Source of the DNA: Candidatus Versatilivorator sp.
GTDB lineage: Bacteria; Acidobacteriota; Terriglobia; Versatilivoradales; Versatilivoraceae
Length of the DNA: 64,000 nt
Assembly (NCBI GenBank): GCA_965207735.1
Contig: OZ242296.1
Span: 3,040,001 to 3,104,000, forward strand
Reading direction: 5' to 3'
Shown: in pieces, positions 1 through 64,000 of the stretch
Layout: the number at the start of each line of letters is the position of its first letter
How positions within the stretch are numbered: position 1 is the stretch's first letter
Program-made: the position numbers and the translations under genes
Notes under the pieces: model-generated
Databases searched by the model: none
What the model was told of the DNA's origin: nothing
What the model saw: only the letters and a program-made list of their open reading frames with translations

Positions 1-14
1 TGCAGAAGGTATCG

Positions 15-1553
15 TTGGAACGGCAAAGCGACCTGCCAAGCCACAGGATGGATTTTCGGCGAAAGACGGGTTTTGCGAGAGACCCGGCCATCGCTCACCC
101 CATTCGACTCCTCTTTGCCGCTGCTTTCGTGGTCGGCGCCTCCTGTTCAGCATTTGTCTTTGGCCAGGCCAAGGACCCTCTGGACTCCTCGAAGGTGCTG
201 AAACTGACCACCTTCGCCACCCATTCTTCAGCCACCGCGCCGGAAATCGCCATCGACCTGACCCACCCAAGGGATGGGTCCGGAAGAATCTTTGTCAGCA
301 CCAACGAGGGCAGGGTCCATGCCTTCTCGTCCAGCGGAAAGACCCTTGGAACCTTCCTGGATTTCAACACGGCTCAAGTTGCCGACTTTGTAGCTGCTCT
401 GGATTTCACAACCAACGGGCTCTCCTACATGGCGTTCCATCCGGACTACGCCAGAGCCGGCGCTCCGGGAGAAGGAAAGCTTTACACCTTCTACAAGAGC
501 CGGATGCCGGGAACCCGCGCCCCGGACTACAGCGGAGCCGCACTTGCGACAAGGCCGGGAGACGTGCTCAGTCAGTACGTCCTGGTCGAATGGACCGTCG
601 ACAGGAACGATCCCAACCGTATCGATAGCGAATCCCGTCGCGAGGTGATCAGGATCGAATTCAGTGGTCCGGGCGACACCGTCCACTCGGTCGGAGAGAT
701 CAGCTTCAACCCGTTCAGCAGGCCGGGCCAGGCCGACTACGGGAATCTCTACCTCACACTGGGCGACGCCTTTGCCGGAGGGGCTTTGAAGAACTTCCAG
801 TTCGTGCAGGACCGGGACAATCCGTTCGGCAAGGTGCTGCGCATCAACCCGCTTCAGAAGGGCGACGCCCCTTATTCCGTCCCTCCAGACAATCCATTCC
901 AGGATGGCGGACCCCTGCTTGACGACGACGACAATGCGGAAGAGATCTTCGCCTGGGGCCTGCGCTATCCCCAGAACTTCAGCTTCGCCAGGGACACTCG
1001 AAACAACCACCGTTTGATCGTATTCGACATCGGCGCCACCGACTTCGAAGAAGTCAACATCGTGGACCTGGGCGACAACCACGGCTGGACGCGCTACCGC
1101 GGCCCGGTCGAAGCGAACCCAAAAACAATACTGAGCCTGCCACCCCGGTCCAGGCTCGAGTTTCCCGCTGCCGTTTATGACCACACCATACCGACCCTTC
1201 CCGGCGAGACCCCCGCAAAGGGAAGCGCGGCCATTACCGGCGGGTTCGTGGTCTCGGATCCTGAAGATCCGGGTTTCCAAGAACAGCTGATCTTCGGCGA
1301 CCTGGCTCGCTGTGCCTTCTTCCACGCCGACTTCGAGGAGTTGCTGGCAGCCGACGCAGCCGATACCCAAGCGCCCGTGCGCGTGATGGCGGTGAGCGTC
1401 GACGGTAGTGCCCCCGGACTCTTCTGTGACTCGATCGGCAAGGATCGCGGCGATGCCCGCTTTGGCGTGGATGAGAGGGGCCGACTCTTCCTGATCAGCA
1501 AACAGACCAACACAATCTTTCTCACCAACCTGATCGCCGACCAGTCGCCCTGA
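15..1553 (+). CDS. PQQ-dependent glucose/sorbosone dehydrogenase family (beta-propeller) secreted protein
   Basis: Motifs GKVLRINP...YSVPPDNPF, EIFAWGLRYPQNFSF and DIGATDFEEVNIVDLGDNHGW are typical of the GSDH family; hydrophobic N-terminal segment; true start may be the ATG at 48. Confidence 0.8.
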   Translation: MERQSDLPSHRMDFRRKTGFARDPAIAHPIRLLFAAAFVVGASCSAFVFGQAKDPLDSSKVLKLTTFATHSSATAPEIAIDLTHPRDGSGRIFVSTNEGRVHAFSSSGKTLGTFLDFNTAQVADFVAALDFTTNGLSYMAFHPDYARAGAPGEGKLYTFYKSRMPGTRAPDYSGAALATRPGDVLSQYVLVEWTVDRNDPNRIDSESRREVIRIEFSGPGDTVHSVGEISFNPFSRPGQADYGNLYLTLGDAFAGGALKNFQFVQDRDNPFGKVLRINPLQKGDAPYSVPPDNPFQDGGPLLDDDDNAEEIFAWGLRYPQNFSFARDTRNNHRLIVFDIGATDFEEVNIVDLGDNHGWTRYRGPVEANPKTILSLPPRSRLEFPAAVYDHTIPTLPGETPAKGSAAITGGFVVSDPEDPGFQEQLIFGDLARCAFFHADFEELLAADAADTQAPVRVMAVSVDGSAPGLFCDSIGKDRGDARFGVDERGRLFLISKQTNTIFLTNLIADQSP

Positions 1554-1572
1554 CCCCAGGATGGGTGCACGG

Positions 1573-3084
1573 CTATCGATCCCCGCGGGGCCGGACCGCG
1601 CTGACCAGTTGCGCGTAGAGTAGTGTCACCAGGCAGGAGGAGGGGATGATCCACATGAAGGACAACGGGCGATCTTCGGGGAAGACGCCGAAAGTATGCC
1701 CCCAGCCCACCACCAGGCCGAAGAGCATGCCCGCGCAGGTGGCCTGAACGGCGATGGGGCCGGTGCAGCGCCTCACCCAGATGGCCGCCAGGAACAACCC
1801 GCCCAACCCGCCCACCGGGAAGCTGCTCACCCGTTGGGCCAGCTCCAGCAGATTGCCCCGGATGTGTTCCGGGATCAGAAACAGCGCCAGGCACATCAGG
1901 ATCGACAACAAACCCACGGCCACGGTAAGCCCGCGGGCCAGCAGGAGCTGGGCCGCGGGTGCCAACGGCGTCGCACGCCAGCGTTCCACGTAGTCCACGC
2001 TGATGACGGTAGCCACCGAGTTCATCCCCGAGTCCAGGCTGGACATGGCGGCGCTGAACAGGGCCGCCACCACCAGCCCCGCCAGACCGCGCGGGAGCTG
2101 CGAGCGAATGAAGTAGGGAAAGGTCTGGTCGGCGTCGGCCGGAGGCTGGCCCTGGTAATAAGTGTAGAGAGCTATGCCCACAGCCACCAGCGCCAGCGTC
2201 ACCAGCAAGCCGGAAATCAGGTCGCAGGCGCTGGACCAGCGGGCCGCTCTCGCCGAAGCGGTGGACATCAGCCGCTGGACAGCCACCTGGTCGCCGGCAT
2301 AGGTGCAGACGTACCAGAAAAAGCCCAGCAGGCCCATTCCCACCAGCGTAACCCGTTCGTAGGGGTCGAAGCTGAAAATGGGCTGGACCGGCCGATCGGC
2401 GGCGTCGATGGCCTGCCACCAGGCAACCGGCCCCGTTCCGGTTTCGGCAACCACATAGGCCACGGTGAAGAGGGCGCCGCCGAAGAGAATGAAGAACTGG
2501 GCCACGTCGGTCCAGATCACGGCGCGCATCCCGCCCAGGGTGGTGTAGACCACCGCGATCACCCCGATGCCCGCCAGGATGAGCAGCCGGTCCAGCTGGG
2601 TGATCTGCGCCAGCGCCAGGGTCGAGGAAAAGAGCACCAGCCCCATCCAGTTCAGGCGAACGACCAGGAAGATGGCGGAGGCGAACATGCGGGTGCCGAC
2701 GTCGAACCGCTGCTCCAGATACTCGTAGATGCTGGTGACCCGCAGGCGCAGAAAGACCGGCACCAGCCCGTAGGCGATGACCAGGTAGATGAGGGGATAG
2801 AAGACCAGGCCGCCCATGGCCCCCATGACGCCGTACTTGATGACCTCGCCGGGTGTGGCCAGGTAGCTGACGGTAGAGGTCAAAGTGGCCATCAGGCTCA
2901 GCCCCACCGCGAACCAGGGCATGCGGCGTCCCCCGAGGAAATACTCTTCCGCGGAGTGTTGGCGGCGGGAGAAGATCAGGGCCATCCACACGGTAGCCAC
3001 CAAATAGGCCCCGATCATGGAGTAGTCCAGCCATTGAAGTTGGTGGAAGGCAGCCTCGACCGCGGTGGGAGCCTCGAGCGGCAT
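1573..3084 (-). CDS. Sodium:solute symporter (SSS family, SiaT/YidK-like)
   Basis: EYFLGGRRMPWFAVGLSLMAT, YTTLGGMRAVIWTDVAQ, DQVAVQRLM and AAMSSLDSGMNS motifs; many transmembrane segments; start taken at MPLEAPT. Confidence 0.9.
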   Translation of the reverse strand: MPLEAPTAVEAAFHQLQWLDYSMIGAYLVATVWMALIFSRRQHSAEEYFLGGRRMPWFAVGLSLMATLTSTVSYLATPGEVIKYGVMGAMGGLVFYPLIYLVIAYGLVPVFLRLRVTSIYEYLEQRFDVGTRMFASAIFLVVRLNWMGLVLFSSTLALAQITQLDRLLILAGIGVIAVVYTTLGGMRAVIWTDVAQFFILFGGALFTVAYVVAETGTGPVAWWQAIDAADRPVQPIFSFDPYERVTLVGMGLLGFFWYVCTYAGDQVAVQRLMSTASARAARWSSACDLISGLLVTLALVAVGIALYTYYQGQPPADADQTFPYFIRSQLPRGLAGLVVAALFSAAMSSLDSGMNSVATVISVDYVERWRATPLAPAAQLLLARGLTVAVGLLSILMCLALFLIPEHIRGNLLELAQRVSSFPVGGLGGLFLAAIWVRRCTGPIAVQATCAGMLFGLVVGWGHTFGVFPEDRPLSFMWIIPSSCLVTLLYAQLVSAVRPRGDR

Positions 3085-3394
3085 GGCGGTTTTCTCGGGG
3101 CAAGGTGGTAGCCGGATCCCGGGCGGCTGATATCGATAGGACCATAGACGGCGCGGGCGGATGGAACTACAGGTTAGCCACGCCCCCATCCCACAGAACG
3201 GGACGGATCATACAGAGTTAAAAACCGGAAGTTCATGGCCTGTCGGGAACAAGGGCTTTGTCGTGCTAATTCGGATTGCTGCGTAATTGAACATTGATGC
3301 ACAGGATAGACAGGATTAACAGGAAAAGACTCTGCGCCACAGGAATCTGACTGGTTGATGATCGAGCGCGCCTTTGTGGATAACTCCTTTTTCT

Positions 3395-4268
3395 CTTGAG
3401 GCGTTTGCAAAATGCGGCAGCGGGATTCTTGCCGGGAATGGCCACAAAAGGCACAAAAACACAAAAAGAGCGGAACGAATCAAGAATTCGTTTTGTGCCT
3501 TTTGTGGTGAACCCGCAATTCCCACCGGGTCGCACCCGATATTGAAAAAGGCAGAACATCACGTTTGCCGGCGAATTCAAAGACGAACCACGAATGGACA
3601 CGAATAGGGATGGACCCCCTTCAATGACCAACCGCGCCCGAATGTATCTGCGATATCGTGACCTTGATATCCCGACGTCATGGGAGGGAGCCACCCGGGA
3701 GCGCGGGCGTCCCGCCCGCAACCTTATTCGTGCAAGCAGCCTGCGATCCAGGGGCATTCCCTCGAACAGTGCACCAAACCGGCCTTTGCAGGGTTCGCTA
3801 CTATGGTGCCAAGTCCTATGCGGGCGAGACGCCCGCGCTCCCGGGTGGGCGTTCTCCCATTCACTCTTGCTCCTCAAGAGAGCGTGTCGGGTTGCCGGGC
3901 CGCAGCCCTGCCGTGCAGGTCATGCGAAAGAGCCTCTTGCAATATCGGCAGTGGGACAGGTCGTTTTGCCGGCAATCGTGATGTTCTGCCTATTTCAATA
4001 GTCGGGTGCGACTTGGTGAAAAAGGGGAGTTCACCACAAAAAGCACAAAAGGCACAAAACGGATTTCGTGATTTCGAGTCTTGGCAATCCGAAGTTGATC
4101 CCCATGGCGACGGGTTGACCGGATGTATGCAGATAGCGCGGAACTTGTGCGACGGGTTCGGGAGTCAACGTCTTGCAGGCTTTCAGTGTTCTGCTCTTTT
4201 TGTGTTTTTTGTGCCTTTTGTGGCCATTTCCGGCAAAGGTCACGCTGCCGAATTTTGCAAAAGGCTCA
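3395..4268. repeat. Large imperfect inverted repeat (arms ~3395-3575 and ~3963-4268) enclosing a REP pair
   Basis: GCAAAATGCGGCAGCGGGATTCTTGCCGGGAATGGCCACAAAAGGCACAAAAACACAAAAAGAGC is mirrored at ~4190-4260; GTCGCACCCGATATTGAAAAAGGCAGAACATCACG is mirrored at ~3976-4012. Confidence 0.85.
3691..3848. repeat. Inverted pair of GGAG-type REP palindromes (REPIN-like doublet)
   Basis: CCACCCGGGAGCGCGGGCGTCCCGCCCGCA (3691-3720) and its 29/30 reverse complement at 3819-3848. Confidence 0.8.
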
Positions 4269-4470
4269 TCATTACGTCGGCTTGTGCGTCACTTCGGCTC
4301 ACCGGCATTTGCTGCCGCCGCTTCGCCGCTCTCAAGGAAGCCGGCTAAAGCAGCATATTCTCAGGTAAGTCCGGCCCCCGCCCTGGTGTGCGGATCATAC
4401 ATAGAGTGAAACAATCAGAAATCGATCAACCCTTCGTGAACTTGGTACCCCGTCGCGGTCAACCTCAGCG

Positions 4471-4510
4471 CCTTCGTGCCCCTTCGTGGTCCTTCGTGAC
4501 CCTTCGTGGA
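4471..4510 (+). repeat. 10-bp tandem repeat CCTTCGTGNN x4
   Basis: ccttcgtgcc ccttcgtggt ccttcgtgac ccttcgtgga; related array at 47948-47977. Confidence 0.85.
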
Positions 4511-4629
4511 TAAGTCTTTTTCTTTTGTCGTTTTGTCGTTTGTCGGTTGTTTCAGACAAGTCCCGCCCCCGCCCCCCACGACGGGCGGATCATTCGAGGG
4601 TGAAACAACGGATCATTGTGAAAGAATAA

Positions 4630-4790
4630 GCACCTGGCGAGACTCCGGCAGCTACGCCCCGTTCCAGCATTGGTGCCCCGTGCCCCAAGACAAGTCTGGG
4701 TCCGAGCAGGTCATCATTCATTAGTGAGGCTTCCCGGGAAGCTCTCCTCAAGGCAAGAATCCGAACGACCACGCCAACTCGGGCCGGAGC
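4630..4790 (+). ncRNA. Candidate IS110 bridge (seek) RNA
   Basis: Two internal-loop modules [guide]-TGG/TAG-hairpin-[guide ending AG]; segments AGACAAG (4688-4694) and AGGCAAG (4751-4757) match the left and right junctions. Confidence 0.6.
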
Positions 4791-4815
4791 CCTCGCCCTG
4801 GAGGAGGCCAATCTC

Positions 4816-6222
4816 ATGCAAAAGAGCAGGAAAGTCAACACGAAGGCGAAGAAGACCCCGAAGAAGAAGCGCAGCCGTTCGACAGCCTTGTCGCGGATCC
4901 ACCCCGAGGTGGCAGGGATCGACCTGGGGAGTCGGGAGCACTGGGTGTGCGCTCCGGAGGTGACCCCAGGGAAGCCGAACGTGCGCACCTTCGGCACCAC
5001 CATGGAGCAGTTGCAGCAACTGGCCGACTGGTTGCTGGAGCAAGGGGTGGAGTCGGTGGCGATGGAGAGCACCAACGTGTATTGGATTCCCCTCTACGAA
5101 CTGCTGGAGTCCTGCGGCATCGAGGTCTTGCTGGTCAACGCCCGGCAGTTGCGCTACGTTCCGGGCCGCAAGACCGACATGCGGGACTGCCAGTGGATCC
5201 AGTTGCTGCACAGTTGCGGCTTGCTGCGGGGATCCTTCCGTCCGCACGAGGCGATCGTCCGGGTTCGGACCCTGCACCGGCAACTGAGCACTCTGGGGGC
5301 CGAGAGTACCCGCTTTGTGCAGTGGATGCAGAAGGCGCTGGATCAGATGAACGTCCAGATCCATCGTGCGGTCACCGATCTGACCGGTCAGACGGGGATG
5401 GCGATCGTGCGGGCGATTGTCGACGGCGAACGGGACCCGGTCCGTCTGGCGGGTCTGCGGGACCGACGGTGCAAGAAGTCCAGCCGGGAGTTTGCCGAGC
5501 ACCTCAGAGGCAACTGGCGAGAAGAGCATCTGTTCAACCTCAAGTCGGCGCTGAAGCTCTACGACATGACTCAACGCGAGATTGCGGCCTATGAGGCCCG
5601 CATCCTGGAGGAAATCCAGGCGCTGCAACCGGTGGAGCGCCACGACCAGCCCGTGCCGAAGCATCCCAATGCGATCAAGGAAAAGGCGATTCGCCGCCGC
5701 GGTGGGCACCACCTGCGCACCGAACTGTGGCGCTTTGCCGGAGTCGATCTGACGCGTATCGACGGCATCGGCACCGAAGCGGCCCTGACCCTGCTGACTG
5801 AGGCCGGCCTCGACCTGACGGCCTTCCCCTCGGAGAAGCACTTTGTATCCTGGCTGCGCCTGGCTCCAAAAACGGCCGTCTCCGCAGGCAAGCCGCTCCA
5901 CTACAAGAAGGCCAACAGCACCGGGTCTACTCGCGCCGCCGCCGTCCTGCGCATGGCAGCCGTCTCTCTGAAGCACTCCAAGACCGCTCTGGGGGCCGCC
6001 TTCCGTCGCAAGGCCCGCCACAAGGGATGGAGTGTCGCCGTCTTCTCCATGGCTCGCCGGCTGGCCGTTCTCGTCTACCGCATGCTGCGCTACGGCCAGG
6101 ACTACATCGACATCGGGGAAGCGTGCTACGAGGACCGGTTCCGGCGACGACGCCTCGCGGGCCTCAAAGATGCCGCTAAGTCTCTTGGTTTCAACCTCGT
6201 TCCACAAATCGCAGCCGCTTGA
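4816..6222 (+). CDS. IS110 family transposase / DEDD recombinase
   Basis: RuvC-like DEDD motifs AGIDLG, VAMESTNVYW and PGRKTDMRDCQWI; C-terminal LTRIDGIG...SWLRLAPKTAVSAGK containing the candidate catalytic Ser; RBS GGAGG upstream. Confidence 0.95.
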   Translation: MQKSRKVNTKAKKTPKKKRSRSTALSRIHPEVAGIDLGSREHWVCAPEVTPGKPNVRTFGTTMEQLQQLADWLLEQGVESVAMESTNVYWIPLYELLESCGIEVLLVNARQLRYVPGRKTDMRDCQWIQLLHSCGLLRGSFRPHEAIVRVRTLHRQLSTLGAESTRFVQWMQKALDQMNVQIHRAVTDLTGQTGMAIVRAIVDGERDPVRLAGLRDRRCKKSSREFAEHLRGNWREEHLFNLKSALKLYDMTQREIAAYEARILEEIQALQPVERHDQPVPKHPNAIKEKAIRRRGGHHLRTELWRFAGVDLTRIDGIGTEAALTLLTEAGLDLTAFPSEKHFVSWLRLAPKTAVSAGKPLHYKKANSTGSTRAAAVLRMAAVSLKHSKTALGAAFRRKARHKGWSVAVFSMARRLAVLVYRMLRYGQDYIDIGEACYEDRFRRRRLAGLKDAAKSLGFNLVPQIAAA

Positions 6223-6301
6223 ACTGCGGGGTTGTTTCAGGCAAGCGCGAACGCCCGATTGCCAGCTCGCAGGCCGGGGACGGCACTCAACTACTTGTGC
6301 C

Positions 6302-7099
6302 TCAGGAGCTTGAGGCAGGCTGGATCTCTCGAATCCGCCTGGCGACCTCCGATGCGTGCCGGTAGAGGGTGATCCAGTCGCCGTCCACCGCGATCCAGGA
6401 AAGCCCCAGGGCCAGCCAGCGCCGGATGCCCTGCGGGTCGTAGCCGGTGGAATGGCCAACGGGGATCCCCTTCCGGATGGCTGCCCGGTAAATCTTCTCG
6501 CAGGCGGCCGTCACCTCCGGATGTCCGGCATGGCCGCCCAGCCCCATGCTGGCGCTCAGGTCGCCCGGTCCGGCCACGATGCTGTCCAGGCCCGGAATGT
6601 CCAGGATGGCGTCGATCTCTTCCACGGCCTGGATGTGCTCGATCTGGAGTATCAGCAGCATCTGCCGGTCGATCTCGGCCAGGTATTGCGGCGGCGCCAC
6701 AGCTCCGAACCGCACCCCTCGGGCCGGACCGAACCCGCGCACGCCCCGGGGCGGGTAGTGGAAACTGGCCACGGCCCGTTTGGCATCGTGAATGCTTTCG
6801 ATGCGGGGAACGATGACGGCGGCGGGGTGCAGTTCCAGGTAGGGCTTCATGACCACCGGATCGTTGGAAGGCACCCTCACGAAAGCGGCGGCGCCCGCGC
6901 CTCGCGCAGCCCGGATGTGGTCCAGCGCCTGGGAGAGGCTGATGGCCGAGTGCTCGCAGTCGATCCACACGAAGTCGTAGCCCGCCTCCCCGAACAGTTC
7001 GCTCACGGCCGCATCGGTCAGGGCGACCGCCGTGCCCAGGGAGAGCTCTCCCCGCTTCCACTGGTCTCTGATCTTCTCGATCTGGTTCATGGTCTCCAT
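6302..7099 (-). CDS. HpcH/HpaI (2-keto-3-deoxy-sugar acid) aldolase family
   Basis: GYDFVWIDCEH, YPPRGVRGFGP, QIEH and GPGDLSASMG motifs. Confidence 0.9.
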   Translation of the reverse strand: METMNQIEKIRDQWKRGELSLGTAVALTDAAVSELFGEAGYDFVWIDCEHSAISLSQALDHIRAARGAGAAAFVRVPSNDPVVMKPYLELHPAAVIVPRIESIHDAKRAVASFHYPPRGVRGFGPARGVRFGAVAPPQYLAEIDRQMLLILQIEHIQAVEEIDAILDIPGLDSIVAGPGDLSASMGLGGHAGHPEVTAACEKIYRAAIRKGIPVGHSTGYDPQGIRRWLALGLSWIAVDGDWITLYRHASEVARRIREIQPASSS

Positions 7100-7160
7100 T
7101 CTCGCTTTCCGGACGACACGATCGTTTCCCCGGCCGGCGGGCGATTCCCGCCAAGGCCCT

Positions 7161-7976
7161 TCAATTCAGGGCTTCCACCCGCTGGCTCTGGCTCAGCAAC
7201 TGCTTTCCCCGATCCGACAGTTCCTCGTAGTCCCGCGCCGCCATCCGGATAGGGTGGTTGCGGGAATCGTACCAGGAAAGCCGGTAGCTGATGTCCAGCT
7301 CCATGCGGGCATGGTCGGAGCGGTTGGGCGTCCCCCGATGGATCACCCGCGCATCGCAAATGTAGGCGGAGCCGCGCTTCAGGTTCAGGCGCATCCTGGA
7401 AGGATAGCGCCCCGACTCGATCATTCGGTTCAATTCCCGGCCCCCGCCCGACCCCGGCATATGGCTCAGTTCGGGCACGCCGCAGTGATGGGTGCTGGGC
7501 AAAAGCTCGAAGCTGCCGTTCTGCTCGTTGGTGTCCACCAGGGCAACCTTCAGCGACAGGGCCGGAAAGACCGGCAACACCACGTTGGCCGCAAACAGCT
7601 CGCCGTCCCGGTGCCAGTTCATGACGCCGCATCCCGGGCAGGGATGGTAGGAGATATAGTCGCTGATCAGGAAATCGCTGCTGCCCCACAACCGTTCCAG
7701 CAACTGAAGGACGGTGGCGTTTTCATAGAGGGCTGGATCGGCGAACGGCATCCTCCAGGGCGTTTCGATCTTGTAGCGCAGCGGCTCGGTGACGCGGCCG
7801 CGGCCGGTGTCCAGATCCCCGCTCAGGACCTTGCAGTCGCGGGACCGAACCCGCTCCAGCATGGGCAGCAATTCCGCGTGAAGCGCTTCGACCTTGCTGG
7901 ACGGGATGAAGTCCTCGAAGACCACGTAGCCGTTGATCAGGAATTCCTGGATCAGTTGATCGATCGGAACCGGCAT
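7161..7976 (-). CDS. Phytanoyl-CoA dioxygenase (PhyH) family Fe/2OG dioxygenase
   Basis: FLINGYVV, WHRD, VALVDTNEQNGSFELLPSTH and HRGTPNRSDHAR motifs. Confidence 0.85.
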   Translation of the reverse strand: MPVPIDQLIQEFLINGYVVFEDFIPSSKVEALHAELLPMLERVRSRDCKVLSGDLDTGRGRVTEPLRYKIETPWRMPFADPALYENATVLQLLERLWGSSDFLISDYISYHPCPGCGVMNWHRDGELFAANVVLPVFPALSLKVALVDTNEQNGSFELLPSTHHCGVPELSHMPGSGGGRELNRMIESGRYPSRMRLNLKRGSAYICDARVIHRGTPNRSDHARMELDISYRLSWYDSRNHPIRMAARDYEELSDRGKQLLSQSQRVEALN

Positions 7977-8051
7977 GCTGTCCTAACCTGAAACACCCCT
8001 GTTTCACCCTGTATCACCGGCCCCGTTATATGGAGAAACGGCGACCCGGCC

Positions 8052-8088
8052 AAGTGAAAAGTGAATAGTGGCTAGTGGAGAGTGAAGA
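8052..8088 (+). repeat. Heptamer tandem repeat (NAGTGRN)
   Basis: aagtgaa aagtgaa tagtggc tagtgga gagtgaa. Confidence 0.6.
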
Positions 8089-8255
8089 GCTATTGGATCG
8101 ACACGCAAAGCATCTTGTCGGTTTCGGCGCAGTCTCTCTAGTAAGCGCAGTCAGGTCATCAAGCGCTTGTCCGTTCCCGAAACCCTCGGCTGGCCGCTCT
8201 CCTCTCTCCACTCGTCAGGAGTCTACCTGTTTGGCGGTGTTGGGGACAACCTGGG

Positions 8256-9560
8256 CTAATTCAGCATCTCCGCCGCCGACTTGATCGACTCCACCGCGCC
8301 CCACAGGGCCAGAACGAACAGAAATCCCATGAGAAGATTCTCCCACCAGCGGTTACGGTAGCGCGGGCCGATCAGGCGCGGGCTGGCCGTGATCCACCAG
8401 AGGCCGCCGGCCAGGGCCGGAATGAGGACCACCATCAGGGTATTGACCAGCAGCGTCAGCCTGACGAAGTCGGCACGCTCGGTGAAGATCCAGACCAGCG
8501 GCGAGACCAGGGTCCAGACCGCCACCAGCCGGTAGACGGGATGGAGGCGGTGGTCGGAAGGGGGCGCTTCCGGGGTCCGCCAGCGCCGGTAGGCGTGGCT
8601 GGCCAGACAGCCCAGCCCCAGGCCGCAGCCGAGCAGCGAGGTGTAGACGGCGCCGAACAGACCCAGGAAGAACAGCAACCGCCCGCCGTTGCCGAGCACG
8701 ATCCCCAGCAACCCGGTCAGGTCGTCCAGAGTCCCGATGCGGCTGCCGCCGGCGTGCACCAGCTCGGCCCCCAGGGTCCAGACCGCCAGGTTGAAGAGAA
8801 TCATGGCCCCAATCGCCAGCATGAAGTCGTAGGTCTGCACCCGCCGGTAGGCCGGTCCCCGCCAACCCTTCTGTTCCAGAAAGTAGGGATAGACCAGGTT
8901 CATCAGCGAGCCTCCCACCGCGCCCACCATGGCCATGGCCACCACCATGGCGCCGAAGGGGCCCTGCCGGGCCGGAAGCTGGAAAGTCAGGATACCCTTG
9001 AAGATGCCTGCCAGGTCGGGGCCCACCCAGATGGCGGTGCCGAGGAGGGAGACCGTCATCAGGACCATGAACGCTTTGAAGACCCACTCGACACGGGCGT
9101 ACACCGGCCGGAAGATAATGACCAGTCCGACGGCGACCCAGACCAGTGCCCACTGCCACTCGCGGCCCACCCCGGTCAACTCCACCATGATCTCCCCGAC
9201 ACCGGCCACCATGTAGGTCCCGTTGATGTGGGCGACGATCACCGCTACCACTAGTAGAAAGGGGGCGTACCAGGGGTGGAGCCGGACCAGGCCGTCCAGC
9301 ACCCCCTCTCCGTGGGGATTACAGAGCTGATACTTGGCGATAGTGCTGACAAAGAAGAACCGCATCAGGAGGGCAAACACCATGGCCCACATGAGCGTGT
9401 AGCCGTAGTTGCCCCCGGAGATGCCGGCCGATAGGATGTCTCCGGATCCCAGCCAGGTCAGAACGACCACGAATCCCGGACCGAAGGACTTCACATAATC
9501 CGTAAAGCTGTGGGGAATCGGAGCCGGAGGCGTGGCGTCATCGAGCCTGGACGTGGCCAT
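8256..9560 (-). CDS. Nramp-like (YcsG-type) transporter
   Basis: FGPGFVVVLTWLGSGDILSAGISGGNYGYTLMWA; about 11 transmembrane segments; start at MATSRL. Confidence 0.75.
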   Translation of the reverse strand: MATSRLDDATPPAPIPHSFTDYVKSFGPGFVVVLTWLGSGDILSAGISGGNYGYTLMWAMVFALLMRFFFVSTIAKYQLCNPHGEGVLDGLVRLHPWYAPFLLVVAVIVAHINGTYMVAGVGEIMVELTGVGREWQWALVWVAVGLVIIFRPVYARVEWVFKAFMVLMTVSLLGTAIWVGPDLAGIFKGILTFQLPARQGPFGAMVVAMAMVGAVGGSLMNLVYPYFLEQKGWRGPAYRRVQTYDFMLAIGAMILFNLAVWTLGAELVHAGGSRIGTLDDLTGLLGIVLGNGGRLLFFLGLFGAVYTSLLGCGLGLGCLASHAYRRWRTPEAPPSDHRLHPVYRLVAVWTLVSPLVWIFTERADFVRLTLLVNTLMVVLIPALAGGLWWITASPRLIGPRYRNRWWENLLMGFLFVLALWGAVESIKSAAEMLN

Positions 9561-9584
9561 GGTGGGAACCGTCTTTCCTCCCTG

Positions 9585-9755
9585 CTTGCCTGAACCAACC
9601 CAGTATCGCGCTGCATGCGACGGGGTGAAACGAGTGATCCACGAAGGGGCACCAAGCGTGACGGCACTGCCCCATGGCACGGGCTGCGGCCCGGCAAGCC
9701 GGCGCGTGCCCCCTTGAGGAGCAAGAGCGCTGGGAGAAGGCGCTCCCGGGGGGCT
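9585..9755 (-). repeat. Copy of the intergenic repeat family seen at 3845-3915, ending in an IS110-junction-like motif
   Basis: GGGCTGCGGCCCGGCAAGCCGGCGCGTGCCCCCTTGAGGAGCAAGAG is an imperfect reverse complement of 3863-3910; GGTTGGTTCAGGCAAG at 9600-9585. Confidence 0.7.
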
Positions 9756-9767
9756 TCCGGCCGTTGT

Positions 9768-11036
9768 TTACCGGCCCCGGAACCCGGCTTCCAACTCGTC
9801 CAGGTCGAACCGGTAGAAAGTGATCTCGCCGTACCTGGAAGCCCTACCTTTCGCCGTTTCCACCACCATGCCGATGGTGCCGTCGGCCAATCGCTGTATG
9901 ACCGAATAGGCGGCAAATCCGTTGTTGAATTGAACCGGATTGGTGAACGTTTTTCCTTCGTCGTAACTGGTCCAGACCGTGATGTTGTTGCGGTTGAGGC
10001 CGCCTTCCCCGCGCGGTCCGGAAAAAAGGATCCGATCGCGGTCGTGGCCTGCGCGTTTGGCGGAATAGCGGACCAGAGAGCCGTCTACTTCCGTGATGGG
10101 TATGGAGTCCGGATTGTCGTGTCCCCAGGTGACGCCGCCATCGGTGCTGGTGTGGCGGCGGCGGAACTTGCCGCTGGTTTGCCGAGCGTCCAGCACCACT
10201 CTGCCGTCGATCAACTCGACGACTTCATCTTCGTTGGCCTCAGGTCCCGGTGTGACGCTGCCGACCTGCCAACTCTTACCCTGGTCGTCGGAATAAAAGA
10301 CGAACGGCTCGACCCTAACCGGTCCGTCTGCCGTGCTCGAACCGCCGCGCTTGGCTGGAATAACGAGCCTGCCGTTGCGCGATGTGTCACCGTCCTGCCA
10401 TTGGAGTTGGATGCCGCTACCCGGACCGGGCTCGGCATACCGCCAGTAGAGACCGTCATTGGTCTCGTGCGGCTCGTCCGGATAGGCAACCTGCTTGCGG
10501 TCCGACCAGGTCCGGCCGTTATCGGTGCTCGAACGGAGCCACAGGACCTGGTTGCGGTCCTTCGGGTGCGCGCTTTGACCAGGGGCCACGGTACGGGTGG
10601 CAAAGTCCGGCCATTGCCCGTAGAACAAGAACACTGTCCCGGTCTTGGTCTCGAGCACCGGGGTCGGGTCGGCGAAATCGAGCAAGTCACCACCCGGGCG
10701 GAATCCGGAATCGATGACGACCATCGGCTGCCAGGTTCGACCGTTATCGGTGCTCCGGCGCATTACCAGATCGATGGGGGCGTTCTCGTCGCGACGCGGG
10801 TCACTACCGTCGCCGCGGCGCCCCTCGGCGAAGACCAATACCGACCCATCCTGCGTCACAGTCATGCCCGGAATGCGGAACGTGTGGTAACCCTCTTCGT
10901 GCGTGACATAGACTCCTTTGGGGGAAACGAACGGTACTGACACCGAAATGACCTCTGCGGCCGCCGGAAATGAGACCCAGATCGACAGCATTACAAATAT
11001 GACAACTCTGCGGATGTATCCTCTCAACTGCGCCAT
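9768..11036 (-). CDS. Exo-alpha-sialidase (GH33), secreted
   Basis: FRIP motif; Asp-boxes STDNGRTW (x2), SDDQGKSW, STDGGVTW and SYDEGKTF; signal peptide. Confidence 0.92.
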   Translation of the reverse strand: MAQLRGYIRRVVIFVMLSIWVSFPAAAEVISVSVPFVSPKGVYVTHEEGYHTFRIPGMTVTQDGSVLVFAEGRRGDGSDPRRDENAPIDLVMRRSTDNGRTWQPMVVIDSGFRPGGDLLDFADPTPVLETKTGTVFLFYGQWPDFATRTVAPGQSAHPKDRNQVLWLRSSTDNGRTWSDRKQVAYPDEPHETNDGLYWRYAEPGPGSGIQLQWQDGDTSRNGRLVIPAKRGGSSTADGPVRVEPFVFYSDDQGKSWQVGSVTPGPEANEDEVVELIDGRVVLDARQTSGKFRRRHTSTDGGVTWGHDNPDSIPITEVDGSLVRYSAKRAGHDRDRILFSGPRGEGGLNRNNITVWTSYDEGKTFTNPVQFNNGFAAYSVIQRLADGTIGMVVETAKGRASRYGEITFYRFDLDELEAGFRGR

Positions 11037-11220
11037 GCTTACCTCCCCGGCGTGGGTTCCCACAGCCTGCACCCGCGATGAACCATGTCCTGTAGATTAC
11101 TTCCGTTCTACGGCGTGCCGATCCAGAATACCAGAATGGGTGCCTTTCAAGAATCCGGTTGACCCGGGCGGCGGAAGGAAGCACTCTTTGGACCCCTACC
11201 CGAACCATAGGAGAAGGCAG

Positions 11221-11835
11221 ATGAAGAGATCCCAGGGACTGCGGCAACGACGGTCAATTTCGTCGATGATACTGGTCGGTTTCATGTGGTGCACAGGCAC
11301 TGTAGCGGCGACCGGAGATCCGGACCGCTTCGACTTCAAACTGATGGCCACCAGCCGGACCTCCACCATGGAGAAGGAGATGAACCAGGCCTCGGCAATG
11401 GGCTTCAGGTTTGCCGCCGTCATGGGGGGAGAAACATCATTTGGGGGTTCCGAAGTCGTGGTCATCATGCAGAAGGGACAGGAAGGTGCTTCCGGCGGCT
11501 ATCAATACCGGCTGTTAGCCACCAACAAGACGTCCACCATGCAGAAAGAAATGAACCAGGCCGCCGGGGAAGGATTTGGGTATGCCGGGCAGACCGTCTT
11601 TGAAACACGCTTTGGCGGCAAGGAGACGGTAGTGATCATGGAGCGCGACGCAGCCGCCGGAGCGGGTCAGGCCAAGTACGAGTACAAGCTGCTGGCCACC
11701 AACAAGACGTCCACCATGCAGAAGGAGTTGACTCTGGAGGGTGAAAACGGTTTCGAACTGGCGGGAATGACGGTATCCAGGACGACTTTCGGAGGAGAGG
11801 AATTGGTATCTATCCTGCAGCGGCCGGTCAGGTAG
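11221..11835 (+). CDS. Secreted protein with three tandem ~60-aa repeats
   Basis: Repeat [FY][KR]L[ML]AT[SN][RK]TSTM[EQ]KE...G[FY]...FGG.E.V.I occurs three times; RBS AGGAG upstream. Confidence 0.75.
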   Translation: MKRSQGLRQRRSISSMILVGFMWCTGTVAATGDPDRFDFKLMATSRTSTMEKEMNQASAMGFRFAAVMGGETSFGGSEVVVIMQKGQEGASGGYQYRLLATNKTSTMQKEMNQAAGEGFGYAGQTVFETRFGGKETVVIMERDAAAGAGQAKYEYKLLATNKTSTMQKELTLEGENGFELAGMTVSRTTFGGEELVSILQRPVR

Positions 11836-11983
11836 GAGGTGGCCCGGAACGATCTGTCCTTTTCAGGGATACCATCGCAACCAACGGCCCCGCCTTCTTT
11901 CCGATCCTCCGACTCCTATGGGCACGTGGTCACCTGCGATGGTCACCCCCCAACTCCCGCTGCCGCGATCGATCGCCCGAGAT

Positions 11984-14704
11984 CTACCAAAAAGCGTAGC
12001 GGATGCGTACGCCGACTCGCCGCGGGGTGAGGACGTTGGCGAAGTAGCGTCGTGACCTGAAGCCGTCCTGGGTGCGGCCGATAAGGCCGGGGGTCTGGCG
12101 GACGCTGGTCACGGCGTACTCGTCGAGCAGGTTGTCGGCATAGAACGTCAGCGTCCAGTCGTTCCTCGAGAGCGACGCCGACAGGTTGTGAAGATCGTAA
12201 GCCGGCAGCCTCTCGCCGCCGGCGCGCAACCCGATCCGAGTGAGCACCTCACCGACGTAGGTGTAGCCGTACAGCAACTGGAGTAGGGTCCTGTCGCCCA
12301 GCAGCATGGAGTGGCTGGCCAGCAGGCTGCCCTGATGTCGGGGCGCCCCGGACAGTCGGTCGCCCTTGAAGGCGTCCGCGCCGCCGTCCAGCAGGCCGGG
12401 CGAGTCCTGGCTCAGCTCTGCATGGGTGTAGGACCACGATCCGCGCAGGCGCAAACCGTTCGTGACACCGGCCGCCCCGTTGAACTCGATGCCGCGGCTC
12501 ACCGCCCCGGCGCCGTTCAGCGTGATCGGCTGGGAGCTGAAGGGTGTGAGCCCCGCCACCTGGATGTCCTTCCAGTCCACCTGGAAGAGCGTGCCGCCGG
12601 CATTGAATCTTCCGTCCTGCCAGGAGCGGCGCATCCCGACCTCGTAGTTGGTGGTGGTATCGGGCCGGATCAGCGCCTGATCTTCATAGATGCAACCCGA
12701 CTGCGGGGGATCGTTGCCCGGGTCCGCGTCGGTGAGAAGGGCAATCTCTTCGTCGGTACACACCCGGAAGTTGTTGCCGCCGCCGATGCGGTACCCTTCC
12801 GAGCGGGTGAAGTAGGCGTTCGACTGCTCGTCGAACCGGTAGCTGAGGCTTGCCTTGAACAGCATGCCACGGTCGTTGGACTCGTAGTCGGTGAAGGGCG
12901 AGTTGTAAATGGGCGTGTAGGGGAACTCGGTGAGACTGCCGGTCTCGATGCGGTAACCGAACCAACGCCCGCCGGCCGTCACGCGCCACCGTTTGCCCAG
13001 GTCACGAGATATTTCCCCGAACAGCGCCCGCTCTCCCACGGTCTCGTTCCCGAGCGCATAGTACTCGACCGGCTCCGACACCGGCTTTCCGTCCAGGATC
13101 GGCGTTACGCCCGAGAATTCCGTCAGCCCGGGCGTAAACTCGAAGCTGGTGCCGCTGCTGTCGAAGTTGTTGAAGAAAACGCCGCCGACCCAACCCCACG
13201 GCCCTTCGCCGGTCGAGACCAGCCGCGTCTCCCAGTTGAAGCGCTCCTCCCGCTCATCCTCCCGCGTGTAGGCGGCAAAGGAGCGAAACTGAGATGTCAG
13301 GTCGGTGACCGAGATCCCCGGATCGACCGCCCGGGCCTGGGTCAGAGCCGGGAACTCGCCCGGCAGCAGCCCCGCGATGCTGAACGCCTGGATCAGCAGG
13401 TCGGTCTGGTCGCGCTGCCCCTGTTCGCCGTAGAGCGAATAGCCAACCGCGGTGGTCAGTTCCACGCCGCCCGGCGCCCAGGTCAGTTCCAGGCTCCACA
13501 GTTGGTTCTTGCGGTCGTTCGGTTCCAGAAAGCGGTGCGCGGAAACATAGCGGCCGGTGTCGAACGACCGAGCGTGATTGATCTGGCGCCCTCCGACCTG
13601 CTGATCCTGCAGGTGATAGGCCATCAGGGCCGACAGGTTCGGGGTCGCCTCCCACAGCAGGGAGAGCCGGGCCGAGACGGTCTCCTCCGTGTTGGCATCC
13701 GCTTCACGTCGTAGGTTCTCGCCCACCGCCTCCGGATCGTTCAGGTCCGGCTCCGGCTCGGAAACGCCCGGCGTGCGCAGCAGGTAGTCGTAGTCGATGA
13801 AGCCGGGGTCGGCATAGCGGTCGATGGAGCCGCGAAACGCCAGCTTGCGGGAAATCAGCGGCAGGTTGAAGGTGAGGCCTGCATCCGTGCCCGGGGCGCC
13901 GCCGTGAGCCAGCGCGAACAGGTCGCCGCGGACCTCGAAGGTCCGTCGCTCCGTGTCCGGCCGGCGCGGCAGGTAGCGCACGGCCCCCGCCAGGGTACCG
14001 GCGCCGTACAGCGTTCCCTGGGGTCCCAGCAATACCTCCACCCGCTCGATGTCGCTGAGCCGCAGATCGACCGCCAGGGGAATGTCCCCCAGGTAGGTGG
14101 CGACGCCGTTGTTGTAGTTGTTGCCGGTGAACTCCGACCCGTTCAACGAGTCCGTGTTCAGACCGCGGGCGATGATGACATTGCTCCCCCGCGCCCCTTG
14201 GTCCACAACCGTCAGGCCGGGCGTCCAGCGGGCCAGTTCCGTCAGGTTCCCGATGGCCCGCCGCTCGAGATCGTCGCCGGTCACCGCCGAAACGCTCATC
14301 GGCACTTGCTGCAGCGGTTCCTCGAAGCGGGTGGCTGTCACCACCACCGCTTCCTCGAATGGGGCGAGACGCAGGGTTATGGCCGGCAGTACCACCGGAT
14401 CGGCCCCGACGTTGACGTCCTCCAGGCTTACCGTGCCGAAGCCGCTCCGGGACACAGTCACCGTGTAGGTGCCGGGAACCAGGCCAGTGAACCCGAACCG
14501 GCCACCCGCGTCAGTCTGCACCTGGCGCGGTGTGTCCGGACCGCCGCTCAGCCTGACCTTGGCGCCGGGCAACACCGCGCCGGTCGCATCCACGACCATG
14601 CCCGCAATCTGACCCGATTGAGAGGCGGACCCAGCGATCGCGCAGACAAGCAGTCCTAGCGTCACTGCACATGCGATTGCCGCGCCCGTCGTTCCCGTTT
14701 TCAT
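11984..14704 (-). CDS. TonB-dependent receptor with N-terminal carboxypeptidase-regulatory-like domain
   Basis: GQIAGMVVDATGAVLPGAKV, VVVTATRFEEPLQQVPMSVSAV and DIERVEVLLGPQGTLYGAG; C-terminal aromatic residue. Confidence 0.93.
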   Translation of the reverse strand: MKTGTTGAAIACAVTLGLLVCAIAGSASQSGQIAGMVVDATGAVLPGAKVRLSGGPDTPRQVQTDAGGRFGFTGLVPGTYTVTVSRSGFGTVSLEDVNVGADPVVLPAITLRLAPFEEAVVVTATRFEEPLQQVPMSVSAVTGDDLERRAIGNLTELARWTPGLTVVDQGARGSNVIIARGLNTDSLNGSEFTGNNYNNGVATYLGDIPLAVDLRLSDIERVEVLLGPQGTLYGAGTLAGAVRYLPRRPDTERRTFEVRGDLFALAHGGAPGTDAGLTFNLPLISRKLAFRGSIDRYADPGFIDYDYLLRTPGVSEPEPDLNDPEAVGENLRREADANTEETVSARLSLLWEATPNLSALMAYHLQDQQVGGRQINHARSFDTGRYVSAHRFLEPNDRKNQLWSLELTWAPGGVELTTAVGYSLYGEQGQRDQTDLLIQAFSIAGLLPGEFPALTQARAVDPGISVTDLTSQFRSFAAYTREDEREERFNWETRLVSTGEGPWGWVGGVFFNNFDSSGTSFEFTPGLTEFSGVTPILDGKPVSEPVEYYALGNETVGERALFGEISRDLGKRWRVTAGGRWFGYRIETGSLTEFPYTPIYNSPFTDYESNDRGMLFKASLSYRFDEQSNAYFTRSEGYRIGGGNNFRVCTDEEIALLTDADPGNDPPQSGCIYEDQALIRPDTTTNYEVGMRRSWQDGRFNAGGTLFQVDWKDIQVAGLTPFSSQPITLNGAGAVSRGIEFNGAAGVTNGLRLRGSWSYTHAELSQDSPGLLDGGADAFKGDRLSGAPRHQGSLLASHSMLLGDRTLLQLLYGYTYVGEVLTRIGLRAGGERLPAYDLHNLSASLSRNDWTLTFYADNLLDEYAVTSVRQTPGLIGRTQDGFRSRRYFANVLTPRRVGVRIRYAFW

Positions 14705-15069
14705 GGCTATGTGAAGTTTGAGGTGACTCCGTCTTTCAGCCGCTGAACGACAGAGCTACGGTGTATTCTTGAACTTGCCATTCTGTAGCAACCGGAGGTG
14801 CTTTCCAGTGACTCTGAGAATCAAGGATAACCACGGCCGATCCCTCCACGTCCGGCAACTCGATTTCTCGCCTCATAATAACACCGGCAACCGCCTGTCC
14901 TTCCTCAAAGCCGAGCTCGATATAGCGTCCCCATGGCCTCCCTGCACCGAATGGAGAGGCGAGGGGCCAGGTGGCGGCCCCTCGGGAAATTTCGTTGATG
15001 CGGTGGGACGGCCCGCGCCCATCGAGTGGGCCGACACCCAGATAGCGCTCTCAATGCCCAATGGCATGG

Positions 15070-15210
15070 GGAAGTCTGGTTTGCGTTGGGCGAGCCTGAG
15101 CGTGCGATTGAATCCCTGGTCCGCTACTTGCAGTTGCGGGGACGGGACGCCGATCGATATGAGGAAGCCCTGGATTTGCTAAACCGGGCCGAAGCCGAAA
15201 AGGCGAGGGA
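15070..15210 (+). pseudogene. Probable gene remnant (helical-repeat/TPR-like fragment)
   Basis: WFALGEPERAIESLVRYLQLRGRDADRYEEALDLLNRAEAEK reads as protein-like but lacks a credible start and end. Confidence 0.4.
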
Positions 15211-15379
15211 TGCGGGAACTGTCCGGTGGAGGTCGATATCCAGGTGGGGCGGTCACGGACCCTGTGAGCACCCGCACAGGCAGGGGGCGGGTGGCCAGGG
15301 GCGGCAGTTGGAGCGACTGCGAAAGGATTGTCGGACAAGCCTGGAAAGGGTGTCTGCGCGAATAGGGAAAGCGCCAATG

Positions 15380-15403
15380 AAAAAAGCCGTCGCTGGGACG
15401 GCC
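15380..15403 (-). terminator. Intrinsic terminator after tRNA-Met
   Basis: Minus strand GCCGTC-CCAGC-GACGGC followed by a T-run. Confidence 0.65.
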
Positions 15404-15416
15404 CTGGAGGGAGAAT

Positions 15417-15493
<77 letters not shown>

Positions 15494-15498
15494 CCGAG

Positions 15499-15527
15499 AT
15501 ATTATTTTCCGGGGGGTTGGGAGTCAA
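15499..15527 (-). promoter_or_regulatory. sigma70-type promoter of tRNA-Met
   Basis: TTGACT-17 nt-TAATAT ending a few nt upstream of the tRNA. Confidence 0.65.
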
Positions 15528-15970
15528 GGAGTTTGTTGGGGAGGCAGGGCCGTCGAGTCGTCTCCACCGGCCGCGGCGCCGGGGGAATCCTGGGGGTCTG
15601 GCTTGGGGACGATCTTGATTTCGCCTTCGCGAACCAGGCCCAACTCTTCACGAGCGATCTTCTCGATGGTGGCGGGGTCGGTCTTCAGGGATTCGATCTC
15701 CTCCATCACGTTCCGGTTTCCCGATTCGAGGGCCTCCTTTTCCCGGACCAGGGACTGTATATCCTCCTCCAGCCGTTCCATTTTCAGGTGGCCGGTCGGA
15801 CCGAATATGGCCTGCACCGCCAACCCCAGCAACAACAGACCCATAACGACCGCCAGAACGGATCTCAGCACGGAGGATTTTTTGCCGGAAGCCAAAATTT
15901 TCCTTGTTGCTCCTGTTGGAAGCATCCGGCGGGTCTTCCCCGCCCGGCTGCGTTCCGATGAAGCTTCCAT
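15524..15970 (-). CDS. ftsB: Septum formation initiator FtsB/DivIC
   Basis: Single transmembrane helix, coiled coil, LKTDPATIEKIAREELGLVREGE. Confidence 0.85.
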   Translation of the reverse strand: MEASSERSRAGKTRRMLPTGATRKILASGKKSSVLRSVLAVVMGLLLLGLAVQAIFGPTGHLKMERLEEDIQSLVREKEALESGNRNVMEEIESLKTDPATIEKIAREELGLVREGEIKIVPKPDPQDSPGAAAGGDDSTALPPQQTP

Positions 15971-16108
15971 CGATGTAACCGGCCCGCAAAGCAGTAAGCT
16001 AGTCTAGCCCAAAACGGATATAATGAGAATCCCTTTGACCGGTATCCGGTGGGCCAATGACAGCGCCAACTCCGGCCTCGCCGGAATGCCCGGCGGGAGG
16101 AGACAGCC

Positions 16109-16435
16109 ATGACAGACAAGGTGGTGGTTCTGGTCAACTGCTCCAACCTGGAGGAGGCCGAGCAGATCGGAAGGCAACTGGTGGCCAAGCGGCTGGCGGC
16201 CTGCGTCAACCTGGTACCCGGGGTGCGTTCCTGGTATTGGTGGGAAGACAAGGTGGTCGAAGACAACGAAGTCATGGTCATGATCAAGACCTCTCGCGAG
16301 CGGCTGGCCGACCTTGAAAAGGAAGTGGTCCGTCTCCACTCCTATGCAGTTCCCGAAGTGATTGCTCTGCAGGTGGTGGACGGCTCTCGGAATTACCTGA
16401 ATTGGATCGAATTCTCCCTCAGCGGAAAACCGTGA
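16109..16435 (+). CDS. cutA: Divalent-cation tolerance protein CutA
   Basis: LVAKRLAACVN, SWYWWE and LHSYAVPEVIAL motifs. Confidence 0.93.
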   Translation: MTDKVVVLVNCSNLEEAEQIGRQLVAKRLAACVNLVPGVRSWYWWEDKVVEDNEVMVMIKTSRERLADLEKEVVRLHSYAVPEVIALQVVDGSRNYLNWIEFSLSGKP

Positions 16436-16516
16436 CCTGCGTGGTCGTGCGCCTCGCGTGGCGCACGAAGCAGTAGGGTCCCGCTTTCAGGGATGCAAGA
16501 ATCAGGGGAACCATCC

Positions 16517-19500
16517 ATGGCCAAACTATCCATCGGGAAGTGCGGCGCTTGCTGTCTGGCGGCCGTTCTGGCGCTCCTGGGCGTTTTTTCCGGTCGAGCG
16601 GGCAGGGTCTCCGCCGACACCGGCGCCGACCGGGTCGAGGTTTCCCTTCAATCCGACAGCCGATGGGAAAGGACCTTCAACCTGGGCCGCGGCGAAGTCC
16701 GCGAGATTTCGGTGGCGGTCTCCCGTCCCTCCTCCCTGCCGCCCAACGGCCGGGTGGCGGTAAGCTGGCAGTTGAAAAACCCCAACGGGACCGACGGTGA
16801 GGACCTCTCCAGGGCGTCTTCCGGTTCCGAAAAAGGGGGGAGAAAGCCCGATGCCTTTGACATATACACCCGTCCCACCGCCCACTGGAGAAAAGTGCTC
16901 CATGCCCTGGATCCGGATGTCTTTCTGATCTATCGGGCTCCGGTGTCGGGAAGGTATGTCCTCAGCCTGGCTCCGGTCATCGATGAGGACCCGGTCTTCG
17001 GCGGGCCCCGCTGGCGCGAGCCCGGGACCGCGCCCCAGGTGGCCGCCTTCCCCCGCCACACGCCCTGGCCCACCGGCGCACGAGTATCCATGCTTGCCCG
17101 GGTCAAGCCGCTGGATCTCGAGGGGCCGCCCGGCCTTCATTTCCACTTCGAGCAGGAACCCAACGACACTCCCGAGCAGGCTCAGCCCATTCCCCTTCCC
17201 GAGGGCGAAGGTGTGCAGCGGGTCCTGGTGACTGCCGGGGCCGATGACGTCGAGTATTTCGACAACGGCAGGGTGGGCCGCTCCGGTGACGACTGGTTTC
17301 GCCTCGAGTTCACCGGCACCGAGCCCCGGTTGCTGACCTGCAATCTGACCCTTCCCGATCACACCCTGGCGGCACGCCTCAGATTCTACGCGCTGCCGGA
17401 CCCGACCAGCCGGGCCCGTCCGGCCCCTGACGAACCCTTCCGGGATCCGGCGGACCCTGCCCCCGACGAGATGGCGTTGCTGCCGCTGGTGGAGTACACC
17501 CGGGGGCGCAACGACAATGAGCGGGTTCACCAGCAGTCCGAGGACCACCGATCGGAAATCAACCGCCTGTTGCAGCCCGGCGGAGTTTACTTTCTGCGGG
17601 CAGAGGCCAACGCGCCGGGCTACGAGATCGAATTGCGACTGCTCCAACCGGCGCCCTACCGAGACCCCAGGATGGCGGTGCGCCAGGGCCTCTACGACCA
17701 CCTGGCCCAGGTGGATTCCTGGCTGACCAACCGCCCTCGAGGCGCCAGCGTGGAGCGCCGCATCCGCGACACCGGCAACCTGCTGGGAACCCACTGCATG
17801 AGCTGCCACACCCAGGCAGGGGTTTGGGGCTCGGCGGTCCCCGTGGAAAACGGATACCCGGTCGAAAACGTTCAGAACTTCCGGCGACTGGTCAACGTGA
17901 TGTATGAGTCGCTCAGGCCGACCAATTACCTCAAGGAGGCCGCCAACAATACCAGCCTGGCCCCCCTGGACGTCGGCGACGGTCCCGCCGGCACCCGGGT
18001 GGCCGGCCACAACGTCTGCACCGCCGAGCGGGCGCTACCTCCGCGCAAGCTCCATTCGAAACAACTGGTTCGCGCCGCCAACCATGTGCTTCAGACTGCC
18101 GATCCCGGCGGGATCAATGCCGCCGGTCCCGGTTCCAACGTGGGCAAGTCGGTCGTTTTCAGCTATGCCGGAGAGATCCTCCGCACCGCCTGGGACCGCA
18201 CCGGCCATCCCCGCTACTTCGCGGGCGTGGAGGAAAAGGCCCTGAAGCTGTTGGAGGTGCAGCCGAAGTACAGCGACGATCTCTCCCACCGCATCGAGTT
18301 CTTCCGCCGCTTCTTTCCCCAGGACTACCTCGAAGCCAGCCGCAAAGTGCATTCGGTTCAACAAGGACTTCCGCCTCGGCCTGCTCGGATCGAGCCGCCA
18401 CCGACGACCGATGAGTCCGAAGAAGAGCTGCCCCCGGCCGAGTTCCCGGACTATGAGCTCTTGTCGGAGGAGGCTGCCCTGGACCTGTGGCAGCGGATTC
18501 AAGGTCAGGTAGCCGAGGACGAGAAGCACCTGAGGGCCATCCAGAATCCGGACGGGTCCTGGGGGTTCGATCCCGGAAAGCCGCTCCCCGATGGCGCGGG
18601 GTGGAAGACTGACGGCGAGTCGGATCCGGCGCCCACGGCCCTGGCCCTGATAGCCCTGGAATCACTCGGCCATGGCGCCGGTGATCCGGCGGTGGACTCG
18701 GGCGTCCGGGCACTGCTTGGAATGCAAAAGCCCTACGGACTCTGGAATAAAAGCGCCAAGACCGGGTTCGTGACCACCGCCTATGTGCTGCACGCTCTTT
18801 CCCGGCTCTTTCCCGTTTCTCCGGAGGAGCCACCCCGGCAGCGATTCGAATTCACGCCCGAGGACTCCCTCAGGACCACCCTGGCCAAGGTCAGAGATCT
18901 GTCCCACTCGGAAGATCCCGAGCTGGCGGATCTGATGGTCCGGGCCGCAGCACACCATAGTCCCCTGGTGCGCTATTGGGGCGTCATGGGATTGGGAGGC
19001 ATCCACGGCAAGCATGGGGTGGACGCGCTGATCGCAGCCATGGGCGATCCGGTCAAGATGGTGCGGGATGCGGCCGCCTGGGCCATGGAACAGACGCTGC
19101 TGGACGATCGGGGGTTCGAAGAACTGTTCGAGGCTTACGAGACCGGCAACGACCGTGTGCGGGAAACCGTTCTCAAGGCTCTGGGAATGCGCGCCGATGC
19201 CGTTCTGACCCGCCCCGGCTTCGACCAGTCCCGCCTGACCCGGCTTCTGGCCGGGGCCCTCACCCGGGACCCGCACCCCGGCGTGCGGGCCTGGGCAGCC
19301 AAGGCTGCCTGGCAGTGGTGGGTCTGGAATCCTCCCCTGCGTCCCGCCATCCAGCAGGCCTGGCTGAGCAAGCTGGCGGCTCCCGAAACCGAGGCCCTGG
19401 TGGAACAGTGCCTGAGATACCAGAGCCACGCCCTGTTCATTGCCAACGGCCACAAGGCCAACAGCAGCAAGATCCACCAGTATCCCGAGCTGACCTCCCT

Positions 19501-21103
19501 GTTTCGGTCGCTGGAATCCCGGATGGACGACGCCGACCTGGCGCCGGCCGGGAAAGACCGCCTGGCCCGGCGGCTGGCGCAAATCGCGGCTACCTTTTAC
19601 AACACCTCCGGCGGCGATGGCGGCCCCGGGCAGATGGGATACATCACCCCGGGCGCCGGTGAAATGATGGGGAAAGCCGTTCTGCACTACTGGGATGCGG
19701 AGCAACAGGGGAATGGCTCCCAGGGAACCCGCCTGGCCCTGGAGGCGTCGGCCGGCATCCCCTACCCGGACTTGCAGGACCGTCTGATGAGTTTCGCCAC
19801 CGAAGGGCCCGAGGAGCTGCGAACCCTGGCCGCGGCTGCCCTGGCCGATCCCAGCGCCGTCACCCTGCCGGCGACGCAGGAACTGATCCATCCGATGGTG
19901 GAGCAGATTCATCGGGGGGCCCTGGACTATGACCGCCGCAAGACGCTGGCGGAGCCGGTGATCAAGCTGCTGAGCCGGGCCGGCTGGACCGTACCCGAGA
20001 CCCTGGAGCAACAGCAGATCCTCTATTCGTTGTTGGTGCCCTCCTACCAGGCCCCACCCGACTCGGAGTCGTTGCGGGAAATTGTCCAGGCAGCCGAGGA
20101 CGCGGTGCGAAGGGAGGATCCGTTAACCCCAGACTGGTTCATTGCCGATCGGATGGGGAAGATGCTGGCGGCCAACCCCGACTTCCAGACCCCGTTTCTG
20201 GCGCGGCTTTTTCCCGAAGCGGTCAGGAACCCCATGCAAGCTCATTTCTGGCTCCCCAACATCGATTGGCTCTCCACCTTCCAGGACGAGGTGCCGGTGG
20301 TGAGGTCGGCTCCGGCGGACGGCGAGGAGTCCTCCGGCCTGCCGCAGGAATTGCTGGAGGCCCGAGTCCGGGCGCGGGCACTGCTGCTGCAGCTTCTGCA
20401 GGTCGAGACTCCCGAGTTGAGCCGGCGAACGGCTGTCAAACTCTCCTATCTGACCCGCTATCGCCAGGACCCGGCCATTTTGGCAGCCTTGAAGGCCCTG
20501 GTCGACTCGGAAACCAACGAGAAAATCAAAGAGGCTGCCCGCAACGTTCTGCGTTCGGAGCCGGATGTCTGGATGGCGGATCTCCGGGAGGCGGTCGGGA
20601 ATGAGCCCATGGCGGAGCGGTTGGGGCTCAGGGAGGGCGCGTCGCTTCCGGAGGAGTTTCTGGCCAGCTTTCGCTTTTTCCAGGACCACCTGGCTCCGGA
20701 ACTCAACCGACCGCAGCGCCACGACCAGATGGCCTGCATGAGCTGTCATGGAGTGCCCGGACGGGTACCGTCCATGGAGTTGGCACGCCCTGACGGCAAC
20801 GGCTACCTTTCCACTGCCAAAATGCTGAAAAACTACCTGATCCTGCAGGAGCGGGTGGATCCGGACAATCTCGAGAAGAGCAAGCTGCTGCGCAAGCCTC
20901 TCAACATTCAGACGGTCAAGGAGGATGGCCATCAGGGAGGCAGGCGCTATACCCCATCCGACCGCGGGTATCGGATCCTGCGGCAGTGGGCGCTGGATCT
21001 GCCTGGTGTTCTGCCTCAGGTACAGGCAAGGGGTGGCGGACCGACCCAGGCTCAGGAAGCCGCCGAGCCTGAAAGCGAGCCCGAGGACACTTCCAATCCC
21101 TAA
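16517..21103 (+). CDS. Large exported protein with two CxxCH heme-c motifs, prenyltransferase/squalene-cyclase-like repeats and HEAT repeats
   Basis: Signal peptide; EQEPNDT motif; CMSCH twice; QNPDGSWG and QKPYGLW; HEAT-like PLVRYWGVMGLG, PVKMVRDAAAWAM and PHPGVRAWAAKA. Confidence 0.8.
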   Translation: MAKLSIGKCGACCLAAVLALLGVFSGRAGRVSADTGADRVEVSLQSDSRWERTFNLGRGEVREISVAVSRPSSLPPNGRVAVSWQLKNPNGTDGEDLSRASSGSEKGGRKPDAFDIYTRPTAHWRKVLHALDPDVFLIYRAPVSGRYVLSLAPVIDEDPVFGGPRWREPGTAPQVAAFPRHTPWPTGARVSMLARVKPLDLEGPPGLHFHFEQEPNDTPEQAQPIPLPEGEGVQRVLVTAGADDVEYFDNGRVGRSGDDWFRLEFTGTEPRLLTCNLTLPDHTLAARLRFYALPDPTSRARPAPDEPFRDPADPAPDEMALLPLVEYTRGRNDNERVHQQSEDHRSEINRLLQPGGVYFLRAEANAPGYEIELRLLQPAPYRDPRMAVRQGLYDHLAQVDSWLTNRPRGASVERRIRDTGNLLGTHCMSCHTQAGVWGSAVPVENGYPVENVQNFRRLVNVMYESLRPTNYLKEAANNTSLAPLDVGDGPAGTRVAGHNVCTAERALPPRKLHSKQLVRAANHVLQTADPGGINAAGPGSNVGKSVVFSYAGEILRTAWDRTGHPRYFAGVEEKALKLLEVQPKYSDDLSHRIEFFRRFFPQDYLEASRKVHSVQQGLPPRPARIEPPPTTDESEEELPPAEFPDYELLSEEAALDLWQRIQGQVAEDEKHLRAIQNPDGSWGFDPGKPLPDGAGWKTDGESDPAPTALALIALESLGHGAGDPAVDSGVRALLGMQKPYGLWNKSAKTGFVTTAYVLHALSRLFPVSPEEPPRQRFEFTPEDSLRTTLAKVRDLSHSEDPELADLMVRAAAHHSPLVRYWGVMGLGGIHGKHGVDALIAAMGDPVKMVRDAAAWAMEQTLLDDRGFEELFEAYETGNDRVRETVLKALGMRADAVLTRPGFDQSRLTRLLAGALTRDPHPGVRAWAAKAAWQWWVWNPPLRPAIQQAWLSKLAAPETEALVEQCLRYQSHALFIANGHKANSSKIHQYPELTSLFRSLESRMDDADLAPAGKDRLARRLAQIAATFYNTSGGDGGPGQMGYITPGAGEMMGKAVLHYWDAEQQGNGSQGTRLALEASAGIPYPDLQDRLMSFATEGPEELRTLAAAALADPSAVTLPATQELIHPMVEQIHRGALDYDRRKTLAEPVIKLLSRAGWTVPETLEQQQILYSLLVPSYQAPPDSESLREIVQAAEDAVRREDPLTPDWFIADRMGKMLAANPDFQTPFLARLFPEAVRNPMQAHFWLPNIDWLSTFQDEVPVVRSAPADGEESSGLPQELLEARVRARALLLQLLQVETPELSRRTAVKLSYLTRYRQDPAILAALKALVDSETNEKIKEAARNVLRSEPDVWMADLREAVGNEPMAERLGLREGASLPEEFLASFRFFQDHLAPELNRPQRHDQMACMSCHGVPGRVPSMELARPDGNGYLSTAKMLKNYLILQERVDPDNLEKSKLLRKPLNIQTVKEDGHQGGRRYTPSDRGYRILRQWALDLPGVLPQVQARGGGPTQAQEAAEPESEPEDTSNP

Positions 21104-23088
21104 AAATGAGGAGAAGCCGTCATGCGGCTGAGTTTGGCGACCTTCCTCGAGGAGGGAGCCGGCGACTCTTCCAGGTAGGTATACCCCCGAAGACCCGACT
21201 CGTAGAAGCGGAGAAGCCGTCCCGACTCCTCCAGCGAGATCTTCTTGTCGCGAACGGCGCGCTCGATGTCCCGGCGCATGAGCGACAGCAGCTCGTCGGT
21301 ATGGTACTCCACGTAGCTGAGCACGTCTTTGACCCGGTCTCCCTTGACCACGTGGTCCACCCGTACCTCGCCGCTCGGTTCCAGGCTCACGTGGACGGCA
21401 TTGGTGTCCCCCAGCAGATTGTGCATGTCCCCCAGAATCTCCTGATAGGCCCCCACCAGAAACACCGCCAGGTAGTAGGGTTTCCCCGTAAAGGAGTGGA
21501 GCGGGAGGACCGGCCTGACACCCTGGGAATCGATGAAGCGGTCCACCCGTCCGTCGGAGTCGCAGGTGATATCCGCCAGGATGGCCCGCCGGGTCGGTTC
21601 CTGGTTCAGGCGGTGAATGGGTGTGATGGGGAAGAGATGGTCGATGGCCCAACTGTCCGGCATCGACTGGAAGATGGAATAGTTGCAGAAATAGGTGTCG
21701 GAGATAAGGGCTTCCAGGTTGCTGACCTCCTCGGGCACGTGGTCCAGGTTGCGAACGATCCCCAGCAGGGCGCGGCAGATGGACCAGTAGAGGCTCTCGC
21801 TGATGCTGCGCTGCTCCAGGCTGAGGTACCCCAGGTTGAAGAGGTTGAGGATGTCCTCCCGGAGCTGAACCGCGTCGTGATAGGCCTCCAGAAAGTTTTG
21901 CCCGCTAAGGTTGTGGGCGATCCAGTGGAGGTCCGACAGAGGTTGGGGAGAATCCTGCGGCAGCGACTCGGGGATGCGGAATCCCTCGAACCCCGACACC
22001 CCCAGCACGTTGAAGACCAGGACGCTGTGATAGGCCACCACGGCCCGGCCCGACTCCGAGACGATGGTGGGGTGGGGGACTCCGGCCTCGTCGCAGACCG
22101 ACTTGAGGCGGAAGACGATATCGTTGGCGTACTCCTGGAGGGTGTAGTTCACCGAGGACTCGAAGCTGGACTGGGAGCCGTCATAGTCGATCCCCAGCCC
22201 CCCGCCCACATCCAGCATTTCCAGGCCGGCTCCGGCCTGGATCAACTCCGCGTAGACTCGCGCCGCCTCGGTGATGGCTTCCTTGATCTTTCGAATGTTG
22301 GTCACCTGGCTGCCCATGTGGAAGTGCAGCAGACGCAGGCAGTCGGCCATATCCCGCTCACCCAGGTATCGGAGCGCCTCCACCACCTCGGTAGCCGTCA
22401 ATCCGAACTTGGAGCGATAGCCGGCCGATGACTCCCAGCGACCGGCCCCTCGGCTGGCCAGCTTCACCCGCACTCCGATTCGCGGCTTCACCCGAAGCTT
22501 GTCCGCGTACTTGACGATGAGCTCCAGCTCGGTGAAGCGTTCCACCACCGGAATGACCTTCTTGCCGATCTTTTGGGCCAGCATGACCGTCTCGATGAAT
22601 TCGTCGTCCTTGAACCCGTTGCAGACAATGGGAACGTCCCTGCCGTGAGTGACGGCCAGAACGGCCAGCAGCTCCGGCTTGGAGCCGGCTTCCAGTCCCA
22701 CCTGGTATTCCCGGCCGAAGTCCAGGATTTCCTGCACCACGTGCCGCTGCTGGTTCACCTTGATGGGGTAGACGCAGCGATAGGCGCCCTCGTACTCGAA
22801 CTCGTCGATGGCCTTCTCGAACGCCTGGTGAATCTCGGCGAGTCGATGCCGGAGGATGTCGGTGAACCGAATCAGGATGGGCAGCGAAATGCCGCGGGTC
22901 AGCAACTGGTCCGTCAGGCTCTTGAGGTCGATGGACCGACCGGGGTCCTTGTCGGGGTGAACGGTAATGTGCCCTTTCCGGTTGATGGAAAAGTAGCCCT
23001 GTCCCCATTTCGCGATGTGGTAGGCGTCCAGGGAATCCTGAATGGTCCAGCGCTTGACCGGCTCCACCCGTGGTTGCAGCTTGGGCAT
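21100..23088 (-). CDS. speA: Biosynthetic arginine decarboxylase
   Basis: VYPIKVNQ, GLEAGSKPEL, DVGGGLGIDYDGS, DITCDSDG and GAYQEILGDMHNL motifs. Confidence 0.97.
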   Translation of the reverse strand: MPKLQPRVEPVKRWTIQDSLDAYHIAKWGQGYFSINRKGHITVHPDKDPGRSIDLKSLTDQLLTRGISLPILIRFTDILRHRLAEIHQAFEKAIDEFEYEGAYRCVYPIKVNQQRHVVQEILDFGREYQVGLEAGSKPELLAVLAVTHGRDVPIVCNGFKDDEFIETVMLAQKIGKKVIPVVERFTELELIVKYADKLRVKPRIGVRVKLASRGAGRWESSAGYRSKFGLTATEVVEALRYLGERDMADCLRLLHFHMGSQVTNIRKIKEAITEAARVYAELIQAGAGLEMLDVGGGLGIDYDGSQSSFESSVNYTLQEYANDIVFRLKSVCDEAGVPHPTIVSESGRAVVAYHSVLVFNVLGVSGFEGFRIPESLPQDSPQPLSDLHWIAHNLSGQNFLEAYHDAVQLREDILNLFNLGYLSLEQRSISESLYWSICRALLGIVRNLDHVPEEVSNLEALISDTYFCNYSIFQSMPDSWAIDHLFPITPIHRLNQEPTRRAILADITCDSDGRVDRFIDSQGVRPVLPLHSFTGKPYYLAVFLVGAYQEILGDMHNLLGDTNAVHVSLEPSGEVRVDHVVKGDRVKDVLSYVEYHTDELLSLMRRDIERAVRDKKISLEESGRLLRFYESGLRGYTYLEESPAPSSRKVAKLSRMTASPHF

Positions 23089-23174
23089 GAGGTCTCCTCG
23101 GAGGGACCGGCCTGTTTCCAGATCCCCCGATGCCATTTAAGAACGCATTGAATCCGGCGGCAACAAAAAAGGAC

Positions 23175-24035
23175 TCAGTTGACGAGCTCGTCCAGTCCCA
23201 GGGCTACCATGAGCAGAATACTGACGTAACCGTTGACCGTGAAGAAGGCGGCATTGACCCGGGTGAGGTCATTGGGGCGAACCAGTCGGTGCTCGTGCCA
23301 CAGCAATCCGGCCACCAGCAGGATGCCGAGCAGGCTGATCCAGCCGAGACCTTGAACCCGAACCAGGGCCAGCAGGGCCAGAAGCATGCCGATGTGCAGC
23401 CAGCGGGACACCCTCAGCCCCCGTTCGACGCCGTAACCCTCGGGGATGGAAAAGAGGGCTTGCCGGCGATCGAAGTCCACATCCTGACAGGCGTAGATGA
23501 TGTCGAACCCGGCTGTCCAGAGCAGTACCGCCAGGCCCAGGAGCAGGGGCGGCCAGCCGATCTCGCCGCGCACGGCAATCCAGGAGCCCAGCGGGGCCAG
23601 CCCCAGACAGAACCCCAGGTAGAGATGGGAGAGCCGGGTGAACCGCTTGGTGTAGGAGTAGAGGAGCAGAAAGAGCAGTACCGGGAAGGACAGGCGGAAG
23701 CAGAGCGGGTTGAGCTGGTAGGCCGCCAGGACGAAAACGGATGCCGAGGCCAGGGTGAAGACGGTGACGAACAATCGACTGAGGTGCCCGGCAGGCAGGG
23801 CCCGGCTGTTGGTCCGGGGATTCAAGGCGTCGATCCGAACGTCCGCCAGCCGGTTGAAGGCCATGGCCACGCTGCGGGCTCCCACCATGGCCACCACGAT
23901 CCACAGAACCTTGCGGCCGCCGGGCCATCCCTCTGCCGCCAGCAGCGCGCTCAGCAGGGCAAAGGGGAGCGCAAAGACCGTGTGCTCGAACTTGATCATG
24001 TCCAGGGTGATCTTTGTGCTGGAGAAAAGGCTCAT
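23175..24035 (-). CDS. ubiA: UbiA-family polyprenyltransferase (MqnP-like)
   Basis: [33 protein letters not shown] and [14 protein letters not shown] motifs. Confidence 0.9.
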
Positions 24036-24118
24036 GTCAGCTTGATGTTCGACGAGCGAGCAACGATGGCGGGAGGGCTCTTCGGCCGGAGACGGAAAGA
24101 GAGAATTCCGGCCAACCC

Positions 24119-24730
24119 TCAACCCCCTTTGTCTCCCGTCCAGCGGAAGGCCGCTTCCGGGTTCAGCCCCAGGTGCTGCATCACCCGGTAGAGAAACTGG
24201 TCGATGATCCCCTCGAGGGTGGTATCTCCATGGTAAAAGGAGGGAGTGGCCGAAAACACCACCGCCCCCGCCAGGGTTGCCAGACGCATGTTCTCCAGGT
24301 GGATGAGATTGAAGGGGGTGTCCCGAACCACCAGCACCAGCTTGCGTCTCTCCTTGAGCATGACATCGGCGGCGCGCTGAATCAGGTTCCGGGAGATGCC
24401 GTGGGCAATGCTGCCCAGGGTTCCCATGCTGCAGGGAACGACCGCCATGGAGTCTACCGGGTGGGATCCGCTGGCGATCTTGGCCCCGATATCGTCGTTG
24501 CTGAGCACCTCGATCTTGCGGTGATGGCTCCCCGCCAGCTTCTCGCCCAGGTTACTAAGAGTGAGGGGTCTGAGATCCAGCTCATCGTTGAGGACGCGCA
24601 GGGCGGCTCCGGAAACAACCAGGTTGATGCGGGAAACAGCCGGCTCGGCGGCCAGCAGGTTCAGCAGGCGATAGGGATAAATGGCTCCGCTGGCTCCCGT
24701 GATGGCGAGGGTGATCTCCAAGTCTTTCAT
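24119..24730 (-). CDS. ubiX: Flavin prenyltransferase UbiX
   Basis: [24 protein letters not shown] and [21 protein letters not shown] motifs. Confidence 0.95.
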
Positions 24731-25034
24731 ACCCGGTGGGTCGTGGAGTGCATGGGTCCTTCGGACCAGGGTTCCGAGACAGGATACTCGGACCTGCAAC
24801 TTCCCTTCAATGGTACATCAACTCCTGAATCGTCGGCCAGCCGCCGTTTGTCAGCGGGTCTCCGGGCACGAATCGCGGTTCGAAGGCTGCACCGGGAATC
24901 TGCTTGACTTCCGTCGATTGCTGATTTCTGATTGTCGATTGAAGAATTGCCACAAGGGACTTTGCTTCAAATCCAAAATTCGAGATCTGAAGACCTTGGC
25001 TCATCTGTCAATGTCGTTTCGACTCAAAGCGGGC

Positions 25035-26153
25035 TAGCCCGCATTTCTCACCAGGGGGCATGATCATGGCGCAGGATTTTTCCCTTCAGCGCGTGCTCGC
25101 GACCGAAGAGCGTAGCGGTCACTACGCGCGAGGGAGCATGTGCGCGCTGAAGGGAAAAAGACAAGCCAAGGCATGCCCAGCGCGGTCTGTTACCCGAAAG
25201 CCCTTCCCATGGAGCCAATCAAAGTACTGAAGATAAACTACTTGTCGTCATGGCACCAGCGGCCTGGGTAGAGTCGAGGACTGGCGCGTTGACTATAGGG
25301 TCCGGTGGCTATTCCGTCGCTTTCGCTTCGGGCCTCAGTCCGGCTCCCTTATCACGTTTCCAGTCCCCGCTCTCCGAACCGGACGTGCGGTTTTCCCGCA
25401 TCTCGGCTCTCCAGTGGGATCATGCGTCTCGCACACAGGTCCCCGCTCGCATCCGTGGACGACTCCTATGGGATTGGCACCCGTCCCCCACTCCATCCAC
25501 TTCCGCTCCCGGGTTGCCGCCAGGCCTGTTGATGCCCTGACGACGCCGTCCTCCTCCGACGACCCTTTCACTTTTGCATGTGATGCTTCCGGAGTCTCCG
25601 GCCCTTTTTTGGTCGGGGTTTCAGGCTTTCGCCACTCCCGGGACCCTTCCCCCTTCGGTCACCGCTCCTCACCTGAGGCCCCTTCCCTCCACCGGTATTA
25701 CCCGGCTTCTCCGGTACTACAGGCCTCTCCGCCACCCTGTCGGCCTAGACTGACTCTCGCGAGCTTCCGGTTCGGTGCGTGCCTCACCACCCACAGGGCT
25801 TCCCATGTTGCTGCCTTCTTCCCCTTCCATGCGTGCCAGCGCCACTACCCCGGCGGGTCCAAAGGGGTGCCCGCGTCGCTCGCTTCCCCCTCCGTCTTCG
25901 GCCTTCCCCATTTCTCAGGTGGGTCGGCCCCCGCATTGCCCGTTTCGAGGCCTGCTCGACGTTCACTCGCGTTCCGGCCCGCATGCTCGCTGAACCGCCT
26001 TAAGCGGCCCTTTGACACCAGAGGGCTTCAGACCATATCGTTACCTCCATGATCCGCCCTGGCTGCTACCAACCGGAGCGACAGTTGTTGGACGGGTTTC
26101 GCACCCGTTGGAAGAAGGCGCCTTTCCATGGCGCACTGAGAAATGCGGGCTAG
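25035..26153. mobile_element. MITE copy A (~250 bp) interrupted by a group II intron
   Basis: TIR TAGCCCGCATTTCTCACCAGG ... CCTGG|TGAGAAATGCGGGCTA; body nearly identical to 37812-38056 and 52065-52313. Confidence 0.9.
25268..26136 (-). ncRNA. ORF-less group II intron ribozyme (bacterial class E/F-like)
   Basis: 5' GTGCG; D5 GAGCCGAGATGCGGGAAAACCGCACGTCCGGTTC; D6 GAGCGGGGACTGG...CCAGTCCTCG-A-CTCTAC with bulged A; 3' AC; removing it restores the MITE exactly. Confidence 0.92.
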
Positions 26154-26174
26154 CTATCTGGCCGGAGACTTCCC

Positions 26175-26921
26175 ATGAATGAAAAGACCCTCAGAAACCT
26201 GCTGGAGGAGATCAAGGGTGGCAAGCTCTCGGTCGACCAGGGGCTGGAGCAGTTGCGGCACCTGCCTTTCGAGGACCTGGGATTCGCCAAGATCGATCAC
26301 CACCGCTCCCTCCGCCAGGGGTTTGCCGAGGTGGTGTTCGGACAGGGCAAGACGGCGGACCAGATCGAGACCATCGTCAAGCGGATGCTTCCCCACAAGC
26401 ACAACATCCTGGTGACTCGCAGCCAGGAGGAGGTCTTCGGGCGAATCCGGTCCCTGTCTCCCAAGGCCCGCTTCCACCGGGAGTCCGGGACAATTGTGAT
26501 TCTGCAGGACGAGGAGATTCGAGGCAAGGGAACCATTCTGGTGGTTTCGGCGGGAACCGCCGACATCCCGGTGGCCCAGGAAGCGGTGGTGACCGCCCAG
26601 GCCATGGGAAATCGCGTGGAGACCCTCTACGACGTGGGGGTGGCCGGCATCCACCGCTTGCTGGACGCTCGCGAAAAGCTCCTGGCGGCTCGAGTGGTGA
26701 TCGTGGCTGCCGGCATGGAGGGAGCTCTCCCCAGCGTGGTCGGCGGACTGGTCTCGGCGCCGGTGGTGGCGGTGCCCACCAGCGTCGGATACGGCGCCAG
26801 CTTCGGCGGGGTGGCGGCCTTATTGGGAATGCTCAACAGTTGTGCCTCCAACGTGAGCGTGGTCAACATCGACAATGGGTATGGGGCGGGATTTGTGGCC
26901 AGTCTCATCAACCGTTTGTGA
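26175..26921 (+). CDS. larB: Nickel pincer cofactor biosynthesis protein LarB
   Basis: [49 protein letters not shown] and [10 protein letters not shown] motifs. Confidence 0.93.
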
Positions 26922-27011
26922 ACCGATGGCCTTTCGATGACCAGCTGCGGCTTGAGTCCCCTGAGGGCTTTTGCTATTCTCTGATTGCCGGTCACCAAGG
27001 AAAAACAACAC

Positions 27012-27761
27012 ATGTCGGGACATTCCAAATGGCATAGCATCAGGCACAAGAAAGGTGCGGCCGATGCCAGGCGGGGCAAGCTGTTCACCAACCTGATCAA
27101 GGAAATCACCGTGGCCGCGCGGCTGGGCGGCGGGGACCCGGACGGCAACCCCAGGCTCCGGGCGGCCATGGCGGCGGCCAAGTCCGCCAACATGCCCGGG
27201 GAGAACATCAAGCGGGCCGTGCAGAAGGGAACGGGCGAGCTGCCGGGGCTCAGCTACGAAGACGCGGTCTACGAGGGCTACGGCCCCGGCGGCGTGGCCA
27301 TCCTGGTCGAGGCCGTGACCGACAACAAGAACCGGACCGTGTCGGATATCCGCCACGTCTTTTCCAAATTCGGGGGCAACCTGGGGCAGTCGGGGTGTGT
27401 GGCCCATCTGTTCCAAAGACAGGGCTTGATTCTCATCGACAAGTCCAGCACCAGCGAAGACGACTTGATGTCGGTGGCTCTGGAGGCCGGAGCCGAGGAT
27501 ATGAGGGAAGCGGGCGAGGTTTACGAAATCTACACCTCACCGCAGGACTATGACGCGGTGCTGGAGGAGATCCGGCGTCACAACCTGGAGGTGGCGTCGG
27601 CTGACCTTTCCATGATCCCCCAGACCACCATGCAGCTTGCGGGGAAGCCGGCCCAGCAGATGCTGCGGCTGATGGAATCGTTGGAAGACCACGACGACGT
27701 GCAAAAGGTCTTCGCCAACTTCGACATCGAGGATGCGGAACTGGAGGCTGCCGCCTCGTAG
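27012..27761 (+). CDS. yebC: YebC/PmpR family protein
   Basis: MSGHSKWHSIRHKKG, YEGYGPGG, TDNKNRT and LEDHDDVQKVFAN motifs. Confidence 0.95.
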   Translation: MSGHSKWHSIRHKKGAADARRGKLFTNLIKEITVAARLGGGDPDGNPRLRAAMAAAKSANMPGENIKRAVQKGTGELPGLSYEDAVYEGYGPGGVAILVEAVTDNKNRTVSDIRHVFSKFGGNLGQSGCVAHLFQRQGLILIDKSSTSEDDLMSVALEAGAEDMREAGEVYEIYTSPQDYDAVLEEIRRHNLEVASADLSMIPQTTMQLAGKPAQQMLRLMESLEDHDDVQKVFANFDIEDAELEAAAS

Positions 27762-27848
27762 GGCGACACCGGGACCGTGGCGTGGATAAATCCTGGAAGA
27801 ACCGCCGGTGGATGGTTTGCCGGAAGATGCCGGCGACCACGGGGTCCC

Positions 27849-28379
27849 ATGAGAGTTTTGGGTATCGATTGCGGTTCACGGTCGACCGGATACGGCATTA
27901 TCGACAGTGAGGGAGGGCGTCAGCAGCCGGTCGTCTTCGGGGCCATTTCTCTTCCCGCCAAACACTCCCTTGGCACTCGGCTGGTGACCGTTCACCAGCG
28001 GCTTCGCCAACTCATCGACTCCTACACCCCTCAGGTTGCTGCTGTAGAGGACCAGTTCTATCTCACCAACTTCAAGAGCGTCATGAAGCTCGGCCAGGTC
28101 AAGGGTGTGGTGATCTGCACGACGGTCCTGGCGGGCATTCCCATCGTGGAGTACAGTCCCTTGGAGATCAAGAACGCCGTCACCGGATATGGCCGGGCGG
28201 ACAAGCAGCAGGTTCAGGCCATGGTCGGACGGCTGCTGGGACTGGCCAGCCCCCCCAAGCCCCACGACGCGGCCGATGCACTGGCTCTGGCCCTGTGTCA
28301 TGCTCAGGTCATGACCACTGAAAGCCGCATCAGGAGAGGGATCTCCAAGACCAATGTTCCCCTTTCCCCCCGAAGCTGA
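27849..28379 (+). CDS. ruvC: Holliday junction resolvase RuvC
   Basis: MRVLGIDCG, AAVED, IKNAVTGYGRADKQQVQAMV and DAADALALA motifs. Confidence 0.95.
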   Translation: MRVLGIDCGSRSTGYGIIDSEGGRQQPVVFGAISLPAKHSLGTRLVTVHQRLRQLIDSYTPQVAAVEDQFYLTNFKSVMKLGQVKGVVICTTVLAGIPIVEYSPLEIKNAVTGYGRADKQQVQAMVGRLLGLASPPKPHDAADALALALCHAQVMTTESRIRRGISKTNVPLSPRS

Positions 28380-28383
28380 GTCC

Positions 28384-29046
28384 ATGCGCCCGTCCCGAGT
28401 CCATTCAGCCTGGCTGCTGTCGCTCGCACTGCTCCTTTTGTCCGACGGTTTGAGCGGCGCCGGACAGCCCACTCGTGTGTTCTGGCAAAAGGACTACTCC
28501 CGGGGCAGGACCGAGTTGCACCGCATTGAAGTGGAGACGGATGGAAAGACCCGGTACGTGCTGAGACTGGGAGGCGGAGAGCCGGTGGAGGTGGATTTTC
28601 AGCTCAAGTCCCACATTCTCCAACGCCTCCTGGATATGTTCGTCCAGGCCGACTTTCTGAACCGGGACAAGAACTTCGTGAGCTCACGGCGGGTGGCCGA
28701 TACCGGAACGCGCACCATACGCCTGGTGAGCGGCCCCCAAACGCGCGAAGTGGTGTTTCGGCACACCGAGGACAAGACCTTTCGCAAGATCGTGACTTTT
28801 TTCGATCACCTCTCCGCTCAGGAGAGATTCCTCCTCGATTTGAAGCTGACCTTGAAGCACGACCGGCTGGGGATTCCCAGGAAATTGGATCTACTGCGAG
28901 GATTCCTGGACAGAAAAACAATTGTGGATCCCCAACGGTTCTCGCCCATCCTGAAGAGAATTTCCCAGGACACCTCCTTGATGAACCTGGCCCGCAAGAC
29001 CGCCCGAAGACTCCTCAGACAAATCGACCGCCGTCCCTCCGGCTAG
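28384..29046 (+). CDS. Hypothetical secreted protein
   Basis: Signal peptide; co-oriented with ruvC; plausible composition. Confidence 0.7.
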   Translation: MRPSRVHSAWLLSLALLLLSDGLSGAGQPTRVFWQKDYSRGRTELHRIEVETDGKTRYVLRLGGGEPVEVDFQLKSHILQRLLDMFVQADFLNRDKNFVSSRRVADTGTRTIRLVSGPQTREVVFRHTEDKTFRKIVTFFDHLSAQERFLLDLKLTLKHDRLGIPRKLDLLRGFLDRKTIVDPQRFSPILKRISQDTSLMNLARKTARRLLRQIDRRPSG

Positions 29047-29062
29047 CCCGCATTTCTCACCG
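29043..29062. repeat. Solo terminal inverted repeat of the MITE family
   Basis: CTAGCCCGCATTTCTCACC between two convergent genes. Confidence 0.75.
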
Positions 29063-29902
29063 GGGCGTTCGGCTGCCAGATCCGGGCGCCTTGGGGTAGA
29101 TGGCGATGCCGGCGTAACCCACCACTTCGTTCCTTCCTCCGCCGGCATCTCCCGAGGTCGCATAATGGACCAGCTCGGCCCGGCAGGTCTCGGCCGAGGC
29201 CTCGGTTCCATACAGCATGGCGATGGTCGGTCCGTAGCCGCACATGCTGATGGACTCTTTCCGGACCACCTCGTAGAGTCCCGGGGCGTCCAGGGAGAGG
29301 ATCCTGGAGATGGCCTTGCGGTCCTTGATACGTGTCACCTCATCGGGCTCGAAATGGTTCATGTCACTGCTGGCGACCACCAGGACCGACTGTCCTGGCA
29401 GGTCCCGCAAGGCCTGCGCGATAGCTGTTCCCAGGCGCCGGAAGGTGGGGAAGTCGTGACGGCCCAGGGCGATGGGCACCAGGCGAAGATCAGGCCTGAG
29501 ATGCAACAGGAAGGGAAGCTGCACCTCCAGCGAGTGCTCTAAGCGGTGAGCTTCGGAATCTTCCCTCAGAAAGGGGCAGTGGTGCAGCAGTCTTCGGGCC
29601 AGCTCTTCATCGATAGGGATGCGGCCGAGGGGAGTCTCCCACTCACCTTGAACCATGATCGAGAGGGAGGCTCCCATGCCGGTATGGTTGGGGCAGAGGA
29701 TCAGGACTCGCTCGGGAATCTCGATTGCGGAGTAAACGGCTCCGGCGACGCCTCCGGAATAGAAGTAGCCGGCATGAGGCACCACCACGCCACGGGCCCG
29801 GAGTCGCGTTCGGGAGGGCCCCAGGTGCTCCAGCAGGTCGCGCCGGAGCCGGTCGGGTTGAGAGGGATAGAAACGGCCGGCAACGGCGGCTTTTCGCAAC
29901 AT
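29057..29902 (-). CDS. AmmeMemoRadiSam system protein B (MEMO1 family)
   Basis: RKAAVAGRFYP, VPHAGYFYSG, EHSLEVQLPFL, ASSDMNH, SMCGYGP and VVGYAG motifs. Confidence 0.93.
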   Translation of the reverse strand: MLRKAAVAGRFYPSQPDRLRRDLLEHLGPSRTRLRARGVVVPHAGYFYSGGVAGAVYSAIEIPERVLILCPNHTGMGASLSIMVQGEWETPLGRIPIDEELARRLLHHCPFLREDSEAHRLEHSLEVQLPFLLHLRPDLRLVPIALGRHDFPTFRRLGTAIAQALRDLPGQSVLVVASSDMNHFEPDEVTRIKDRKAISRILSLDAPGLYEVVRKESISMCGYGPTIAMLYGTEASAETCRAELVHYATSGDAGGGRNEVVGYAGIAIYPKAPGSGSRTPR

Positions 29903-30121
29903 GGAGCTTTCGACCGCGGAGTGGTTCAGGGGTTGCCCCGGCGGGTGTTCAGCCCGTCGGGGCGACGACGGTGACTGTTGCGGACCACCGGGAGGAAGGC
30001 GACAACTCTGATCTCACCGGAATCGTGGGCTCGCCGGCGGGAAATCGCGGGCAGGAAAAGGGGAGGCCCGCGCCGGTCCGGCACCTCGCCCGGAGACCGC
30101 CGGTTTCAGTATCGCTTCAGG

Positions 30122-31264
30122 TCAACTCTTGACGGCGCGATAGCCGGCGCGGGTTCTCGCCTTGACCTTCTTGACGCGATTCCCGTTCGCGTCAACGATC
30201 TCCACCTTGATCTTGCGGAACTTCCCGTTTCGGTTGGCATTGGTCGAAACGTAGCCCAAGCTGTACTGGTTCCTCAGCTCGATCCCGACCTGTTGCAGGA
30301 TGGCGGGGTGGTCCTGTTGCCAGCGGGGGAACCAGGCTTTGCCGCCGGTGACCTTGGCAAAGGTCTTGAGTTGATTGTCGGCCTGCAGATAGGTCAACCG
30401 GCTGATGGCCCCCATGTAGGGTTCCTGGTTCATGCGCCCTCTCTGGCCGATACCCAGGCAGTAGATGACGGCGTCGGTCGCCTGAACCCGCTTCAAGGCG
30501 GAGCCGAAAGTGATCCTGCTGAAGGTGTCCACGCCGGTGCTGACCAGGAGCACAGCCTTCTTGCCATCCACTTCGTCCAGGCGGTCCAGGGTGAACTTGA
30601 GAGCGTCGAAGAGGTTGGATTCCTGAGAGACGGGAAAGGCGATGCGGGAGAGCGACCCGAAGAGCTCGCGCTTGTCCTGGGTGAAGTCGGACAGAATGTT
30701 GGGGTTCAGGTTATAGGCCACCACCGCCGCCCAGTCGTCGGCCCGCAGCATCCGGATAAAATGGGCCGCCGGCATCACTGAGTCGTCGTACCACCACCAA
30801 GCCAGGTTCTTGGTGGACTCGAGTACCATCACCACCGTCAGCGGCGCCGAGGTGGGGCTGAAGTTGGTGACTTTCTGCTCGACCTTGTCCTCGTAGACCT
30901 TGAAGTTCTCGGCGGCCAGTTCGGGGATGAAATTCCCCGTCTTCTTGTCGGTGACGACCACATCCAGATTGACCAGCTCGATGTCGACCGCCAGGGTGAA
31001 GTTGTCTTCGGGCTTGGAGCCCTTGGGCCGGGCCGGGTTCAGGCGGCGTTTTCTCGGTCTGGGCTTCCGCTTGCGTACGATCACCGGGTCGGACTGCTGC
31101 TGCTGGGGACCACCCTTCTCTACCCGCTTGCCCTCTTCTCCCCGCTCCGGTTGGGAGGTTTCCTTTTCCCCCAGGCCCGCCGACAAGCGACTGCCACCCA
31201 GGATCATGCCCAGCGCCAAGGCTGCAAAGAGTGCGATTTGTCTGATCCGACACCAAGTCTTCAT
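30122..31264 (-). CDS. VWA domain protein (acidobacterial VWFA-related type)
   Basis: VDIELVNLDVVVTDK, FKVYEDKVEQ, KKAVLLVSTGVD and ELRNQYSLGY motifs. Confidence 0.88.
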   Translation of the reverse strand: MKTWCRIRQIALFAALALGMILGGSRLSAGLGEKETSQPERGEEGKRVEKGGPQQQQSDPVIVRKRKPRPRKRRLNPARPKGSKPEDNFTLAVDIELVNLDVVVTDKKTGNFIPELAAENFKVYEDKVEQKVTNFSPTSAPLTVVMVLESTKNLAWWWYDDSVMPAAHFIRMLRADDWAAVVAYNLNPNILSDFTQDKRELFGSLSRIAFPVSQESNLFDALKFTLDRLDEVDGKKAVLLVSTGVDTFSRITFGSALKRVQATDAVIYCLGIGQRGRMNQEPYMGAISRLTYLQADNQLKTFAKVTGGKAWFPRWQQDHPAILQQVGIELRNQYSLGYVSTNANRNGKFRKIKVEIVDANGNRVKKVKARTRAGYRAVKS

Positions 31265-31306
31265 GGCTTCGTTCCACCCTTGTTTTCGGATTTCGTTCTA
31301 TCTGAA

Positions 31307-31335
31307 ATCTTAAGCCAGGCCTGCTTGCGAGTCAA
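31307..31335 (-). promoter_or_regulatory. Putative sigma70 promoter of the VWA gene
   Basis: TTGACT-17 nt-TAAGAT. Confidence 0.5.
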
Positions 31336-31360
31336 CACCGCCGGACGAGGCTTCGTATTG

Positions 31361-32380
31361 CTAATCCTCTCCCAGCTTGAAATCCACTTCGGGAACCCCC
31401 TTCAATGCCTCCTTCATGTAATCCTTGACTCTCTCCACTAGCTTTTTTTCCGACACGCGAATAGCCTCGCGGGTGACTCCATACCGATCCGCGATGGCCT
31501 GAAGGGTCAGGGGCTCTTCGGCGATCAGTCTCTGCCGGAGGATGACCCGGTCCCTCTCGCCGAGGCCTTCGGAGAACCGGGCGAACTTGGACTCGATGAG
31601 GTCCTTCAACTCTCCGGCCGCCAGCTTTTCGTCGATCAGGTCCTCGGCGGTGGCCAGGGTCTCCAGATAGTAGAGGTCGGAGTCGCCGGAGGTGGGAGCG
31701 TCCAGGGAAAGGTCGTGCGCCCGAATGCTGTTTTCGACGTCGATCACGTCCCCTTCGCTCACATTGAGGTTATGGGCGATCAGCCTGGGAGTGGGCACGA
31801 CACCCTGGGCCTCCAGCCTCTGCTTCTCCTTGCGCAGATTCATCAGGAGCTTGCGCCGATCGTTGGTGGTTCCCACGCGCACGATGCGAAAATTGTCCAG
31901 GATGAACTTGATGATGTAGGCCTTGATCCACCAGGAGGCGTAGGTGGACAGACGCGCGCCGCGGTCGGGATCGAATTTCCTGACAGCCTGGAGCAGACCC
32001 AGATTGCCCTCCTGAATCAGGTCCATCAGGTTGGAGTAGACCTTGTTGTAGAGAAAGGCGATCTTGACTACGAGCTTGAGGTTTGAGGTGACCAGCCGGC
32101 GGGCCGCTTCCCTGTCCTGGCTGTCCCTGTAGAGACGGGCCAGGCGCTGTTCCTCCCCGGCGGTCAGCGGCTGATACTTGCTGATCTCCAGCAGGTAATG
32201 GCGAACGGGGTCGTACCGGACCAGCTCGACCCGCTCGCTGTCTTCCAGCGATATCTGCGGTTCCTCGTGTTCCTTCAGGGCCAGCACCCGGCCCAGGATT
32301 TTGGCGTTGTCCTCTGGGGTCTCGGCATTCGATCGAGGCGGCGGAGGGGATCTGTCGGGGTCAGGATGCATGCCTATCAT
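31361..32380 (-). CDS. RNA polymerase sigma factor, RpoH/sigma-32-like
   Basis: LVTSNLKLVVKIA, DLIQEGNLGL, STYASWWIKAYI, RpoH-box-like VRVGTTNDRRKLLMNL and TLQAIADRYGVTRE. Confidence 0.88.
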   Translation of the reverse strand: MIGMHPDPDRSPPPPRSNAETPEDNAKILGRVLALKEHEEPQISLEDSERVELVRYDPVRHYLLEISKYQPLTAGEEQRLARLYRDSQDREAARRLVTSNLKLVVKIAFLYNKVYSNLMDLIQEGNLGLLQAVRKFDPDRGARLSTYASWWIKAYIIKFILDNFRIVRVGTTNDRRKLLMNLRKEKQRLEAQGVVPTPRLIAHNLNVSEGDVIDVENSIRAHDLSLDAPTSGDSDLYYLETLATAEDLIDEKLAAGELKDLIESKFARFSEGLGERDRVILRQRLIAEEPLTLQAIADRYGVTREAIRVSEKKLVERVKDYMKEALKGVPEVDFKLGED

Positions 32381-32571
32381 CTCCTGTTCCGACCCTTTGC
32401 GGGCTCGGTTCGGAGGCGATCAATCCTATGGCTGCCTGGCGCGGGCGGGAGGAGCGGCACTCAAATCCGACCGGAGAAGGTCGTGCGATGCTACACTGTC
32501 ACGCTGAGGATCCCATCCTAACATACTTTCGCCCGCCCCGCCGGGACCCAGCGTTGCGGGATGCGGTCCTG

Positions 32572-34434
32572 ATGATCTCCATACAGTGGTCGGTTCTCAT
32601 CTTGTTTATTGCCACCGACGTGGCTGCGACTGAAACGAGTTCAACCATTAGCCTCAGTGAAGCACACATCGCCGCCGTCAATCGACCCAGGCGGGTCATC
32701 GTCAACATCGACGCCTCCTGGCACGTGGACCGGTTCGTCAAGGATCTGCCGGCGCAGGTGGATGACGCCTTCGGGTTTGCCGATGAACCCGGCAGCCACA
32801 TCGACAGTATCTGGTGGAGTTGGGGCCAGGGTCAGACGGCGCCCTATCCCAGCAAGATCCTACCGCTATACGATCGCGAAAAGTACCGGCGCTGGGTGAA
32901 TCAGGGCATCGATGTCATGCGCCTTTATCTGCAGGCGACCAGAAAACGAGGTTTGGAAGCCTTCTTTTCCTACCGCCTCAACGCAGGAGACTCGGACCTT
33001 GGAACCACCGCCCAGGTTGCCATCAAGCAAGAGCACCCCGAATGGACCATTCGCCCTTGGCCGGATCACCCCACGCTTCATCAAGTGATCTTGTTCAACT
33101 TTGCCTTCAAGCCGGTGAGAGACTATAAGTTGAGCGTGCTGCGGGAGGCAGCCGAGAACTATGAATTTGATGGTATTGAGCTGGACATGCAACGCAGTCC
33201 GCTGCTGCTACCGATTGGACGTCAGTGGGAAAATCGCCATCATCTGACACAGTTCGTGCGCTCGGTTCGAGCCATGCTGCAGGCGCTTGCCCGGAAGCGT
33301 GGCCGGCCCTTTTTGCTGGCCGTACGACTGAGCCATAGGATCGAGAGCTGCCACTTTGACGGCATCGACGTGGAGACCTGGGCAAGGGAGGGTCTGGTCG
33401 ACATGTTCGTGTTAGGCACCCGTTCCCTGGACGTAGATGTTAACGCGTTCCGCTGGATCACTGACGGAACCCACATCAAGCTCTACCCCGTCATTCAGGA
33501 TCACCACGGCCCCGATGGCTACAGTTACCCGCCCATCGAGGTCTTTCGAGGCGTGTTTTCCAACTGGTATCGTCAAGGAGCCGACGGCATTGAGACCTTC
33601 AATTTCGCTTGGGCGCCAGCCATCCCCGGCTATCCCCTCCCGTCGATGAACGCCAAGCAGTCCAAGGTACATCAGCAGGCCTACCGGGAAATGGGTGATC
33701 CTGAACTGATGAAGCACAAGGACAAGGTCTTCGTCCTGTCCCGCCGGGGTGGCGGTCATGGTGATCCCGTGGTGCCCGACCCGGAGAAGTGGTACACGCC
33801 CCGCCATATGTTCGGCTACACCAACATGCTGGCGCCCTTGCCCTGCCCGCTATCCAGCGACGGCAAGACCGACACCTTTCTGAAACTGTTTGTGGGTGAC
33901 GAGCTGAGTGCCGCGGTCGACCGTATTTCGGAATTGAGGCTGCGTATCCTGCTCCATGACGCAGCCGCCGGGGACTATATATCCTCAAATTCCCCGAAGA
34001 AACCCAAACCCCCCGATGACACCAGAATCGAGCGCGGTGCGATCCGCGCCTTCCGCCACACAAGCTTTCTCTACAACTGCCCGTCCAGGAAAGGCATCGA
34101 GAAACGCTTGCAGCTACGGATCCACAATAGCCTGCTGGCCGCGCCGGTTCTGGAAGACGGCTGGTTAGTATTTCACGACCTGAATCCGCGCTTATTCGCC
34201 GTCGGCGACAACCTGATCGGTGCCGTGCTCAGCCAGTCTACGAGCAATCTGGAGGAGTCCATTCGGATCGAGAAACTGGAACTGCAGGTGCGGTATCAGG
34301 TGAATGATGAGTCCAAGCCAGGCACTAAAGCAACGGCTGATGCATTGGGGGGCGACAGCTCATGGAGAGGAGTGCACCCAAGGGTCAACGAGCCGCGACG
34401 GCGGCGGCAATTCCTCCAAGGGTTCAGGTCCTGA
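32572..34434 (+). CDS. Glycoside-hydrolase-like (GHL10/DUF187-type TIM barrel) protein
   Basis: FFSYRLN, NFAFKPVRDYKL, YEFDGIELDMQR and GADGIETFNF motifs; start and true C-terminus uncertain. Confidence 0.7.
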   Translation: MISIQWSVLILFIATDVAATETSSTISLSEAHIAAVNRPRRVIVNIDASWHVDRFVKDLPAQVDDAFGFADEPGSHIDSIWWSWGQGQTAPYPSKILPLYDREKYRRWVNQGIDVMRLYLQATRKRGLEAFFSYRLNAGDSDLGTTAQVAIKQEHPEWTIRPWPDHPTLHQVILFNFAFKPVRDYKLSVLREAAENYEFDGIELDMQRSPLLLPIGRQWENRHHLTQFVRSVRAMLQALARKRGRPFLLAVRLSHRIESCHFDGIDVETWAREGLVDMFVLGTRSLDVDVNAFRWITDGTHIKLYPVIQDHHGPDGYSYPPIEVFRGVFSNWYRQGADGIETFNFAWAPAIPGYPLPSMNAKQSKVHQQAYREMGDPELMKHKDKVFVLSRRGGGHGDPVVPDPEKWYTPRHMFGYTNMLAPLPCPLSSDGKTDTFLKLFVGDELSAAVDRISELRLRILLHDAAAGDYISSNSPKKPKPPDDTRIERGAIRAFRHTSFLYNCPSRKGIEKRLQLRIHNSLLAAPVLEDGWLVFHDLNPRLFAVGDNLIGAVLSQSTSNLEESIRIEKLELQVRYQVNDESKPGTKATADALGGDSSWRGVHPRVNEPRRRRQFLQGFRS

Positions 34435-34620
34435 AGAGTGCAGTTTTCCCGGCAGGGGCAAACCCACCCCGGCAGCCGCTTCGCGGCCGCCACCTCTCCA
34501 GGGACGGGAATGCCCACCAGCCACTCAACCTGAAGAATAGCCGAAGCCGGGCCGGCTTGACGCTCCTCCTTTCCTCCTTTAAACTCAGTTGAGGACAAAG
34601 AAGAATAAGGAGTTGCGCCG

Positions 34621-35319
34621 ATGTTTCCCATGTTCGACCCCATGTACTTCGTGTTTATGGCTCCCGGCCTGATCCTGGCCTTGTGGGCGAGTTGGAGGGT
34701 GAAGTCCAACTTCAGGAAATACTCGGCCGTGCGATCCATGCGCGGGCTCACAGGGGCCCAGGCGGCGGAAGAGTTGCTGCGGCAGGGCGGTGTCCGGGGC
34801 GTGCGCATCGAGCGCGCTCACGGCATGCTCTCCGACCACTACAACCCGGTCACCCGGACCCTGGCCCTTTCCGACGGTGTTTACGGCTCGACGTCCGTGG
34901 CGGCCATCGGCATCGCCAGCCACGAGGCGGGTCACGCTCTCCAGCACGCTCAACACTACGGACCGCTTCGGCTGCGCTCGGCTCTGGTTCCCACTGCCGG
35001 CATTGGCTCCAACATCGGTTATGTCGTGATGTTATTGGGCCTTTTCATCGATCCGGCCCTGGTGCTGATCGGAGCCGTCCTCTTTTCGGCGGTGCTGCTG
35101 TTCCAGATCGTCACTCTTCCCGTGGAGTTTGACGCCTCCAGGCGCGCCAAGGCCCTGGTGATGGAGCAGGGCCTGATCTATCCGGGTGAGCGCGAAGGGA
35201 TGGACAAGGTGTTGAACGCCGCCGCCCTGACCTACGTGGCGGCGGTGGTGAGCACACTGCTGACGCTGCTCTACTTCCTGGTGCAAGCCGGTTTGTTGGG
35301 GGGCAGGTCGGACGACTGA
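34621..35319 (+). CDS. Membrane zinc metallopeptidase (YugP family)
   Basis: GLTGAQAA, LSDHYNP, ASHEAGHALQHA, TLPVEFDASRRA and LNAAALTYVAA motifs. Confidence 0.93.
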   Translation: MFPMFDPMYFVFMAPGLILALWASWRVKSNFRKYSAVRSMRGLTGAQAAEELLRQGGVRGVRIERAHGMLSDHYNPVTRTLALSDGVYGSTSVAAIGIASHEAGHALQHAQHYGPLRLRSALVPTAGIGSNIGYVVMLLGLFIDPALVLIGAVLFSAVLLFQIVTLPVEFDASRRAKALVMEQGLIYPGEREGMDKVLNAAALTYVAAVVSTLLTLLYFLVQAGLLGGRSDD

Positions 35320-35353
35320 GAGGCTGCAGCAAGGTTGTTGGGGTGCGAAAGCC

Positions 35354-35393
35354 AAAAGGGGCGCCGCGGCAGGTTCCGCCGGCGCCCCTTTTT
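35354..35393. terminator. Bidirectional intrinsic terminator
   Basis: AAAAGGGGCGCCG...CGGCGCCCCTTTTT between convergent genes. Confidence 0.8.
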
Positions 35394-35428
35394 CTTATTA
35401 CCTTTTCCTTGTCACCGCCGGTCCCGGC

Positions 35429-36178
35429 CTAAATTCCCCGGCTCAGAATCTCCGGCCCATTCTCGGTGACGGCGACACTGTGCTCGAAATGGGCCGAGGG
35501 TTTGCCGTCCTGGGTCACCACCGTCCAGCGATCGGGCAACACTCGGACCTTGTCCGTGCCCTGGCTCACCATGGGCTCGATGGCCAGGACCAGCCCGGGC
35601 TTCAGCAATATCCCGCGACCGTTGACCACGTAGTTGAGCACGGCCGGTTCCTCGTGCAGGTTTCTCCCGATGCCGTGCCCGGAAAACTCCTTCACCAGGG
35701 AATAGCCCCGGCCTTCGGCGTGGGCCTGGATGGCTGCCGAGATATCTCCCAGATGGTTGCCGGGAACCGCCTTCTCGATCCCCAGCAACAGCGACTCCCG
35801 CGTGGTCTGCAACAGACGTTCGGTAGCCGGCGAAATGCGGCCGACGGGCAGGGTCAGGGCAGCGTCTCCATAGAAACCCCGGTGGAATACTCCATAGTCC
35901 ACGCTGACGATATCGCCTTCCTTCAGAACCTGCTTGGAGGGGATCCCGTGCACCACCTGGTGGTTTACCGAGGTGCAGAGAGTGGCCGGGAATCCGTTGT
36001 AGCCCTTGAAGGCGGCCCTGGCCTTGCGCTTGAGAGTCAGATCCTCCGCAATCTTGTCCAATTCCAGGGTGGTGATGCCGGGATGGCAGTGGCGCTTGAG
36101 GGTGTTGAGAATGTCGACCACGATCTGGTTGCATTCCCTCAGGATCGCAATTTCGTTGGCCGACTTCAGGTGAATCAT
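35429..36178 (-). CDS. map: Type I methionine aminopeptidase
   Basis: CTSVNHQVVHGIP, GDIVSVDYG, GHGIGRNLHEEP, AIEPM and SAHFEHSV motifs. Confidence 0.96.
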   Translation of the reverse strand: MIHLKSANEIAILRECNQIVVDILNTLKRHCHPGITTLELDKIAEDLTLKRKARAAFKGYNGFPATLCTSVNHQVVHGIPSKQVLKEGDIVSVDYGVFHRGFYGDAALTLPVGRISPATERLLQTTRESLLLGIEKAVPGNHLGDISAAIQAHAEGRGYSLVKEFSGHGIGRNLHEEPAVLNYVVNGRGILLKPGLVLAIEPMVSQGTDKVRVLPDRWTVVTQDGKPSAHFEHSVAVTENGPEILSRGI

Positions 36179-36313
36179 GGATTGCCGCTCCGGGAAAAGT
36201 GTTGGATACCCTCGGCCCGAGCCTCTTCTCGGGGGGATGTCCCCCCCTGCTCAAGCCATTCCATGATTGATAAAACCCCCTGGGATGTCAAGGCGCTGGG
36301 ACCTGGAGTCCGA

Positions 36314-36342
36314 TTGACAATCCGGGGCCAAACGTTTAAGTT
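36314..36342 (+). promoter_or_regulatory. Putative sigma70 promoter
   Basis: TTGACA-17 nt-TAAGTT upstream of RBS GGAGG. Confidence 0.45.
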
Positions 36343-36369
36343 TTCTCGACGTTCAGAGGGAGGATCGGA

Positions 36370-37776
36370 ATGAGAAAGCGAGCGGAACCGGTTTTGGATT
36401 CCGCGGTGGACGATGCGATCGAATCCCTGCGGTCGTTGATTCGCCAGGCCCATCGACTGGTCATCTTCCGGGCCGTCCTGAGAGACCCGGTGGTGGCGGC
36501 TCTGCTCGATTTTCTGGAAGGAATCGCCGGCAGCCGGGCCCACACCGCCAAGGTGGCCAAGCGGGTTGCCGCCAGCTATGCCGCTTTTTTTGCCGGATTG
36601 GCCTCGCAAGCCGTTTCCGCGCCGGAAGCAGCCGTGGGCACTCCCTGGCAGAACCACCTGTTGAACCTGGTGCTGCGGGACGAGAATCCCTTTTCCCGAG
36701 GATCCGAAGGGCACGGCCTGGACCGCTTGGGTCCCTCTCTGGTCCTCCAGGTGGAGGCGGACCTGGCCCGGCTGCGGGAGCTCCATTGCTTGCGGGGCGA
36801 ACAGGTGGCGGTTGCCTGCCAAGCGATGGGCTGGGACGGAACCTGGCCGGGTTGGGACCGGCTGTGGGCGGAAGAGGCTTCTTGCAAACCGCTCTCCGAC
36901 CAGCGTCTGGAGATGAAACAGCGCCTGAGCCGGGCGTCCGACTGGGGTCCGCTGGTGACCGAATTGGCGGCCTATTACTCGCGGAACGGCGCCGGAATAT
37001 TCGGCGAGTTCCGGGCATTTCGCTGGAACCCGCAATCCCCGGGCGGGTCGTTGCAGGGCATTGCATTCCCGGACCCCATTACCCTGGAGGACCTGGTGGG
37101 GTACGAGGACCAGAAGCAGTGGCTGGCTCGGAATACCGGCTACTTCCTGGCGGGCCACCCGGCCAACAATGTCTTCGTCTACGGCGATCGAGGGACCGGG
37201 AAATCCTCCGCCATCAAGGCGCTCTTGAATCGCTTTGCCGGATCTTCCCTGCGCATGGTGGAAGTCTCCCGCGACGATCTGCATGACTTGCCCCGGGTGA
37301 TAGGCCTGCTCCGGGACAGGCCGCAGCACTTCATCGTTTTCGTGGACGACCTGTCATTCGAGGAAGGGGAGACTCAATACAAGACCTTGAAGGCCGTTCT
37401 GGAAGGAAGCCTGGAATCGCGCCCCGGCAACGTGGTGGTCTATGCCACCTCCAACCGCCGCCACTTGATTCGGGAGTTCTTCTCGGACCGCAACGACTTG
37501 CAGGGCGATGAGATCAGGCACCAGGACACGCTGCAGGAAAAGGTCTCCCTGGCCGACCGCTTCGGCATCCAGTTGTCCTTTGTGGCTCCCGATCAGAAAC
37601 AGTACCTGGCCATCGTTCACGCCATGGCCGGGAGGCGCGGCCTGACCTTGAAGCCCGGCGACGTGGAACGGCGTGCGCTGCAATGGGCCCAGCGCTACAA
37701 CGCCCGTTCCGGGCGCACAGCCCGTCAGTTCATGGACTGCCTCTGCGCAGAAGTGGATAGCGGCAAGGGCAAGTAA
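36370..37776 (+). CDS. AAA+ ATPase, DUF815 family
   Basis: Walker A GDRGTGKSS; FVDDLSFE, YATSNRRHL and EKVSLADRFG motifs. Confidence 0.9.
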   Translation: MRKRAEPVLDSAVDDAIESLRSLIRQAHRLVIFRAVLRDPVVAALLDFLEGIAGSRAHTAKVAKRVAASYAAFFAGLASQAVSAPEAAVGTPWQNHLLNLVLRDENPFSRGSEGHGLDRLGPSLVLQVEADLARLRELHCLRGEQVAVACQAMGWDGTWPGWDRLWAEEASCKPLSDQRLEMKQRLSRASDWGPLVTELAAYYSRNGAGIFGEFRAFRWNPQSPGGSLQGIAFPDPITLEDLVGYEDQKQWLARNTGYFLAGHPANNVFVYGDRGTGKSSAIKALLNRFAGSSLRMVEVSRDDLHDLPRVIGLLRDRPQHFIVFVDDLSFEEGETQYKTLKAVLEGSLESRPGNVVVYATSNRRHLIREFFSDRNDLQGDEIRHQDTLQEKVSLADRFGIQLSFVAPDQKQYLAIVHAMAGRRGLTLKPGDVERRALQWAQRYNARSGRTARQFMDCLCAEVDSGKGK

Positions 37777-37811
37777 CCCCCCGCATTGCAAACTCTCAAG
37801 GGAATGCCGTC

Positions 37812-38056
37812 AGCCCGCATTTCTCACCAGGGGGCATGATCATGGCGCAGGATTTTTCCCTTCAGCGCGTGCTCGCGACCGAAGAGCGTAGCGGTCACTA
37901 CGCGCGAGGGAGCATGTGCGGGCTGAAGGGAAAAAGACAAGCCAGGGCATGCCCAGCGCTGTCTGTTACCCACAAGCCCTTACCATGGAGCCAATCAACG
38001 TAGTGAAGATAAACTGCTTTTCGTCATGGCACCAGCGACCTGGTGAGAAATGCGGG
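37812..38056. mobile_element. MITE copy B (uninterrupted)
   Basis: AGCCCGCATTTCTCACCAGG...CCTGGTGAGAAATGCGGG. Confidence 0.9.
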
Positions 38057-38079
38057 GGCAGGGGTCGCCACCGGAACGG

Positions 38080-40230
38080 TTACTTCCTGGGCAGGTAGTA
38101 GCGGGTGACATATTCGGTCACCATGCGGTCGGTGTTGTACCGCGGGATCAGGGTTTGCATGGCCCGGCGGATCCTGGCGATCCATTTCCTGGGAATTCCC
38201 CGAGAGTCCCGCTCGTAAAACAGCGGGACGATGCTCCGGCTCAGAGTCCGGTAGAGCGACTCCAGGTCGGCACGGTCCTGGGCGGCCTCGTCGGCCGGGT
38301 GCTCATCCGCCCCGATGGCCCACCCGTTGGCGCCGTCATAGCCTTCCCTCCACCAGCCGTCCAGGACGCTCAGATTCAATCCCCCGTGCACACTCACCTT
38401 CTGACCGCTGGTTCCGCTGGCCTCCAGGGGGCGGCGGGGGGTGTTGAGCCAGAGGTCCGCGCCCGAGATCATGCGACGGGCCACGTTCATGTCGTAGTTT
38501 TCCAGGAAGACGACCTTGCCGAGGAATTCGCTCTGTTTGCTGATGTCGAGGATGCGCTTGATGAATTCCTTTCCCTGGATATCCTGGGGATGGGCCTTTC
38601 CGGCGAAGATCAGCTGGACGGGTCGCTCCGGGTCATTGACCAACTCAGCCATTCGCTGAAGATCGCTGAAGATCAGGGGAGCCCTCTTGTAGGTGGCGAA
38701 ACGCCGAGCAAAGCCGATGGTGAGAGCATCCGGCGAGAGCAGGGTCTCGAAGGCCCGGGCTCTCTCGGTGCCGCTGCCGGGGAAGGTGTCCGGCACATGC
38801 CGGCGGACAAATTCGATCAGCTGCCGGCGGAGCTGGTAGCGAAGCGCCCAGATCTCCTCGTCGCTGATCGCCTCCTCGTCTGAAACCACTCTCCAGAGAT
38901 CCGGGTACATCAACCGGGCCTCCCACTCCGGCCCCAGGTGCCGCTTCCAGAAGCGCCTCGCAGGCCGCGACATCCAGCCCAGCATGTGGACACCATTGGT
39001 AATGTGTCCGATCGACGACCCCCTGTAGGTTGGGGACTCCAGCAACTCTCTCCACATTTCCCGGCTGACCTGGCCGTGGAGCTGGCTGACCCCGTTGGCT
39101 CCTCTCGACATTTTGAGCGCCAGCACGGTCATGCAGAAAAACTCCTTGGGGTCGGCCGGCCGGGTGCGCCCGTAGCCCAGGAACTGTTGAGCCTCCATGC
39201 CCAGCAGCGACCGGTAGCCGGCAAAGGCGTATTCCATCAATTCCGGACTGAAACGGTCGTGACCCGCGGCCACCGGCGTGTGGGTAGTGAAGACGCAGCG
39301 ATCCCTCACCCGCCTTTCCGCCTCACTGGGGTCGGCCCCCGAATCCAGTTGCTGCCGCAGGAGCTCCAGAATCAGAAAGGCGGAGTGGCCTTCGTTCAGG
39401 TGGAAAACGGCCGGAGAGACCCCCAAAGCCTGAAGAAGACGTACGCCGCCGATTCCCATGACCATCTCCTGGCCGATGCGAGTCGTCATGTCACCGCCGT
39501 AGACTCTGGAGGCGAGGCCGCGATAGGCGCTGTCGTTTTGGGGAACATCGGTGTCGAGCAGGTAGATGTCGGCGCGGCCCACCCGGAGCCGCCAGGCCTG
39601 GAACCAGATCCGGCTCTGCGAGAACTCCACCCACAGCAGAAGAGGCTCGCCCTGCTTGTCCAGCACCGGCTCCAGTGGCAGGTTGTCTTTGTCCAGGGAG
39701 GGATAGTGCTCCTCCTGCCATCCGCCGTGGCTGATGAGCTGCTCAAAATAGCCCTGGCGGTAGAACAGGGTGACTCCAATGAAAGGCACCCCCAGGTCGC
39801 TGGCTGACTTGGCGTGGTCCCCCGCCAGCACTCCCAGGCCCCCGCAATAAATGGGCAGGGACTCGTGCAGGGCAAATTCCGCGCAAAAGTAGGCAATGGG
39901 CTTCTTGAGGAAAGGAGCCGCGTAGGCCGAGCACCAGGTCCGCTCAGGTGTCAGATACTCGCGGTAGGCCACCAGAACCTCCCGGGTGCGGGCAGCAAAG
40001 TCCCTGTCCATCAGGCGCGACTTCAATTCCGCCTTGGAGACCGACCCCAACACCGCCACCGCATTGTGGCGGGAGGAATTCCAGACCAGCCGCGACAGCT
40101 CGGCGAATATCTCCTGGGCATCCGGGTTCCAGCTCCACCAGAGGTTCCGACTCAGCTCCTCGAGCTCGCGGATCGTTACCTCCAGATCGAGCAGACTCTC
40201 CAGATACTTCGTCTTTTCCTGGACGCGCAC
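38080..40230 (-). CDS. glgP: Alpha-glucan (glycogen) phosphorylase
   Basis: NLWWSW, GGLGVLAGDH, HLNEGH, FARRFATYKR and EASGTSGQK motifs; start uncertain (ORF open to 40356). Confidence 0.95.
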   Translation of the reverse strand: MRVQEKTKYLESLLDLEVTIRELEELSRNLWWSWNPDAQEIFAELSRLVWNSSRHNAVAVLGSVSKAELKSRLMDRDFAARTREVLVAYREYLTPERTWCSAYAAPFLKKPIAYFCAEFALHESLPIYCGGLGVLAGDHAKSASDLGVPFIGVTLFYRQGYFEQLISHGGWQEEHYPSLDKDNLPLEPVLDKQGEPLLLWVEFSQSRIWFQAWRLRVGRADIYLLDTDVPQNDSAYRGLASRVYGGDMTTRIGQEMVMGIGGVRLLQALGVSPAVFHLNEGHSAFLILELLRQQLDSGADPSEAERRVRDRCVFTTHTPVAAGHDRFSPELMEYAFAGYRSLLGMEAQQFLGYGRTRPADPKEFFCMTVLALKMSRGANGVSQLHGQVSREMWRELLESPTYRGSSIGHITNGVHMLGWMSRPARRFWKRHLGPEWEARLMYPDLWRVVSDEEAISDEEIWALRYQLRRQLIEFVRRHVPDTFPGSGTERARAFETLLSPDALTIGFARRFATYKRAPLIFSDLQRMAELVNDPERPVQLIFAGKAHPQDIQGKEFIKRILDISKQSEFLGKVVFLENYDMNVARRMISGADLWLNTPRRPLEASGTSGQKVSVHGGLNLSVLDGWWREGYDGANGWAIGADEHPADEAAQDRADLESLYRTLSRSIVPLFYERDSRGIPRKWIARIRRAMQTLIPRYNTDRMVTEYVTRYYLPRK

Positions 40231-40464
40231 GCCGGCTTTCTCCCCGCGGCCAGGGGCCGCATAGAGGGCGTAATCTATAGCACTTCCCCTGGAAAGATTC
40301 CAGAGAGGGTGGGCGGAAGGAGGCAGGGCGAGCCGGGAGCCATGCCGCCTCGCCACCGCCTTGCTACCGACACGCTAACGACACGATGTTGCCGGCCTCG
40401 GTTGACGATTTCAACCGGCCTCTGCTAGGCTCCGCTGGTCCCCCGGCGAGAAACGTGGGCTAAT

Positions 40465-41724
40465 ATGAGCAAGCAATTACCCGACATTTCCCCGCCCCCA
40501 CCCCCTGTTGGCAAGCCTCCGCTTCCGACGGGCCACAAGTACTTCTGGTTCTCGATCGGCTTGAGCCTGTTGGTGGGCATGACCATCAACCTGCTGCCGG
40601 TCACCTTCAAGGTCTTCGAGACGCTGTTCCAGGCCGGCTATGAAATGCAGGGCAGGGCCGAGGCGCTCTTTTTCATCGGCGCACTTGCCGGAAACATCCT
40701 GGCCGGGCAGGTCACCCATCGCAGCGGTCCGGCCGTGTCGGTGAAACGGGGCCTGGCCGTCGGCGCACTGGGCTTTCTCTTGCTGGGAGGCGCCCAGAAC
40801 TGGCTCATGGCGCAAGCCGGCGCAGTCCTCATGGGAGCAGGGCAGGTCTGGCTCACCGTGGTCTACGGCACCCTCACGGCCCAACACTTCCAGGAGTCCC
40901 GCCAGCGGGTCTTTGCCGCTCTGGCCTTGACCATGGCGATTGGCGGCACCCTGGCTCCGCTGGGACTGGGGGCCTACGTGGACCATGCCTGGATGGAACG
41001 AGGCTGGCCTTGGTGGATTCCCTACGCCGGCCTGATGATCCTATATCTGTTGACTCGGCTGGCGGTTCCTTCGATTCCGGAGTGGACTCCCACGGCAACA
41101 AGCGGAGGTGACTCATCGCCGGGCCGTCGCCTGTTTCGTTCTCCCTCCCTGTGGCTCATCGGCCTGGCTTTCACTCTGCACGGCATTGGGCAGATGGGTG
41201 CGGTGGTCTGGCTGGGACGGCTTTTCGCCAAGCGACTGCTTCTCTCCGAGACCCAAGTGGGATCCATGATCGCCGTCAACATCACCGGATTCATCGCGGG
41301 ACGGGCGATCTGGACCTGGGTCGGGGGGCGCATCCCCGAGCGCATCCTGCTGGGTTGCAGCGCCGGCGTGGGAGCCATCTTCTACGTGCTGACCATTCTA
41401 AGCGGCAACTACCAGCTCGCATTGGCGATGATCTTCGTTGCGGGTATGGGAATGAGCGGCGACGCCATCTCCCTGCAGTCCTTCACGGCGTTGCGCTTCC
41501 GCCGCCAGGCCGCCCGGGCCTTCGGCGTTACCCAGGCTCTGGGGCACCTGGGCGCGGCCGTGGGACCCTACTACATCGGCTTGGTGGGAGACCACAGCGG
41601 GACCCTGGAGCAGGGGATATGGGTCATCCCCATCACCATCGGCACCCTTTCCCTCCTCGGATTCCTCTGGCACCTGCTGGACCGATCTCCCCGGGTACCG
41701 GAAGTCGCTCAGGATAGGCGTTGA
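40465..41724 (+). CDS. MFS transporter
   Basis: About 12 hydrophobic segments with MFS-like spacing. Confidence 0.8.
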   Translation: MSKQLPDISPPPPPVGKPPLPTGHKYFWFSIGLSLLVGMTINLLPVTFKVFETLFQAGYEMQGRAEALFFIGALAGNILAGQVTHRSGPAVSVKRGLAVGALGFLLLGGAQNWLMAQAGAVLMGAGQVWLTVVYGTLTAQHFQESRQRVFAALALTMAIGGTLAPLGLGAYVDHAWMERGWPWWIPYAGLMILYLLTRLAVPSIPEWTPTATSGGDSSPGRRLFRSPSLWLIGLAFTLHGIGQMGAVVWLGRLFAKRLLLSETQVGSMIAVNITGFIAGRAIWTWVGGRIPERILLGCSAGVGAIFYVLTILSGNYQLALAMIFVAGMGMSGDAISLQSFTALRFRRQAARAFGVTQALGHLGAAVGPYYIGLVGDHSGTLEQGIWVIPITIGTLSLLGFLWHLLDRSPRVPEVAQDRR

Positions 41725-41747
41725 ATAATCCCCATCCCCGTCATAGA

Positions 41748-44700
41748 ATGAGTGCCCTTGTCTCTCCCCAATTCTCCCGACACATGCCCATGATCCCGTT
41801 TCGCCGAAACAGGCCGACACTTCTCCCGTTCCGCCTGGAGTGGCCGGCGGCGCTCCGCCTGGCATTGCTTCCGGTTCTATTGCTGGCCTCGGGCTCGGCT
41901 TCCGTGCACCGGGCCGGGTCGTTCCTGTCGCCGCAGGTGCTGTCCTCGGACCAGGACCGCTACCAGTTTCAGACGTTTGCCGGAGCCCAGGCGGTGACGG
42001 CTGTCCCCCTGCAGCTTCCGGGGAGGATCTCCGTGCTGCTGCTGCCCGGAAGCTACTCCGACTCTGCCTGGCAGGAGGTCGAGCTTCGGGCGAACCAACT
42101 GGCGGTGCTGAAGGATCGACTGGGGCGATTTCGGCTTCACGTGATCGCAGACGGCAGGCTTGGTTCCTGGGAGACCTCTGTCGCGACCCTCCCGCACGAC
42201 CTGTCCGGGCTGAGATCAGGCAGGACGGGCGCCGGCGCCGGCCAGACAGAGCCTCCGGACCAAGAGGACAACGAGGCAGCAGGAATCTACCAGGAGGTGG
42301 GGCAACATCTGCCGGCGCCCTCGGTCCCCTGGGAAACCCTGATACTGATCGCTCCTGAGGAGGGAATCTCCGACCTGGAGCTGAAATCCTACTGTTCCGC
42401 CTACCTGGCCGATCGATTCGGCCGGGAGAAGGTCCGCCTGGTCTATTGGGAGATTCCCGGCGATCCGGCTCCCGACTCGCCGGTGGCGGGGGCAGAGCCG
42501 GAGGACGGCCCGACCTCGGAGGATGCCGGCGAAGGGGTCTGGGCCACGGTCGCCCGGTCCACCTGCGGTTCCGTCATAAGAAGCGTAGGCGAGCTGACCC
42601 GGGCCCTGCGGCCGGCCTCCTGTAGCGAGATTCCCATGCCGGAGGTTGCTCTGCCCAAGGGAGTCTTTCAGTACCGCGCCCGACTGGTGGACCGGGTGGA
42701 CGGGCAGCTAGTGACGGAATTCCCGGCGCTGTCCCAGCCGCTGGACGGCGCGGCGGTCTTGCCTCAAGACTTCGCCCGCCTGCTGCAGGCTCTGCAAAAT
42801 GCCCGTCAGGCCGCGGCTCACAAGAACGGTGAACGGCTCCAGGCTTCGCTCAAGGAGGCCCTTGACCTCAACCCCTTTCATCCTCCCACCCTGCGGTTTG
42901 CGGCGGGGGTCTACCGCCGCCAGGGCGAGCTGAGAACCGCCCTGCAGCTGATGACCCCTTTGGCCTCGCTGCTGCCGGGCGACGCCTCGATCTTCACCGA
43001 CATCGGAGACCTCCACTTCGACCTCCAGGAGTGGGAGCAGAGCGAGCAGGCCTTTCGACGGGCCCTGAACGCCGACCCGGCCGGGGCGTCCGTCCTGGCC
43101 AAGCTGATCGGGATCCGCGAGGCGCAGGGAGAGTATCCCCGGGGGCTGCAGGAAGTCGGTTCCGCTCTGCAGCGCTTTCCGCGGGAAGCCGGCCTCCACG
43201 CCCGCCGGGGCAGCCTGCTGGAAAAATCCGACCGGGGCGAGGAGGCGCTCAAGGCTTACAGCCGAGCCGTCGAACTCCGCCCCGAGCTGGGAGAGGGCTA
43301 CCTTGGATTGGCCCGAATACATCTGGCTCGCGGTCGGCAGGACCAGGCTCGAGAGGTGCTGCAGCAGGCGGCCGGGCGAATCCCCAACGATCCCAAGCTC
43401 CAGATGCGTTATGCCGGCTTCTGCGAAAAGGAGAGTCTGGATGACCAGGCTCTCGACTTCTATCGCAAAGCCTCCCATGCCGATCCCGGATTGCCCGGCG
43501 CCTATGCGGGGCTGGCTCGGGTTCAGATGAATCTGGGTGAAGTCGACGAGGCTCTGGCCACCGCGCGCAAGGGCCTGCAATCCGCCCCCCGCTCGGTGGA
43601 GCTTCACCAGCTCCAGTGCGAGCTCTTGAAGCAAGGCCACCGGATCCCGGAGATGCGGCGGGCGGTCGAAAACGCGGCCAGAACCTTTCCCGGAAATTCC
43701 GAAGTCCTGGCCAGGCTTGCCAGAGTACGGGACGTCTTCGGATATCGGGCCGCCGAAGCCTATGAGGGTCTGGTTGAAGCTCTGGAAGCAGAGGAAGCAA
43801 GCCGGGATCGATTGGAACCGGTTCTGGAACGTGGCCTGCTGGTGGCCTTGCGGGACGGGGATCGAGCCCGGGCCATATTCATGTCCGCAAAGCTGAGCCA
43901 ACTGGGCAGAACGGATTTACCGCCCATCGGCCCGATCGCGGAAACGACGGCAAGGAAAGGCTCGTTGGTGGTTCCCGGCGGCGTACGCGGTCTGGCGCGG
44001 GCAGCCGGCTTGCAGGAGGACACGCCCCCGGAGACCTTCGTTTCCGACTTCGTTTCCCACCTGATACGCCGAACCTATGGAAAGGCCGGAGCCGGATACG
44101 TCCAGGCGCTGCGCTACTACTTCAACTCGGTGGCGGCTCTGCGGGCCTTGGCCAGATCCAGGAAGCTGGAGTTTCAGATTCTGCTCGAGACCGGGAACGA
44201 GTCGCGCCTCAGGAAAACCCGGGAGGTCCTCGCCCTTTTGGGCTGGACCATCAGACGTTCCGAGGGAAGGATCCGGGTGGAACTGGGCACCGATGAATTG
44301 GCCGCGCTCAGACAAACCTTCTCTTCCGCCCTGGGCGTGGACGAGATGGAGATGAAGTCCCAACTCGAGGCCGGGGCCCCCTACCGGTTGACCTTTAGCG
44401 ATCAGGTGGTGCCGATCATATTCGAAGAAAGATTCTGGTTGAGGCGCTTCTTTGAGGGGAATCGTCCGGTCGGAGGCCTCTTGAGAGCTTTCGCCGAGAA
44501 AATCCCCTCCGCTCGGCTCTACGCGGGGCTGGCGGCAATGAACGATGAGGCCCGGCGTCTGGTGGTGGAGACCTATACCAGCCGGGAATTGCTGGAGGTG
44601 CACCCGAGCAGCCTGCTGGCTTACGGCTCAGCTCTGTCTGTCCGCGAGGGAGCGCTGCTTCTGCCCGGCGGGGCCGAGGCGGCGCCGGCCTGGGAATCCC

Positions 44701-47042
44701 TCCTGGGCGTTCGTCCCGACAGACCCAAGCGGTTTGTCAGGCGCCTCTTTACTCAAGAACAGGGCAAGCCGCTGGCCTTCTATCACACCCTCATCAACCT
44801 GCCGGAAGAGAACCAACGGTTTCTCACGCGCAGCCCGGGGCGGTTGGCCAAGTTCTACGCTGCCTTTCCCTTCACGGGTTCCGCGGAGGCCAATCGGCGC
44901 ATTGTCAACCATCGCAACCCCTTCAGAAATCTGCTACGGGAACTGCCGCTGGATGCGGAGGGGCGGGTTCGTTTCCCCGGCAGCGCCCGGGTCTGGGTGG
45001 TGCCACGCGGATGGTCCGGCAGGCCGGAAGAGATTCAAGATTCCTCCCGCCTTGCTGTTCCGGTTGTCCCTGGAGAAGCCGAGGACGAAATCCTGCTTCG
45101 GATGCCTCAGGAGAATTATCAGTTCGGCATGAAGAAGTACAGCCGGGTGGAGAACTTTCTGGCGGTGGTGCACCTGGAGCGGCACTGGGAACAACCGATG
45201 GCGGAGGAGGCTGCCCTGCTGCTTTCCCGGAGCTTTCCCAAATACCACGAGATCTTCCCCTATCTGGCATCCTTGCCGAAACCTACCACTCAGCAACTCC
45301 AGAGGTTCTTCCAGGCAGCCCGTAACATAGAAGAGGTTGACCTCGACAGCTTGAACGCCACCTTGGGCCAGTTCCATGGGCTCCTCCAGACCCTGGTGCT
45401 CCTTTCGGAGAATCGGGCGCTGGACGAGTCGGAAATCGCCTCGATTCTGGACGCTGTCTGCCAGAAATTTGCCGAAGCCAGGACCGAGTCGGATTTCACC
45501 GAGGCCACAGTGGCCATCCTGCGACTTCTGGAGCGGGCCCTGCCCTCCCCCCCATCACCCCCTGCGGAGAACGGTTCGTCATCAGCCGCAAGGCGCTATG
45601 GCAGCCGCCTGAAGATCCTGGCGCCCCAATCGACCGGTATCGACAGCCGATTGATGGCGGCCCTGGGGGGGAATTCCAAGAAAGTGGAGTTCGAGTCCGG
45701 CGGCCGGACGGCCGCCATCGATGCCGGCTCGATCAACCGGGGAAGAATCGAGGAGGTCTTGAGGGTCCAGCGGGTCCCCTCGCTGACAGGCCTGATGGAG
45801 CTCTACGATGCTGCAATGGCCGTGCGGAGGAGCGGGGACAAGGTAGTCCTGGACACCTTCAAGAGGACTCTCGGCGAACTCCATGCCCTGGAGCAACAAC
45901 TGGAGAACCAGTTGACGGAGGCGCAGCAGGGGAATGCGTCTTTTCTGCGGCGAATCCGAACCTCAAAGTGGATGCGCCAACTGAACGATGCCACGGCCAA
46001 CCGCAATCGCTCGGACTCCCTCTCCGAATTATCTCAGGATCTGGTCAGCCAGTTGGGCGGAAGTCTCAAAGACGCCCTGGTCGGCTGGGTCTATGCCTAC
46101 TATTTCTCACCGCGGGATCTGGCGGTGGCTGAAGATCCGCTGCTGACCAGGAAGCACCAGTTCCACGTTGCCCTAGGCAGCGGCCGGCGTTATTACTGGC
46201 CGCCGGCATCCCGCCAAACGCTGCGGCGCCAGACCGGGAACTATCTGCGGGGCCCGCTCTGTCAGATTGCCACGCTGACGGGAGAGATCGGATTGGTCAA
46301 AGCCGAAGCCGGCGAATCCATAGGAACCGATCCGGTAGTGGAGGGTTTCGCTGCCGCCCAGCTTTCCGGGGTGAGATCCCTGCCCTGGTCCCATCTCAAC
46401 CCGCTCAGCATGCACCTGGTGGCCTTGAAGCTTCGGCTGGCCCGAGAGTTCCTGGCCCGGTCGGCCCTGCAGCCGAATCTGCAACAGAACCTGGCGCAGG
46501 TAGTCGAGGGAATACTGGGGGCGACCCGGCGGGCTCAGTTGCTGGAGGCTGTGGCCAAGCGGGAATTGGAAGGCCTGTTCGCCATGCTGAGTTCCTCTGA
46601 TCTCTACTACCTGGGGAGTCGCCTGTGGGATCAAGATCGGGCCGCACTTCTAGGGAGTGGGCCGGTTCGGGAGGCATTGGAGCACGCCTCGGCCCTGGTT
46701 CCACCTCACCAGGATCGATTTTTTGCCGGTTCCGAGCTGGGTAACCGCATTTATTGCAAGCGGCTCCCGCCACCGCCCTACGAGGAGTACAACAACGCCT
46801 TGCTGACCCACCACCTTTCCAGGCGATTGGGTCACCTGATGCTGACGCTGGCCGAATTGGCCGACCGGTTCGGCCTGCCCGTGGAAGCCGTGGCCCTGGC
46901 GGCGGAACCGGCCGTGAGGCACCTGGCCCTCAATGCTCAAATGAACAACAGCGCCGACTGGAGAGGCGCTCTTCGGGCCATGTCCCAGCTGCCGCTGGAG
47001 GAGTTGGTACGTCAAGTGGCCCAACCGGAACCAGGTTATTAG
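41748..47042 (+). CDS. Very large tetratricopeptide-repeat protein
   Basis: Run of TPR motifs (ALKAYSRAVELRPELGEGYLGLA, FYRKASHADPGLPGAYAGLA) followed by ~1000 aa of unknown domain. Confidence 0.8.
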   Translation: MSALVSPQFSRHMPMIPFRRNRPTLLPFRLEWPAALRLALLPVLLLASGSASVHRAGSFLSPQVLSSDQDRYQFQTFAGAQAVTAVPLQLPGRISVLLLPGSYSDSAWQEVELRANQLAVLKDRLGRFRLHVIADGRLGSWETSVATLPHDLSGLRSGRTGAGAGQTEPPDQEDNEAAGIYQEVGQHLPAPSVPWETLILIAPEEGISDLELKSYCSAYLADRFGREKVRLVYWEIPGDPAPDSPVAGAEPEDGPTSEDAGEGVWATVARSTCGSVIRSVGELTRALRPASCSEIPMPEVALPKGVFQYRARLVDRVDGQLVTEFPALSQPLDGAAVLPQDFARLLQALQNARQAAAHKNGERLQASLKEALDLNPFHPPTLRFAAGVYRRQGELRTALQLMTPLASLLPGDASIFTDIGDLHFDLQEWEQSEQAFRRALNADPAGASVLAKLIGIREAQGEYPRGLQEVGSALQRFPREAGLHARRGSLLEKSDRGEEALKAYSRAVELRPELGEGYLGLARIHLARGRQDQAREVLQQAAGRIPNDPKLQMRYAGFCEKESLDDQALDFYRKASHADPGLPGAYAGLARVQMNLGEVDEALATARKGLQSAPRSVELHQLQCELLKQGHRIPEMRRAVENAARTFPGNSEVLARLARVRDVFGYRAAEAYEGLVEALEAEEASRDRLEPVLERGLLVALRDGDRARAIFMSAKLSQLGRTDLPPIGPIAETTARKGSLVVPGGVRGLARAAGLQEDTPPETFVSDFVSHLIRRTYGKAGAGYVQALRYYFNSVAALRALARSRKLEFQILLETGNESRLRKTREVLALLGWTIRRSEGRIRVELGTDELAALRQTFSSALGVDEMEMKSQLEAGAPYRLTFSDQVVPIIFEERFWLRRFFEGNRPVGGLLRAFAEKIPSARLYAGLAAMNDEARRLVVETYTSRELLEVHPSSLLAYGSALSVREGALLLPGGAEAAPAWESLLGVRPDRPKRFVRRLFTQEQGKPLAFYHTLINLPEENQRFLTRSPGRLAKFYAAFPFTGSAEANRRIVNHRNPFRNLLRELPLDAEGRVRFPGSARVWVVPRGWSGRPEEIQDSSRLAVPVVPGEAEDEILLRMPQENYQFGMKKYSRVENFLAVVHLERHWEQPMAEEAALLLSRSFPKYHEIFPYLASLPKPTTQQLQRFFQAARNIEEVDLDSLNATLGQFHGLLQTLVLLSENRALDESEIASILDAVCQKFAEARTESDFTEATVAILRLLERALPSPPSPPAENGSSSAARRYGSRLKILAPQSTGIDSRLMAALGGNSKKVEFESGGRTAAIDAGSINRGRIEEVLRVQRVPSLTGLMELYDAAMAVRRSGDKVVLDTFKRTLGELHALEQQLENQLTEAQQGNASFLRRIRTSKWMRQLNDATANRNRSDSLSELSQDLVSQLGGSLKDALVGWVYAYYFSPRDLAVAEDPLLTRKHQFHVALGSGRRYYWPPASRQTLRRQTGNYLRGPLCQIATLTGEIGLVKAEAGESIGTDPVVEGFAAAQLSGVRSLPWSHLNPLSMHLVALKLRLAREFLARSALQPNLQQNLAQVVEGILGATRRAQLLEAVAKRELEGLFAMLSSSDLYYLGSRLWDQDRAALLGSGPVREALEHASALVPPHQDRFFAGSELGNRIYCKRLPPPPYEEYNNALLTHHLSRRLGHLMLTLAELADRFGLPVEAVALAAEPAVRHLALNAQMNNSADWRGALRAMSQLPLEELVRQVAQPEPGY

Positions 47043-47056
47043 TCTGGAGCAATCTC

Positions 47057-47803
47057 ATGAGATCCCTTCGCGGCTGGATGGGTCTGGCTCTCTTCCTGGG
47101 AGCCGTGCAAACCGCCGTGCCCCAGGAAAATGCGGAAACTCGCTCCGTCGCTGCCCGCCTCATCCTGGCGGAAGGGGGCAGGCCCGAGGGCGGTATCGCC
47201 GAAGTCGGCAAACTTCTGCCCGGCCAGGGCGGCGGGCAAGCCCATTTCCTGGAACTCAGTACGCGGGGCCTGCCCTCCACGGGTTCCGACGAGGCCAAGG
47301 TGACCCTGATCGAGTTCTCGGATTACCAGTGTTTCTTTTGCCGGCGCCACGACCGGCAAGTGGCTCCCCGGATCGTGGACGAGTATGTCAAGAGCGGTCG
47401 GGTGAAGTATTTCTTTGCAGATTTCCCCCTGGCTTCCCACCCCGGCGCCTCCAAAGCGGCCCAGGCGGCCCACTGCGCCGGCGATCAGGGCAACTACTGG
47501 GAAATGAACGACCTGTTGTTCCGGCACCCCCAGTCCCTCACCGAGGGAACACTCAAAGCCTTCGGCAGCAGCCTGGGGCTCGACAACCGGGTCTTTCTGG
47601 ACTGTGTCGAAAGCGGCAAGCACGCCCAAAAGGTCCGGGACGGCTTGAGTGAGGGCAAGAGGGCCGGAGTTCGGGGAACTCCCTCCTTTTTCTTCGGGTT
47701 GACGGATCAGACCCAACCCAAAATCAGGGTCCGGAGAACGCTGACCGGAGCCCACCCCTATCCCGCCTTCCAAAAGATAATCGAAGAACTGCTGGCGCAG
47801 TAA
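47057..47803 (+). CDS. DsbA-family thioredoxin-like protein
   Basis: AKVTLIEFSDYQCFFC, AAHCAGDQGNYW and GVRGTPSFF motifs; signal peptide. Confidence 0.9.
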   Translation: MRSLRGWMGLALFLGAVQTAVPQENAETRSVAARLILAEGGRPEGGIAEVGKLLPGQGGGQAHFLELSTRGLPSTGSDEAKVTLIEFSDYQCFFCRRHDRQVAPRIVDEYVKSGRVKYFFADFPLASHPGASKAAQAAHCAGDQGNYWEMNDLLFRHPQSLTEGTLKAFGSSLGLDNRVFLDCVESGKHAQKVRDGLSEGKRAGVRGTPSFFFGLTDQTQPKIRVRRTLTGAHPYPAFQKIIEELLAQ

Positions 47804-47837
47804 CCCCACAAAACCCGCGGCTCAGCACCCCGGATAA

Positions 47838-48002
47838 TCACTCTCCCCTTGAGGGGGAGTCGAGCCGGAAGGCGAAGGCTGATGCGGGGGGTGGGCGCCC
47901 GGCCACCAGGCCCGTGCCGTTGAAGCAGTTCCGTCTCGCTTAGTGGCCCTTCGTCGTCCTTCGTGTCTCTTCGTGGATTTCTTTGTTGGTCCTTCGCGGA
48001 TC
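47838..48002. repeat. REP-like palindrome plus CCTTCGTG 10-mer array
   Basis: CTCCCCTTGAGGGGGAG hairpin; ccttcgtcgt ccttcgtgtc tcttcgtgga, as at 4471-4510. Confidence 0.6.
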
Positions 48003-48023
48003 GTGGCTCAACGGAGCGGGTGC

Positions 48024-64000: not shown

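Follow-up and report, generated by a model that had tools for sequence, protein, structure and literature searches.

The IS110 element at 4561-6245 of the window, the 64,000-nucleotide stretch of DNA analysed here, encodes a recombinase that likely treats its two ends as a single folded strand of DNA and likely transposes only that strand, a reading drawn from sequence comparison to which we assign a probability of about 0.62. Because one guide of the predicted bridge RNA reads a site 29 nt inside the left end and behind a DNA hairpin, the donor is likely gripped as a single folded strand and not as the double helix of the bridge-RNA editing tools.

The recombinase and the ends of the element

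4561-6245, plus strand: IS110 element, ends fixed by its copies and orthologous sites
4816..6222, plus strand: IS110 recombinase, 468 aa, by PF01548 + PF02371, NF033542, invariant residues and fold matches
4554..4560, plus strand: target half read by the right target guide, AG core 4559-4560 (CT on the minus strand), equal to 4688-4694
6231..6245, plus strand: right end, with inverted repeat 6231-6239, right-donor half 6239-6243 and AG core 6244-6245
6245|6246, plus strand: right boundary, from 10 copies and the orthologous sites L165 and L166

The 468-aa protein (ORF 4816-6222), taken by an earlier note on this DNA for an IS110 recombinase, is a member of the IS110 family with a DEDD RuvC-like N-terminal domain and a C-terminal Tnp (Transposase_20) domain carrying the catalytic Ser. 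Family profiles and residues agree on this, with Pfam matches to PF01548 (E 2.7e-22) and PF02371 (E 8.8e-12), an NF033542 score of 222 bits (cut-off 140), and D36, E84, D121 and S356 invariant and D124 nearly invariant in 11 homologous sequences, S356 being aligned with the catalytic Ser segment of IS621. The predicted model (mean pLDDT 72.7) found its best fold matches in the IS621 and ISCro4 structures, and Pfam gave no match to an HUH/Y1 transposase domain in the element's protein.

The element is intergenic, neighboured by a sodium:solute symporter and an HpcH aldolase, and the genome holds 10 full-length copies (protein identity 95.9-100%) with mutually unrelated right flanks, all of which start directly after the AG equivalent to 4559-4560 and end with the AG of 6244-6245. 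A right-flank search of 26 genomes gave matches in 14. One orthologous site (L165) is element-free and has a single AG before the same flank, only the right side being comparable; a second (L166) holds a miniature unit alone, ending at the same AG; and in a relative (L008) a chromosomal tandem joins the right end to the left end at that AG. Since the 10 copies, the two orthologous sites and the tandem agree, the left end lies at 4560|4561 and not at 4623. The earlier note had found the left boundary ambiguous, the module-2 left guide seeming to fit AG|AAT at 4623-4625 better than 4561; this alternative falls, as all 10 copies begin at 4561 and contain 4561-4623, and the module-2 left guide matches there at only 4/6 positions when read directly (homologues: 2.57 vs 2.45 permuted, p 0.22). 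The ends that it had proposed to fix with homologues and empty sites came out at 4560|4561 and 6245|6246.

As in the IS110 family, a 2-nt core stands at both junctions (AG at both ends in 10/10 copies) and in a single copy in the empty site, with neither a terminal inverted repeat nor a longer target-site duplication, and a left end of 255 nt with a right end of 23 nt past the stop codon follows the layout of the IS110 group (versus IS1111). The sub-terminal inverted repeats (STIR) depart from that group: they are 5-9 bp long and covary, the left copy lying 41 nt inside, against the 2-3 bp only that characterise the group and that the accessible texts give for IS621.

A predicted bridge RNA with two covarying right guides

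4636..4797 (about), plus strand: predicted bridge RNA, outer stem 4636-4649/4783-4797
4661..4669, plus strand: left target guide (LTG), apparently weakly used and fast evolving, by covariation
4688..4696, plus strand: right target guide (RTG) 4688-4694 with handshake dinucleotide 4695-4696, by copies and covariation
4713..4720, plus strand: left donor guide (LDG), same sense as 4589-4595
4751..4757, plus strand: right donor guide (RDG), same sense as 6239-6245

The two modules described earlier upstream of the gene were found where they had been placed (4660-4694 and 4711-4757), with AGACAAG of 4554-4560 recurring at 4688-4694 and AGGCAAG of 6239-6245 at 4751-4757, and their reading as a bridge RNA was borne out, in that covariation and a consensus fold identify module 1 as its predicted target loop and module 2 as its predicted donor loop. 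The consensus fold of 24 homologues displayed a conserved two-loop RNA with compensatory changes in 20/28 pairs and the guides in open loops. The single-sequence fold of the region was no better than shuffles (z -0.1), Rfam returned no match for it at E<=1, and a sigma-70 promoter and terminator scan of 4480-4830 returned no match. Part of the region was present in RNA-library contigs of relatives in 4/4 runs, which speaks to presence only, the ends, strand and level not being readable from them.

Guide use was assessed on a set of 160 loci (50, the best 80 of 587, and 30), of which 129 had the gene and at least 250 nt upstream. A single pattern for both RNA modules parsed 93 of these, the 36/129 unparsed loci (mostly <47% identity, four at 61-66%) staying outside the tests; both ends were available in 79, 33 were left below 80% mutual identity, and 32 were long enough for covariation. 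Two of these 32 representatives were mis-anchored and were counted as misses, and were excluded from the pair, stem and fold tests (30 rows). The left-end anchor was picked blind to the guides, by taking the GAAAC-like motif whose upstream DNA hairpin was best, and the null was obtained by permuting the guides among the elements 20000 times under the identical best-of-register rule. As the homologues are related, the resulting permutation p values are too optimistic; the canonical control for the LDG and the paired contrasts agree in direction despite this relatedness.

The RDG matched the right end at 4.91/5 (permuted 2.17), perfectly (5/5) in 30/32, and the RTG matched the left flank at 4.25/5 (permuted 1.96) in the 32 representatives. 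All 10 copies in the genome have an RDG identical to the right end, including an A/G switch common to 2 of them, and the RTG equals the left flank in 5/10 and is one base off in the other 5. The earlier placement of the core, AG on the coding strand and CT on the minus strand, thus holds together with right guides inverted relative to IS621 and covarying across the 32 homologues. The target-loop handshake base equals the first left-end base in 27/32 (expected fraction 0.48), which places the exchange at 4560|4561; the donor-loop handshake had no such relation to the right flank (0.44 vs 0.46).

The LTG behaved differently from the right guides, so that the guide-flank covariation anticipated by the earlier note was present for the RDG and RTG and weak for the LTG: compared with the reverse complement of the right flank it scored 2.41/6 (permuted 1.48) with 0/32 perfect. 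In this copy the module-1 left guide does match the right flank at 7/10, as reported (0.7% of random AG sites reach at least 7), but this is the best of ten, the copies giving 7,5,3,4,2,5,5,2,4,3 of 10. At 86 array right ends of the genome, only the C at +1 fits the LTG motif (57% vs 31% background), +2 being C and the predicted T not being seen. These results suggest that the left target guide is used only weakly. A fold-back target was considered as well and rejected: the LTG read in the same sense anywhere in 60 nt of right flank gave no signal (4.00 vs 3.95).

The left donor guide points to an internal site on the same strand

The LDG matched a same-sense site inside the left end at 5.16/6 (permuted mean 3.14, max 3.91), with at least 5 matches in 26/32 and a perfect match in 17/32. 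At the canonical inverted junction the score was 1.84/6 vs 1.86 permuted, with at least 5 matches in 0/32. In a pair test on the 15 nearest-identity pairs, in which the differences between guides were followed into both DNA sites, the internal site followed 17/24 LDG differences and the canonical junction 1/24; 18/19 differences were followed for the RDG, 34/44 for the RTG (a figure inflated by the junction having been chosen with the RTG) and 9/59 for the LTG.

In IS621, as the accessible text describes, each side has a strand of its own, the left guides binding the bottom one and the right guides the top one (PMC11208160). Since both right guides here are in coding-strand sense, the minus strand would be the equivalent of the IS621-type ‘top’ strand and carry the CT; and since the LDG, too, is in coding-strand sense at 4589-4595, it would pair with the same minus strand as the RDG. 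An LDG and an RDG on opposite strands of one contiguous donor duplex, the IS621 arrangement, were accordingly not what we found.

The earlier note had proposed an IS621-type donor merely turned around. Its right guides and core stood, and its left donor guide did not, as the LDG had no signal at the inverted junction. That donor and target are an ordinary IS621-type duplex in inverted orientation, with the left end at 4561 or 4623, is hardly credible to us: the right guides, the core and, weakly, the LTG fit it, but the LDG did not covary at the inverted junction or at any AG-adjacent site further in, and 4561-4623 is included in all 10 copies.

The left end has the layout of a proposed hairpin-capped donor

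4561..4568, plus strand: unpaired spacer formed by the opening 8 nt of the left end, the start of all 10 copies
4569..4588, plus strand: DNA hairpin, 6-bp stem 4569-4574/4583-4588 and 8-nt loop, abutting the internal donor site
4589..4596, plus strand: predicted internal left-donor site ATCATTC with mismatched pseudo-core (C then G, not CT), by LDG covariation
4601..4609, plus strand: left sub-terminal inverted repeat, reverse complement of 6231-6239 (9/9)

Among the homologues the left end reads AG + 8 nt + hairpin + left-donor site + C + 5-7 nt + GAAAC, and the right end GTTTC + 5 nt + AG. A stem starting 7-9 nt past the AG and ending at the left-donor site averaged 5.37 bp vs 3.05 bp permuted in 30 representatives, and at least 4 bp in 23/30. 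The outer 3 nt of the inverted repeat, beyond its constant core, covary with the right end (1.69/3 vs 0.95), and a left end folds better with the right end of its own element (-11.7 kcal/mol) than with those of other elements (-10.4 kcal/mol). By eye, three plasmid loci of 45-46% identity, outside the statistics, share this layout, their LDG matching at 4-5/6.

The site itself is not followed by the core: C followed by A or G replaces CT in 25/30 homologues, and in the genome this pseudo-core was counted 234 times vs 1 for C followed by C or T. A crossover or inversion product joining the internal site to CT and the right donor occurred 0 times in the genome, against these 234 pseudo-core sites. 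This bears on a reading without any fold-back, in which the donor loop binds two separate duplex half-sites in trans, the internal site through its left guide and the right end through its right guide, and the hairpin and GAAAC serve as protein-binding motifs. We find it quite unlikely. Half-match recombination has been reported, the accessible text on the IS621 excision complex describes substrates that cross both loops (PMC13626964), and a mutant of the left-end palindrome of ISPpu9 still circularises; against it, half-sites in inverted arrangement should tend to produce inversions or crossovers at 4595, of which the genome has none, and it would not explain why a stem that varies in sequence, with compensatory changes, stops precisely at the site. 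Circles of the ISPpu9 mutant were still seen by end-point PCR and its authors suggest a role of the palindrome in integration (PMC12288879), so the hairpin is not strictly required for excision in ISPpu9.

The folded circle junction is only modestly stable compared with shuffles (z -1.8 to -2.0) and in the energy minimum some of the bubble is paired, so that the fold would need to be shaped by protein and RNA.

Miniature derivatives retain the site, the hairpin and the spacing

4370..4560, plus strand: miniature non-autonomous derivative, about 120 nt of filler between a left-end and a right-end module, with the same ends as the IS

The IS sits in the right end of this miniature unit, which is its target. 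Genome-wide, 228 left-end modules (mostly of miniature derivatives) and 226 right-end-like junctions fall into 167 clusters, with junction spacings clustering at 60-68 bp (bare left and right end), 180-192 bp and 1673-1685 bp (the IS). In 145 distinct genome modules, pair 2 of the stem is C-G in 95, T-A in 17, T-G in 14, C/A in 5 and other in 14, a C-G to T-A compensation with a Fisher p of 4e-9 among related copies. We infer from the shared ends that the miniature units may be mobilised in trans by the IS enzyme. As the RTG nearly equals the RDG in this genome, every element end would also be a target, which would account for the tandem arrays of the IS and of the miniature units.

The miniature derivatives retain the internal site, the hairpin and the spacing and have no gene, which speaks against a further reading, that the LDG pairs with an antisense RNA or merely regulates or stabilises the complex, catalysis being served by the right guides alone. 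An antisense RNA does cover the 5' region of ISPpu9 (accessible text of PMC12288879) and the left target guide is already weak, but miniatures have no gene to regulate and the register C + 6 nt + GAAAC is an exact mirror of the cut strand; this reading is very improbable.

The arrays had no leading or lagging bias in orientation (82:85 of 167), whether the replichores were set from local skew (four scales), from the skew extremes or by taking dnaA as the origin; they are uncertain because the skew profile is asymmetric. This lack of strand bias is neutral if the target is duplex and lends no support to fork-derived single strands.

Proposed mechanism and its implications

In the single-strand mechanism that we favour, the minus strand of the excised circle would fold back on two stems, the inner hairpin 4569-4588 and the end repeat 4601-4609 paired with 6231-6239, around a bubble; CT and the right donor would line one side of it and the left-donor complement the opposite side, with C + 6 nt + GAAAC on both. 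Such a stem-bubble-stem donor in the IS621 register would imply single-strand transfer. At each junction the minus strand would be cut 3' of CT, and copying out would turn it into a single-stranded circle; the donor loop would bind both sides of the bubble, and the target loop would open a duplex target mainly via its right guide; one strand exchange would then join the circle into the minus strand of the double-stranded target, and replication or repair would complete the insertion. Targeting would rest mostly on the 7-nt right target guide. For IS621, the text of PMC11208158 places the top-strand cuts directly 3' of CT and describes how the base that follows the RTG pairs with donor position 7 once the strands have been exchanged; the handshake match found here is what would be expected after a top-strand exchange (PMC11208158). 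Second-strand exchange would be disfavoured because the folded-back side has a mismatched pseudo-core; if both guide sites are presented only when one strand folds back, it should be impossible, which is a prediction of the model.

The same fold-back might instead form as a cruciform, extruded from a supercoiled circle of double-stranded DNA or from the left end in its integrated state, which we consider unlikely. Both strands fold about equally (-14.9 vs -13.8 kcal/mol), the replichore bias is absent, and Xie et al., in the part of their paper available, propose a host conversion of single-stranded into double-stranded circles; yet a 13/15-nt mismatched bubble would probably compete poorly with duplex, and a duplex donor would permit a second exchange, which the pseudo-core rules out. 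On sequence alone a single-stranded circle and a cruciform look the same.

Against the preferred single-strand explanation stand the ISPpu9 palindrome mutant that still circularises, the preference of CazIS110 for a dsDNA donor at one junction and the modest stability of the fold.

More broadly, and tentatively, at somewhat less than even odds, we propose that a widespread clade (38-100% identity; Acidobacteriota, Myxococcota, Cyanobacteria and Proteobacteria, probably including ISPpu9) may be built for obligate single-strand transposition, its donor being one strand that is folded back on itself, capped by a hairpin, already melted and read by the two donor guides, so that the enzyme could splice any single-stranded circle with a 60-nt junction into a 7-nt RNA-programmed site and thereby generate hundreds of REP-like intergenic repeats. 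Whether IS110 elements move by one strand or two is openly disputed in papers of 2024-2026, as far as their accessible texts go. A recent survey, in the part available, used junction windows of 25 nt on each side of the core and kept models with four clear covarying sites; with windows of this width, standard junction-window pipelines miss the LDG of this clade. Reprogramming these enzymes with duplex donors could fail or mislead. The fold-back donor, if true, would explain the unexplained left-end palindrome of ISPpu9, and it supplies a possible origin for the family of about 200 repeats found between genes in sponge-type Acidobacteria.

Comparison with known systems

With IS621 and ISCro4/IS622, as far as the accessible texts describe them (PMC11208160, PMC11208158, PMC13626964; PDB 8WT6-9, 9T56), the element shares the DEDD + Ser composite active site, a predicted bridge RNA upstream of the gene with target then donor loop and a guide-core-UGG-stem architecture, the 2-nt core, the handshake base, and a long left and a short right end. 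In IS621 the CT is on the coding strand and the donor guides lie on opposite strands of a contiguous duplex, whereas here the core is on the other strand and, unlike in IS621, both donor guides would share a strand, separated by about 35 nt in the circle. IS621 has 326 aa, against 468 aa here at 18% identity, and low mismatch tolerance is described for both of its target guides, whereas the left target guide here appears weak.

The closest described element is probably ISPpu9 with MITEPpu9 (Pseudomonas putida KT2440, PMC12288879), a likeness by end layout and not by protein comparison, no Pseudomonas record being among the matches listed for the recombinase. It has the AG core on the coding strand at both ends, as here. 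According to the same text, its A box (43 nt) is AG + 7 nt + palindrome + site + 6 nt + CAAAC and its B box (16 nt) is GTTTG + 5 nt + AG, the layout found here and in nearly the same letters as at locus L142. The coding-strand AG core, palindrome A box, B box and associated MITE of ISPpu9 are all found here; both systems have a MITE with the same ends and tandem copies, and ISPpu9 circles are joined at the AG (PMC12288879). ISPpu9 has 8 MITEs and REP targets, and this genome has about 200 miniature units, with the element's own right end as target. In the ISPpu9 sections available, the bridge-RNA guides are not mapped on the ends and no fold-back model is given (PMC12288879).

CazIS110-1 was described with top-strand-only copy-out and working single-stranded donors, and, at one junction, with an about 20-fold dsDNA donor preference (bioRxiv 10.1101/2025.10.25.684509, available text), and single-stranded circles have been reported for IS621. 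Together with the IS621 half-match work (bioRxiv 10.64898/2026.08.31.748434), CazIS110-1 shares with our proposal the single-stranded circles, top-strand insertion and half-match tolerance; in the available parts of both, the LD-RD junction is canonical and contiguous and a folded donor is not described. In ISPpu10 a DNA stem-loop adds to RNA-guided recognition, as would be the case here, but it lies in the target, with a CT core and a canonical donor (bioRxiv 10.64898/2026.03.19.712850, accessible text). Our literature search, which covered the main texts of open papers and preprints, found neither a folded donor nor a same-strand left donor guide.

The IS200/IS605 elements (IS608) and REP/RAYT systems combine single-strand transfer, a sub-terminal hairpin, a one-sided target and many non-autonomous hairpin repeats, and work with HUH/Y1 tyrosine enzymes, DNA guides and a lagging-strand bias. 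The present element is unlike them in its DEDD/Ser enzyme, its predicted RNA guide and the absence of a strand bias (82:85). The element encodes an IS110-group bridge recombinase and has ISPpu9-like ends; if the clade-wide single-strand reading is true, such enzymes would be the RNA-guided equivalent of IS608 and REP/RAYT and could insert single-stranded cargo at programmable sites.

Right-end junctions and tandem joins

At 13 of the 99 terminal right-end junctions in the source genome (G000), the R-Y-R-A-G pentanucleotide that closes the right end was found to be repeated immediately past the junction, and this repeated stretch has the same length as the right-donor half. Examples on its contig C1 are:

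62821, right-end junction with the 5-nt duplication
466511, right-end junction with the 5-nt duplication
3825076, right-end junction with the 5-nt duplication

Such duplications possibly arose from insertion at the upstream AG of a target, or from slippage. Right ends joined to left ends in chromosomal tandem were observed among the homologous elements in L008 (2900-2975), L143/L153 and L157, and these joins are circle-junction sequences that have become fixed in the genome.

Guide and core variants among relatives

In two homologous loci, L030 and L015, the right end agrees with the right target guide and not with the one for the right donor, a pattern that half-match events or a mix-up of donor and target would be expected to leave. 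In L175, carried on the Dinoroseobacter plasmid pDSHI01, the right target guide seems by eye to finish in AA rather than AG, as does the left junction, and this would appear to be a natural alteration of the target core. A sister element (79-80% identity) has GGTCAG as its right target guide, and its insertions sit in tandemly repeated 7-mers such as TGGTCAG and TGATCAG, as seen in the flanks of L017-L025 and also at C1:107479 of the source genome.

Composite units and chromosome organisation

A second dispersed repeat module lies 5′ of the miniature unit:

4310-4369, dispersed repeat module

Across the source genome, some 11 left-end modules have the same module ahead of them, so that the composite units either move jointly or have a common target. 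The GC-skew minimum of this genome lies at 4.51 Mb, away from dnaA (3.54 Mb), and the skew profile between the two is noisy; this suggests large rearrangements, perhaps with repeats as the recombination partners.

The recombinase and its relatives

In a plasmid collection, compared by protein identity, recombinase relatives (<60% identity) occurred in 255 plasmid records, including 61 of Citrobacter, 20 of Enterobacter and 7 of Klebsiella.

4816-6222, plus strand, recombinase gene

The recombinase is ∼140 aa longer than that of IS621. Its structure model displayed a basic, disordered N-terminal stretch of 30 aa, two helical inserts (about 180-235 and 270-308) and a further helix near the C-terminus (435-456), and these extra segments are candidates for gripping the DNA hairpin.

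Follow-up and report, generated by a model that had tools for sequence, protein, structure and literature searches.

Homing of group II introns into the ends of insertion sequences (ISs) has been described before. RmInt2 of Sinorhizobium meliloti GR4 inserts into both inverted repeats of ISRm17, and its authors reasoned that using both repeats doubles the number of targets and puts one of them on the lagging strand (PMC4615759; PMC5894124). A preference for the lagging-strand template is known for En-less introns (PMC4615759). Moreover, intron-encoded proteins (IEPs) are able to act in trans, and the ORF-less TeI3 introns of Thermosynechococcus elongatus are mobilised in this way, some of them targeting an IS (PMC2882425). 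Homing into IS inverted repeats (RmInt2) and hitch-hiking of ORF-less introns (TeI3) are therefore known already.

Here we describe an ORF-less group II intron that splits the terminal inverted repeat (TIR) of a MITE within a 64-kb stretch of a Candidatus Versatilivorator genome; the whole stretch is referred to as the window and the genome as G000. As RmInt2 is portrayed in the parts of the two papers drawn on here, it shares with this intron the residence of all copies in IS inverted repeats, at either of two opposite ends per element, a lagging-strand-template bias, an En-less reverse transcriptase (RT), recognition by EBS1, EBS2 and EBS3, and a recent burst of identical copies. RmInt2 has its own class D protein, whereas the window intron has no ORF and the C-terminal motif of class D is missing from its sister RTs. 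Likewise, RmInt2 targets ISRm17, whereas the window intron uses IS1380 ends, MITEs and lone ends. The TeI3 introns, as far as excerpts from PMC2882425 go, are similar in that ORF-less copies outnumber RT-encoding ones and rely on sister IEPs, in that families are distinguished by their EBS and in that some target another mobile element. However, the TeI introns belong to CL/IIB1 and have an En domain, and divergence among their ORF-less families is described as EBS change after one deletion (PMC2882425), whereas here one ORF-less 3′ half carries the domain 1 (D1) of three different sisters.

New here are the mosaic ORF-less introns, in which one 3′ half is combined with the targeting domains of three RT sisters, and a sister lineage that follows IS1634 ends, likewise at a depth of 13 nt. 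A literature search with most subscription journals outside its reach found no published intron in IS1380 or MITE TIRs and no 5′/3′ module swap, and the sections of PMC3073962, PMC7923331 and PMC3552965 covered contain no description of IS1380/MITE-end introns or module swapping. Our main reading, to which we give a probability of about 0.88, is that the copies arose by independent retrohoming with the En-less RT of a co-resident sister, and that the intron gained its aim by recombination with RT-encoding sisters.

Structure of the intron and its host element

The features of the locus, with positions in the window, are as follows.

25038 to 26149, plus strand: IS1380-type MITE of 243 bp, carrying the intron (1112 bp in all), from paired TIRs and lengths; its TIR is that of the 1698-bp IS1380
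25034 to 25037, plus strand: left target-site duplication (TSD) CTAG (YTAR), from the sequence and a TSD census
26150 to 26153, plus strand: right TSD CTAG, corresponding to 5′ exon positions -14 to -17, from the sequence and the A at -15
25038 to 25055, plus strand: left TIR of the MITE, 18 bp, empty
26137 to 26149, minus strand: outer 13 bp of the right TIR, forming the 5′ exon end, with IBS1 at -1 to -6/-7 and IBS2 at -10 to -14
25263 to 25267, minus strand: inner 5 bp of the right TIR, forming the 3′ exon start, its +1 C being IBS3
25268 to 26136, minus strand: ORF-less group II intron, IIE/IIF-like, 869 nt, from Rfam RF02003 and RF00029, 28 copies and the fold
25376 to 25409, minus strand: domain 5 (D5) with AGC triad and 5-nt GAAAA loop, from the Rfam match and predicted fold
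25274, minus strand: branch-point A, bulged, in a long domain 6 (D6), from the predicted fold
37814 to 38056, plus strand: MITE copy, empty
52068 to 52310, plus strand: MITE copy, empty, with G at -1 in its right end
29047 to 29059, plus strand: lone TIR core, empty

The initial annotation had described the insert as a group II intron with GTGCG...AC ends, a D5 and a D6 with a bulged A, and sequence, Rfam and fold all confirm this. On the minus strand the insert begins with GTGCG and ends with CTCTAC, in agreement with the GUGYG...AY rule and with a precise exon junction. Both Rfam group II models, the use of which had been proposed with that annotation, score above cut-off: group-II-D1D4-4 (RF02003) matches 25967-26110 with 80.8 bits (cut-off 49) and Intron_gpII (RF00029) matches 25268-25411 with 41.2 bits (cut-off 40). 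Alongside the exon junction, the D5 AGC triad, the bulged A of D6 and a covarying EBS-IBS pairing mark the insert as a group II intron, and the z-score of the whole-intron fold is -4.1 (against 20 shuffles). In the predicted fold the D5 loop is 5 nt long, the bulged branch A is separated from the intron 3′ end by six bases, and D6 is long and structured (a IIF tendency). These features, together with a covarying EBS2 and an RT without En, are likenesses to group IIE/IIF as outlined in PMC3753933 and, as class F/g1-g4, in PMC3552965; unlike that group, the window intron lacks an ORF of its own. The IIE/IIF-like label reflects the RNA fold set against the description in PMC3753933. A tblastn search of plasmids for the RT class matched unclassified ltrA only (45-54%).

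The ORF-less status also holds, the longest stop-free sense frame in the 869 nt being 107 codons, without an RT frame. With the sister RT as tblastn query, no RT remnant was found in D4 (best E 0.98), and blastn of D4 against loci L016-L091 gave no match. A remnant of the RT ORF apparent by eye in D4 was rejected, as its local score was 74 against 77 for the best shuffle and the tblastn E was ~1. Of the 24 sequencing runs listed, 20 hold part of the 64-kb stretch; seven different runs were examined, all of them contigs. The RNA runs (contigs only) contained no spliced or circular junctions, though pieces of the intron family from other strains were present, and an 869-nt skip in run X1 that could be taken for splicing is compatible with an empty MITE elsewhere. 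Judged by its sequence, the ORF-less TIR intron is a real, active-looking and well explained system.

The intron splits the right TIR of the MITE as CCTGG/TGAGAAATGCGGG, and at empty sites the exact TIR is restored. The two empty MITE copies at 37814-38056 and 52068-52310 verify this split, as first annotated. Two details of that annotation require correction. The target site is not TA, as the duplication is a 4-bp YTAR whose flanks agree in 20/21 IS copies, including the non-palindromic CTAA/TTAG. Similarly, the outer 16 bp of the TIR were said to stay intact; because the element starts with CCCGC at 25038 and the flanking CTAG is the YTAR duplication, it is 13 bp of the 18-19-bp TIR that lie outside the intron. 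These 13 nt, the TIR core CCCGCATTTCTCA, are the start of both the 19-bp TIR of a 1698-bp IS1380 element and the 18-bp TIR of the 243-bp MITE. G000 contains 157 exact copies of the core and 81 with one mismatch, against Markov-model expectations of 0.16 and 6.4, so the repetition of exact cores is not due to chance. The 64-kb window contains seven TIR sites (one mismatch or fewer), one of them occupied, which is the count originally given. The IS1380 element encodes one 455-aa transposase (NF033539, 410.6 bits against a cut-off of 180, plus PF13701). Its length, transposase, TIRs and 4-bp duplication resemble those of the IS1380 family, the difference being that the ends here also serve as a retroelement target.

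The intron-bearing MITE is located between divergent genes at 24119-24799 (minus) and 26175-26921 (plus), whose products look like a flavin prenyltransferase of the UbiX type and a protein of the LarB type, and this intergenic spot holds differing mobile repeats in different relatives. Elsewhere in the window there is an rRNA operon with two spacer tRNAs (59652-64000, minus), with further tRNAs at 15420 and 49403. Another repeated end in G000 (...GACTCCTAG) abuts the TIR in at least 8 of the 13 matches listed; it likely belongs to another element that duplicates or supplies CTAG.

Target sites and their recognition

The genome-wide tabulation of intron flanks suggested with the initial annotation recovered 28 full-length ORF-less copies in G000, with 99.66-100% identity and 22 of them identical. 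All 28 lie in the same TIR context, after TIR base 13 and with C at +1; the core is exact in 27 and has one mismatch in the other. Without exception the occupied site reads as the 4-bp TSD, CCCG(C/T) and ATTTCTCA, followed by the intron and then C. MITE right ends account for 12 sites, MITE left ends for seven, IS right ends for four, IS left ends for two and lone ends for three. Homing into a multicopy mobile-element end is thus upheld. The MITE end named as the target is indeed used, but was too narrow a definition, as the TIR of the autonomous IS1380 is equally targeted. The landing-pad idea, with the end of a multicopy element as homing site, is right but already published.

Relatives show the same preference. 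From G005, G009 and G011, 24 ORF-less-type copies were retrieved that have this EBS1 stem and whose 5′ end can be read; 22 of these are in the TIR with one mismatch or fewer and the remaining two, both in G005, are at a near-match site. A pattern search for TIR-intron junctions yielded 16 in G005, 13 in G011 and 8 in G009, with none in G004 and G008.

Three elements of the intron pair with this target.

25911 to 25917, minus strand: EBS1 loop UGAGAA(A), from covariation with exon -1 to -6
25938 to 25942, minus strand: EBS2 CGGGC, pairing with GCCCG at -14 to -10, from covariation
25845, minus strand: EBS3 G, pairing with the +1 C, from Watson-Crick pairing with +1 among relatives

Covariation was scored in 30 non-redundant related introns, out of 68 with a readable 5′ end. 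EBS1 had been correctly positioned (UGAGAAA, 25917-25911): it makes 4.73 pairs with exon -1 to -6 against 2.34 by shuffle, a value reached in 0/2000 shuffles. For EBS2 the initial annotation had tentatively named 25982-25977, which does not covary (394/2000 shuffles reach its value); instead, 25942-25938 covaries with exon ~-10 to -14 (3.73 against 2.73 pairs, 0/2000). These shuffle counts overstate significance, the relatives being non-independent, but the contrast between the two EBS2 candidates still stands. A further candidate, AUGCGGG, just 3′ of the true EBS2, was rejected: it is conserved whatever the target, and a segment complementary to it is present within D1. EBS3 and +1 form a Watson-Crick pair in 40/48 related introns and G-T in three more. 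IBS2 (GCCCG) overlaps the TSD by a single base, its first base being the last of the duplicated target. The A at -15 is present in 29/29 occupied sites and also in 113/129 exact empty sites.

RT-encoding sister introns

G000 also contains 15 related RT-encoding introns of three types, 14 with full-length RTs without stops and one broken. An RT-encoding sister with the same EBS1, which the initial annotation had recommended seeking, is present at G000:C1:5004992 inside the left TIR of an IS1380. Its protein of 456 aa scores above the TIGR04416 cut-off, contains RVT_1 and GIIM and has an intact YADD; a domain search matched no endonuclease family in it. The three RT types are 82-90% identical and all keep YADD, while the class D C-terminal motif LX3AX3PXLF[V/A]HW, in the form given in the part of PMC4615759 used here, is absent from all three. 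The nearest RT relatives are found in records titled as Candidatus Versatilivorator and as other Acidobacteriota.

The sisters occupy several other repeats. Repeat B (239 matches in G000) is the target of most of 13 RT2 introns and is also a frequent IS1380 insertion site, and its motif is found in one arm pair of the long nested inverted repeats at window positions 3397-4268 and 9628-9706. RT3 targets repeat C (20 copies in G000). Sister RT introns with a matching EBS1, UGUUAAU, are situated 13 nt inside an IS1634-family TIR (CCCATCTTTAACA; NF033559 above cut-off) at nine loci (L149, L151, L153, L028, L031, L032, L034, L037 and L057); G000 itself has ~25 IS1634-family ends, every one of them empty. 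At L155 in G009, an RT intron has an IS1634 end as 5′ exon and an IS1380 left end as 3′ exon, probably through recombination between two intron copies. Introns L067, L077 and L045, from other phyla, likewise have 5′ exons of the form CTAG-CC... and are possibly further TIR-targeting lineages.

Replication strand and mode of spread

In 25/29 occupied TIR sites the intron is on the leading-sequence strand (corresponding to the lagging-strand template), compared with 42/120 empty exact sites (Fisher p 6e-7). For this analysis dnaA (3.54 Mb) was taken as the origin of G000 and the GC-skew maximum (0.73 Mb) as its terminus, both being predicted positions; the GC-skew minimum (4.5 Mb) proved misleading as an origin. 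The skew profile contains rearranged segments and local skew was used as a check, by which 24/29 occupied sites fit. Moreover, the end used is the one on the favoured strand in 18/19 occupied MITEs. The rule extends to G009 (8/8), G005 (13/16) and G011 (11/13), 32/37 in total, with the terminus in these genomes assumed to lie opposite dnaA. Two of the four exceptions in G000 are IS right-end composites. The strand bias is the published signature of En-less retrohoming (PMC4615759).

The ages of introns and elements were compared in 55 pairs of right-end composites. On average the introns differ at 0.9 of 869 nt and the MITE cores at 6.8 of ~199 nt, indicating that the MITEs are older than the introns inside them. 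In 34 pairs the intron is identical while the MITE differs at two or more sites, and identical introns in diverged MITEs point to independent retrohoming. At an orthologous intergenic spot, the mini-element TIR of G005 contains the intron and that of G009 does not, and G002 is without the element. The intron variant 433C>T is found in one left-end and one right-end insertion.

These data bear on the suggestion, made in the initial annotation, that intron and MITE move as one DNA unit. In its wider form the intron would also move as DNA with the MITE or with IS1380, the transposase tolerating a shortened 13-bp end. Some observations are in its favour. The composites at G000:C1:5027596 and 5213340 are identical in MITE and intron with unrelated flanks, two of the four sites that depart from the strand rule are IS right-end composites, and the IS sequence does not differ between occupied and empty copies, leaving the order of events unreadable. 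There is also a slight clustering of occupied MITEs; right-end-occupied MITEs are more alike than random sets (p 0.002 with gaps counted, 0.019 with substitutions only), with p 0.06 when intact-end copies only are used. However, identical composites at new loci in random orientation would be expected, and a single pair of the 55 is identical while orientation is non-random: DNA transposition should randomise it, yet 25/29 sites obey the fork. Against co-mobility, too, are the 34 pairs with unlike MITEs and the 433C>T variant, which shows that intron variants are not bound to one MITE haplotype. One member of the identical pair has mismatched duplications (TTAG/CTAG), compatible with recombination, and the two IS exceptions are 36 kb from the predicted terminus or inside a reversed-skew segment. 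The suggestion is thus largely unsupported and we regard co-mobility as unlikely.

A second alternative is that the copies spread not by RNA homing but as MITE and IS ends underwent gene conversion or homologous recombination with each other. Mismatched duplications occur at several elements, and the mosaic introns described below are themselves evidence of recombination between repeats. Yet introns occupy three lone ends as well as left and right ends of two element bodies unrelated to each other, with only 13-18 bp shared, and conversion would leave the strand rule in four genomes without a reason; we consider it very improbable. Independent retrohoming is the reading we retain. Because 22 copies are identical and the strand rule holds, we infer from these sequence patterns that the ORF-less intron is mobilised in trans by a sister RT.

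In G011 (L135) a MITE has ORF-less introns in both TIRs, whereas elements in G000 are never filled at both ends, and in G009 (L144) a three-level nest consists of a MITE, an ORF-less intron within it and an IS1634-type element within the intron. One end of a 243-bp MITE at G000:C1:572744-572986 reads TIR-GTGCG-CCGCTGG, with CCAGG replaced by the first bases of the intron; this looks like a scar of intron loss via GCC microhomology. A short 5′ fragment of the intron is located at a TIR-like site at G000:C1:331238.

Mosaic structure of the ORF-less introns

One further feature is defined by comparison with other introns.

25268 to 25665, minus strand: 3′ module (D4-D6) common to the ORF-less introns, with an approximate boundary near intron nt 470

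When the window intron is aligned by BLAST to the RT sister of the same target, the alignment ends at nt 475. Trees (unrooted) were built for 21 introns, 10 ORF-less and 11 RT-encoding, as representatives chosen from fetched loci. The D1 tree groups them by target, whereas the D5-D6 tree splits ORF-less from RT-encoding introns with support of 100/100. Accordingly opposed constraints fail: AU tests reject monophyly of the ORF-less introns on D1 (p 3e-8) and monophyly by target on D5-D6 (p 1e-56). The D1 of the window intron is 95-97% identical to that of same-target RT introns (G000:C1:5004992 and L019). In D5-D6, ORF-less introns that differ in target share ~98% identity with one another, against ~71% with co-resident RT introns. 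Both relationships are illustrated by the ORF-less intron found in repeat C. Its D1 is 98.2% identical to the repeat C RT intron and 88.1% to the window intron, whereas its D5-D6 shows 98.7% identity with the window intron and 72.7% with the repeat C RT intron. The parent indicated by informative sites changes near columns 395-412 for three ORF-less introns, and for a fourth near column 340. Moreover, ORF-less D5-D6 is 80-83% identical to RT introns in records from other phyla, above its identity to co-resident RT introns, a further point of difference from the TeI introns.

The simplest reading of these sequences is that one ORF-less 3′ half would have been given new targeting domains by repeated recombination. 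The trees being unrooted, we infer the direction of D1 donation, from RT sister to ORF-less lineage. Alternatively, the ORF-less family may have arisen once and been re-aimed by parallel EBS point mutation, without exchange of halves, on the T. elongatus model. This is the route published for TeI3/TeI4, as set out in the part of PMC2882425 drawn on here. However, it is the whole of D1 that matches the same-target RT sister (98.2% against 87-88% across targets), and ~55-60 informative sites side with the RT sister until a sharp switch. The point-mutation model is therefore disfavoured relative to half exchange, and we think it quite improbable. We favour, as probable though well short of certain, a portable ORF-less 3′ chassis that repeatedly captures the D1 of co-resident RT sisters by recombination around D3, with EBS1 variants that track IS1380 and IS1634 ends at 13-nt depth and an EBS2 that reads the TSD/TIR junction, only inserted ends being full targets.

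In a Paracoccaceae record (L066:570-2007), two tandem 719-nt ORF-less introns are found beside an RT intron, with which they share D1 (97%) and not the last 160 nt (72%), a pattern that indicates mosaicism likewise in another phylum. In G000, a 117-nt internally deleted intron in repeat C (G000:C1:4260992-4261108) has an RT-type 5′ end and an ORF-less-type 3′ end, and a 57-nt piece of ORF-less D4 (89%) adjoins a transposase fragment (G000:C1:4917931-4917985).

Proposed mechanism and implications

Under the reading of retrohoming in trans, the spliced intron RNA would bind the sister RT, and its EBS1, EBS2 and EBS3 would pair with the TIR at -1 to -6, -10 to -14 and +1. The sister RT protein probably reads the duplicated target too (A-15). 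The RNA would then reverse-splice into the single-stranded lagging-strand template at the fork, and the inserted RNA would be copied from the nascent strand. With two opposite-facing ends per element, the end on the favoured strand would be the one hit. The ORF-less lineage probably came by its aim through recombination that fused its common 3′ half (D4-D6), within D3 or directly behind it, with the 5′ targeting halves of RT sisters that differ in target.

The locus is an unusually clean natural example of an ORF-less, trans-helped IS-end intron, with a lagging-strand rule in four genomes. Less familiar is the re-aiming of non-autonomous introns by swaps of whole 5′ halves, not by EBS point mutation. 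If true, D1-D3 and D4-D6 from lineages ~30% apart in D5-D6 would stay compatible, which would bear on ribozyme modularity, intron-protein co-evolution and targetron design. Moreover, since insertion shortens the 19-bp TIR to 13 bp, the system lends itself to testing the proposal that introns curb the spread of ISs.
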